NCBI RefSeq assembly: GCF_964213995.1
Contig: NC_135830.1
Location: 744,001-808,000, forward strand
DNA: 64,000 nucleotides
Origin: Mustelus asterias
Taxonomy: Eukaryota
Direction of reading: 5' to 3'
Below are positions 1-64,000 of this stretch, piece after piece. The translations under genes and the position numbers were made by a program. The stretch's first letter is position 1; each line of letters starts with the position of its first letter. The notes beneath the pieces were generated by a model that saw only the letters and a program-made list of their open reading frames with translations, was not told the DNA's origin and did no database searches.

Positions 1-264
1 GAAAAAATAAAATATTTTAATCCGCTTTCACGTCCGCATAACGCCACAAATGTTATACTGACCACGAAATATCTTTCGAATATAGGCACTGATTCACTCA
101 GACAGATGCTGCAGTTAATGTACTCTCACATACAGCAATTTGATACTGCCAGAATTATTTGATTTCGATTTCGATGTTGGTTCAGGAATAAATTTTGGCT
201 AACTATGTTGTAAACGATTTAATTTTAGTCATATAAGCGACTAAGACCTGTTTTGTAATTTTAG

Positions 265-576
265 GACTGATTCCCCCAGTCATCAGTCTCGTCTCTGAAA
301 CTGATGAGTTGAGAGCAAAGGGGTTTGTGCAGCTGATTTGTTTGATCAGCGAGTACAAACCAGAAAGCATTGGAGTGAGCTGGGAGAAGAATGGAAACGC
401 CCTACAGTCTGGCTTCACCACTACGTCTCCATGTAAAACAGCAAACGGAAAATCCCAATCCAGGAGCATCCTTAAGTTGCCACTTCAGGAATGGAACAGC
501 GGTTCCACGTACAGCTGCCAAGTGACCCATTCTGCTACCAACAGCAACAAACGAAAAGAAATTAGATCAACATCAG
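265..576 (+). CDS. IgNAR: IgNAR heavy chain constant exon C1
   Basis: Acceptor ttttag at 264 and donor G|GTGAGG at 577, phase 1-1. Translates (G)LIPPVISLVSETDELRAKGFVQLICLISEYKPESIGVSWEK...LQEWNSGSTYSCQVTHSATNSNKRKEIRSTS, with canonical C-W-C of a C1-set domain. Closely resembles shark IgNAR C1 (FVQLxCLIS, KEIRSTS). Confidence 0.93.
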
Positions 577-859
577 GTGAGGAAATGGAACCAACTCACA
601 AACTTCCAGATGTCATGCAATCTTATTTTATTTTCAGGATTCAATTCATTGGGAAGCTGGCACATAAACTATTCGATAAGCATTAAAAATCCGAGAAAGA
701 AAACCCAGAAAATTTTGTGAAAACACAGCAATATCTTTGACGAGGGAAGCAGTAAGACTTTGGAATCATCTTTAGCAATTTCTGTTTTTTAAAAATTTCA
801 TATTCACAGAATTTCACATATTTTGTTCTTGGAGATCCTGAAGCAGACCAATTGAATCA

Positions 860-1700
860 TATATTCATAGCACATACATTGCAGAATAGGCCCTTCGGCC
901 TCTGGAGTCTGTAAGGACACCAAAGAAGTACGAACTCCCGCTTTATCCCATTCACCAGCAGTTGTCCCCATAGCCTTGAATGTGATGACGTGACAAGTGC
1001 ACAGGCAGACACTTTTTAAAAGGATGTGAGACAAACCGCCTCTACCATCCTCTTAGGAAGTGCAGGCCAGACCATCATCACAATCTGGGAGTAAATCGTC
1101 TTTCCTCAAATCATCGTAAAATGCCAACCCTTCAGCTTGAACTTCTAACCCCTCCTGACGGATCCTTTAACTAAGGCACAACTTTCCTTATCCACGCTGC
1201 CCATGCCCCTCATAATCTTGTATGCCTCGATCAGGAAAGCCCTCGTTTCTCTCTGCTCCAAAGAAATCAACCTAAGCCTATCCATCCTCTCTTCGTAAAT
1301 TAAATGCTGCAAGCCAGGCAGCATCCTGGTGAATCTCCTCTGCATCCCTCCAGTTCAATCATATTCTTCCTACAATCTGGCCACCAGAACTGCACACACT
1401 GCACTAGCTATGGCCTCACCAAAGTTCGATACAAGTATAACATGATTTCCCTGATTTTGTAATCGATACCTCGATGGAGAAAGACAAGTATCCAAATGCC
1501 TTTTTTCACCACCTTGCTATCATGCCCTTCGGTCTTCAGGGATTTATAGACATATACCCCAAGGTTCCCTTGTTCAACATAACTTACAAGTGTCATGCCG
1601 TTCAATCAATACTTATTTGTCAAATGACTCCTTTCAACGTGTATCACGTCACACTTTTCATGGTTACATTCCATTTGCCACTAATCTGCCCATTGAACTT
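860..1700 (-). mobile_element. old 5'-truncated CR1/HER1-type LINE 3' fragment
   Basis: Minus-strand ORF pieces QRRFTRMLPGL and LYRTLVRP from the CR1 ORF2 C-terminus. Degenerate tail near 860. Confidence 0.8.
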
Positions 1701-2117
1701 CCTGTGAGTGTGGTCAGTTCGAGTCAATGTTGCAGTTAAACATTACAGAAAAATTGCTTGGAATTCATTCAGCAGTAATGGCCAAGCTGCTTAATAATGC
1801 TTTTCAGAAGAGACCGTGAGGTTTTGAAAGGCTGAACGTCCTCATTTTGCTGTCGATCTTTCTCTTTTTCAACTACGGTGTCTGAAGTGCCCAATGTTGA
1901 TTACAATTGGGAGAATGTTGCAAAAGACAATTCTCAGACGCCTTCTCACGAATGTTATGCTTTGGGTAAAGAATGTATTGAGTATAATCTATTTACAATA
2001 TTCCGAAAATATCGCCACAGGTCACCAAATCAATTTAGGTGGAACAGAACAGAAACATAGATCGTTATTTCTTCCTCTTGCTATTTTTTCCGATTCTGCC
2101 CCCCTTTCACTCTATCT

Positions 2118-2138
2118 CACACACACACACACACACAC
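2118..2138. repeat. (CA)n microsatellite within a TC-rich tract
   Basis: Direct reading. Confidence 0.9.
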
Positions 2139-2646
2139 AAAAACTCGTTCTCTTTTCTCTCTGTGTATCTCTCTCTGCCACTTGATTTCTCGCACACTGT
2201 CTCAAGCACAAACAAACCGTTTGAGAACTCGGCATCCAAGAGCTGAACTTCCAATCTCATATCCCCTTCACGTATTTTCCTGGCTCCCTGTTCCTGCAGC
2301 TTCCTCCCTCTCCGTCTCACTTTCTCCTGCTCCCTGCTTTATTGTTTCTTTCTCAATCTATGTTTCTGAATCTTCCTACACTATGACACTTTCTGTTGTA
2401 TTTCTTTATGCCTTACTGGATGCCAGTGCCCCTTAGCAAGTTGCACAGTCTAAATTCACCGTTCCGAATTGTGTTTCATATCAGCATCTTGCCAAACTGC
2501 AGAATTATAGTTCACATTCAAGGAAACTCAGTAAAAACAAAAATTGCCAGGGTAATTTCACTGACATTAAAATTCTCGTTATAAACGAAATCATTACCAT
2601 TGAAGTCTTCCATTGATTCGGGATTTATGCTATTTTTCATTGACAG

Positions 2647-2949
2647 AAATCACAGTATTTCTCAGAGACCCCTCACTTGAAGAAATTTGGATAAAGAAAA
2701 CTGTTCGGCTGATTTGTGAAGTGGTGTCCACAGTTCCCAGTGTGGTTGGGATCACTTGGACAGTGGATGGTAAGAAAAGGACCGAAGGTGTTCAAATTGA
2801 AGGACATCAACAAGGGCAAAACCAGTATCTGACCATCAGCCGCTTGACCAGCAGTGTGGAGGAGTGGGATCGTGGGGCTGAATACAACTGTTCAGCACAG
2901 CAGGGCGAATCATCGACTCTGGTCTCAAAGCAAACACAAAAGTTAAGAG
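2647..2949 (+). CDS. IgNAR: IgNAR constant exon C2
   Basis: Acceptor ttttcattgacag, donor G|GTGAGT, phase 1-1. EITVFLRDPSLEEIWIKK...LICEV...QYLTISRLTSSVEEW...YNCSAQQ, typical of IgNAR C2. Confidence 0.94.
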
Positions 2950-3037
2950 GTGAGTTATAGCACGATGTGCAAACACAATCATTCTTTTCTGAATGACAAT
3001 GGAGGGATGAAAATCATTGGTTGTTATTCTGTTGCAG

Positions 3038-3355
3038 TCCAGCCATCGAAGCCCAATCTCCGACTCCTGCCTCCATCAGCAGAGGAGATTCAAAGTTCCA
3101 GCGTCGCTACTCTCACTTGTTTGATAAGAGGATTCTACCCGGACAAAATATCCATTTCCTGGGAGAAAGACGGAGCTGTTTTGAGCTCGAACATCACACG
3201 CTTCCCCACTGCTCTGGAACAGGACCAGACCTTCAGCACAAGCAGCCTCCTCATTTTACCGGCAGGGGAATGGAAGACAGGAGCAAGATACACCTGTACC
3301 GCTTCACATCCAGCTACAAAATTCACCGGAAAGAGGACGATCAACAGCCCGAAAG
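3038..3355 (+). CDS. IgNAR: IgNAR constant exon C3
   Basis: Follows an 88-nt intron. Acceptor ctgttgcag, donor G|GTAAGC. VQPSKPNLRLLPPSAEEIQSSSVATLTCLIRGFYPDKISISW...FPTALEQDQTFST...YTCTASHP. Confidence 0.94.
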
Positions 3356-4255
3356 GTAAGCACAGTTTGTTGGAATGTTTTTTTTTTCAAAAATAAGACT
3401 TTTCACTGAATCCGGCCACAATATCCAAAAGATAATACACGAACGAGCAGATCGAAGTCGGGTCCAGCAAATCCAAAATGTTTGGACACCAATTAATGTG
3501 TCTTCTCCTCGGAAAGGAGACGATAGTCAACACTCAATTGGGAGGCCCAGGCAAGCGACCTGAGAATCCAGTGAAATAAACAGATGAAGGATAAAAATGT
3601 CTGTTAATTAATTGCGCAGTTTTCTGCTGATGAGAACATGCTTTGACAGAGTGCCGAGCAGGGCATTAAGACAATGAAGGCACTGCACGATGAGGGAGAT
3701 GTTACCACCTCTCTCTTCCATACTGAACTTGCTGTTTTAATGCAGCACAATACTGTGTGCTCCGATTCAGCCAACTGAAAGGCAGAAACAACCAACTGTT
3801 ATGGAATTCAACCAAATAATGGAAAGAAATGCGCCCATTTCTGGTCTTAAAAGTACAGTAACAAGTGGGATAGATGTCACAGGGTCGAATCAAATACAGT
3901 TTTCATGCCCTAAAACTAATCAAGCGACCAGCGCTTTTGATCAAAGAAATCACCTCTCATGATTTACTTTTCATTTATGATTGGATTTTTTTTTCAGAAT
4001 AAAAGCATTATCTCTGCAATAACTGCACCAGCATCTCTACAATAGCGGGAAAATTAAAACTTCCCAGAATATCAGGTTATGCTCTCGCATTTGATGATTT
4101 AATTGATCTTGTCTGTTCTCTATCCCATCTCCAGCCACCATTTATTTGTACAGTAGCAATAAATAATAGTTCAATTCTCTATTTAGTATATCTTGCCATG
4201 TACCAGTTCCAATCAAATGAAAATCCAATTAACTTTTGATGCTCTCATTGTACAG

Positions 4256-4284
4256 TGATTACTGGTCTTTGCTGCACATGTTGA
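4256..4284 (+). CDS. candidate alternative Cys-rich secretory-tail exon after C3 (VITGLCCTC*)
   Basis: Acceptor gctctcattgtacag in phase 1 with the C3 donor. Three Cys in 9 codons, then TGA. AATAAA at 5196. Confidence 0.45.
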
Positions 4285-4699
4285 CACATGAGGAAAGTCC
4301 TTTGGCTACAATAACCGAGGCACCCACCAGAACTCTTGCAATAACAAGTATTACAATTACATGAACAAAACTGTGACTAACGCTTGCCAAGCACGTAAAA
4401 TGGAGCACATACGATTGGGAAGCATCATTAGGTTGTAATACCTTCCTATGCAATGTAATAGCTCCCAAGTTCGGCTGCTGTGCTTCACCAAGTTATCCAC
4501 ATTAACACAGTAGCTGTTGGAAGTTACAGTAGTCGAGTCAAATCCAGAAAATATGGTGGGACCCATTCTTTCGCCATCCTACGACCAAAAGGGCCATTTT
4601 GGGAGCTGGCATGTTTCCACTTCTGATGAAGTAAAGACTTCACGTGGCTCTGATGCATTCGTGTTAAATTAGGCTGACTTCACACTGATTTCCGGGAAC

Positions 4700-5050
4700 A
4701 AACTGTGGGCGTCGCTGGCAAGGCCAACATTTATTTCTCATCGCTGCATACCCTTGAGAAGATAGGGGTGAGCCGCCTTCTTGAACGGCTGCAGTCCACG
4801 TGGTTGAAGTTGGGGAGGGACATCCAGGATTTTGGCCCAGCGATATTAAAAGGAGGCAGTATCTTTCCAATACACAATACGTCCTGACTTGGAAATATAT
4901 GGGCCCTTTCCTTCATTCTCCCCGAAGCAAAATCATGTAAACCCCACCACAACTGCACTATGGACGTACCAATACCACATTGATGGCAGCATTTCAGGAA
5001 GGTGACTCACCATTACCCTCGGAAAGACAATTAGGGATGGGCGCTTATTT
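4700..5050. mobile_element. two oppositely oriented 3'-end fragments of an old LINE family
   Basis: 4700-4870 (-) and ~4920-5050 (+) resemble the 3' end of the old LINE at ~37620-37790. Related pieces occur at 9860-10560 and 25500-26080. Confidence 0.5.
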
Positions 5051-6329
5051 TTGTCGAGGCACAGATTCAAAAGGGCATTTGGCAGAGACACGCAAAGTGA
5101 CTTTCTTTGTTAGATGTAATAACAGAAAACAATGTTTAAATGATACTGTTAAAGGTTTCATGCTTCCTAATATAGTTCCTAATTAACTGTTGGGAAATAA
5201 ACCAAATGCATCTCAAAAGAATGACTCGGAGGATCACCTGAAGATTCCAGTTGGTGAATCCAATCCGTTTTATGCACGGGGGTTTTACTGTCTGCTATTT
5301 TGTTGCAAAATGCGTTCACGTTGGTGCTCTGTTGTTTCAAATTAACTCGATGGGGTGTTATATTTCAGTCAAACTTCCAAACTTTTCGTGGCTTCTTCCC
5401 CTCCTAATGTTTCATGTTGCCGCCAATTAAGGAAAACCAATATAAAAAAAGGTTGCCGTTCCAAAAGTATTTTCAGGAACAGGCAGAGTTAGCGATGCAT
5501 GTGTGCAAATCAGTGAGGAGTGCCGGGAAGGTTGAGAAAATTGTTAAAGAAAACAAGATCGAGGGCAGTTCAAACAGAAACACCTCGCTCTTGATCAAGG
5601 ACATGCTGTTCAACCTTTATTCAATACAGCTTTGAACTAAAATTGATTCGGGTGCCTAATTCTGGGCAGCAAATCTTATGCGAAGGTCTTTGGGAAAATG
5701 TACAAATGAATTATGCAGTTTCTTTCTGGTAGAGTTAGTCAGTTACATTCTTGAAGAAGTGAAGGTTAAGAGAAGAATGAAAATAATTTAATCAGAGATC
5801 CCACCAGAGATGAACGTGGTCACATCTGACACTCTGGAAGGAGGGAAAACGTAAGTCATAGTAATTAGAATGATCACATGTTCTTAAGAACTTTCATGCA
5901 GAATATTGATATTGGGAGGAATGAAACAGGTTTATTGTAAGCACGAAAAGAAAGTTACACTATTGGACATGCATAATAGACATTTCAGTCCGTTCCATTG
6001 TTGGCATGTTAGGAAATTCGGAGATTACCACTTCCGAGAGTATATTGAAGGTGATTTTCTTATCAGTTTCAGAGAGATGCTGTATGTTTCTCGCTGGCAG
6101 AAAAGGGGAAGACTGTGCAGTGATTTCGAATTTATGCATGTGCACAAAGTTATCACCATTTTGGATGTGGTTATGCTTTAAAACTAAAGGAGAGAGAGGA
6201 TTCGGGTGATGGCACAGTTGTGAGCTGAAGACAGATGGTTTCAGCAATAGTGGAGTGTAGTCATTTGGTTAAAGGTAAGCAGGTTGGGAGAGGAAGAGTC
6301 AGAGAGTTTAACATTAATCGTGCATTGGC

Positions 6330-6800
6330 GAATCAATGCAAATAAACGTAATATTAAGCAAGTTGAAGCATTTATATCTGAATGCACAAAGGTTCAGCAA
6401 TAAGCTAGATAACCTAATGGCACAAAGACAAATACGTGGTTTAGATGTAAATGTACTTATAGAAGCATGTTGAAAGATGATAACGATTGATATTAATATT
6501 GCAAGGCAAACATCAATCCACAAAGGTAAAATGCTTGCAGAAGTGGCAGAAGTGACAATCAGAGAAAATGATGACATAAGTACAGTCGCAGAAAGGATGA
6601 AAAGACGTGGAGGTTGAATTAGAATTGATGGAGATTAAGAATAGCGAACGTGAAATAGAAGCTTTTTTTCGGAGATCTTTGTAGACTCGTTTCCTATAGT
6701 GAAACTCTTGGACATAACATTAAGCAATATGCAACACAAGCTTCTAACAAATGCAATACAATTATTGTGGATGTGGTTGTCGTGGTGGGGGTGGGGGATG
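6330..6800 (+). mobile_element. highly degenerate CR1 ORF2 endonuclease fragment
   Basis: Reads LKHLYLNAQRFSNKLD, matching the CR1 ORF2 start (LKCVYFNARSIRNKVD at 28300). Confidence 0.55.
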
Positions 6801-7540
6801 GGTTTTAATCTCCATATATTAAAGGAGAGGAATCCATCTCCTGATCCCTGGCGCTGTGAGGCAGCAGTGCGAACTATACCTGCTGTTCTTATTCTCTGGC
6901 CAGATATATTTCTTTAACCTAAATTTAAATGGCTTATTTCCCATTTCGGTTGGTATTGCTGTCGCGTTGTCAATGAACGGGTGGTATGGAATGTGATACA
7001 GGAGGCCTGCCCATTTTCAGACACATAAATGTTGAGAACTTCAGGGCCAAAATATCATCGTAATAATATATATGTGGCCATTCTACATTTGAAAACAAAT
7101 ATGTTTGATTTACTTAAAAATTCCAGCAATGCTCATTCTGAACTTAACTGGCATTTGCTTTCCTCTTTAACTTGACCAAACTCTACGTGAAAGTAAACTT
7201 TGTGTCAAATAATGAGGCAAAGCTGCAAAGTCCTATGGAGGGCAAGTCTTTTAGGGATTTAATCTAATCAGAAATGCAGGGAACATTTTTTAAAACTTTA
7301 TTTGAGCATTTGCTTGCATATATGTATGCATTGGGAAATGATTGAAATGAGCCATAAGAACGAAGTTAATGCGACAAGGAGCACATAGAAACTCATCGGC
7401 TCAGCTGCAACACGATAATATAATCTCAAAGCATATTGCAGTAAGTATTTTCCACATTTATTTTTTGTTAGCATGTAGTAGTTGTTGCCAACAGTGATTT
7501 CAACATGAAACATTAAAATAACCCTTCACCTTCTTCCTAG

Positions 7541-7861
7541 CTGATTGCTACGAGGAAGACATTTCCATAAATATTTTGAACCCTTCATTTGTGGAGATTT
7601 GGGTCCAAAAGACAGCGACAATTGTTTGTGAAATCCGTTACACTGTGCTAGAAAACGTCAGTGTCTCCTGGCAAGTGGATGGGAGAATGAGAACGGAAGG
7701 AGTTGAGACCCAAACTCCTGAATGGAGTGGAAGTAAAACAACGATCATGAGTAAACTGAAAGTCACAGCAGCAGAGTGGGACACTGGGGTGGAATATGCC
7801 TGCCTTGCAGAAGGAAGTGAATTACCAACACCAAAGAAACGGTCCACTCGGAAAATAAAGG
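7541..7861 (+). CDS. IgNAR: IgNAR constant exon C4
   Basis: Acceptor ccttcttcctag, donor G|GTAAGT. ADCYEEDISINILNPSFVEIWVQKTATIVCEI...VETQTPEWSGSK...YACLAEGSELPTP. Has the extra N-terminal Cys seen in IgNAR C4. Confidence 0.94.
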
Positions 7862-8296
7862 GTAAGTGTAGATAATACTCGTTCAGAGACTGGTTCAATT
7901 ATCAATGTCGTTGAACGAAAACAAAAATCTGATTCTATCATTAAATGCTCGTATAACACACTTCACATAGTCCTGGAACCCAATAGTCACCACATGGATA
8001 AAGACTACCATGAAAAATGCAACAGATGAGAATCTGCTGAGCTGCAAACTCAAAAAAATGAACGTACCTTTATAAGTTATTTCTCTAATCTGTTCAAAAT
8101 AACATCAAACCACAACGAATGAACGAATATTAATGATACCCATGAACAAGGAAACACGCCTTAAAACTCTGAGGGATAGGAAGCATTACACATTTGCAGT
8201 GTATAATATTTCTAAGAGAGGCAACTGTATAGAAAATAAAATGAGGGAATAAAAAGATTTCGTTTACGAAATGTATGCATTTTTCTCTTTTTACAG

Positions 8297-8679
8297 TTGG
8301 TGCAATGAATAGTCCTAAAGTGTACGTTCTGCCACCATCAGTGGCCGAAATTGACTCAGAGAAGACGGCAACTTTGATGTGTCTCGCCACTGGCTTTTAT
8401 CCTGCTGAAATTTATACCGCTTGGTTGGCCAATGACACGCTTTTAGATTCGGGTTTCCCCAGTCAACCAGTGAGCGAGGACGGAAATGGTTCCAGCTTCA
8501 TTGCCAGCAGATTGAGGCTCACAGCGGCGGAGTGGAACACTGGCACAACTTATTCCTGTTTAGTGGGACACCCGTCCCTTGAAAGGAATTTAATCCGAAG
8601 TATAAACAAATCTTATGGTAAACCTACTTTAGTTAATGTCTCACTTGCCCTCGCTGACAGTTTTAATTCTTGTGCATAG
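8297..8679 (+). CDS. IgNAR: IgNAR constant exon C5 plus secretory tailpiece; internal donor at 8617|8618 for the membrane form
   Basis: Acceptor ttttctctttttacag. VGAMNSPKVYVLPPS...LMCLATGFYPAEIYTAWLANDTLLDSG...YSCLVGHPSL, then tail GKPTLVNVSLALADSFNSCA* with NVS sequon and penultimate Cys. Cryptic donor TATG|GTAAAC sits at the canonical GK position. Confidence 0.95.
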
Positions 8680-8983
8680 CCCGCCATGATTGAATTGTTC
8701 TTTTCTGTAAAAGTGTCACCACCTTTCGGTTCCTATTTTTTTGGCAATTGGAACCAGCAAATCTCCCAATCATATGAAGGCACAATCACGCTTTAGAGCA
8801 GCAAATACGTGCTTTGCCATTTTGCTAACACATAAAACTATCCCGTTCAATGAAGGATAATTGTGTTTAGAATCTGATATCCTCAAATAAGCTTCGTAAT
8901 ATTTGATACAAGTTGTCATTTTATCAAAGACCTCTTGGAGGCTTTCGTGTCCTTTTTCGATTTGTATAGGCCTAACAAGATGC

Positions 8984-8989
8984 AATAAA
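8984..8989 (+). terminator. poly(A) signal of secretory IgNAR mRNA
   Basis: AATAAA ~300 nt after the Sec stop, followed by a GT-rich element (ggtttatgtgtgtg, ~9024). Confidence 0.75.
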
Positions 8990-10579
8990 TGCAAAATGAA
9001 AACTTTCGGACTTGCCTATTCATGGTTTATGTGTGTGATATATTTGGGCTGATGATTTATATTTTCAGGAAAAGATAAATTCTGTCTATGCTTTAAAGTT
9101 CCAAATGTGCAATACCTTTGTGTTTACCCACTTAAAAAAAAACTTAGGGCTTCTACCACCTGATCAAACTAACCTTTAAGCATTCTTGGCAGCTGCACTG
9201 ACAAGTGATCTTGTGATTTACTCCTTGACCATAAAGTCTTGACCCATAGAATGGAATGAATGAAGGTGGAGGAACATCTGTTCAACCTATATACTCACAT
9301 TCATTCACCAACACTGGTTGTCTGGTTTAACTCTGTTTAATCCAGTTCTAGAAAGGCAACCTGTTTCAGTGAAATGCCTTCTGTTTCCACAACATTAATC
9401 CCCTCATATTCTACAACTGGATGATGCTTCTCAATCACAAAATTCAAAGCCACCTTATTACATTGCACTTGCTTACAGATGCCAACCAGCACTATCTCAT
9501 TGCCTTTTGTCTATACGCTCCACTGCTCCTCATTTTTGAAGTTGCATATCTGGCGCAGTGTTAGACGGACAGAGACTGTCAAATCTTGAGTTTAATTTCA
9601 AGAGCAGCAAAATTATAGTCTTTGTACCCACCGCGGACTCATTCTCACGTTACCGATTCCAACCAGAACCATCCAAAAGTTTTCATCCTCTTCCGAATTC
9701 ATTGCATATCCCTATTAATCAGTCAACCTGTGCCTGTTCGCCTCTAATGGCTCCCAGGTCCAACAGCAACATGACTTGAAAATCCTTACTCCTGTTTTCA
9801 AATATATCCATGGCTTCTATGCTCTGTCAATAGTTTATTGTATTTCCTCTGGATTTGTTAATGCTGCTGGAAAGGCCAGAATCTGTTTCTCATCCGTAAT
9901 TTCCCTTGAGATGACGGTGGCGAGCCATTTGGTGTACACATATGGTGTATGCGTGCACATGTCGCTGTAAGGTATTATAAGATTTTGATCCAGATACAGA
10001 TGGTGTGTAACTTCGAGGGTGAATTTGTAGTGGTGAAGGTCCTATGCATCTGTCACTGTTGTCCATTATGAGGTCGAGATCACGGGTTTGGAAGCAGCCA
10101 TCTAAGGACCCGTGGGGAGTGGTTGCAGTGTTCGCTATAGAATGTCCACACTGCTGCCACTGCGCATCAGAGTGAGGGGAAAGAAATTGTTTGGAAATGT
10201 GAACGTATTGCCAATCAAGCAGGATTTTTAAATTCCGTTCTTGAGTTAATCACTCCTCTCCAAACACGATGTGTCTCCAATTCAGAACTTGTATCGATCC
10301 TCCTTTTTTTTCTATTTTATTATTTCATGGGAAGTCGCTGGGAAGGCCAATATTGGTTGCCCACCACAAGTTGCCCCTCCGTGTCATTTTCTAGACCATG
10401 GCAGAGGGCAGTTGTGAGTGAAAAATTGCTGTGCATCTGAAATCACTTGGAGGACACATCATGTAAGGATGGCAGATTTCCTTATCTTATGATATCAGTG
10501 AACATGATTTTTTTCAATAATTGATGAATGTTGTAATGGCTCACCATTGCTAAAACCTCTGTTTTACCAAGTTACTATT

Positions 10580-12380
10580 TTGAAATGGAGGGAGAGAGAT
10601 AATAGGGAACTATAGACCAGGCAGCTGAACGCCAGGACTGAGGAAGTTGCTAGAATTCATTACCAGGGGCTTCATAGGACAACATTTGAAAACAGTGGTA
10701 TAATCAGACAAAATGAGCATGGATTTACGAACGGGAAATCATGCTTGACGAACCTACTGGAATTCTTGGAGGATGTAACTAGGCGGCACGGTAGCACAGT
10801 GGTTAGCACTGCTGCTTCACAGCTCCAGGGACCTGGGTTCGATTCCCGGCCTGCGTCACTGTCTCTGTGGAGTTTGTACATTCTCCTCACATTTGCGTGG
10901 GTTTCCTCCGGGTGCTCCGGTTTCCTCCCACAGTCCAAAGATGTGCGGATTAGGTTGATTGGCCATGCTAAAATTGCCCCTTAGTGTCCTGAGATGCGTA
11001 GGTTAGAGGGATAAGCGGGTAAATGTGTAGGGATATGGGGGTAGGGCCTGGGTGGGATTGTGGTCGGTGCAGACTCGATGGGCCAGATGGCCTCTTTCTG
11101 CACTGTAGGGTTTCTATCGTTCTGTGAAAAGATGACCAAGGAGAACTGGTGGATGTGGTCTATTTGCAATTTCAGAAGGCCCTGGACAAGATCTAACATA
11201 ATGGACTATTGTGTAAAGTTCATGTGCATGGATTGTGGGTATTGTCTTGAGATGGATAGAAAGCCGGTTAGCAGACAGGGAGCAATGTACTGGCATAAAT
11301 TGGTCTTTTTTCCGATCGGCAGGATGTGACAAGTGGGAATATGTGGGGATCAATGCTAGGACCGAAACTGTTCATATTTTATATTCATGATTTGGAAGAG
11401 AAAAATTAATGTTTTATCTCCAATTGTGCAGATGATAAAATTCGGGGGTGTGGGGGTGGGGGGGGGGGGGGGGGGGGGGGTGGGTGTTGGGCTGTGAGGA
11501 GGATGCAGTGAAGCTTCAGCGTGAGTAGAACATACTGAGTGAATGGGCATATGCATGGCCGATGCATTATAGTATGGTGTGAGTGAATGTGAGGCTTTCC
11601 GTATATCCAATAATAGGAAGGCAGACTATTATTTGAATAGATGTAAATTGGGAGAGGTAAATACTCAGCGACACCTTGGTGTCCTCGTGTATCAGTCAGT
11701 GGGAGTAAGCACACAGGTGCAGCAGGCAGTAAAGAAACCAAATGCTGTGGTTGCCATCACAGCGAGAAGATCTGAGAATAGGGATCGCGATATTTTGCTG
11801 CAAATGTATAGGGCGTTGCTCACGCCACACCTGGAGAACAGTGTTAGTGCCCTTATCTGAGGAAGGATGTTATTTCTATAGAGGCAGTCCACCGAAGCTT
11901 TACCGAGCTGATTCCTGGGATGGCATGTCTGCCATCTGAGGAGTGTCTATGTCTATGATAATTATATTAATTGGAGTTTAGAAGCGTGAGAGGGGGTCTC
12001 ATAGTTACTTATAAAATTCTAACAGGGTGGATTCAAAAAGAATGTTCCCGATGGTGGGTGAGTTCAGACTAAGTTTCCTTGTTTGAGGATAAGGGGGTAA
12101 GCCTCTTGAGACTGAAGTGAGGAGAAATTTCATCACACAGCGAGTGGTGTACCTGTGGAATTTATTACCACAGTAAGTGGTTGAGGTCAAAATGTTGTGC
12201 GATTTCAAGGACAAATTAAATATATATCTTGGGGCTAACGGTATCAAGGGTTTTGGAGAGTAGGGAGATCAGGTTATTGAATTTGATGATCAGCAATGAT
12301 GGAAATGAATGGCGGAGCAAGCTCTAAGAGACTTAGTAAGCCCTAAGTGGCTTACTCCTGCTTCTATTTTATGTTTCTAT
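10580..12380 (+). mobile_element. old CR1 LINE RT fragment interrupted by an HE1-type SINE and a poly-G run
   Basis: NYRP, HGF..GKSCLTNLLEF, ADD and PHLE remnants. 3' end cttactcctgcttctattttatgtttctat. Confidence 0.8.
10782..11117 (+). mobile_element. HE1-type tRNA-derived SINE
   Basis: GGCGGCACGGTAGCACAGTGGTTAGCACTGCTGC head with A box, GGTTCGATTCCC B box, conserved core and LINE-like 3' tail. Confidence 0.9.
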
Positions 12381-13199
12381 ATTATCACTATCTTTCCATG
12401 TGCACGTGTAGGTTAAGCTTTCTGATTTCAGTTGCCCAAGTCCGACGGAATAGAATTGTATTGCTATACGTCCTCGAGTCTAATCTCTTAATTTAACAAG
12501 ATCGATAAATCACCATTATTTTGCAAAGTGTTCGTTCACTTAAGCTCTTGTCGGCTTATTTGACTCGGCAACAAAGCTTGTGGGATGATGGCCACAAAAA
12601 GCAATTTGGGGCCTTTTACAACTCTTAAAATGCTGTAAAAATGGAACTTGATGTTGTTGCGCATTGAACTACTGATGGATGCAAGCTCCAAATGTTGAAT
12701 TCGGAACTGTGCATTGACTTTGAATGTATCACCCTGTCGTTAAAGGCCCAGATTCTATCGTAGATATTGAGATAGTTTCTGACTCAGAAGTTGTTTCAAT
12801 CAAGATCCAACATTTTGCCCTTTTATCAAGGCTATTAATGCAGCTCGACACTGTTTGTGTTACTACAGCCATAATAGTGCAGTATTTTAATCGAAACATT
12901 TCTTCCTGGCCTGAACCGATTGTTCAGATGCACGTTGAATATTCTCTTGGTGAATTGCTGGAGCAGCGATCCCTCCCAGTGTGTGGCCTAAGGCAGCATT
13001 GTATTCACTGACGTCCCATTAATTGCAACATGGCTTTATTTTTGTCATATCTTATGAGGGGTAAATCTGCTGTACAGATTTAACTGAAACAATTTAAAAT
13101 GAAATTGTTTGCTTAAAAACCTTCGGCAACCAATGAATGACGACCTATGAAGCAAAATATTTATATGTTGCCATGATCGTCAACCTGGCTAAACTCACA

Positions 13200-13630
13200 T
13201 GATGTAAAACAGAGTACAGCATCTGTCAGTTTATGCAATGGCAAGGGGAAGCATGAACAGCTGAATATTTCAAGGGAATCAGCTGCTTGATTCCTTGCCA
13301 CAAACAGTAGAGCTGCTTCTCATTCCCTTGGTGCATCAGTTCATTATTGATTTTGTGATGTTGGAAAATGCACTGACACCAATGGCATATGTCAGTAGAT
13401 CTCTTTACCAGCCAATGGATGAATGCTCCTGGCATTTTTAAGATACGGATTAAACTTTGCAGACAGAAATTATGCAAATCAGGGATAATTGCATTGCTCC
13501 CTCCTGGAGAGTGTATTCTGATGTAACGTAATGTGTTAGCTCAGAAACAGTGCAGGAGTCCATGAATTCATCAATGTCAGCTGGGTTATAGAAAAATGCA
13601 TGTGCGCTCAGGTTGGAGAACAAGTGTTGA
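13200..13630. promoter_or_regulatory. candidate B-cell enhancer (octamer plus E-box cluster)
   Basis: ATGCAAAT at 13472. E-boxes CATCTG 13220, CAGCTG 13258/13280/13578, CATATG 13386, CATGTG 13599, CAAGTG 13621. GGGGAAG ~13245. No repeat recognised in this intron segment. Confidence 0.4.
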
Positions 13631-15165
13631 AGTGACTAGCTGTATCTACCTGCCCTAACTGATGCAGAGTTAAACAGATATTGCTGAGACACTGTGCCTC
13701 CAGTAATTGTTGCTGCTGCTGTTTGTGCTATGGTGTGTCTCCATGCTGGGGGATGTCTCGCTGTGTGAGGGAAACACTCGTCTAATGGGTTTGGTAGCTT
13801 TACGTGCTGGAATTTCATTGAGTGGAAATTATCCAGCACAGAATCAGGATATTTGGTCCATCTATCCATGCCGCATTGTCTGGGTGAAGTAACCAGCTCT
13901 GTATTTTGCACGGTGACAAACGCCTACTTGACAAAAGTTCAGCGAATCAAATATAGTGAATACAATTTGTATCTGTGTACTTACGTTGATTTACATCCGG
14001 CTGAGCAGGATACACAGCTGTTTTACTCTATTACTGATCCACCACCAGGTCGCTGGATCTTACTCTGTTTCATTCGCTCACACTATTGAAGGGCATGTAG
14101 TTTGGTATGTCTCAGTGTCGAGCATGTCTAGTAGGAGCAACAGTCACGTTTATCTTGTATTATTGGAAGGCCTTGTTTTGAGGTGGCATTTACCCTTCCT
14201 GACACTGTTATTTAGAACATGGCAGTTCAATAAACTTTCATGTTCCAGAAGATATTAAATTGTGTAATATTAAATTTCAAACAAAATGTCAAAATAAAAC
14301 CTGCTGTAGGGCAGTTAATGCTAAGATTACGATGCTTTACAAGTAACTGTAAACATTAATGCAAACATAAAACCATTGCACCCTCCGCAAAATATCGACC
14401 AGCATTATCCAAAACAGCAGTTTGAAAAAAATCGACTTTGATCGCAGTGATGCCTTCAGGAGATTGAGAGAATTGTTGATGTCCTTTGTAATTCAGAAAC
14501 CCATAAAAAAAGATAATGTATCCATACCTGTGAATTTTTCAATGACCAAATACTAGAGCTACTACACGGAAATATACGGATTCTATAAGATCTCACTAAC
14601 CTAGTCAACAGAGAAATGTATCTGTAATATGTCAGAACAGCGTTACAAAGTCTGGCCGTATGGCAATTCTAATATTATGAGTAACAAATAACTCCAATGA
14701 CAATGGGCATTGTTGAACGCCATTGTGCAGAAGTCGACATACTTTGCCGGTTTGCAGTCGCGTGAAATAGTTTATCCTATGAGTGACTTTTGCCGTAAAA
14801 TGTCAATAACCTAACAGATGCGAAGACAATCTGCACTAATTAGAAGCCGTCAAATCTTCAGCTGAAAAATGACTCATTCCCAGTTCTAACATTCAGTTCT
14901 CATGTTAACTTAGCATGTGAGCAGCAAAAGATTTGAGCCCCACTCAACCCTTCTCTTCAGATTGGAATCGAGTTCAGCTTTTCAATAGATTTTGATTATG
15001 ACGGCTGAAAAAAATGAAGTAAAATGCAACGCGAGTGATTGTCTCTTTTTACGGGAATGTGGGAAGGATACACACACGTCATTTAAAATAATTCGCCTGC
15101 CCTCTGTGCCCTATTAGCCTTCAATTATTGCCAACCAGCACGTATCTCCATGTTTTCTCAAATCT

Positions 15166-15479
15166 ATCATAGAATCCCTACAGTGCAGAAGGAGGCCATT
15201 CGGCCCATCGAGTCGACACCGACCACAATCCCACCCAGGCCCTACCCCCACATATTTACCCGCTAATCCCTCTAACCTACGCATCTCAGGACACTAAGGG
15301 ACAATTTTTAACCTGGCCAATCAACCTAATCCGCACATCTTTGGACTGTGGGAGGAAACCCACGCAGACACGAGGAGAATGTGCAAACTCCACACAGACA
15401 GTGACCCGAGCCGGGAATCGAACCCGGGACCCTGGAGCTGTGAAGCAGCAGTGCTAACCACTGTGCCATCGTGCCGCCC
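15166..15479 (-). mobile_element. HE1-type SINE about 130 nt upstream of TM1
   Basis: Reverse complement of the 10782 SINE with a small internal deletion. Confidence 0.9.
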
Positions 15480-15609
15480 ATCGTGCTATCTCAATCGTCT
15501 TCAGGCCTTTTCATGTTCCATTATTTCAGTATACAATGCAACAGTGAGTTGTACCGAGTCTATTTTCAACATGATTCAATTGACAAAAACATTCATCTAT
15601 TGATTATAG

Positions 15610-15767
15610 AAACCTCTCCAATAACGGAACTGATGGATAACCAAGTGGTCGTGGAAGACGGATTGGAAAACTTTGATGAAAATCTCAGCACTTCATCAAC
15701 CTTAGTTGCTTTCGTCGCCTTATTCGTTCTCAGTATGATGTACAGCGCATATGTGACCGCCGTCAAG
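15610..15767 (+). CDS. IgNAR: IgNAR transmembrane exon TM1
   Basis: Phase-1 acceptor (attatag) and phase-0 donor AAG|GTAATA. ETSPITELMDNQVVVEDGLENFDENLSTSSTLVAFVALFVLSMMYSAYVTAVK: acidic spacer plus CART-type F..LF.LS..YS..VT motif. Confidence 0.92.
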
Positions 15768-17029
15768 GTAATAATGGCTCACAATTGTACAGTAACATTG
15801 TAAATATATGTTCATAAATTGGAGGTAATTCCCATATATTGGTGAAGCACAAATGGTTAACTAAATATTCCAGCATACACACAATTTGTACCGTTACCAC
15901 TCTCTCAATTGAATTTAATGTTCGTTCCCATGTGATGCATTGAAATAATTCATAAACCTCCAGAACATGAAGATTAAAGAGAAGATTGAATGCATCCGGA
16001 CATGAGAGGGAAAACGGGAAATCAGTAAATAATGAATAAATACATTGAATCCAGATTGCAAATCATTAGACACGTACAAAAATGATGTTTCTGAGTAATG
16101 ATCCAAATAGTGATGTCGTGAAAAAAGCAAGTAGCATTGAGAATGATATATCAGCAGTCTAGCCTCTTGAGCGGGGAATCTGCAAACAATGCCTTCACAT
16201 GGCGATGTGGATCTTTGTGCAGAGATGAAGAAAGCATTGACTCCAGGTTGAGAGGAGATGGATCAATGTGAAAATACGTGGAAATTCTTGATAATGGAAG
16301 GATGGAATTTGGAATATTGTGAATGGGTGAGGAAAACACTGACTGACAAGATGTGAGGTGAATCATTATGAAATGATGAGGAAAGGGTAGCCGAGGAAAT
16401 TTTGCGGCATGTTGGATAGACGAGGTAAACATTTCTTATGGAAGGATGGGAGATGAGAAAATTGTTGACAGATGACAAAAAACATTGACAACGGAAGTAT
16501 TGGAAAAAATATCAGCCTCCAACTTGATAGACAACAAGTAGGAGACAGCAATCTGTGGACATGAAAACAACAAGCAATCAAACAGATATTATCATTCTCT
16601 GATCAAAGCTAAGTAAATGGAATTAAACAAACATAGAAAGTTTATGTCCAGGCAAAGATAATGGGAATTTTGAAAATTGGCTGTTTCACATCGTCCACCA
16701 CACATTTATAATGGCTGTTCAGTATTTTAACTGATTAACAACGCATCATCACCAGCTTTATTAATGTGCTTACTTAAAAAAAGTCTATAAAACTCAGTTT
16801 TCAAAACGAATCTGGCCTAGCCACACCAGTTTGTTTGCTTTTGTTTTGCGTGGGAAGAGTTACAGATTCTGTCCACCCATTGTGTGAAGAACATTTTTCT
16901 GACGTCATCCCAGAAAACAAACAAGGTAAGTTTTAGGTTTATTTCTGAGTTTTTCTCGTATTTCTCACCAGAGAAAATGTCGACATTAAAAGACATATTA
17001 ATTGCTATCATTAAATTCAGTGAAACGAT

Positions 17030-17350
17030 TCCACAGTAGTTAGCACTGCTGCCTCACAGCGCCAGGGAACTGGGTTCAATTCCGTCCTTGGGCGACTGTG
17101 TGCATATAATTTTCACATTCTACTTGTGTCTGTGTAGGTTTCCACCGGAGGCACCGGTTTCCTTGCACAATCCAGAAGTATGCAGTTTAAGTAGACTGGC
17201 CATGGAAAATTGCCCCTTAGTGTTCCAAGATATGTAGGTTAATGAATTCGCCCAGTAAACGGGGAGAGGGTCAGGGTAAGATATTCTTTCAGGGAGTCGG
17301 TGTAGTTTAAATGGACCGAATGGCCTCCTGCACTGTACGGATTCTATGAG
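17030..17350 (+). mobile_element. degenerate HE1-type SINE
   Basis: cacagtagttagcactgctgcctcacagcgcc...ccgaatggcctcctgcactgta. Confidence 0.8.
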
Positions 17351-20300
17351 ACCACCCCTGTAACTTCCATGGCAAAAGAAGCCGAATATGAAGCCATGTT
17401 GGCATAATGTTAACTCCTTAATTTCTGCTGTCATTCTGGAGAACTTGTGTTGTACCCCTCTAAGTACTTCCTGGGTTGTGTCTCCCCAGAACTGAACTCG
17501 ATAACCAGTGATTTATACAACTGAAGCAAAACTTCTACCTCCTTGTATTAGACCTCCCCCCACCCGGAGTCAAAACAAATGCTCAATTTGTCTTTTAGCT
17601 ATTGTAACAATTTCCATTTAGCTTTGTAGATTCGTGTGAAAGGAAAGCCAAACATCTCAGATCCTCTGCAGTTTTAATCATCTAATTGTTTATAACATAA
17701 CTAGGACTTCAATTTTTTGTTTCAAACTAGATGTCATCACGTTACTATAAGGGATTTCATATACCATTGAGCACCCTCTGACCCCATTCTAACATTTGCA
17801 AAGATTATTTCCACTCTGCAGCATATCTACATCTGTTTACCATTACATTGTCAGCAATTTTTGTTTGTGGCTCTCCTTCATCATAACTCGTTAATAAATA
17901 TGTTGGAGATTGGCGCAATTCAGATGTTTCCCCCGTGGTGTCAATTCCGTCACGGGAAGTTGTTTCCATTAATTACTTAAAATTCCTTAGAAACGCCCCT
18001 GTCCTATTATTCTCCATTGTCTCCCCAGAACTGTCGACTTTCATTCCTGATACTATTCTAGTCAATATTATTGCTGTTCTACCTAAGTCTAAACATCCTG
18101 AAGGATACGACTCAACATTGGTGCCAACATTGAGTGATGGTATTTGAAACTTCCTCCACTACTGGCGTGAAGGTACTTAATTTAATTTTCCCCTTATCTG
18201 GGAAAAAGGAAAATCGTACACACTCCAGGAATTCATCAGTCACAGTATTGCTGCTAATTTTATTAGCTCAATCTATGTGCAGGTTAAAGTCACCCATGAT
18301 TACTGTAGCACCCATTGTTACGTATATCTCAGATTCCTTGTTTAAATGCCACCCTCAACTTTGTCCTTACTATTTGGAGGCTTGTAGAAAACTCAGACTA
18401 TTTATCTGCCCCTTGTTGCTTCTTACCTCCACCCAGACTGATTCAACTTACAGAGTTTCTGACCTAATACCCTTTCGCGCAATGCACTGATTTCATACTT
18501 AACGAACAACACCTGTCATCTCTTTCCCTTTATGTCTATCTTTCCCAAACATCGAGATCACTTGGTCATTCAGTTCCAAACATTGACCACTCTGCAGCGA
18601 ACTGTGATCACAATGATATCATACCCGTTTATATCTATTTGCCTGTTAATTCATCTTCATTACTGTGAATGATCAGTGCAATCAGATGTAGTGCTTTTAG
18701 ACAAGTCCTTCTAAAGTTTTACACACGATATTTTGTCCAATGGCCTCATTCGCTCGTAATTTTTGCTTTCCTCTACTTTCCATCTTTGCTTTATTTTATT
18801 TATTTCAATTCTATCTTTGTTTGCCACTCTCCTGTCTCCACGCACAGGTTCCCATCCCCAGCATTACTAGCAAATAACCAATCGAGGATACTGATTGTTT
18901 TCTTTCTGCTGGAGTGCAGCCCATGCCGCTTGGACAGGTCGCACCTTCTCGAGATTCGGTTCCAATGCCTCCAGAAGCTAAATCCTTCCATCTTACACTT
19001 GTCATCTAATTCTTCATTTGATGTGTCTTGTTAGCCCTTCTCTTCCATATTAGCTGAAACTCTCTGCCACAGCATTTCTGAACATTCTTGCAGGTAAATT
19101 AGTTGTAACCCTGTAGGTGTGCCATATTTCGACCGACTGATGCCAATGCCCTTGTAATGTGGAACATCTGTTCAAAAAATTCACAGCTCACATATTGAAA
19201 TATTTTACTTCGCTGCTCCTGCACTGACTATCCCTGAACACTGGGAGTAATCGAGAGATTGCTTTCTTCAATGTTTTTCTGCAGATACCGATGCTACTTC
19301 CAGAGTACTTTCATCGTTACTTCTTAGATGATTGGCTGAGAAATGGATTGTGAATTTTTTCACTTCACAATATTATGTTCAGTATGCAGTGATGTTACTC
19401 ACCTTCGCACCACTGAGACAACCTGCCATGAGAAACTCGTGTTTCTTGTTGCAGGAACGCCACTCAATTTGACTACCAACTTCCCTCAGGCATTTCATTT
19501 TTACACTTTGTGATTTCATCGTTGTTTTATAAATTCCCCAAAGTGCCGTGCAGGAGCCGTTGGCAGCACCAGGCCAAGCTCTACAAAGAGATCTGAATAT
19601 GCAACAATCCCAGAGGATTTCTGTATACTCAGCATGTCCTAAACTAACAGATGACTATTCACTTACGAACATTTTGAGCACTGGATTTTCAGACTGACTA
19701 CCTCCTGGGATAATTGCTTTCCTCGAGATTGTCTGAGCTCAGTAATTCTAGGTTTTCCTCAATCAATATGTTTACATTTTTTGAGTTCCAAGCAACTCAA
19801 CATCTATTTATTTTGTAACCTTTATTGAATGGAAAAATATATTTGCCGTATATGGATCACAGAAATGTCGGCACCTTCTATCATGAGATATTTAACATCA
19901 GGCACACGTAAGCTATCCTCTGACCTTCTGTTTAAAAACGCTGGGGGGCTGTCCTCTGTGTCCCGGCAAATATTGATATTTCACTTAATATAGAAAACAA
20001 GCTTACGTGGTTACTTTCACATTGAAACTTGTCGCAGTGTGCTGTTTACAAATTGACTGCCGTTATCTGCAGATGGAAAATTGCATAGTCTATAATCATT
20101 TCACAGCCTGAAAGGTACTTTGGATGTTATTTTTGAGGTTAAAAGCACTCAGTAAATGAATTCATGTATTTAACAACTGTTTCTGTCTATTAATCAGTAA
20201 TAATCTTTCTATTTGCCGAAATGTTTATTCACTTATCTGCCATTTTTAATATAAGCTTGATCCAAAAATTTCATTTGGTAAAAATCTCTCTCTCTACTCC

Positions 20301-21024
20301 TGGAGGAGAGCGACTATTTTGCACAGAGATCGAGACAACGGATATGTCTGGAATTATGCACGTAGTTAGACATGGAATTATGAACAATTAAACCTTCCAA
20401 TTTGAACAAGATATTTCTGTCCCTTTCCCACGCGCTATATTTATTATCCGGCTGTTTATCAGTGCCACCTCTTTATTTATTAATCTCGAGCGATCTTTTT
20501 ATATCAGTATCTAACTAATTCTATTCCTCTCGTCCACAGACACGACGTTCCTGTGCATTGTGCAGGGAGAGTGCAGCCAAAGTATTGCCTTCTCAGATAG
20601 ATATTTAAAGATAATTTTACAAAGTACATAATCCAGTTCAATTTCCAAAGTCAGTCTATGTGACTTTATTTTCCTGTCGGCGTGCTAAATGTCTAATTCC
20701 ACATTTGTAACATAGATTGTCAACTTGCAACAATCAGGCAGTGACTGCGTACATTAACGGGTAAAAATGCTTCACTACTTCTTTGCAATATTACTATCCA
20801 CTCCGATAATGCTCCAGATCACGATGCATAAACCAACTAGTTACACTTCTCTCCAGATGCAATGCTGCACATTTTTCAATGTATCTATAATACTGTTCAT
20901 GCATCACCAACGTATTTACTGCATCTCAAGCCATCTCTGTCACATTAAAGTGGAAACTTCAGCCACTTGCACCTTCAAAATTTTCTTGAAGTGGAAAGAA
21001 ATGAAGGGAAAGTATATACGGTTA

Positions 21025-22560
21025 AAAGCAAATTACTGCGGATGCTGGAATCTGAAACCAAAAGAGAAAATGCTGGAAAATCTCAGCAGGTCCAGTAAGG
21101 AGAGAAAAGAGCTGACATTTCGAGTCCAGATGACCCTTTGTCAAAGCTAAAAGACAGAGAAAGTGGGAGATATTTATACTGCAGGGTGACGGAATGAAAG
21201 ATGAACCACAGCCACAGCAACCAGGGGAAAAGACGAGTAATGGCAGTCCATAGAGAGAATAAAGGGGCGGCACGGTAGCACAGTGGTTAGCACTGCTGCT
21301 TCACAGCTCCAGGTTCCCGGGTTCGATTCCTGGCTCGGGTCACTGTCTGTGTGGAGTTTGCACATTCTCCTCGTGTCTGCGTGGGTTTCCTCCGGGTGCT
21401 CCGGTTTCCTCCCACAGTCCAAAGATGTGCGGGTCAGGTTGATTGGCCAGGTTAAAAAATTGCCCCTTCGAGTCCTGGGATGCGTAGGTTAGAGGGATTA
21501 GCGGGTAAAATATGTGGGGGTAGGGACTGGGTGGGATTGTGGTCGGTGCAGACTCGATGGGCCGAATGGCCTCCTTCTGCACTGTAGGGTTTCTATGATT
21601 TCTATGATTCTTCTATGATAAAGGGTGTGAATGGCCAAACGGCAGAGAAGCTAAAATCAAAGGGTAAGCTGTGACAGATGGAGATATGGGGGGAGGGGGG
21701 AATGGGTGGGAGAGAGTTACAGTATAGAAAAGGGGAAGCAAAGGGTAAGGAAAGGGAGGATGAAGTAGGGGAAAGAGTTGGGGGGGGGGGGGGGGGGAGA
21801 AAATGAAGGAAGGCAATAAAGAAATGAAACGTACCGAACAGTGAAGAGTTAAATAAAATGAAAACAAAGGGGTCGAGGTGGGGTAGAGCTAATCATCTGA
21901 AGTTGTTGAATTCGATGTTGCGACCAGAAGGCTGTAAAGTGCCGAGCCAGAAGATGAGATGCTGTTCCTCCAGGTTGCGTTGAGCTTCACGGGAACATTG
22001 CAGCAGGCCAAGGACAGACATGTGAGCATGGGATCAGGATCACGTGTTAAAATGGCAAGCAACCGGATGGTTAGGGTGCTGATTTCGCACAGACTGAAGG
22101 TGCTCAGGAAAGAGATCACCCAGTCTACGCTTGGTCTCTCCGAAATAGAGGGGACCACACTGGGAGCAGCGAATGCAATACAGCAAATTGAAAGAGGGGC
22201 AAGTGAAACACTGCTTAACCTGGAAAAAGTGTTGTGGCCCTTGGATGGTCAACATGGAAGAGGTAAAGAGGCAGGTGTGACACCTTCTGCAATTACATGG
22301 GAAAGTGCCATGAGTGACGGGAGTGGAGTTGGGTATAGTGGAGGTGTGGAGAAGGTTATCCCGAAGGAAGCGGTCTCTTTGGAATGCTGACAGAGGGAGT
22401 GAAGGGATGATGTGTTCGCTGGCGGCATCACACTGGAGTTGGCGAAAATGGCAGAGGATTATGCTTTGCATGCGCAGGCTGGTGAGGTGAAATGTGAGAG
22501 CAAAGGGGACTCCATCCTTGGTCTAGGAGGGAGGGAAGGGGGTGAGGGTCGTGGCGTGGG
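21025..22560 (-). mobile_element. Penelope-like element fragment (GIY-YIG endonuclease plus terminal repeat)
   Basis: ORF 22040-22471 reads HGTFPCNCRRCHTC...FTCPSFNLLYCIRCSQCGPLYFGETKRRLGDLFPEHL...PVACHFN, the PLE Zn-linker plus GIY-YIG. A hammerhead-like remnant lies at 21110-21148. Confidence 0.88.
21266..21617 (+). mobile_element. young HE1-type SINE inserted in the Penelope-like element
   Basis: Full-length SINE with (TTCTATGA)n tail. TSD ATAAAGG at 21259 and 21618. Confidence 0.92.
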
Positions 22561-23265
22561 AGAGCATAAACGGTCACTGGCAAAAGTAACGATGCAAAAG
22601 TGCAATAGATTGTCAAAAGAAAATTAAAAGCATTTCAATAATGCAGACACATTCAGCTTGTACATAAAGGAATGACACGTTCTGTGTATGGAAACACTTT
22701 TGAGGATATATTGTTCTGCGGGTAGGAATAGTAAGTCAGAACAACACAGAAACGGAAATGTAATGTGCAGATAACCAGACAGCAGATTGCTTCAAATCCA
22801 GCGATTGACCAAACATAGGAAAGAGATTGAGTTTTTTTTCAGACCAACAGATATTCAGTGAGCAGAAAGTTTAAGAAAATGGTGAATCACATCAAATTTG
22901 AAATTGCATGTTCAGATCATATCAAATCCAGATAGACAGCTCCAGGTGTGCTAACAGACAATCACTTATTCGAAGAATCATCACATTTTCCCCCCGAAAC
23001 ATTCTAAATTAGTGTTGTATTTATCAAAGTGAAATCATACAATTCAATTCTCATTTATAAGGTTAAGAAGACACATGACTGAGTGAGATTTTCTCTACTT
23101 CGGGTTACGATTGTTGATTGTGGATGATAGGTGCCCGAATCCATTCTACCTAATATATTGAATACTGTGTCTGTACTCTCTGGATTGTTCCCTTGGATTG
23201 TACATCGTCTGTCTCCTTAAATAACTCACGAGGTTGAAATGCAATGTTTTTTTCCTCCACTGTAG

Positions 23266-23274
23266 GTGAAATAG
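23266..23274 (+). CDS. IgNAR: IgNAR transmembrane exon TM2 (VK*), completing the KVK cytoplasmic tail
   Basis: Strong acceptor tttttttcctccactgtag|GTG AAA TAG, in phase 0 with TM1. KVK is the conserved Ig heavy-chain tail. Confidence 0.85.
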   Translation: MK

Positions 23275-23782
23275 CGGCTGCTTGGCTTGAAGAGACTTCT
23301 GGCACATATTCAAAGGGAACTTCTGTCTAATTCCGAACCCTGCTTGTTTCGAATTGCCTCACCCGATCAGAAGTACTGCTGCTCCACAGTGACCTCTCAT
23401 CATTTGTTCCTATCTATTCTCATCCAATCCATGTCAACTTTTTGCTTCATTTCCTTTAGTTGGCTCACAATGTTTGGTGAAGCATTATTGGTTCAACAAA
23501 GCAGTGTTTTGGGAAAATCCCACAAAGCCAATTGAAATTACCTGTAAATACATCACTGAATGATGCGCTAAGCTGATTGTGCTTTTGAAATAGAAGCTGC
23601 CTTGCTTAGCTCCTTTATGTGTTAAACATTTCTTGTCGAATTAAATTGAAAAATGTGAAACTATAAATGTCCTTACCACGTCCCGATCACATCGACAAAC
23701 CGCTGTTGTTGTAGAACTTGCCCTTGATCTTGGATGAGTTTATGCTCGTCAGCTGCAACAGAAGGTCGAAGCATTCTCTATG

Positions 23783-23788
23783 AATAAA
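23783..23788 (+). terminator. candidate poly(A) signal of membrane IgNAR mRNA
   Basis: First AATAAA noticed after the TM2 stop. Alternatives lie at ~24781 and ~24937. Confidence 0.5.
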
Positions 23789-26377
23789 ACACATTGGAGT
23801 AATCAACCAATGACATTCGTTGAGCAGATTGGAGACAGGTTTCTCAAGAGGAATACGTATTTCTCTTGTACAACCCTACTTTACAATCCAGTTGTGTAAG
23901 GAAATATTGTCTTTGTTTGACATTTTTCTCACAATTGTTAACATAACATAGCATGTTTGAATTAGAGACTGAGACATTTTCAAGAATTGTGTGTACATAG
24001 CTCGCATGCAGAACCCAGAAGAGCACAAGATTGCACCATAGCTTACCATGGGCACATGCTTAGCATACACAATTGTTTCCGACATACTGACAATACTCCA
24101 CCCTTGCAGACACCAAATGGAATCGAAACGCTGAAATGCCCACTGACTAGCTACTCATATTTCTCAAGGAACAGCAAGTTAAATGCTGATTCTTGATTCA
24201 AAGCATGCCCCGAATTCTTCAGGAACCTTGCTATTTTATGATCAAGAGTGCTTCCACGCTCATTTCTCTGAGTATGAGCAAAATTATAACGCATTTTAAG
24301 AGTAACTGTTCACAATAATATAAGGTAGAACCTGCAGCATATCCTGTAAAGCATAATTGCCCAAAGCGAGAAGATAGATTCTCCTCTATATATAATTTTA
24401 GGCACAAATCCTAACTTTTCATGCACTTAGCAATTGTTATGTAAAATGAATGAACGTTATAAATAAGGAATATTTTGTGTTTGCAATACGAATTTTGTGC
24501 ATTCTGCACAATAATTGGCCTTTATATTAGACAATGCGTGACATGTACCTTAACTTTCTGCCTAATATCGTTTGTTGATTTTACCTGAAATTTAATATTT
24601 GCACTGACTTGTCTCAGTGAAATGATATAAATATTATAAATTTTTGCCCAATTGGTGGATGTGTGGGTATTGCATATTCTCTTCAATAGATTTTGTGCTA
24701 ATTGTTGTTTCAAATTTTGATGCAGTATTCTTGTGTCGTCGCAATTTCTAGACTCTCGAAATGTAAAAGATGTAAAATGTAATAAAGTATGTGTTTCGGA
24801 CTGAGATTCTGTGTTACTTTCCATTGAATATACCAGTGTATATCTAACATATGCCTTTCTGGTAAACATCGTGCTTCGATGATTAATTCAGTGAATCTCA
24901 TGCATACACATTGTAAATGCTGAAACATGAAAAACAAATAAAGCACGAACACATAAAGTTTAAGTCAGCAACTAGCTTTGTAAGCCCCATTTATTTGCAC
25001 GGGCCATTTAACGGACCAGCACAGCATAGACTCGGACATGTTGCGTGATCGTTGGTAATAACCTGGAACGTTGAACACATCTATCTATTCGGAAGTATAA
25101 TAGTTATTAAAAGACACTCCATGACTTCAATATCAACACTTACGAGCTCCGCTCTGATAATTATTTTGATAAATTAACAATCTGATTTACTATAGTCCAG
25201 CTTGCACTTCATATAAGCCTTATGGTGCAAATTAAGGACACCGAACCATCGAGCATGCAGCGACAACAATCCCACCCAAGCCTTAACACCGTAATCCCAC
25301 GTATTTAGCCTGCTAATGCCCCTGACACTAAGGGGTATTTTGGCATGGCCAATGAACATAGCCTGTGCATTTTTGTAGTTCGGTAGATTTCAAATTATTA
25401 AGTATGTTTTGCAGGAGCACAACGTGAGGCGAATACGCCATTTTGGAACAGGAATGGGAATGAAGTTCGAATATCAGTGCAGTTGGGAAACATTAATTTG
25501 TTCACGGGTCGTCGCTACGTAGAACATCATTTATTGACCATGTCTAAATAGCCTTTAACGGTGGTGGCGGTCCAGTTCAATGAACTGCTGTGGTCCGTGT
25601 GGTTCAGGCATAACCTCACTGATATTCGGAAGGCCACAAGAAGAGTTTTGTCCAGCAACAACGAATGAAAGGCAAATTATTTGCTGGACAGAAATGTGTC
25701 GGTTGCGGTCATAGAAGATGTCTTAGTGAACCTGGTGTGTTGTTGCAGTGTGCATCTTGTCATGGTGCATACTGCTGATTGAGGGAGTGAATGAATAAAG
25801 TGGTGGAGAGAGTGCCAATCCAGCGGCCACCATTTTGCTGGATGATGTTGGGTTTATTGAATATTGTTGGAGCTGCATTCACACAGGTAATTGATCAGTA
25901 TTCCATCACACTCCTGGGCTGCACTTGTCGATGATGGGGAGTCCTCAGCTGATTTGCTCACAGCACAGTGCACAGACTGTGACATGCTCTTTCTGACAAG
26001 ATCCAATTGGCTGGCCCAGTTCAGTCTCTCACCAGTAGTAATCCCCATAACGTTGATGGTGGGTATTAGCGATTTTTAGGCCATAAAATGGTGGGTGGAG
26101 ATGATTTCATTTTCTATTGTTTAACTAATTTTTAAAGTAAACACGTTTATGTATTTATTGTCACAAGTAGCCTTACGTTAACACTGCAATGAAGTTACTG
26201 TGAAAATCCCCGAGTCTGCACACTCTGGCGTCAGCTGGCGTCCACTGAGGGAAATTTTAGCATGATAAATGCGACTAACCAGCAGGTCTGGAGAAGTTGG
26301 AAATGGCTATTGGCTGACACTTGTATGGAACGAATATTACTTGCCATTCATCAATTCAAACCAGGATATAATTTTAT

Positions 26378-26692
26378 CATATAATCCCTACAGCACGGAA
26401 AGAGGTCATTCTGTCCATCGAGTCTGTACCAACCACAATCCCACCCAGGCCCTATTCCAGTGACCCTCAGTTTCACTGCTAATCCCCCTGACACTAGGGT
26501 CAAAAGAGCAGAGCTGATCAACCTAACCTGCACATCTTTGGGCTGTGAAGTAAACCAGAGCACCCAGAGGAAACCCACACAGACATGGAGAGAAAGTGCA
26601 AACTCCACACAGACAGTGAATCGAGGCCGCATTGAACCTGGGTCCCTGGCGCTGTGAGGCAGCAGGGCTAACCACTGTGACGCCATGCCGCC
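26378..26692 (-). mobile_element. HE1-type SINE
   Basis: Reverse-strand head (ctaaccactgtgacgccatgccgcc) and core. Confidence 0.85.
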
Positions 26693-26896
26693 GTGGCCCC
26701 TATTGTCCACACCTTCCAGAACAGGAAATTGATTGGTTTAGTATTGTCAAGGCCCAAAACATTTTCAGTTTTCCAACACCCCTGATGGCTGCCCAGTTGT
26801 TTAGCAGCTCGATCTATTCAAAATTATTCCCATGATGGTAAGTGTCATACCAGCATTTTCTCTGTTAAGTCTGTTTTTCAAGATATTGTTCCATTG

Positions 26897-29800
26897 GAGC
26901 AAGCTGAGAGGGAGTGATTGGAGGCAGCAGTGCTGGTGAGAGATTAATTGAATTGTTTATTTATTTCATTAGTCAGCTAGTGTGTGTTTTATTTTGGCCT
27001 TTACTTTTGCAGCAGTATTTTAAGTTTAAAGTGAAAACTGGAAGTGGGCTGCTAAGGAGTCTGGGAAGGGTTTTTTAAGCGCGTGAAGTATAAAAGGGAG
27101 GCTGCAGTATACAGCGGGCAGCGTCGGGAGCGGGCAGTGGAGTGCGTGGGAAGCAGAGTGTGAGCTATAAGGCTTTGGCTCACAGGGCTTAGGCAGAAAG
27201 GGCGAGCAGGGGTGAGTTTAATTCATTTTTGCTGTTTCTACCTGGTACTGGCAAGGTAGCTAGAGGGGATGGGTGTGCAGGGCTATGTTCCTCTTGTACT
27301 ATGTTTGAGGTGAGGGACGACGACAGTGTCCCTGCTGATTACATCTGTGGGAAGTGCACCCATCTGCCGCTCCTCCAAAACCGTGTTAGGGAACTAGAGC
27401 TGGAGTTGGATGAACTTAGGATCATTAGGGACGCAGAGGTGGCCATAGACAGAAGCTTTAGGAATACAGTTACTCCGAGGAATGAAAACAGATGGGTGAC
27501 GGTGAGAGGGGCTGGGAGGAAGCAGTCCGTGCAGGGATCCCCGGTGGTCGTTCACCTTAGCAACAAGTATTCCGCTTTGGATACGGTTGAGGGGGATAAC
27601 ATACCAGTGGTGAGCCGCAGTGAGAGGATCTCCAGCACTGTGTCGTCTCTGTGGCTCGGGAGGGTAAGGGGCAGAGCTGGAGGGCAAGAGTTATTGGGGA
27701 CTCGTTAGTTAGAGGGATAGACAGGAGGTTCTGTGGCAGCAAAAGAGACTCACGGATGGTATGTTGCCTACCGGATGCCAAGGTCCGTGACGTCTCAGAC
27801 CGTGTTTTCCGGACTCTGAAGTGGGAGGGGAAACAGTCACAAGTCGTGGTACACATTGGTACCAATGACATAGATAAGAGAAGGGACGGGGATTTAAATC
27901 AGGAATTCCTGGAGCTGGGCTGGAAGCTGAGAGCCAAGACAAAACATGTGGTCATCTCTGGTACGTTGCTGGTGCCACGTGATAGCGAGTTGAGGAACAG
28001 GGAAAGAGTGCAGTCAAACATGTGGTTGCAGGGATGATGTAGGAGGGAGGGCTTCAGATACGTGGATAATTGGAACACATTCTGGGGGAGGTGGGACCAG
28101 TACAAACAGGACGGGGTGCACCTGAACCAGAGGGGCACCAATATCCTAGGAGGGAAATTTGTTACGTCTCTTCAGGGGGGTTTAAACTAATTTGTCAGGG
28201 GAGTGGGAAAAGGAGTTGTAGTCCAGAAGTCAGTGAGGGTGGTGAGGTATTGGGGAAGGTATCAGGGTCAAGGGTGGGTACCGGTAGACAGGAAGGTGGG
28301 TTGAAGTGTGTCTACTTCAATGCAAGGAGCATCCGGAACAAGGTAGATGAACTTGGGGCGTGGATTGGTACTTAGGACTACGATGTGGTGGCCATTACGG
28401 AGACGTGGGTAGAACAAGGACAGGAATGGTTGTTGGACATTCCGGGGTATAAATGTTTCACTAAGTGTAGGGAAGCTGGTAAAAGAGGTGGAGGAGTGGC
28501 ATTGTTAATCAAGGATAGTTTAACGGCTGCGGAAAGGCACTTCGAGGGGGATCTGCACACTGAGGTAATATGGGCTGAGGTTAGAAATAGGAAAGGAGCG
28601 GTCACGTTGTTAGGAGTTTACTATAGGCCCCCAAATAGTAATAGAGATGTGGAGGAAGAAATTGCTAAGCAGATTATGGATATGTGTGGGGGTCACAGGG
28701 TAGTTGTCATGGGGGACTTTAACTTTCCAAATATTGATTGGAACCTTTGTAGCTCAAATAGTTCGGATGGGGCAGTTTTTGTGCAGTGTGTGCAGGAGGG
28801 TTTCCTGACACAATATGTGGATAGGCCGACAAGAGGTGAGGCCACATTGGATTTGGTACTGGGAAATGAACCGGGCCAACTGTTAGATTTGGTTGTGGGA
28901 GAGCACTTTGGAGATAGTGACCACAATTCGGTGTCTTTTGTTATTGCAATGGAGAGGGATAGGGCCGTACGTCAGGGCAAGGTTTACAATTGGGGGAGAG
29001 GTAATTATGATGCGATTAGGCAAGAATTAGGGGGCATAAATTGGGAACAGAAACTGTCAGAGAAAGGAACTGATGAAAAGTGGAACTTTTTCAAGGAACA
29101 AAGACTGGATGTCCTTGATAGGTATGTCCCTGTCAGGCAGGGAGGAAATGGCCGAGTGAGGGAACCATGGTTCACGAAAGAGGTGGAATGTCTTGTGAAA
29201 AGGAAGAGGGAAGCTTATGTAGGGATGAGGAAACAAGGTTCAGATGGCTCGATTGAGGGTTACAAGTTAGCAAGGAATGAGCTGCAAAAGGGGCTTAGGA
29301 GAGCTATGAGGGGACATGAGAAGTGCTTGGCAGGTCGGATCAAGGAAAACCCCAAGGCTTTTTACTCTTATGTGAGGAATAAAAGAATGACCAGGGTGAG
29401 GTTAGGGCCGGTCAAGGGCAGTAGTGGGAACTTGTGTATGGAGTCAGTAGAGATAGGCGAGGTGATGAATGAATACTTTTCTTAAGTGTTCACCAAGGAG
29501 AGGGGCCATGTTTTTGAGGAACAGAAGGTGTTACAGGCTAATAGGCTGGAGGAAATAGATGTTCGGAGGGAGGATGTCCTGGCAGTTTTGAATAAACTGA
29601 AGGTCGATAAGTCCCCTGGGCCTGATGAAATGTATCCTAGGATTCTTTGGGAGACAAGGGATGAGATTGCAGAGTCTTTGGCTTTGATCTTTGGGTCCTC
29701 GCTGTCCACGGGGATGGTGCCAGAGGACTGGAGAATGGCGAATGTTGTTCCTCTGTTTAAGAATGGGAATAGAAATTACCCTGGTAATTATAGACCGGTT

Positions 29801-31990
29801 AGTCTTACTTTGGTGGTTGGTAAATTGATGGAAAAGTCCCTTAGAGATGGGATTTACGACCATTTAGAAAGATGCGGATTAATCTGGGGGAGTCAGCACG
29901 GATTCGTGAAGGGCAAGTCGTGCCTCACAAATTTGATAGAATTTTTTGAGGAGGTAACTAAATGTGTTGATGAAGGTAGGGCAGTTGATGTCATATACAT
30001 GGATTTTAGGAAGGCATTTGATAAGGTCCCCCATGGTCGGCTTATGATGAAAGTGAGGAGGTGTGGGATAGAGGGAAAGTTGGCCGATTGGATAGGTAAC
30101 TGGCTGTCTGATCGAAGACAGAGGGGGTGGTGGATGGAAAATTTTCGGATTGGAGGCAGGTTGCTAGCGGAGTGCCGCAGGGATCAGTGCTTGGTCCTCT
30201 GCTCTTTGTGATTTTTATTAATGACTTAGAGGAGGGGGCTGAAGGGTGGATCAGTAAATTTGCTGATGACACCAAGATTGGTGGAGTAGTGGATGAGGTG
30301 GAGGGCTGTTGTAGGCTGCAAAGAGACATAGATATGATGCAAAGCTGGGCTGAACAATGGCAAATGGCGTTTAACCCTGATGAATGTGAGGTGATTCATT
30401 TTGGTAGGACTAATTTAAATGTGGATTACAGGGTCAAAGGTAGGGTTCTGAAGACTGTGGAGGAACAGAGAGATCTTGGGGTCCATATCCACAGATCTCT
30501 AAAGGTTGCCACTCAAGTGGATAGAGCTGTGAAGAAGGCCTATAGTGTGTTAGCTTTTATTAACAGGGGGTTGGAGTTTAAGAGCCGTGGGGTTATGCTG
30601 CAACTGTACAGGACCTTGGTGAGACCGCATTTGGAATATTGTGTGCAGTTCTGGTCACCTCACTATAAGAAGGATGTGGAAGCGCTGGAAAGAGTGCAAA
30701 GGAGATTTACCAGGATGCTGCCTGGTTTGGAGGGTAGGTCTTATGAGGAAAGGTTGAGGGAGCTAGGGCTGTTCTCTCTGGAACGGAGGAGGCTGAGGGG
30801 AGACTTAATAGAGGTTTATAAAATGATGAAGGTTATAGATAGAGTGAACGTTCAAAGACTATTTCCTCGGGTGGATGGAGCTATTACAAGGGGGCATAGC
30901 TATAGGGTTCGTGGTGGGAGATATAGAACATAGAACATAGAACATAGAACATTACAGCACAGAACAGGCCCTTCGGCCCACGATGTTGTGCCGACCTTCA
31001 TCTGAAACCAAGATCAAGCTATCCCACTCCCTACCATCCTGGTGTGCTCCATGTGCCTATCCAATAACCGCTTAAATGTTCCTAAAGTGTCTGACTCCAC
31101 TATCACTGCAGGCAGTCCATTCCACACCCCAACCACTCTCTGCGTGAAGAACCTACCTCTGATATCCTTCCTATATCTCCCACCATGAACCCTATAGTTA
31201 TGCCCCCTTGTAATAGCTCCATCCACCCGAGGAAATAGTCTTTGAACGTTCACTCGATCTATCCCCTTCATCATTTTATAAACCTCTATTAAGTCTCCCC
31301 TCAATCTCCTCCGCTCCAGAGAGAATAGCCCCAGCTCCCTCAACCTTTCCTCATAAGACCGACACTCCAAACCAGGCAGCATCCTGGTAAATCTCCTCTG
31401 CACTCTTTCCAGCGCTTCCACATCCTTCTTATAGTGAGGTGACCAGAACTGCACGCAATATTCCAAATGCGGTCTCACCAAGGTCCTGTACAGTTGCAGC
31501 ATAACCCCACGGCTCTTAAACTCCAACCCCCTGTTAATAAAAGCTAACACACTATATGCCTTCTTCACAGCTCTATCCACTTGAGTGGCAACCTTTAGAG
31601 ATCTGTGGATATGGACCCCAAGATCTCTCTGTTCCTCCACAGTCTTCAGAACCCTACCTTTGACCCTGTAATCCACATTTAAATTAGTCCTACCAAAATG
31701 AATCACCTCACATTTATCAGGGTTAAACTCCATTTGCCATTTTTCATATAGGAAGGATATCAGAGGTAGGTTCTTTACGCAGAGAGTGGTTGGGGTGTGG
31801 AATGGACTGCCTGCAGTGATAGTGGAGTCAGACACTTTAGGAACATTTAAGCGCTTATTGGATAGGCACATGGAGCACACCAGGATGATAGGGAGTGGGA
31901 TAGCTTGATCTTGGTTTCAGATAAAGCTCGGCACAACATCGTGGGCCGAAGGGCCTGTTCTGTGCTGTACTGTTCTATGTTCTATGTTCT
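26897..31990 (+). mobile_element. near full-length CR1/HER1-type LINE, inactivated (5'UTR, ORF1, ORF2, tail)
   Basis: ORF1 ~27269-28188 has CxxC..CxxC, a leucine zipper and SGNH esterase motifs (VIGDS, HIGTND, DGVHLN), with frameshifts. ORF2 ~28190-30930 has APE (AITETW, GDFN, SDHN) and RT ([14 protein letters not shown]), with stops at 28373 and 29483 and a frameshift ~30125. (TTCTATG)n tail ends ~31990. Confidence 0.95.
30927..31745 (-). mobile_element. 5'-truncated CR1 copy nested antisense inside the full-length copy
   Basis: Begins with a (CATAGAA)n reverse tail. TSD ATATAG at 30921 and 31746. Sequence nearly identical to the host 3' region. Confidence 0.93.
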
Positions 31991-32812
31991 ATATGTTTTA
32001 GATTACCATTCACTCTCCGGAATCTTCAAAACTGTGTGCTCATTCAGAAGTTTATTTGACTTTAAAGTCTCTGTCACATTCAAAAGCTGCCTCAATGTGT
32101 CTTATTTACTATTGCTGAAAGCAAAATTGGCAGTTGCAACTTTTGAGTTATTCATCTGCTCTCTACAGAAGCACAGGATTGAGCCAACAGCTTCAGAGTT
32201 GCCCTGCAAGGAAGAATCAGTGTGAAAATTTAGTGCAAGGGGGACCTCGAGGCTGAGGAACAAGAACCAATGTTTTTTTCTGTATAATTACGGAGCCTCT
32301 TGCAGCTGGTAGGTGTTGTTCTTTTGGCTGAAAAATATAGGGTGTTAGATTGCTATTAGTTTAGCTGTAGAATTTAATTACTGATTGATTATTATGTTAG
32401 CCAGACAATGCAGTGACAGTGGTGTACCGTGACGGAAGTACGCTGGAATCTGTGGAAAGCCTTGTTCTGCCAGAAATCCAGCTATCTGCTGGTTGAACAA
32501 CTTTGCTGCAGTTCCGTTGGATACTGTTGCACGTTCTTCATTGCACAAACAGGTTCAACTCATGAAGAGGATTGTTCGCAACTCAAGTCTGTTATTTCAT
32601 TTGAAGTGATAAAAACAATTCGAGTACAACAATTTTGTCTAAGTTGTACCAAAACAAGCAGGAATCTGTGACAGTGCAATTGTGGAGCATCACAGAAGGA
32701 GAAGGTGAGCTGGACATTGTCTTCGAGGAGGCACTCGCACCTCTTTGTGAGTTAGAAAGTTAGAGTTTGTGGATGATGCCGACAGGTCTTGCACGAAATT
32801 TCCAAAAAACAG

Positions 32813-34834
32813 ACTGTACGTATCTGTCAGGCAGGGAGGAAGCAGTCGTGTGAGGCAACCGTGGTTTACTAAGGAGGTTGAATCTCTTGTGAAGAGGAAG
32901 AAGGAGACTTATGTAAATATGAGACGTGTAGGCTCAGTTAGGGCACTTGAGAGTCACAAGTTAGCCAGGAAGGACCTAAAGAAAGAGTTAAGAAGAGCCA
33001 GGAGGGGACATGAGAAGTCTTCGGCAGGTCGGATCAAGAAAAACCCTAAAGCTTTCTATAGGTATGTCAGGAGTAAAAGAATGACTAGGGTAAGATTAGG
33101 GCCAGTCAAGGACAGTAGTGGGAAGTTGTGCGTGGAGTCTGAAGAGATAGGAGAGGCACTAAATGAATATTTTTCTTCGGTATTCACACAGGAGAGGGAC
33201 AGTGTTGTCGAGGGGAATACTGAGATGCAGGCTGTTGGACTGGATGGGATTAAGGTTCATAAGGAGGAGGTGTTAGCAAATCTGGAAAGGGTAAGAATAG
33301 ATTAGTCCCCTGGGCTGGATGAGATTTATCCTCGGATTCTCTGGGAGGCTCGAGAGGAGATTGCAGAGCCTTTGGCTTTGATCTTTGTGTCGTCATTGTC
33401 GACAGGAACAGTGCCAGAAGACTGGAGGACAGCAAATGTTGTCCCCTTGTTCAAGAAGGAGAGTAGGGACAACCCTGATAATTATAGACCGGTGAGCCTT
33501 ACTTCTGTTGTGGGCAAAGTTTTGGAAAGGAATATCAGAGATGGGATTTATAATCACCTGGAAAGGAATAATTTGATTAGGGATAGTCAGCACAGTTTTG
33601 TGAAGGGTAGGTCGTGCCTCACAAACCTTATTGAGTTCTTTGAGAAGGTGACCAAAGAGGTGGATGAGGGTAAAGCGGTTGATGTGGTGTATATGGATTT
33701 CAGCAAAGCGTTTGATCAGGTTCCTCATGGTAAGCTTTTGCAGAAAATACGGACACATGGGATTGAGGGTGATTTAGTGGTTTGGAGCAGGAATTGGCTA
33801 GCTGTAGGAAAACAGAGGGTGGTGCTTGATGGGAAATATTCATTCTGGAGTTCAGTTACTAGTGGTGTACCGCAAGGATCTGTTTTGGGGCCACTGCTGT
33901 TTGTTATTTTTATTAATGACCTGGATGAGGGCGTAGAAGGATGGATGACACTAAAGTCGGTGGAGTTGTAGACAGTGTGGAGGGAAGTGGCAGGTTACAG
34001 AGGGACATAAATAAACTGCAGAGCTGGGCTGAGAGGTGGCAAATGGAGTTTAATGCGGAAAAGTGTGAGGTGATTCACTTTGGAAGGAGTAACAGGAATA
34101 CAGAGTACTGGGCTAATGGTAAGATACTTGGTAGTGTGGATGAACAGAGGGATCTGGGTGTCCATGTGCATAGATCCCTGAAAGCTGGCACCCAGGTTGA
34201 TAGGGCTGTTAAGAAGGCATACCGTGTGTCAGCTTTTATTGGTGGAGGGATTGAGTTTCGGAGCCAGGAGGTCATGCTGCAACTGTACAAAATTCTGGTG
34301 CGGCCGCACTTGGAGTATTGCGTACAGTTCTGGTTGCTGCAATATAGGAAAGATGTGGAAGTGTTGGAAAGGGTGCAGAGGAGATTTTCCAGGATGTTGC
34401 CTGGTATGGTGGGAAAATCGTATGAGGAAAGGCTGAGGGGCTTGAGGTTGTTTTCGTTAGAGAGAAGAAGGTTAAGAGATGACTTAATAGAGGCATACAA
34501 GATGATCAGAGGATTAGATAGGGTTGATAGTGAGAGCCTTTTTCCTCGGATGATGATGGCTAACACGAGGGGACATAGCTTTAAATTGAGGGGTGAGAGA
34601 TATAGGACAGATGTTAGAGGTAGGTTCTTAACTCAGAGAGTAGAAAGGGCGTGGAATGCCCTGCCTGCAGCAATAGTGGACTCGTCAACATTGAAAGCAT
34701 TCAAATGGTTATTGGATAAACACATGGATAATATTGGAATAGTGTAGATTAGAGGGGCTTTAGATTGGTTTCACTGGTCGGCGCAACATCGAGGGCCGAA
34801 GGGCCTGTACTGCGCTGGAATGTTCTATGTTCTA
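32813..34834 (+). mobile_element. 5'-truncated CR1 LINE (ORF2 RT region)
   Basis: [27 protein letters not shown] deletion at ~33945 removes ISKFA. Tail tgttctatgttcta. Confidence 0.93.
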
Positions 34835-34991
34835 AGCACTGCAGTTGCCACATGCAGCTGTGAATGCTGGTAGACAATTAAACAACTCACTGGAGGCGGA
34901 GGCTTCACTAATTGCCGCATCCACAATGATGGAGCAGACCAGCACTTGCGAAAGATAAAGCTAAAGCGCTTGCAACAATCTTCAGCCAGAT

Positions 34992-35599
34992 AGAACAGAG
35001 AACATAGAACAGTGCAGCACAGAACAGGCCCTCCGGCCCACGATGTTGTGCCGAGCTTTGTCTGAAACCCAGATCAAGTATTTCCTCCCTATCATCCCGA
35101 AGTACTCCATGTGCCTATCCAATAGCTTCTTAAATGTTCCTAAAGTTTCGAACTCCATTATCCCTGCAGGCAGTCTATTCCACACCCCAACCATTCTCTG
35201 AGTAAAAAACCTACCTCGGACATCCTTCCTATATCTCCCACCATGAACACTATAGTTATGCCCCCTAGTTACCACTCCATTCACCCGAGGAAATAGTCTT
35301 TGAACGTTCACTCTATCTATCCCCCTCATCATCTTATAAACCTCTATCAAGTCTCCTCTCAACCTCCTTCGCTCCAAAGAGAAAAGCCCAAGTTCCCTCA
35401 ACCTTTCCTCATAAGACCTACCCTCCAAACCAGGCAGCATCCTGGTAAATCTCCTCTGCACTCTTTCCAGTGTCTCCACATCCTTCTTATAGTGAGGTGA
35501 CCAGAACTGAACACAATATTCCAAATGTGGTCTCACCAAGGTCCTGTACAGTTGCAGCATAACCCCACGGCTCTTAAACTCAAACCCCCTGTTAATGAA
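34992..35599 (-). mobile_element. CR1 3' fragment
   Basis: ORF 34982-35617 is the CR1 C-terminus. TSD CAGAT at 34987 and 35600. Confidence 0.92.
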
Positions 35600-36504
35600 C
35601 AGATGTGCCGAGTACATGATTCATGTTGGCCTCCTTGGGAGGTCACCAGCATCACAGATGTAAGTCTTCAGCCATTTTGATTCTTAAGCCATTTCGATAT
35701 CAATAACCAATAAAGGCACTGGAGACCAGAGGATGTGGACCCTCAAAATGTTCCAGCAATAGTGGTAAAGACTTGAGCTTCCGAAGTTTCGGTGTCCCTA
35801 GCTGAGCTGTTCCTCTACCGCTGCAATTCCATCTGTGTGGAAATGTGGAAAATTGTCAGTCACCTCTCGTACAGAATAAAGAGGAGAAATCTAACCCGGC
35901 CAATTAACGATCATGAGTTTACAGTCGATCATCAGTAAAGTGATGAAATGGGTCATTAACAGTGTTCTCAAGAACACTGACTGAGAAATAAGCTGCTGAC
36001 AGAAGCTCAGTTTGGGTCCTGTCGGGATCACTCAGCTCCTAATATCATTCAAGTTTAAAGTTTATTCATTAGTGTCACAAATAGGCTTACATTAACATTG
36101 CAATTAAGTTGCTGTGAAAATACCCAAAATAGTCTTAGTTCAAAAATGCACAAAACAGCTGATTACCAGACGAGAGGTGATGTTGATTGCACTTAGCATC
36201 AAGGCAGCATTTGACAGAGTATGGCATCAAGGAGAATGAGTAAAAGATGTGACAATGGAAATTGAGGGGGCTCTGCTGGTTCAAGTTTTCTTGGAACCAA
36301 GGCAGATGGTTGTGGTGACTGACAGCCAATTATATCAGCTCCAGGTCATCATCGTAGCATTCCTCAGGTTATTGTCTCAGGCCAAACTATCTTCAGCTGC
36401 TTCATCAATGACCTTCCTTCCATCATAAGGTCAGAAGAGTGGGTGTTCACTGATGATTGCACAACGTTCAATATTATCCATGGCTTCTCAGATACTGAAG
36501 CAGT

Positions 36505-36667
36505 CATAGAAATCATAGAAACCCTACAGTGCAGAAGGAGGCCGTTCGGCCCATCGAGTCTGCACCGACCACAATTCCACCCAGGCCCTACGCCCACATA
36601 TTTACCCACTAATCCCACGCATCTCAGGGGCAATTTTTAACCTGGCCAATCAACCTAACCCGCACAT
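36505..36667 (-). mobile_element. 5'-truncated HE1-type SINE
   Basis: catagaaatcatagaaaccctacagtgcagaaggaggcc tail plus the 3' half of the SINE. Confidence 0.85.
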
Positions 36668-37232
36668 CGATGTCCAAAAATCGCAAAGCATGGGAATATC
36701 CAGGCTTGGGCTGACAAGTCGCAATATTCGTACTATTCAGATGGCAGGCAATAAAAATGTCCAACATGAGAGGTCGAAACATTGCCTTTTGGTATTCAAT
36801 GCCATTCCCATCGCTGAATTCCCCACTATCAACATCCTTTTGCTTACCACTGACCAGAAACTGAACTGGATTAACCATATACAATTTGTTGCTAATAGAG
36901 CAGGTAAAGGGCTAAGAATCCTGAGGTGAGTATCTCACATCCTGAATCCCCAAACCCTGTCCACTATCCACAATGTACAAGTCCGAATTGCAGTAGGATA
37001 CTCTCCAGTTGCTTGGATGAGTGCAGCTCCAACAAGAGTAAATGAAATGACATTATTCAGGAAGAATCAGCCCGCTTGACACCCCACCCACAAACATTGA
37101 ACCCCTCCATCACTGCCGAACCATGCAAAAGGTGTGTACCATCTGTAAGTTGCACTGCAGAAACTCACCCAGGATAATTCGGCAGAACCTTGCAAACCCG
37201 TGACGAATGCCATCTGAAAGGGTATGAACAGC

Positions 37233-37550
37233 AGGGCGGCACGGTGGCACAGTGGTTAGCACTGCATCCTCACAGCGCCAGGGACCCATGTTCAATTCCT
37301 GGCTTGGGCAACTGTACGTATGGAGTTTGCACATTTTCCCTATGTCTGTGTGCGTATCATCTGGGTGTCCCGTTTCCTCCAACAGTTCAAAGATGTGCAG
37401 GTCCTGTGAACTGGCCATGCTAAATTTCCCCCTGGTGTCAGGGAGATTAGCAGGTTTAATGCATGGGTTTAAGGGGACCTTGCTAGGATGGGATTGCTGT
37501 CGGTGCAGGGTCGATGGGCCGAATGGCCTCCTTTTGCATTGTAGGTTTTC
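37233..37550 (+). mobile_element. HE1-type SINE
   Basis: gggcggcacggtggcacagtggttagcactgc head and core. Confidence 0.85.
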
Positions 37551-38199
37551 CAAGTTACTCGGGAGCACAAGCAAAAGGTTCCCCTCCGAGTCACCCACCA
37601 TTTTGACGTGAAAATATATTGTCATTTCCTCACTGTTGCTGAGTCAAAATCCTGGAATTCCATCTCTCAGGCCACAATGGTGTAACTACACCTCAGGGAC
37701 TGCAGTGGTTCAAGATTGCACTTCATGACCTGCTTCTCAACGGTACCTAAGGATTGATAATGAATGGTGGCCTAGCTTCAGCCACATCTCGCAAAAGAAT
37801 AATAAAGAGTGCCTGGCTGGCCTCCCCAGCAATTCTCAACTCACACGCAACCATTGCAAAAACTTGCAACGTGCTGCACTGATGTCCTTTTAAATATCTA
37901 ACAGCAAGTCATCTAAGCTTACGTCATATGTCGATTACGGTTTAATTTGCAACTATGTTAGAACTGGATTATATAGCATTCAAACATTGAATATGTAAGT
38001 ACATGAATAAGTTAATGATGCACCACTGAGAAAAGCTAATCGTCTGTTTGACGAGAGAAATGAATGGAGAGGGAGAGAGAGAGATGGAGGATGGAGGAGA
38101 TGCACAACAGATACTTTTGTACACTGTAAATAGTTATGAAATAGTACTAATAATTAAGTTTGAAATAGTATGAGTGTATGTCTGCAGTCGGTGGTGACG

Positions 38200-38485
38200 T
38201 TCACGAGGGGGTCATAGGTTCAAGGTGACGGGGGGGAGGTTTAACACGGATATCAGAAGGACGTATTTTACACAGAGGCTGGTGGGGGCCTGGAATGCGC
38301 TGCCGGGCAAGGTGGTGGAGGTGGACACACTGGGAACGTTTAAGACTTATCTAGATAGCCACATGAACGGAGTGGGATTGGAGGGATACAAAAGAATGGT
38401 CTAGTTTGGACCAGGGAGCGGCGCAGGCTTGGAGGGACGAAGGGCCTGTTCCTGTGCTGTATTGTTCTTTGTTCTTTGTTTTGTT
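38200..38485 (+). mobile_element. CR1 3'-terminal fragment
   Basis: TRGHRFK...FTQR...WNALP coding end followed by a (TTCTTTG)n tail. Confidence 0.85.
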
Positions 38486-38489
38486 TTGT

Positions 38490-40760
38490 CTTTCCAAGAA
38501 TTAAGAACCACGCTGAGGCAAAATTCGGTGCTGAGGAAGTCAATGCCAGCACATAAACTTGCTTGGAACTTTTCCAGGTTTTCTCGTGTATCTTTGACCC
38601 AAAGTTGAACGCCACCACGATCAGTCTTGATGGTGCTGCAACGAAATTTCCTGCAACCAGCGTTTTCCCTATTTGAAGCAAATTTGCATCTCGTCCAGGG
38701 TTGACGTAAGTACTGACTATGTGCAAGTTACAAAATGCTCATGTGATTCAATGTTGTACTTTGAAGCATGCTGAGAAGGTATCAGTTATTTCATGTTATC
38801 GCAGTTAATAAAGATGTAGGAAAGAAGAGTGTAAAACCAAGTGGAAAATCTGAAGGGATTGAACATCAAATCCAGTTGGAGGCGAATAGACAGAGATGAA
38901 AAATCATCAATGATGTACTCGTAATTTCTTAATGTATTGCTGTTCACCAACTTGCTTCTAACCCTTCAGCTGATTTTAAATATCATGGTGAAGTTCCCCT
39001 GTGCGCAATGCCTGCACTGGTTAAATGCACCAGTTTCAAATTAAAGGGATGAAGTAGCAACGCAACATCACAGAAATTGAATCCAAAAGAATGTCTTTAG
39101 TTATTACCCAGCAACACAATCTTGATGCATGGAATTTAGAAAATAGAACAAAAACGGATGAGCCAATAGAATGGATGATGTGTATCACCGGAGCACTATT
39201 TATGAACTCTTGTTTTTGATGTGCATGTATTAAGATGCTACTTTATATCTTACAGCATTATGGGCTCCCCGGCGACCAATTACTGCTACTTCAGTGATAT
39301 AGCAATACAGGGAGATGAAAAGGTCACTCAGATCCCACAGCCTTTTCTTCATTCAATGAGGGTGTATCAAGCAAGCTTCCAACTTTGAATTTATCTTGTC
39401 AAGTCGGAGACAGAAAGAGACAGACAGAGGCAATGAGACAGCACAGACAGGGAGACAGAAAGAGACACAGAGACTGGGACATAGATAAAAACAGACAGCG
39501 ACAGGGAGGGACAGGGAGACACAGAGAGAAAGACTGGGAGAGGGAGAGAGAGAGAGAGAGAAAGAGGAGAGAGAGGGAGAGGTTGGAAAAATGGCTGAGA
39601 TATATTTGGCCACTCTGTAACCAGTTTTGAATTGGCATTAATAATCAAGTATTAAATAGACACAAGAGCATTTCGGCAGTCTTTCAACAAACCAAGAACC
39701 ATGCCACGCCGAATCCAAGGCAAAAGGAAAACTCCCAAAAAAGTAACTTGCTTGGAGCTTCTTTCGTTTTGCTCGTGTAAATTCAACCAAAAGTCTAATG
39801 CCACTCCAATTAATCCAAATGATGTTTCAATGCAATTTACAGCAAACAGTGCTCATACTTTTTGAGAACTAAAGAACAAAGAACGAAGTGTTTGTGTGCT
39901 ATGTTGACACAAACGCTGCGTAGTTGAAAAATGACTGGATTCATGTGCAATGTAAAGTTGAATTTTGAAGTTCGTTAAAAGAAACAGCCATTTGTTCACA
40001 TCCTATGAAGTTAATAAAGTTCCTGAAAACAAAAAGCGTTTAAATTTGAACATTTGAAGGTCATGAATTCGAAGTCCAGTTGTAAAGGAATAAACGGCGC
40101 AAAAGTTGTCTGATGTTACCTTCGGAATCTCTTAAAGTGTTGCTGTTGAACAACTTGCATCAAACCTTTCACATGATCCTAAATACCATCGAGCAATTTC
40201 CCAATGCACAACAACATCTGCGCTCGCTAAAAGCCATGATGTGGAGATGCCGGCGATGGACTGAGGTAAACACAGTAAGGAGTTTAACAACACCAGCTTA
40301 AAGTCCAACAGGTTTATTTGGTAGCAAAGGCCACACAAGCTTTCGGAGCCCTACGCCCCTTCTTCAGGCGACTCACCTGAAGAAGGGGCTTGGGGCTCCG
40401 AAAGCTTGTGTGGCTTTTGCTACCAAATAAACCTGTTGGACTTTAACCTGGTGTTAAACTCCTTACTAGCTAAAAGCACCAGTTTAAAATGGAAGGATTC
40501 ACGCAAAACATAACATCACAGAAACTGAATTCAGGAGAATGTATTTTGCTGTCATCCTAAAACACAATCATGATAGGTGGCATTGCGGTGAAGAACGAAA
40601 CTAAATCAAATAAATTAAAGGACCAAGAGAAGGGGTGATGTGTTGTTTGTGCCCTCTTGTTCTTGATGTGTTTAAACCAAGATGTTTATTTATATATTAC
40701 AGCATTTGGGGCCACCTAGCGACCAAGTCTGCTAGGTCACTGATAAAGGAATACAGGGTT
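38490..40760. repeat. ancient tandem duplication, two ~0.8 kb units (38490-39312 and 39680-40758) separated by a GA-rich microsatellite (39405-39580)
   Basis: Co-linear shared anchors: aagaacca, aacttgcttgga, ctcgtgta, agttaataaag, tccagttg, gcaccagttt, aacatcacagaaa, ttacagcatt, aatacaggg. Confidence 0.8.
40235..40468. mobile_element. palindromic Penelope-type terminal-repeat insertion with hammerhead ribozyme motifs
   Basis: Inverted arms 40274-40368 and 40376-40467. 9-bp TSD GCTAAAAGC at 40226 and 40469. Motif CTGAAGA-stem-GAAAGCTT. Confidence 0.8.
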
Positions 40761-40939
40761 ATGCTATTCAATCCAAATCATGTCTGCTTTATATTTCGTC
40801 TGTATTTACACACCTGAGATTTTAATGCCTTGGTAAACTAAGCAAATTATTATCTAGCCATCACAGTGAGATTTTATTTTCAAGTTGTGAGCAAAGACAG
40901 ATAGTTTTAATTAAATTAAAGTATTTTTAAAAGTTTATT

Positions 40940-41235
40940 TAGTTTTATAAGTAGGCTTACATCAACACTGCAATGACGTTTACTGTGAAAATCTTCTAGT
41001 CGTCTTATTCCAGGTTCGGGTACACTGAGGGAGAATTTCGCATGGCCAATCCACCTCGTCTGCACCTTTTTGGACTGTGAGAGGAAACCGGAGCACCCGG
41101 ATGGAACGAACGCAGACAGGGGGAGGGGGAGGGGGGAATGTGCAGTCTCCACACAGACCGTGAGACAAGCCGGGATACGAACCCAGGTCCCTGGCGGTGT
41201 GAGGCAGCAGCGCTAATCACTGTGGCACCGTGTCG
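40940..41235 (-). mobile_element. tRNA-derived SINE variant (HE1-like head, different 3' tail)
   Basis: Reverse head ctaatcactgtggcaccgtg. Tail gtaggcttacatcaacactgcaatgacgtttactgtgaaa is also seen at ~26160, ~36070 and ~61530. Confidence 0.8.
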
Positions 41236-42611
41236 ACCCTATTAGGTTAGGATATGTGTTTTCTTTGCATTAGTTGTGTCTTTCAGTTTAAGCGTAATTG
41301 ATATTACTGCAGTTAATTCTTCAGGAAACTAAAGTTTAGGTTCGTTTTTTTTACAAAATGCCTGCATTGTTAGTGAGCTTCTACAAATTTGGATTAAAAA
41401 AAGAGTTTAAAGCTAGCTTATGTATAATAACATTGATTCTCAAAGGAAACAGAAAGTAGTTTTAACTTAGTTGAAAGAAAGTGGCCTATAATCAAGCAGC
41501 TATTCACATAGTCTGCTGGAAAAGATATGAAGAGAGACTGCAGAGAACAGTCCCAAACTGATTCACAGAAAGGTCCCAAAACCAGGCGGGCAATATAAAG
41601 TTCCAAGAAGACCTTTCAATGGATCAACATCAACAGGAATCGGAAACAGGTCATGTTCCATGTGGTTAAGTGTGAGGAGCAGCAGAATACTCCAAAAAAT
41701 TCTAAGCTGTAGGAAGCAGGAGTGCAAGAACTTTGCTTTTGCGAGATCACAGAATGCCAAGTGCACGGAAAGGTGGGAGAAATATTATTTTTGTCTTCCG
41801 GAGTATTGGATTTCCTTTGGTCCGTCTGGGTACCTGACAGATTGTGGAACGTAAATGAACGTGGCCATCCGCAGGGAAGGAACATCAGTCGGAAATGATA
41901 CAACCCTGAGGGAATAATCTTAGTGACCACATCCGAGGGAAAATTTCGTTTGGGAGAAGATTCCGAGGTTTTCGAGAGTGGAGACCGGAAACTCGCGTGT
42001 GAAGGACGTAGCTTCAGCAAGGTCAGCTAGTTTTAGAGTATGACAGGCGTCTTGGGGAATTGATGAACAAACCACAGAGGTAGAATTGAGTGGCATCTAC
42101 CACGTGGTTTCACAGGATGAATGTCTCTGACTATTGATTTACACGGGCTGTTAAATTATAACGAAAATTCATGTAGAAGAATGATTCTGTAAATTGTGCT
42201 TGCCTTACAGATCTGTATATAACTGAAAGTATCATTGGGATGAAGAGGTGGTATATTCTGGTGCATCTTTCCTAGTTTAACAAAGGTTTTATTATTTTGC
42301 TAAAATCAATCTCCATGACTGTTGAGTCGCCTTCTGCCATGTATCCAAACAAGCAATAAAATTCAGGAGCTATCAAGCCGAATTCCACCCTGGAATCTGT
42401 CTTGTGCAGTCGGAGAAAGATGAAGGAAGAGCAAGTGGGGGAGAGAGAGAGTGCGACTGTGTGATCTAGTCGTCCATGAACATAGTTGTGAAGTAGTTCT
42501 TTCCACGTGCACGCCTGAATAGTACAAATGTATGATTGTGCTACCTTGTCGTGAATTTATCCAGGCCGAGAAAATAGTCTCAACATATCCACTGTATTTG
42601 ATTTTTTAACT

Positions 42612-42935
42612 AGTTCGCACTGCTGTCGTACATTTCCCAGGACCCGGATTCAATTCCGACCTCGGGTGACTGGGTGGAGTTTGCACGTTCTCCCCGTATC
42701 GTCATGGGTTTCATCTGGGTGCTCCGCTTTCCTCTCACACTCCAAAGATGGATGTGCTCGCTGGATTGGCATTTAAGTCATCCCTTATTTCCCCAAGGAG
42801 GGGAAGAATAGATGTATTAGCCATGGAAAATCTGTGGGGTTACATGGATAGTGTGGGGTGTTGGGCCTGGGAAATTTATTCTGTCACAGATTTGGTGCAT
42901 ACTCGATGGCTCTAGTGGCCGCCTTCTGCATTGAA
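42612..42935 (+). mobile_element. degenerate HE1-type SINE
   Basis: ggagtttgcacgttctcccc, gggtgctccgc, ctcgatgg...cttctgca. Confidence 0.7.
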
Positions 42936-44139
42936 GCGAGAATATAATGATTTGAATTTTACAATTTGAACCCTCGAAATATAGTGAAACAAAGTATAGG
43001 TTTCTCATTATTCAACTCTTTAAGCTCTGTTGATTTTGTTTCGTTAAGTCTTAATGGCAAATCTGCAAGCAGAGACGTAGGCTGATCAGAAATGAATGCA
43101 CTCCAATTCCGGCTGTGCAACACTCTGAACAGTGAAACCTCAATATAGCAGCCGCCTTCAGTGGAAGGGAAACGTTTAATTTAGCTTTCTAACCACTTTT
43201 GTTTGTATAACCTACCCCATGACCACCAGTTCCCCATAATTCATTGACTTGTGTTCAAGACTATCTACATTTTATGGCTCCTGTCTGCTGGCTTTCAGAA
43301 CCTGTCCGAATATACTTTTCTCCATTCGATAATGAATGTGATCAGCATTTCCCATCTTGGTCTGTAATTGTCACAATCTGCCCAATTTCCTAATCCTTCT
43401 CTACCACTTTTCAATCTCCAGTACCAACCACAGTAATTTGCTGAGCGTCCTCCCTCGCACAGGACCTTGTCCATTAAGTCAGGGCGCTGCAATATATTTT
43501 CTATTTACTCGGCTGGCCACAGGGTGGCGCGCCAGAGATTTGCAGCAAGCACGCGGTGTCCCTTTGCCTCGGCCACGTGTGCACCTTTCTGTCTCAAATA
43601 AAACAAGACATCTCACCTCTGGTTTGTCCACCTCTTTCTGTATTTGGTGGATTTCGTTCATCACATCAAATCTTTCTCTTCCACCGACATTCAACTTCAT
43701 TGCTTTTGTTTGCATCTTTTTCTTTTCATCCTTGAAAGTGAATGTGTAAGCGATTACTCAACATGTACTTTAAATTCCCGGAAGGTAAAACTTGTCATCA
43801 CATATTGTTACTATCAGTTCCAGCTCACGTCCCTCACTATAATCTCACAGTCCTTTGAGTTAAATGCCTGAAGTTGATGACAGACAATGACACTGGATGA
43901 TTCTCCTATTCCCCTGCGGGAACGGTCCATCAAGGCAAATTTATGAGCGTTACTTCACGACCAGGAAACAATGGCCCTAAACCAAGATAATTGAAAGAGT
44001 AATAAAACATAGAAAAAAAATCAGCTTCGAAACTATTCGCCTGACTTTCAATCTCAGCACTTTCCTTTCCCCACATCCACAAGAAAAAGCTGCCGCTGCG
44101 AAGTCACAGCAAGGACCCAGACGCAGTGTGTGAGTGTTG

Positions 44140-44194
44140 ATGCTGCTTGTGCGGGTATCCGTTTCCTGAGTGTTATTCTTTTGTGTACAGACAG
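44140..44194 (+). pseudogene. candidate signal-peptide exon with in-frame stop (MLLVRVSVS*VLFFCVQT-G)
   Basis: ATG at 44140, hydrophobic 18-codon leader, phase-1 donor ACAG|GTAACC, TGA at 44167. Confidence 0.35.
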
Positions 44195-45499
44195 GTAACC
44201 ATGGAGACATCGATGCCGTCACAGGTCATTCTGGCGCTGTTCTCTGTCCTGAGAAAATAAATCACAAACCAAAGAAAATAAAAGTCAATTTATGATCAAT
44301 ATTGTTGATTATCTAATACCATCATTAGCATATTAGAGAGTGTAACACAATTCAAATGTTTTAAGATTTCTTTCGCCCTGAGTGTGAATATGTGACCCGT
44401 TATTTCCTCATTCTCTTGGGAATGTATTGCCGGCAGTGAGTTCCGACGAATATCACTGAGCATCAGTATCATTTTTTTCCACATCATGGTTGCAAGAACC
44501 AGCTCCAATCTTTCATTGAACGTGTCAGAAAACGTATTTTACATCCTTGGTGTGAGTCTTTCCATTACTTGAAATCATTTGTTGAGTTTATTTAAAAAAA
44601 AATAACATTTGATCTTTTTCTGGCCTCTTTCTGTACTGTAGGATTTCTATGATTTCTAAATATGAGGTTTGCTCAATATTTCGCTGATCTTCCGTGGTCA
44701 TTAAGGCCCAACGTTTGTGGTATTCCAGCCTTCCTCCTTTGCAAGGCATATGGTTTCTGTGCATGAAGAATAAATCTCAAGTTGGCGATCAACACCTTGA
44801 TCCAAATTGCATGAAATGAAGAATTTATTTTGCAATCACATTAGCTGTTCTGTTTACATGAAGTACATGAAGCTCCAGACCAGGAGATTGGGTTTAGTTA
44901 TTATTTGGAACAAGAGTTGGAACAGGAGGAAATTTATGTGGTAGTTTTCTGATTGAATCAGGGTCACAAGAAGAGAGTTGGACTGCAACATTAGTGTGGC
45001 AATACTGCTGGAGTATGGGATAAATTTGTGATGTTTGAACTACTTTGCTATTGATTCTGAGCTATGGGATTGGGGGTAGAATATGCCGTGTTAAGGATTA
45101 ATAAAGGGGTGATGTTTCAACTACTTTTTATTGAGACTTAGCTCTGGAATTGGTGGTGGTAGGTGGGGAGAGGGGTAAAATATGTCGAGCTATGGATTGA
45201 TACAGTATTGTGATTTGTAAAATACAGATAGAGGAATGTTTGGAAAGCGTATGATTGGGTTCCTTAAATTTCGACGTATGTACAGCCACAGAGGAAATGG
45301 AAGACACCATTAAGGCAATCAAGTTGTTGAAATGTTAACTCAGATGATCGTCGATCATTACCTTTACTCCAGATATCATCTAATTGAACTAATGTTAATC
45401 ATTTCTTTTCTGAGGTTGATCTCTTCGACCACCCACGGCCATCATTAGCCTGACAGAAATAGTGGTGAACATAGCTACTACAAAATATGTGATACCTGA

Positions 45500-46770
45500 A
45501 AATTAGAAAATAATTCTGGGTTTGGAAGAGTCTGTATGGATTAATGAAAGGAAAATCATGCTCCAAAAAAACTATTGGAATGCTCTGATGATGTAGCGAG
45601 TGGACTAAATGTGGGTGAGCCAGTGGATGTAATACTTCTATTTTTCGCAAGGTTTTTCCTATGGTCCCAGATAAGACGTGGTAAAACACAATTATAGTGG
45701 GGTTGTTGGTAATATTCTGGCATGGAATTGGTTTTGCTTGGCAGAGGTAAAGCAGAAGATAGGAGTAAACAACTCATTGCCAAGATGGCAGCCTGTGACG
45801 AATGGAGTACGGCACGGATTAAGATTCAAGCCTCAGCGTTTCACACTCTATATCAATGGTCTGGATGTGAGGACAGAATTGAATATTTTGAGCTTGTTGG
45901 CAGAAAACTAGGTGTGCTGAAGTTTTCCAAGCTACAAAGAGTTGTCCAGGGGGTTAGGCATGCAAAATGAGAGGGAAACAACAGAGCAGATTGAATAATG
46001 TGTGAAAAATATGATAAGTTCACCTACTTTTTATAGAAATATAAACAAATGCGTACTCCAGATTTAAATGCCGAGATGTTTACTTCCAAAGGGACTAGGT
46101 TATCTTTTACCATATATTAATGAAAAATAACATTCAGATGTATCATGCAAGGAGCAAGACAAATGATATGTTGGCCCTGATTGAACCGGTTTTGTGTACA
46201 TGTTTGAAGATACTTTCTGCAGCTGTATCCAACATTAGTGATGAAGTATTGCATACAGTTTTGCCACATTAGGTGAAGAAATACATGTTACGACAGACGG
46301 AGTGCAATAAAGATTTAGCGAACCATTTCCTCTTTAGGCTGAATTTACCTATGAGGAGAGGATGAGGGCAATATTGATATAAGTATCCTCTGGAGCTCAG
46401 AAGAATGAGAGGCAATCTCAATGAAACATTAAAAAGGTGGATCCAAGTAGCATGCTTCCCGTAGCGCAGTGTTTAGACCTCGAGGAAACAGTTGCAGAAT
46501 CGGGGTACGCCATTTAGGACTTTGAGAAGGAAGACTTTATTCACTCAGAGGGTGGCAAATGTTTGGAATTCCCTGTTGCAAAAGGCTTTTGGTGCTGAGG
46601 CATTGACTATCTTTAAGAAAGAGATCAAAATATTTCTGGATGGGAACAATACTTGCATGGTTGGATAACGTGGATGAATGACTTTGTGGCAGATGATCAG
46701 GCATGACCTAATTAAAATGCAGAGATGTATTGAGGGGAACGAATTACCTACTCCTGCTCCGAAATTCCTC
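45500..46770 (+). mobile_element. old degenerate CR1 RT fragment
   Basis: GKSC, VP..R, WQPVTNGV and FTQRV...WNSL remnants, plus cctactcctgctcc 3' end. Confidence 0.7.
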
Positions 46771-49700
46771 TGTTCTGACACGAGTAGCGCTTTCTCCCAT
46801 CTCCACTGAATAGCCTCTCTCGAAGTTTCAGCCCTGTGCCTGATACGTCCTCTTCAGTGAACATCCCTGTCCTCTGCAATTTCCCCTCTAATTTGGAATA
46901 CAAAACAATCAAATCATTCTGTGACTATTTTTTCTATTGCTGAGAAGAAAAGCTCATTTCTCCTTATAATCTAAATGTCAATGCGTTGGTAAACATTATG
47001 CTGAATCTGCGAGTTAACGATTTTAAATTCACCATTTTGTCCCGAAGATTGATACGCAGAACTACACAGAGTACTCCAGATTTATTTTAAACATGTCTTA
47101 GCATAGTTTTAGGAAACCAAAGTCCCATCTATTTAATGCATCTTTAGTTACAATGAATAACATTCAATTTGCTGTTCTGACATCCACATAATTTTCTTCG
47201 GAACTGCAACAATCCAAATTTTCATCTCTTGATCATCATGAACAATTCAGGTTATCATCAAAAGTTGAAGAAATCTTATTCGAATCTGGTTGCAAAAAAA
47301 AAATTGCACACTCCCTTGACATATAACATTTGCTTTTTAATGGCACTTCATTTTCTAAACGAGCACACGGTGTGTTATGGGAAACTCATCATCCACAGTC
47401 ATTTTTTCCAAATTCACAAACCAGTCGGAAGCCGGTAGACACTTATGTCCAATGAGAGAACCTAATCTGTTTCTTGCATTGTCGAACCAATCTCTTCACG
47501 AAATCAATAAATGTTCAATTCTTATAAGCCTGTTTTGTTGATATGAAATGGTCACTTCCAATGAATCTTCGCAACTTTCTTCTGGAATTCGATGATAACT
47601 ACACCAATTCTCAGTCCCTTATTTGGTAATTTATTGAAATTAAAATGTTAGAAATTGTTTATTCAAACATTTGCTATTCGGTGCAAACATCTTTTGGCTC
47701 TTTGTAACAATTTCATATTTTCACAAAGGGGAAAATACACTCCACTTCTTCACGAATTCCAGTATTCGATGTATGTTGGACTACAGGGACATATAATGTG
47801 GTTTATCTCTCTCTCTCTCTCCCTCTCTCTTGAAAAACGTTCATTAATTATGTGACGGTGAAGGTTTTCAACATTTCGTTTTGCAAAATTCTGCAGTATG
47901 TCTTTGATCCTGTCAACCTGTTTATATTTCTCACCATTTCAGGGGCCAGCAAAGAACTTTAATATTCTAGGATTTGACGATTATGTGTTTGGTAGGCTCT
48001 CACAGTGTTGCAAATTCAGATATTTCTCATCAGAAATCCAAAAAATCTTCTTGCACTTGATGTTTTTTTTCTGAATGTTGACTACCCATTGAAATATGTT
48101 TTTGAGATGGACACATAGGTATTGGTGTAATGAAATTTTGTAATTGGAATCCGCAAGTTAAAACTTCCTGTTGCAGTGTTTTTATTGAAAAAATATGTGG
48201 CATAGCACGTATGTTGTTATTGACTGCGATCTCCGATCAGACATGCCAAATTCGCAACTATCACTGACTTTCCCTGAATTTTCGATAAAAAGTTGAGATA
48301 TTTGGTATTTTTCAATCTAAACCGGCAATTCCTAATTGAGGGAGATTTGGATAATTATAGAGACAGTTTCTATAATTTCCTGACTGATTAAAAAAATGGG
48401 ATTGGACAATCAGAATCTGGTAATTGATCCGTGTTAATTTTCATTTAAAATAAAAATTCTTTTCCTCACCCTGACTTTAATCGGTTAAATTATTTTATGT
48501 AATAGTAATGTCCCTAGATATCAAGAATGATATCACCTGATACGTGAAGTTGTGCTTATTTGCAGTTGCAACAAATTCTCCCACTGTATTTTAGGAGGTT
48601 AACATTTCCTAACAGAAGAAAAATATGATGTAGAACTCCTTTTGGGAAATGTTTGAGATGCTTGCTTTTGAAATATTACATTGAAACAAAAAGAAAGAAT
48701 AACGTCAATCAGACTGAACAGGTAAAATATCTGAGTAGGCCTCAGCTGGAGTATTGTGTAATATTTTGTGCACAACACTTATGAGGACTGACACGTATCT
48801 GAAACGGGGGCTCGGAGTATGGCTCGGATTTTGGCAAAGAATGTTGATTCGAAAGATGCCATGGATGAGGGTGTAATCCTCCCTGCAGATATTTTGGAGA
48901 TTGAAGTTGATGTTGGACTTGCTCTCCTTGAAAAAATAGAATCAGACACTTAATAGAGGTATATACAGAGCGCTTTCAGAGAGGGTTTTCATATGGGATG
49001 TCCAGATAAATTGCATGTTCTTTCCAAAGCATAATCACAAAATTAAAGTAATTTTCGAAATCAATTTAAAGGCAATGAGGAACAATTCCTCAAATTGAAA
49101 TTTGGTACGATCTGGAAGACATGAACTTAAAGAGTAGTAGAAGAAAATTTCACAAGAATAAACCTGACAAAATCGTGCTCAGGAAGAGGACTAAAAGATA
49201 GAGCTGCTGAAGCAAATATATGATGTTCTCTAAACATGCGCAGCTCTGGAAAACCACCAGCACCGACGAATCTGTCTGAAAGATGTATTGCTGCGCCGTA
49301 ATTTCTATCGTTCAGTCATTCAATCACACCGTCATGCTTTTGTCTGCTTGCCTTGTGACATTATGATAAGACATTCCTGGGTTCAATTTAGTACCAATTT
49401 ACAGATTGTGTTCTTATTTTTCTTTGCAGTTCTCATCAACAGTTTTGCTCTTTTTTGCCTTATTTTCTCTGCTCCAGTCTCCAAGGTGTATGTCATTACT
49501 TCGATATTAAAGCCTCTTTATATGACCGATTCAGATCTCTTAATAGAGTATGATTTGAGAGCTGAGATCGGGAGTGATGCTTGGATACCGGGGGAACATC
49601 GACAGTGTGATTACTGTTGATTCATTCAGCTCTATGAGGAAACGCCAGAACAGCAAAACATAGTCCGGTTGTTAGGAGGCCTGGCGGAAAGCTGGGGTTC

Positions 49701-50708
49701 AGTCAGATTAGTTTGTGCTTTATAAGGACCGTTGTAAAAGTTGGGCAATTAGTAAACAATTGCTGTTGTATCGAAGCAGGGTTCTGAGAAAACTATCGGC
49801 CAATGGTTGATATTTTCGGTTGACATAGGGCTGTGGAGAGACTTGGGCAGCAGGATCACTTCAGAATTATGATAAGAAAGTCGGGGAATGATTTAGCATT
49901 AGGTTTGGGTTGGTGTAGGATTATGCAGAGACGGAAAGTGGATCTACTTTCTGATTATTCTGAACTTCGGAGTGAACCGCGCAACAGGATCCCTGAAGAA
50001 TTTAAGACAATGTTGTAAAGAGGTGGGAAACAGTCGGAAGAGATTTTGCTTTTCAGTCGGTCATGGCGAATGGAAGTATTGTTGATCTTGTTATGGGACT
50101 GAGATCAAGCCAGTGAAATGCTTTCAGGTTCGCCTGTTAAGAGGGTGACTGCGATGCTGTGTGCCTCTTTGTTTATTCAGGTTGGTGGATCGGTCTTGGC
50201 AGTGGAATTATCTGTGATTTCATCGAGGTCAAGAAGAGAAGAAAAATCTCTGGGATTTGTGTCGGATTGACTCTGGACAATGAGGGAAAATGTGAATTGT
50301 AACGCATGCTTGATTGACACGGAATGGGGGAATTTGTAATGTACAAATAGCTTTTCGATCCGAATGATCTATGTAGAGACAGCCCAGTTGTGGGATTGCC
50401 TGTTGCCAGGTACAAGGCTATCAAAAGCCAAAGTTTGCAGGACTGAACTTGACACGCAACTGTTTGGAAAGTGAGCAGGAACATTGTGAATTGTCTGTGA
50501 TAGCTATCAGACTATGAAGAGAGAGTAAATCGTGTGTTAATTTTATTGTTCTTCCCAAATTAGCAAAAGAGAGCTATTGGGCCTGATTTTACCATTTTGA
50601 GTCAAAGTGCCGATTCCGGGCGTCAAATAGATCCGCGCCTGGAATCCTCTTTCCAGCGCGCACATACGCGTTTTGCCGGCTCCGGTCCGATTCCCGGCTC
50701 GGGTCACT

Positions 50709-51064
50709 GGGGCGGCACGGTAGCACAGTGGTTAGCACTGCTGCTTCACAGCTCCAGGATCCCGGGTTCGATTCCCGGCTCGGGTCACTGTCTGTGTGGA
50801 GTTTGCACATTCTCCTCGTGTCTGCGTGGGTTTCCTCCGGGTGCTCCGGTTTCCTCCCACAGTCCAAAGATGTGCGGGTTAGGTTGATTGGCCAGGTTAA
50901 AAATTGCCCCTTAGAGTCCTGGGATGCGTAGGTTAGAGGGATTAGCGGGTAAATTAGCGGGTAAAAAAAAAGGGGATTAGCGGGTAGGGCCTGGGTGGGA
51001 TTGTGTTCGGTGCAGACTCGATGGGCCGAATGGCCTCCTTCTGCACTGTAGGGTTTCTATGATT
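50709..51064 (+). mobile_element. young HE1-type SINE inserted within the DNA transposon
   Basis: Near-identical to the 21266 copy. ATTAGCGGGTA is triplicated internally. Confidence 0.92.
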
Positions 51065-51412
51065 CGCGCTGTGGGCGGGGCTTAGCCCTGGCGGACCGAT
51101 CGGAGCTCTGAACTGCGCATGCGCAGTTCGAAAACAATCTGACCGGGCGCACCCGGGCGCAAAAGAAAAAAAAACAGAAAGCGGAGAGAGCGGCTCTCTG
51201 AAGATTATCCTCTGGTGGGGGGCGGTGGGGGCGGGTGGGAGGGTGGTAGGGACCCAGATCATCCAATGGTCGGTGGGGGGGGGGGGTTCGGCTGCCGGTC
51301 TGCGGCCGATCGGTGGGGAGGGAGGGGGCAGGGGGTTCCGCCTCCACTCTGCGTGCAATCCCTCCTCCCCACCGGAGGAACAAATACCTCCTGCCGGAGT
51401 GGACGTGCAGCA

Positions 51413-51567
51413 ATGCCATCCCACAAAATCTTCAGGATGAAGCGATTCCTCGCTAAGAAGATGAAGTAGAACCGGCCGATTCCATAGTGGATCCACGTGA
51501 AAAACGGCCACAAGACCAATACAACTCCAAGAGGAGATGCTGGAGAAGGACCAAGCTGGGCCTGTAA
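51413..51567 (+). pseudogene. RPL39: processed ribosomal protein L39 pseudogene (left arm)
   Basis: [33 protein letters not shown]-(1-nt deletion)[15 protein letters not shown]. Intronless, two stops. Confidence 0.93.
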
Positions 51568-51679
51568 AGGGATACACCGTCACTGGTACACTACCAGCCA
51601 CAGATTACTCTTCCCTGCAGGGGCAAGAGAGCGAGAGAGATGGCTGTGGCTGGTAGTGTACCAGTGACGGTGTATCCCT

Positions 51680-51834
51680 TTACAGGCCCAGCTTGGTCCT
51701 TCTCCAGTGTCTCCTCTTGGAGTTGTACTGATCTTGTAGCCGGTTTTCATGCGGATCCACTGTGGAATCGGCCGGTTCTGCTTCATCTCCTTGGCGAGGA
51801 ATCGCTTCATCCTGAAGGTTTTGTGGGATGGCAT
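51680..51834 (-). pseudogene. RPL39: processed ribosomal protein L39 pseudogene (right arm)
   Basis: [35 protein letters not shown]-(1-nt deletion)[15 protein letters not shown]. Intronless, same frameshift as the left copy. Confidence 0.95.
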
Positions 51835-53017
51835 TGCCGCACATCCACTCCGGCAGGAGGGATTCATTCCTCCGGTGGGGAGGAGGGATCGCCCGCAGAG
51901 TGGTGGCGGAACCCCCTGCCCCCTCCCTCCCCACCGATCGGCTGCAGACTGGGGGCAGAACCCCCCCTGGCCAGAGGATGATCTGGGTCCCCCCCCCCCC
52001 CCCCCCGCAACCAGAGGATGACCTGGGTCAGAGAGCCGTTGGAAAGCTCTGACCCCGCTCTTCGGATGCTGCAGTGAGCAGTGACGACTTCAGACTTTTA
52101 TTTTGCAGATCGCTTTCAACGCAGATGCAGAATGGGCCAGAAGACGGTAACGTGGGATTTGGCAATAGGGTTGGGCACGCAGTTCATTAAGTCGATTTAA
52201 ATGCATGCAAATGCATTAACTCATTAGGCCGCCCGATTCGGGCGCGGGCCGGACCCGCGCCGAATCGGGTGTCGGTAAAACCGCGATCTGCTCGGAATCG
52301 GGTGCAGATCACGGTATAGGCCCGACGCCCACCTTTACCGCGATTTCGCGCCCGTTTGGTAAAAATCGGGCCCATTGTGTTGAATTATTTTGTGGAATGA
52401 GACAAATCAATAGGGAAGGAATGGGACTGCTGGATAATAACATCACAAGAGGAATGTGGCTGCAATTGCTGGAAACCGTTGCAAAACAATGGGTGGAGAG
52501 TGGAACTGCCTCAGAATATTACAGGGACTGTAAGAGGGAAATAAAGAATATAGTTTATTGCAGCATGTTCGTGCAGACCTGCGAGGGGATAGCGCCAATA
52601 GCGAATATGGTTTATGAAGGGATCTTTCTAATAGGTTAAATGGCTCGTCAAAGGCGGCCGAGGAATCTATGTAAAATTCTTAGAAGGTTGATGTACAATT
52701 GCACATTCAGGGGAAAAGAACATGTTGATGTCAACAAAGACTGTTTACACAGTTAGGCCGACAGCTAAAATGCCGAGTGAGTTCGGCACTTTCTCAAAGC
52801 ACGTAGTGCAAGGCCAAGCCTGGTGGCAACAACAGATTCGGAAGTGGCCCGAAAAAATAGGGGAAACAGATGATTCTTGAAATAACGACACCCTGCCTCA
52901 TACTGTCTGTAAATTTTTGAGCGTGAAACAAAAATAGGCAATGTTGGAATTTAAACAATATGCTGCCCACGTGATTTTGAGCTGCTTATTTATCCCATTA
53001 ATCATCTCATTAATTAT

Positions 53018-53670
53018 CTCAAGTGGATAGAGCCGTGAAGAAGGCCTATAGTGTGATGGCATTCATTAACAGGGGGTTTGAGTTTAAGAGCCGTGGGGTT
53101 ATGCTGCAACTGTACAGGACCTTGGTGAGACCACATTTGGAATATTGCGTGCAGTTCTGGTCACCTCACTACAAGAAGGATGTGGAGACACTGGAAAGAG
53201 TGCAAAGGAGATTTACCAGGATGCTGCCTGGTTTGTTGGTTAGGTCTTATGAGGACAGGTTGAGGGAACTTGGGCTTTTCTCTTTGGAGCGGAGGAGGTT
53301 GAGAGGAGACTTGATAGAGGTTTATAAGATGATGAGGGGGATAGACAGAGTGAACGTTCAAAGACTATTTCCTCGGGTGAATGGAGCGGTAACTAGGGGG
53401 CATAACTATAGGGTTCATGGTGGGAGATATAGGAAGGATGTCCGAGGTAGGTTTTTTACTCAGAGAGTGGTTGGGGCGTAGAATGGGCTGCCTGCAGGGA
53501 TAGTGGAGTCTGAAACTTTAGGAACATTTAAGAAGCTATTGGATAGGCACATGGAATACTTCGGGATGATAGGGAGGAAATAGCTTGATCTGTGTTTCAG
53601 ACAAAGCTCGGCACAACATCGTGGGCCGAAGGGCCTGTTCTGTGCTGTACTGTTCTATGTTCTATGTTCT
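53018..53670 (+). mobile_element. CR1 3' fragment, same subfamily as 34992-35599
   Basis: ORF 53023-53481 and (TTCTATG)n tail. Confidence 0.92.
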
Positions 53671-54540
53671 ATTGTTGTCCAATTGGCTACAGTTTTCTTC
53701 AGAGTTTTTTTTTCTGAGTTGGTGCTCTCCCAATGCATTGGCTATTAAATGATTGTTCTGTACTCCGGACTCCTGAGCTAATTTTGCATGAACACTACGA
53801 TGCAATAGAGTTATTGGGCAATAGGAGCAATTTTGGAATTGTGCTGGTGTAATCATTAAGTCTGGGAGAGTGAATATGGTGTTTAATACATACAGAGCAA
53901 TGAAGAGAGATATGAAGATTGGTTTGGAATTGTCATTTGATTTAGTGGACGTTCGGTACAGGCCTATTGAGAGTGCCTGTGTCAGTGGATTTGCATTGTT
54001 CTGTTACCGAATTATGGAGTACAAAGGTGGTTGGGAAAATAGCATATGACTTAAACAGAGTCATGGGAGAGAACGGGCCTGTTGGTATCGTATTGAGTTG
54101 ATACATATTAAGACTGCAACCTGAGTGAACCAGTCTTTCGACTCTTTTCTACCATTCGAGATAACAATGTACCTGGTTTATAACTCACACACGTGCTTTG
54201 GTCACACATCCTCTGAAACAATTTGTGGAACAGATTATAAATTGAGCTAATAGTTTTGACTGTTTGTTGGAAAGGGTTGCTCAGCTCCAGCCTAACTATC
54301 ATGAAGAAGCATTCCATATCACTGTTCTCAGCGGCCTGACATTCAGTTTGAGACCATGTCCACTGTCTTCAGTGCACATCACCAAAAGCAGAAAGATCTG
54401 GTTGCCTCGATCGACTCATTTTTAAAAGAAAGGGATCGAATCCCCATTTAGGAATTTAGAATGCATGGAATTACAGGCGAATTTCTCGAATTTCTATTCA
54501 TGATGTAATACTGCGACGCCTGCTAACATTGAGATATATC

Positions 54541-55745
54541 AAAGATCAAAGAGAACAAAGAAAAGTACAGCACATGAACAGGCCCTTCGGCCCTCCTAGT
54601 CTGCATCGACCATGCTGCCCGACTGAACTAAAACCCCCTACCCTTCTGGGGACCGTATCCCACTATTTCCATCCTATTCATATATTTGTCAAGACGCCCC
54701 TTAGAAGTCACTTTCTCCCCCGGCAGCGAGTTCCAGGCACCCAGCACCCCCTGGGTAAAACAACTTGCCTCATATATCTCCTTTAAACCTTGCCCCTTGC
54801 ACTTTAAACCTATGCCCCCTCGTAATTGACTCTTCCACCATGGAAAAATGTTCTGACTATCCATTCTGCCGATGCCCCTCATAAGCTTGTTGACTTCTAT
54901 CAGTTCGCCTCTCAACCTTCATCATTCTAGTGAGAACAAACCATATTTCTCCAACCATTCCTCAGAGCTAATGCCCTCCATACCAGGCAACATCCTCATA
55001 AATCTTTTCTGTACCCTCTCCAGAGCCTCCACATCCTTCTGGTAGTGTGGCCACCAGAATTGAGCACTATATTCCAAGTGCGGACGAACTAACGTTCTAT
55101 AAAGCTGCAACATGACTTGCCAATTTTTAAACTCAATGCCCCGGCCATTGAGCGCAAGCATGCCGTATGCCTTTTTGAGTCCCTTCTCCACCCACGTTGC
55201 CACTTTCAGTGGCCTGTGTATCTGTACACTCAGATCCCTCTGCCTATCAACACTCTTTCGGGTCTGCCATTTATTTCATATTTCCAATCTGCTTTAGACC
55301 TTCCAAAATGCATTAACTCACATTTGTCCGGATTAATCTCCATCTGCCATCTTTTCGCCCAAGTCTCCAACATATCTATGTCCTGCTGTATCCTCTGATG
55401 GTCCTCATCGCTATCCGCAAATCCACCAACCTTTGTGTCGTCTGCAAACTTACTAATCAAACCAGTTACATTTTCCCCCAAATGATTTATATATATTACA
55501 AACAACAAAGATCCTCGCACTGGTCCCTGAGGAACGCCACTTGTCACAGCCCTCCATTCAGAAACGCATACTTCCACTGCTACTCTCTGTGTTCTATGAT
55601 TGAGCCAGTTCTGTATCCACCTTGCCAGCTCATCTCTGATCCCAAGCGACTCCTGCACCTGTCTGCCATGAGGGACCTTAGCAAAGACCTTACTGAAGTC
55701 CATGTGGACAACATCCATTGCCCTACCCTCACCAGTCATCTTCGG
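54541..55745 (-). mobile_element. CR1 RT/3' fragment
   Basis: GVPQG, ISKFADDTK and LVRPHLEY in minus-strand ORFs. Confidence 0.9.
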
Positions 55746-56880
55746 CAAAGTGTTTATTTCATGGGCAATATTTCCACCTTCATGACCAGTTTAAATTATT
55801 TTTCATGACGCTCCAGATTTGTTCGTGGAAGGACTTTCTGGTGCTGCACAAAATATCTGCTGCTTTACTGTCCAGCCTTGTTGTCATAGAAGACTAACTT
55901 GCAGTTGGCCTTTTTGAATAATTTTCATTCATTTTTTTCGTTATTTTAGTCATTTGCTGACATGGATTCTTAAACTATTTTGGACGTCACTTTCCCCATT
56001 TGTTTTCTTCATTCACTTCAACGATTCTGGCATTTCCTTTCTTCCCAATTGGCTGCCCTCACATTTACCTATGTGGAAAGTCCTCCACAATTTAATCCAT
56101 TCACCTAAATTGTCAAGCTCCTTTGTAATTCTATGCTACATCTACAATAATTAATATACCACCAACTATTTCGGGATCAGAAAACTTGGACATATAATTT
56201 TTAATTGTGTTATCCAAATTCTGAGGCAGATAATGAATAGCTGAGACCAAAGACTGATAGTGCTGAAGCACATGCAGTCACTTCCATTGAAATCTCTTTC
56301 ATGGTCCGTTGGGCTTTCAGTCTGTCTTCTACTTCCTCACTGGTCTAAACAAGTCGACAATTTCCCTTTAATTCCATTCGCAGTACTGTAGCCTAACATT
56401 TCTTTGTGAATGGAATGTTTTCTAATGCATTCTGGAAACAGAGATCGGCAGCACTTATGGACAGTAGGTTGTCCAATACCAAAGTTGTTTCTTAAAATGT
56501 GTCCCATAGTTATTAGCTTGGCAGTACAGAAATTTAGTATTGCTTATAAAGACACAAGCTAGCCAAAAGAAAAATCGTCATGCGCTCATCAGGACAGATT
56601 TCAAAAATGCCAGCAGTAATAGGAGAACAACAATTTATAATACATGAGAACAATATGTGATTTGATTGGCAAGTGGGCTCGAATTGGTAGAGATGCCGCC
56701 TTTGGAAATGCAGCATGGTTATTCCAGCTAAATTAACTGGCAACCCATCCAGGCAAAGGCTGACGGGAACCGTTTTTCTTTCAGTTTTCAATTGATGCAG
56801 AATAACAGAAGGCACACAGAAAAGTACAGCAACAAGTCCTTTGGCTGTCCAAACATGTGCTGATCATGATGCTCTAACTA

Positions 56881-57827
56881 AATGGATGAGGGTATAGTTG
56901 GGTGGATTAGCAAATTTGCTGATGACACCAAAGTCGGTGGTGTGGTAGACAGTGAGGAAGGGTGTCGTAGTTTGCAGGAAGACTTAGACAGGTTGCAAAG
57001 TTGGGCCGAGAGGTGGCGGATGGAGTTTAATGCGGAGAAGTGTGAGGTAATTCACTTTGGTAGGAATAACAGATGTGTTGAGTATAGGGCTAACGGGAGG
57101 ACTTTGAATAGTGTGGAGGAGCAGAGGGATCTAGGTGTATGTGTGCATAGATCCCTGAAAGTTGGGAATCAAGTAGATAAGGTTGTTAAGAAGGCATATG
57201 GTGTCTTGGCGTTTATTGGTAGGGGGATTGAATTTAGGAGTCGTAGCGTTATGTTGCAACTGTACACAACTCTGGTGCGGCCGCACTTGGAGTACTGTGT
57301 GCAGTTCTGGTCCCCACATTACAGGAAGGAGGCGAAGGCTTTGGAGAGGGTGCAGAGGAGGTTTACCAGGATGTTGCCTGGTATGGAGGGGAGATCCTAT
57401 GAGGAGAGGCTGAGGGATTTGGGATTGTTTTCGCTGGAAAGGCGGCGGCTAAGAGGGGATCTTATTGAAACATATAAGATGATTAGAGGTTTAGATAGGG
57501 TGGATAGTGATAGCCTTTTTCCTCTGATGGAGAAATCCAGCACGAGGGGGCATGGCTTTAAATTGAGGGGGGGTAGTTATAGAACCGATGTCAGGGGTAG
57601 GTTCTTTACCCAGAGGGTGGTGAGGGATTGGAATGCCCTGCCAGCATCAGTAGTAAATGCGCCTAGTTTGGGGGCGTTTAAGAGATCCGTAGATAGGTTC
57701 ATGGACGAAAAGAAATTGGTTTAGGTTGGAGGGTCACAGTTTTTTTTTTTAACTGGTCGGTGCAACATCGTGGGCCGAAGGGCCTGTTCTGCGCTGTAAT
57801 GTTCTATGTTCTATGTTCTATGTTCTA
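56881..57827 (+). mobile_element. young CR1 3' fragment with an uninterrupted 280-aa ORF, nested in an older antisense CR1
   Basis: ORF 56882-57724 with FADD and a (TTCTATG)n tail. Flanked by the older minus-strand copy (56815-56880 and 57828-58420). Confidence 0.92.
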
Positions 57828-58420
57828 AACCAAAACAAAATTCTGCCCTTACTCGGTCAATATCCCTCTATACCCTCCCGACACATGTATCCATCCAGGT
57901 GCCTCTTAAATATCGCTAATGCGCCTGCTTCCCCCACCTCCTCTGACACCAGGCACCCACTACTCTCTGTGTGAAAGACTAGTCCCGCGCATCTCCCTTA
58001 AACATCCCTCTTCTCATCTTGAATCTGTGCTCCCTTGTAATTGATATTTCCACCCTTGGAAAAAACCTTTGGCTATCCACTCTGTCTATGCATCTCATAA
58101 TTTCTCCCCTCAGCCTCCGTCTTTCCAGTGAAAATCCGAGTTTATTCAACCCCTCCTCATAGACAACACCTTTGAGACCAGGCAACATCCTGGTGAATCT
58201 TCTTTGCATTCTCTCCAATCTTCCACGTCCCTCTGGAAGTGTGCTGACCAGGACTGTACCCAAAACTTCAAATGCGGCCTAAGCAACGTTTTATACAAGT
58301 GCAACGTGTTTTTCCAACTCCTTTACTTAATGCCACGGTTTCTGAAGGCATGCATGTCATATGCCTACTTAATCACCTTGGCCCCTGTGTTGCCCACTGT
58401 TAGGGTAAACCTGCACGCCC
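57828..58420 (-). mobile_element. older CR1 3' fragment (host of the 56881 insertion)
   Basis: QRRFTRMLPGL and SLERRRLRG on the minus strand. Confidence 0.85.
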
Positions 58421-61309
58421 AGATCCTACTGAGTCATAACAGCGGATACAGAATATTTTTGGATTGTTTTCTTTGTAAATAGTGAGAGAAGTATTGTGGG
58501 ATTTGTTTTGTAGTTTGGCAGAACTATCAGGAGGCATAGGGCTTTGTAGTTTGCTTTGGATTCCCACCTTACTACGGACAGGGTGGAGCAGAAAATGTAG
58601 CTCTGTATAAATTTAAGGGTTTTCGATTAGTGACCGTAACGGTTGATTTTCTTAGTGATATGCAGCAATGGCGAGAGTTCTAATGATGTGAATAGTACTC
58701 AGTTGAAACCTCGATGTGAACACTGTGAGACATAATATGGCAGCATGGCACATTTTGTATTGGCCAGGGCTGTGGACACCGAGTGAGATAATTCAATCGT
58801 TTTTGGATCTCGTAATGAAGCAATGCTGTGTATAGGTTCGGATTGATCCTCTAGGTTTAGTTTGGAATTAATACAGGTTGATGTGGAGAGAGTAGCCAAA
58901 ATGGGAAAATATTCTCATCGATGGAGAACGATGGAGATGAAGTGAAGCAGTGCGATTAGTTTAGCATATGTACAGGGCCCATTGGAGAAAGAGAACAGTC
59001 GGCATTAGGTTTGAGTCTACAAAGATATAGGGAGCGAAATGGGCCAATATTTCTCATTCATAATGGCTATGCTGAAAGAGGGAACAGTGAAACTAGTTTG
59101 GGAATTATGTATGGTGAAGGGCAGCGAGCTGTGGCGTTATTTTATTTAGGGATTCATGCAGTGCTATGGGGATTTATGCATAATTACTTTGTAATTTACC
59201 CCGGGCTACTGGAAGCGACATTAACAGTGGATTACTTTGGGTTTGTTATGGATCTACAGGGGAGATAGACTGGAAGGGCAATTAATCTGTGCAAGCTTCA
59301 GGTCTATAGATGAGCCTGTGACAGTGGGAGTAGTACGGAAATGATACGAGGTTTATGGCACAGCACCGGACACTGGGATTAGTCTGGAAAATATACAGTG
59401 CTATAATGATGCATGTGTGGGGCAGTGGCATTAATATGTAAATGATGCAGGGATAACGAGAGAAGGAGAGGTAATTGGATTGGTTTGGTCTTGCTGCAGG
59501 GTTCTGAGATAGACTGCAGTATTGTTGTCTGCAGCAAATTATCGTCTCTTGTGAGAAAAGTAACAAAAGTGAAGTAAAGGTTACAGTCATATAAGCCGTG
59601 GACCTATTTTAGGGCTCGACCTTTTTAATAATCTGCTGCTCCAATGATATTATGATTATGATCAATATAGATTTATACATGACTGCGGGAATTGAGAGGA
59701 GTAGTGGAATGAGTTTGTAATTGATATAGGGCGAGGGGAAAGACGGGACATTGGGTTTATTTTCGGATTGCTCAAGACAATTTTTGAAAAGTAGACATTT
59801 AAGTTATCTTGATATTGGTGCAGGGTTGTTACGAGGGACAGGAGTCATGCAATTTGTTTCAGATTGACATTGGATCACGTGGCGAGAGTGTGGCAACAAG
59901 TTTTGTCTGAGCCTCATAAATGGTAAAGAGCGTAGAAACTGATAGTGACAGAGAGAGGCATGGAATTAGAAAATAGCAGGGACATGGAGCGTAGACCGAC
60001 GCTTTGGATTGTAGGAGTAATTATACTCTGTGGTGAAGATAGACCAGTACCGTTAATTTAAGAATATCGCAATGTTATGGGGTGAGAGTGGGCTTCGAGA
60101 TTAGTTTCCGAATTGGTAGAGACATTGGGAGTGTGTCAGGAAGCGGTATTAATTTAAAAATTGATACAGAGCTATGGGGCAGAGTGGACCATTGGAATGA
60201 GAGTGCGAATTGATACAGAACGATGTGAAAAGAGCGGCAATGTGGGATCCTTATGGCATTGAGAAAGGGCTATGGGGCACACACAAAGAATAATATAATA
60301 GATAAACATTTTTCATGGTACAAAGTAACTGAAATACCATATTCCTGTATCCATTGTGTTTACTACATGTCAGTGGTAATCAATAGTTTCTGAGTCAGTT
60401 TATTTTTTTTCTCAACAGTGTGTAACCATGGAAACTGTTCGAGGCCGCTATCAGCAGCAGGCAAGTTTCCTGAACAGACTCTCTGAACTTCTCAAACTCG
60501 CGTAATCGGAAAGGAAGCCATTAATCATTCTCTGTTCGTCCCAGACAGATAACGGCCACATCATATGTAATCACAAAGGGTGAGAAAAAATGCTCCGTAA
60601 AATTTCTGATGCGGAGTGGGGCAGTATATATTGAGCACAATAACATTAAGATATATGTGGAATTTTACTGAACATATGAATTCCACTCTCCCAATGAATT
60701 CTAAAGCTGCATCTCAAACAATTTGACATTTCGTTCCTTAAGTCATTGCTGCCTGATCTAGCACGCTTCCTTTATTAAACATTGATTTACCCTGCGCTGG
60801 GAGGACTAGTTACAGTAGATCATCGTTTTGCCCAATAAATTGTTGATTTCTAAAAACAAAATCCCTGGCTTTATTGGAAGTACTAAGATAAACCTGTCTT
60901 AAACTGGAGTCCTTTCACAATATTCAAAGCAACACACACAACAAGAGTTGGACGCACGACAGAAACCTCCATGATTCAAAAACATCTGGCTCATTTCTTG
61001 CCATTGCGAGGCGGCAGTTTTCTTTGAGGTTTCGAAATTATGTCATTATTGTGAACATCATCATCATAATTAACATGATATTTCTCATCATCAGTATCGC
61101 TATCATTCTTGATATGTTTCCTATTATTTGTTGCAAACTCCCAGCCCGGGTCAGAACACACAACCCGTGCAGTGAACAAGTACTGTCATTTCACGATGCT
61201 CTCATAAGATGTCAAACTTTACAGTTCAAAATTCTAGCACAAAAATGTTGCTCTGTATTCATCACACTTACATATGCAAAAGTTTTATTCCTTTACCATG
61301 TGTCTTGTT

Positions 61310-61580
61310 GGGCAGCAAGTGGTTAGCGCAGCGTCAGGGACCCGGTTTCGATTCTCAGCTTTGCCCACTATCTTTGCAGAGTCTGCATGTTCTCCCCATG
61401 TCTGTGCGTGTTCCCACCGGGTGCTCCGGTTCCCTCCCATAATCCGAAATACATGCTGGTTAGGTGCAACAGTTATGCTAAATTCTCCATCAGTGTACCC
61501 GAACAGTCGGCAGAGTGTGGCGACTCGATGATTTTCACAGTCACGTCATTGCAGTGTTCATGTAAGCCTACATGTGACGT
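61310..61580 (+). mobile_element. degenerate SINE variant
   Basis: gtggttagcgc, gggtgctccggttccctccca, and the tail shared with the 40940 copy. Confidence 0.75.
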
Positions 61581-61983
61581 TAAATTTAACCTTGCATTCC
61601 GAGACTGTCTTCGTGAATTATTTGCCGTTCTATCGTATGTACTCAGTGCGAGTCTCGCCTGATGAAATTAAGCAGCTCTGTTCTTCCTCCTTCCAGTGCT
61701 CCCCGGTTAATACTGTTTGTCAACAGATTCGAGCGCTTCAACGATGGTCGACCATGATATTCTCCAAACAGCCATCGAGTAATACTTAAACTCCTGGAAA
61801 CTGTGGATTGTGAAAGACCCTCCAGCCTAGTAAATTACATTTGGTCAGACAAGAAAAAAGGAATGAAATGTAGATTTTTCTGTGTAGATGCGCTATCGCA
61901 TGTGATTTAAAACATTGTAACACGCCAAGTAGGTAAACAGGTGTGTTATGGTGCTTATGAAGCTCTTCCACTTTATTCAATCT

Positions 61984-62270
61984 CATAGAATCCCGACAGT
62001 GCAGAAGGAGGCCAGTTGGCCCATCGAGCCTGCACCGACAAAAATCCCACTTGTTCCCCTAACCCCACGTATTTACCCCACTAATCGGGCACGAAGGTTC
62101 AATTTAGCATGGTCAATCAACTTAATCTCTTTGGAGTGTGGAAGGAAACAGGAAACCGACGTAGACACGGGAAAAACGTGCAAACTCCACACAGTCACTG
62201 GAGGGATGAATTGAAGCTGTGCCTCTGGCCTTGTGAGACAGCAGTGCTAACCACTGTGCTGCCTTGCCGC
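61984..62270 (-). mobile_element. degenerate HE1-type SINE
   Basis: catagaatcccgacagtgcagaaggaggcc...gcagtgctaaccactgtgct. Confidence 0.8.
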
Positions 62271-62346
62271 TTCACTGTATCACACAGTATGAATGTATCC
62301 TCAATTAATTTCTCATCCATACAATTATCTAGATTCTGATCAAGTG

Positions 62347-63785
62347 GAACATGGAACATAGAAAAACGACAGCACAAACAGGCCCTGCGGCCCACAAGTT
62401 GCGCCGGTCGTGTCCCTACCTACCTAGGCCTATATATAGGCTTACCTATAACCCTCATTCCTATTAAGTCCCATGTACTCATCCAGAAGTCTCTTAAAAG
62501 ACCCTATCGAGTTTGCCTCCACCACCATTGACGGCAGCCGATTCCACTCACCCACCACCCTCTGAGTGAAAAACTTACCCCTGACATCTCCTCTGTACCT
62601 ACTCACCTTAAACCTGTGTCCTCTCGTAGCAGCCATTTCAGCCCTGGGAAAAAGCCTCTGAGAATCCACCCGAGCTATACCTCTCAACATCTTGCAGACT
62701 TCTATCAGGTCACCTCTCATCCTTCGTCTCTCCAAGGAGAAAAGACCGAGCTCCCTCAACCTATCCTCATAAGACATGCCACCCAATCCAGGCAACATCC
62801 TTGTAAATCTTCTCTGCACCCTTTCAATAATTTCTGCATCCTTCCTGTAATGAGGCGACCAGAACTGAGCACAGTACTCTAAGTGGGGTCTGACGAGGGT
62901 CTTATAAAGCTGCATCATTATCTCCCGACTCCGAAACTCAATCCCTCGATTGATGAAGGCCAGCACACCATACGCCTTCTTAACCACCTCCTCTACCTGC
63001 GAGGCCGATTTAAGAGTCCTATGGACCCGGACCCCAAGGTCCTTCTGATCCTCTACATTGCTAAGAGTCTTACCCTTGGCATTATACTCCTTCATCCCAT
63101 TTGAACTGCCAAAATGGACCACTACACATTCATCCGGGTTGAAGTCCATCTGCCACTTCTCCGCCCAGTCTTGCATCCTATCTATGTCACGCTGCAGCTT
63201 CTGACATCCCTCCAGACTATCAACAACACCACCAACCTTGGTGTTGTCGGCAAACTTACCCACCCATCCCTCCACTTCCTCATCCAGGACATTTATGAAA
63301 ATGACAAACAGCAAGGGTCCCAGAACAGATCCCTGGGACTCTCCACTGGTGACCGACCTCCATTCAGAGAAAGACCCATCTACAACCACTCTCTGCCTTC
63401 TGCAGGTAAGCCAGTTCTGGATCCACAAGGCAACAGCCCCTTGGATCGCATGCCCTCTCACTTTCTCGAGAAGTATTGCATGGGGGACCTTATCGAACGC
63501 CTTGCTGAAGTCCATGTAAACCACATCTACCGCTTTTCTTTCGTCAACATGTTTAGTCACATTTTCAAAGAAATCCACCAGGCTCATAAGGCACGATTTG
63601 CCATTGACAAAGCCGTGCTGACTACCTTTGAGCATACTAAACTTCTCTAAATGTTCATAAATCCTGTCCCTCAGGACCTTCTCCATCTACTTACCAACCA
63701 CTGAGGTTAGACTCACCAGTCGGTAATTTCCTGGGCTATCCCTATTCCCTTTCTTGAATATAGGAACCACATCCGCAATCCTCCA
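62347..63785 (-). mobile_element. 5'-truncated CR1 LINE (RT), catalytic motif mutated to FADN
   Basis: ORF 62442-63686 (414 aa) plus upstream frame 63687-63785 (NYRLVSLTS). Confidence 0.93.
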
Positions 63786-64000
63786 ATTAAGGAACAGGAA
63801 AGCATTGAAATATTCCATTCTAGTCTTCAGTGCCGGTAACATTATTTCAAAAATACATTTATGATATTCTTTTGGCATTGTTTAATAGTTCAATAATCAG
63901 TAGACAATTCGTTATTTGTACAAAATGCTCTGTCACCCTAACTATCAAACACATTGTCATATTGTAAGAACAGTGTGATAGTTTACTGACACGACAACGT

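What the first reader, a model, noticed from the sequence alone, without database searches (positions are those of the whole stretch)
51191..52038. Tail-to-tail RPL39 pseudogenes form a ~400 bp hairpin: candidate mobile endo-siRNA cassette against a ribosomal protein
Seen: inverted arms ~51191-51603 and 51644-52038 around a 40-nt loop that is itself partly palindromic. The two 155-nt CDS copies differ at 13 positions, but the innermost 64 bp are identical, suggesting arm-to-arm conversion. Both share a 1-nt deletion at ATC AG^TAC, so one damaged copy was mirrored. From memory, that position is the vertebrate RPL39 exon 2/3 junction. Established: inverted-repeat pseudogenes yield Dicer-dependent endo-siRNAs that regulate parent genes in mouse oocytes, as do Drosophila hpRNAs. 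Inference: a transposon-borne hairpin RNA able to target RPL39 mRNA in trans.
Basis: partly seen in the sequence, partly recalled or inferred. Interest (0 to 1): 0.85.

Follow-up and report, generated by a model that had tools for sequence, protein, structure and literature searches.

The report
Transposon-borne mirrored RPL39 pseudogene hairpin
A small non-autonomous DNA transposon in a shark-type genome carries two mirror-image dead copies of the ribosomal protein gene RPL39 that could fold into a long RNA hairpin, but nothing yet shows that it is transcribed or silences anything.

Summary
Arms 51191-51603 and 51644-52038 flank a 40-nt spacer. Each arm holds a 155-nt intronless RPL39 copy; the copies differ at 13 positions and share a 1-nt deletion in codon 36. 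The innermost 64 bp are identical.

The palindrome lies inside a 1795-bp element (50579-52373). The element has 15-of-17 terminal inverted repeats and an ATT on both flanks.

Two unnamed ENA proteins show that the unit occurs elsewhere:
- P0121 is colinear with left end + backbone + RPL39, keeps the same deletion, and lacks the SINE-containing insertion of this copy.
- P0008 shares the derived residues M9 and Y33.

First readers of this scan noted six more RPL39-in-transposon loci on other pieces of the same genome. I could not check them.

"Transposon-borne" is therefore supported. This copy looks like a decaying relic, with a SINE insertion and 10-11 private changes including two stops on the left arm.

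Best reading: a Pack-type, Harbinger-like element with mirrored retropseudogene cargo, which is a new member of a known kind.

The parts
50576..50578 (.). ATT flank, left copy of a candidate 3-bp target-site duplication
   Evidence: The same ATT lies at 52374-52376. The chance of a 3-bp match is 1/64.
50579..50594 (+). Left terminal inverted repeat
   Evidence: It pairs with 52357-52373 at 15 of 17 with one gap. The 12-mer GGGCCNGATTTT occurs only at these two places in the window, in inverted orientation.
50595..50686 (.). Left subterminal backbone
   Evidence: P0121 aa 149-180 align to 50686..50592.
50687..51069 (.). SINE-containing secondary insertion, not part of the ancestral element
   Evidence: P0121 runs colinearly from about 51070 straight to 50686 and skips this stretch.
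51070..51190 (.). Backbone between the insertion and the left arm. It contains a perfect 20-nt palindrome (51110-51129) with the NRF1 consensus GCGCATGCGC at 51115-51124.
   Evidence: P0121 aligns here. The palindrome is seen. The motif occurs once in 64 kb against 0.01 expected. The consensus is given in PMC10810270 (passages).
51191..51603 (+). Left arm, made of a G-rich backbone with ~40-nt units (51191-51310), a ~75-nt self-complementary segment (about 51311-51385), the RPL39 5'UTR (about 51386-51412), the CDS (51413-51567) and 36 nt of 3'UTR (51568-51603)
   Evidence: The CDS has two stops (codons 19 and 25) and 10-11 private changes.
51604..51643 (.). 40-nt spacer (loop), partly self-complementary
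51644..52038 (-). Right arm, mirror of the left. The RPL39 CDS lies at 51834-51680 on the minus strand.
   Evidence: Apart from the frameshift it differs from chondrichthyan RPL39 at only 3 codons (I9M, K16E, N33Y). Pfam PF00832 E 2e-12.
52039..52356 (.). Right backbone, not similar to the left backbone
   Evidence: Self-BLAST of 52030-52400 finds only itself.
52357..52373 (-). Right terminal inverted repeat, followed by ATT at 52374-52376

Best explanation
This is one copy of a non-autonomous terminal-inverted-repeat DNA transposon (50579-52373) of Pack type, probably mobilised by PIF/Harbinger enzymes. Its internal cargo is a processed, frameshifted RPL39 pseudogene.

Inferred order of events:
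1. A spliced RPL39 mRNA copy carrying a 1-nt loss at the exon 2/3 junction became joined to the element's G-rich backbone.
2. A DNA-level fold-back (template-switch) event in the RPL39 3'UTR mirrored about 400 bp, backbone plus cDNA together, and left a 40-nt spacer.
3. The element spread.
4. This copy then took a SINE-containing insertion and decayed, mostly on its left arm.

Shown here: the palindrome, the shared deletion, the TIRs with matching flanks, the existence of the same backbone+RPL39 unit elsewhere, and the secondary nature of the SINE-containing insertion.

Inferred: the order of events, the superfamily, and that the hairpin potential is a by-product rather than a selected function. 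If read through or driven from the NRF1-type site in the backbone, the RNA would fold into an imperfect ~400-bp duplex with a 64-bp perfect tip. I expect such RNA to be at most a minor source of small RNAs.
For: - Palindrome and fold.
- Shared deletion and shared derived residues (M9, residue 33) in both arms.
- The arms include about 195 nt of non-RPL39 backbone, so the mirroring happened at the DNA level after the cDNA had joined the backbone.
- TIRs match at 15 of 17 with ATT on both flanks; the 12-mer occurs only at the two ends.
- P0121 (ENA, 737-bp contig) is colinear with left end + backbone + antisense RPL39. It keeps the reading frame across the deletion site and skips 50687-51069.
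- P0008 (ENA, 645-bp contig) shares M9 and Y33.
- Six further first-reader notes on the same genome describe RPL39 inside Harbinger-type or foldback elements. These are unchecked leads only.
- LINE reverse-transcriptase ORFs in the window show that a retrocopying machinery exists in this genome.
- Pack-TIRs, including multicopy ones explained by template switching plus transposition, are described in animals (PMC8277862; abstract and passages).
Against: - Copy number in this genome was not measured.
- Only 2 external proteins support a family, both unnamed and of unknown species. A third ORF search found nothing. The profile-free search of 1.84 billion representatives with P0121 found 8 other proteins, all matching only its antisense-RPL39 part (aa 5-61), and none covering the backbone.
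- The flanking triplet is ATT, not the TAA/TTA usual for PIF/Harbinger (PMC2836001 passages). No transposase lies in the window: 0 of 10 tested ORFs of 180 aa or more.
- The TIR 12-mer count in the window (2) is not above chance on its own, with 1.32 expected.
- Neither external protein shows a second arm, so the mirror duplication might be private to this copy.
- There is no poly(A) tail and no LINE-type duplication around the cDNA.
Confidence: 0.65

Rival explanations
1. hpRNA / endo-siRNA cassette. The element is transcribed through both arms. Dicer cuts the duplex into siRNAs, and antisense siRNAs guide cleavage of RPL39 mRNA in trans, so the transposon family tunes or attacks a ribosomal protein gene.
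For: - A very stable long hairpin with a 64-bp perfect tip.
- The right arm is still close to chondrichthyan RPL39, with 47 of 51 codons unchanged.
- A perfect NRF1 consensus, the only one in 64 kb, lies 67 nt outside the left arm, and its core is kept in the P0121 copy.
- Precedents are Drosophila hpRNAs (listing and abstracts of PMC10317233 and PMC10292708) and mouse inverted-repeat endo-siRNAs (PMC11239679 passages).
Against: - There is no expression evidence of any kind.
- The left arm has decayed and a SINE-containing insertion interrupts the element, which is not the pattern of a conserved functional hairpin.
- Nucleotide identity to the parent mRNA could not be measured.
- In the one vertebrate studied in depth, natural endo-siRNA output outside oocytes is described as negligible and depends on a special Dicer isoform.
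- Strong silencing of an essential ribosomal protein by a multicopy element should be selected against (inference).
Confidence: 0.1
2. The mirror duplication is private to this locus. The family carries a single RPL39 copy, and this copy alone suffered a local fold-back or recombination, possibly between two family members. The hairpin is then not itself mobile.
For: - P0121 and P0008 each show only one arm.
- Titles of three of the six other notes describe a single packaged RPL39 copy (unchecked).
- The strong asymmetry of the arms fits a chimeric origin from an older and a younger family copy: 10-11 against 1 derived change, binomial p 0.006-0.04.
Against: - Three other notes describe paired or palindromic RPL39 elements on other pieces of the genome (unchecked).
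- Both arms share a ~75-nt segment that P0121 lacks. The two arms are therefore closer to each other in structure than either is to P0121.
Confidence: 0.2
3. Trigger for silencing of the transposon family itself, analogous to maize Mu killer (recalled, not looked up). Hairpin RNA from rearranged copies feeds siRNA or piRNA pathways that repress related elements. RPL39 is an innocent passenger.
For: The arms include about 195 nt of element backbone besides RPL39, so any small RNAs would also match the element family.
Against: There are no small-RNA data, and nothing here distinguishes this from neutral decay.
Confidence: 0.05
4. Assembly artefact: a fold-back chimeric long read produced a false palindrome.
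For: Palindromes with short spacers are a known artefact class of long-read libraries (general knowledge). No independent reads could be laid.
Against: The arms differ by 26 mismatches in the 324-nt core and by several indels further out, whereas a fold-back of one molecule would give identical arms. The arms also differ in which derived states they carry relative to external copies.
Confidence: 0.02

Closest known systems
Pack-TIR / Pack-MULE type transduplicating DNA transposons (animals: PMC8277862, abstract and passages read)
   Same: It is a non-autonomous element with TIRs and a short flank duplication, carrying a host-gene fragment between its ends. A multicopy origin is attributed to template switching followed by transposition.
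   Different: The cargo here is a spliced cDNA (retropseudogene) rather than genomic DNA, and it is present as a mirror pair. The main text of that paper mentions neither Harbinger nor shark (0 occurrences each). Its supplementary lists of species and superfamilies were not available to me.
Turmoil-1 of C. elegans (PMC2572040, abstract read)
   Same: It is an animal transposon with protein-coding fragments of host genes incorporated into inverted repeat sequences.
   Different: In Turmoil-1 the captured fragments lie in the terminal inverted repeats themselves. Here the mirrored cargo is internal and the short TIRs are separate.
Inverted-repeat pseudogene endo-siRNA loci of mouse oocytes and Drosophila hpRNA loci (PMC11239679 passages; PMC10317233 and PMC10292708 listing and abstracts only)
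   Same: A long inverted duplication derived from a protein-coding gene is predicted to fold into a dsRNA of several hundred bp.
   Different: Those loci are defined by Dicer-dependent 21-23-nt RNAs and target repression. Neither could be tested here. Those loci are not described as cargo of a DNA transposon family.
Ordinary processed ribosomal-protein pseudogenes
   Same: It is an intronless, disabled copy of a highly expressed ribosomal protein mRNA.
   Different: It has no poly(A) tail or LINE-type flank duplication. It is truncated 36 nt into the 3'UTR, mirrored, and embedded in a TIR element.

Membership tests
Processed RPL39 (eL39) pseudogene | Sequence similarity to eL39 | tested here: met
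   Pfam PF00832 at E 2e-12, 47 bits against a cut-off of 21.6. 171 eL39 proteins were hit. The right arm keeps 47 of 51 codons and the left arm 40 of 51, compared with chondrichthyan eL39.
Processed RPL39 (eL39) pseudogene | No introns at the positions of the parent gene's introns | tested here: met
   The CDS is contiguous over 155 nt. Junction positions are inferred indirectly. Turtle models P0001-P0005 go out of frame after ...NKI, and Rhincodon isoform P0018 diverges just before residue 2. The gene structure in this species was not seen.
Processed RPL39 (eL39) pseudogene | Poly(A) tail and LINE-type target-site duplication | tested here: not met
   The copy ends 36 nt after the stop codon at the spacer, with no A-run.
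Pack-type TIR transposon | Terminal inverted repeats plus a flank duplication | tested here: met
   The TIRs match at 15 of 17 with one gap, with ATT on both flanks. The 12-mer occurs only at the two ends.
Pack-type TIR transposon | Internal sequence derived from a host gene | tested here: met
   RPL39 5'UTR, CDS and part of the 3'UTR lie inside.
Pack-type TIR transposon | More than one copy at different sites (mobility) | tested here: inconclusive
   P0121 shows the same unit without the SINE-containing insertion, and P0008 is a related copy. Their species and loci are unknown. Six unchecked notes exist on the same genome. No genome-wide count was possible.
PIF/Harbinger superfamily (non-autonomous member) | 3-bp target-site duplication, usually TAA/TTA (PMC2836001 passages) | tested here: inconclusive
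   A 3-bp repeat is present, but it reads ATT.
PIF/Harbinger superfamily (non-autonomous member) | Ends shared with an autonomous element that encodes a DDE transposase and a Myb-like ORF1 | not testable with these tools
   No such ORF lies in the window: 0 of 10 ORFs of 180 aa or more. Notes s1-892595 and s1-890524 mention Harbinger Myb/SANT genes elsewhere in the genome (unchecked).
hpRNA / endo-siRNA locus | Long inverted repeat that folds as RNA | tested here: met
   -791.6 kcal/mol, z = -62.
hpRNA / endo-siRNA locus | Transcription across both arms | not testable with these tools
No listed holder is on record as RNA.
hpRNA / endo-siRNA locus | Dicer-type 21-23-nt small RNAs and repression of the parent gene | not testable with these tools
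   No small-RNA data were reachable.
Foldback (FB-like) elements | Long inverted arms that form the element's termini | tested here: not met
   The arms end 612 bp and 335 bp inside the TIRs. The outer backbones are not inverted copies of each other.
Known miRNA or other Rfam families | Score at or above the family's gathering threshold | tested here: not met
   17 matches at E up to 1, all far below gathering. The best is MIR1883 at 40 bits against 128.

The most novel reading that the evidence does not exclude
A Harbinger-mobilised element family spreads a ready-made long hairpin against an essential ribosomal protein gene through a shark genome. The hairpin would be driven by the NRF1-type palindrome kept in the backbone. 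In the germline these copies would yield siRNAs or piRNAs that set RPL39 dosage, or that the host uses to silence the family. That would be a vertebrate, transposon-borne counterpart of Drosophila hpRNA loci.
Probability: 0.1. Interest if true: 0.8.

Novelty: new member of a known kind. Interest (0 to 1): 0.4.

Why it matters
Gene capture by cut-and-paste transposons is well known in plants and has been catalogued in animals, where multicopy cases appear to be few. A vertebrate family whose cargo is a spliced ribosomal-protein cDNA, present as a mirror pair, would add a clear case of retrocopy and DNA-transposon cooperation. It would also be a natural experiment on what a vertebrate genome does with many dispersed long hairpins that match an essential gene. 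If small RNAs were found, endogenous RNAi in cartilaginous fish would become directly testable. As it stands, this single decayed copy is a tidy structural finding, not a demonstrated regulator.

Tried and rejected
- **Assembly fold-back artefact:** rejected because the arms differ at 26 of 324 core positions plus indels.
- **LINE twin-priming inversion:** rejected as the origin of the mirror. Both arms contain the same RPL39 segment and also about 195 nt of non-RPL39 backbone, so the duplication was made on DNA after the cDNA had joined the backbone.
- **Foldback-type element:** rejected because the arms do not reach the termini.
- **Known RNA family:** nothing reached a gathering threshold.
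- **A single mutational process behind the left arm's private changes:** they are a mix of C>T, G>A, A>G, T>C and C>A, only one at a CpG. No single signature fits.
- **5'UTR homology to shark RPL39 models:** only the six residues just upstream of the ATG match Scyliorhinus P0012. The true 5' end of the cDNA stays uncertain between about 51361 and 51386.

Searches that led nowhere:
- A third ORF search found no candidate.
- The search of all representatives with P0121 found 8 other proteins, all matching only its antisense-RPL39 part, and no backbone hit.
- Two exact-pattern scans of metagenome contigs and one of viral contigs gave 0 hits each.
- The findings look-up by sequence was blank.
- Paper searches for RPL39 + Harbinger + transposon (1 paper, a general retrocopy review seen in the listing only) and for ribosomal protein + captured + DNA transposon + shark (3 unrelated papers) found no description of this element. 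On the strength of those two searches alone, I say I found it nowhere in print.

Two unnamed ORFs of mammalian type (P0038, P0067) were displayed and end at the same codon as the deletion. Their origin is unknown and could be human. I did not save, compare or search them further and do not rest the junction claim on them.
Full report
**What is in the sequence**

The stretch 51191-52038 is a large imperfect palindrome.
- The repeat finder reports a core of 324 nt (51280-51603 against 51644-51967) at 92% complementarity, with 40 nt between the arms.
- A self-BLAST extends the inverted match to 51191-52038 (83.6% over 878 columns) and shows no further copy in the 64-kb window.
- Folded as RNA, the 871-nt stretch gives -791.6 kcal/mol against -373.2 +/- 6.7 for 20 shuffles.

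Each arm contains a contiguous RPL39 coding sequence, at 51413-51567 on the plus strand and 51834-51680 on the minus strand.
- Both are 155 nt instead of 156 and differ at 13 positions, 12 of them transitions.
- Both lose the frame in codon 36.
- The first 35 codons of the right arm match Pfam Ribosomal_L39 at E 2e-12.
- The innermost 64 bp of the stem are identical. This is unlikely for that specific position (P = 0.0025) and less striking for any such run (P = 0.07).

**What kind of RPL39 copy it is**

The closest proteins with the same N-terminus and residue 17 (MPSHK......AKKMKQ) come from cartilaginous fishes: Scyliorhinus, Rhincodon, Rhinoraja, Narcine and Pristiophorus. Mammals, turtles and teleosts read MSSHK...AKKQKQ. 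One listed run holding part of the stretch is labelled shark metagenome. I take the genome to be that of a shark or a relative, by inference.

The copy is intronless. The position of the shared deletion coincides with the inferred exon 2/3 junction. Five named sea-turtle gene models (P0001-P0005) read correctly to ...NKI and then go out of frame into the same alternative frame as the window copies. I did not see the gene structure of this species.

A random 1-nt deletion would fall on that AGG codon with a chance of about 2 in 155. A mis-spliced or mis-copied template is possible but unproven. Only about 18-27 nt upstream of the ATG resemble the Scyliorhinus upstream region. The copy stops 36 nt after the stop codon, without poly(A).

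**The palindrome sits in a transposon**

I checked them.
- The ends align at 15 of 17 with one gap.
- Both are flanked by ATT.
- The 12-mer GGGCCNGATTTT occurs only at these two places in the window, in inverted orientation. Two matches are not above chance as a bare count, since 1.32 are expected.

**Evidence from outside the window**

A search with the antisense ORF of the right arm returned a single protein among 6 candidates: P0121, from an unnamed ENA contig of 737 bp. Laid on the window, P0121 behaves as follows.
- It is colinear with the antisense of the left arm and the backbone (51577 down to about 51070).
- It then continues directly at 50686-50592, close to the left terminus.
- It keeps its reading frame across the deletion site, so it carries the same 1-nt loss.
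- It skips 50687-51069, the SINE-containing block, which is therefore a later insertion in the window copy.
- It also lacks about 75 nt (roughly 51311-51385) that both window arms have.

A second unnamed protein, P0008 (645-bp contig), shares the derived M9 and Y33 with the window copies and diverges after codon 34.

Six further first-reader notes on other pieces of this genome describe RPL39 inside Harbinger-type, foldback or palindromic elements. They are unchecked and I use them only as leads. By their titles, three describe a pair or palindrome and three a single copy.

**Order of events (inference)**

The arms contain about 195 nt of non-RPL39 backbone as well as the cDNA, and both carry the same deletion. 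The mirror was therefore made on DNA after a damaged cDNA had joined the backbone. That fits a fold-back template switch of the kind proposed for animal Pack-TIRs (PMC8277862, abstract and passages). It does not fit LINE twin priming.

**State of this copy**

Polarised on chondrichthyan RPL39, 10 of the 13 CDS differences are derived on the left arm, including stops at codons 19 and 25. One is derived on the right arm, and 2 cannot be polarised that way. P0008 and P0121 side with the right arm at 7 of 8 informative residues each. The two sets of residues are not independent, because they read the same nucleotides on opposite strands. The imbalance is significant (11:1 p = 0.006; 10:2 p = 0.04) and I cannot explain it. 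Ectopic conversion of the right arm from a younger family copy, or a chimeric origin, are candidates.

**Function**

I could not test transcription. The run search listed 20 rows from 10 studies, none holding half of the words and none on record as RNA. Rfam gives only sub-threshold hairpin look-alikes.

One feature speaks for possible transcription. A perfect 20-nt palindrome at 51110-51129 contains the NRF1 consensus GCGCATGCGC. It is the only occurrence in 64 kb, with 0.01 expected. The consensus is documented in PMC10810270 (passages), and its core is retained in the P0121 copy.

Several points speak against a dedicated anti-RPL39 role.
- This copy has decayed.
- There are no data on expression.
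- In mouse, efficient endogenous RNAi from long hairpins is described as depending on an oocyte-specific truncated Dicer, with negligible natural endo-siRNAs elsewhere (PMC11239679 passages).

I put the by-product reading at about 0.65 and the RPL39-silencing reading at about 0.1.

**Comparison and novelty**

The element works like a Pack-type TIR transposon and passes the tests I could run: TIRs, flank repeat and host-derived cargo. Mobility is only partly shown. Superfamily membership (PIF/Harbinger) is unproven, because the flank is ATT rather than TAA/TTA (PMC2836001 passages) and no autonomous partner was seen. The element is not a foldback element in the strict sense.

Two paper searches found no description of it. 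The main text of the animal Pack-TIR survey mentions neither sharks nor Harbinger, and its supplements were not open to me. I rate the finding as a new member of a known kind, of moderate interest. It would rise sharply only if small RNAs or a genome-wide mirrored family were shown.

**Limits**

Noticed in passing
window 51110-51129: A perfect 20-nt palindrome contains the NRF1 consensus GCGCATGCGC. It is the only occurrence in the 64-kb window (0.01 expected) and lies in the element backbone 62 nt outside the left arm. Its core is kept in the external copy P0121. It may be a promoter element of the transposon.
   Followed up: partly
window 50687-51069: A SINE-containing block of about 383 bp was inserted into the element and is absent from the external copy P0121. 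A 26-nt piece just before the full SINE repeats a later part of the SINE (direct repeat D2).
   Followed up: partly
window about 51311-51385 and mirror about 51862-51936: A ~75-nt self-complementary, G/C-rich segment is present in both arms but absent from P0121. It is either a small hairpin insertion that predates the mirroring or a deletion in the other copy. Sub-threshold miRNA-like Rfam hits fall on it.
   Followed up: no
window 51191-51279 and 51961-52029: The outer parts of both arms consist of ~40-nt units (a CCAGAGGATGATCTGGGTC-like motif followed by G or C runs) repeated twice per arm. The homopolymer runs have different lengths in the two arms.
   Followed up: no
window 28385-30933, 33372-33971, 56882-57724, 62442-63686: ORFs with endonuclease (Exo_endo_phos) and reverse-transcriptase (RVT_1) domains mark several LINE fragments, so the neighbourhood is rich in transposons.
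   Followed up: partly
proteins P0001-P0005 (sea turtle gene models): Annotated turtle 'unnamed protein products' read RPL39 correctly through exon 2 and then continue in the wrong frame of exon 3. They look like mis-modelled splice junctions or frameshifted copies in those assemblies.
   Followed up: no
window 52074-52165: The right backbone contains a short ATG-led frame (MQNGPEDG...) that ends at a GT that could be a splice donor. It may be a remnant of the first exon of the autonomous element's gene. This is speculative.
   Followed up: no
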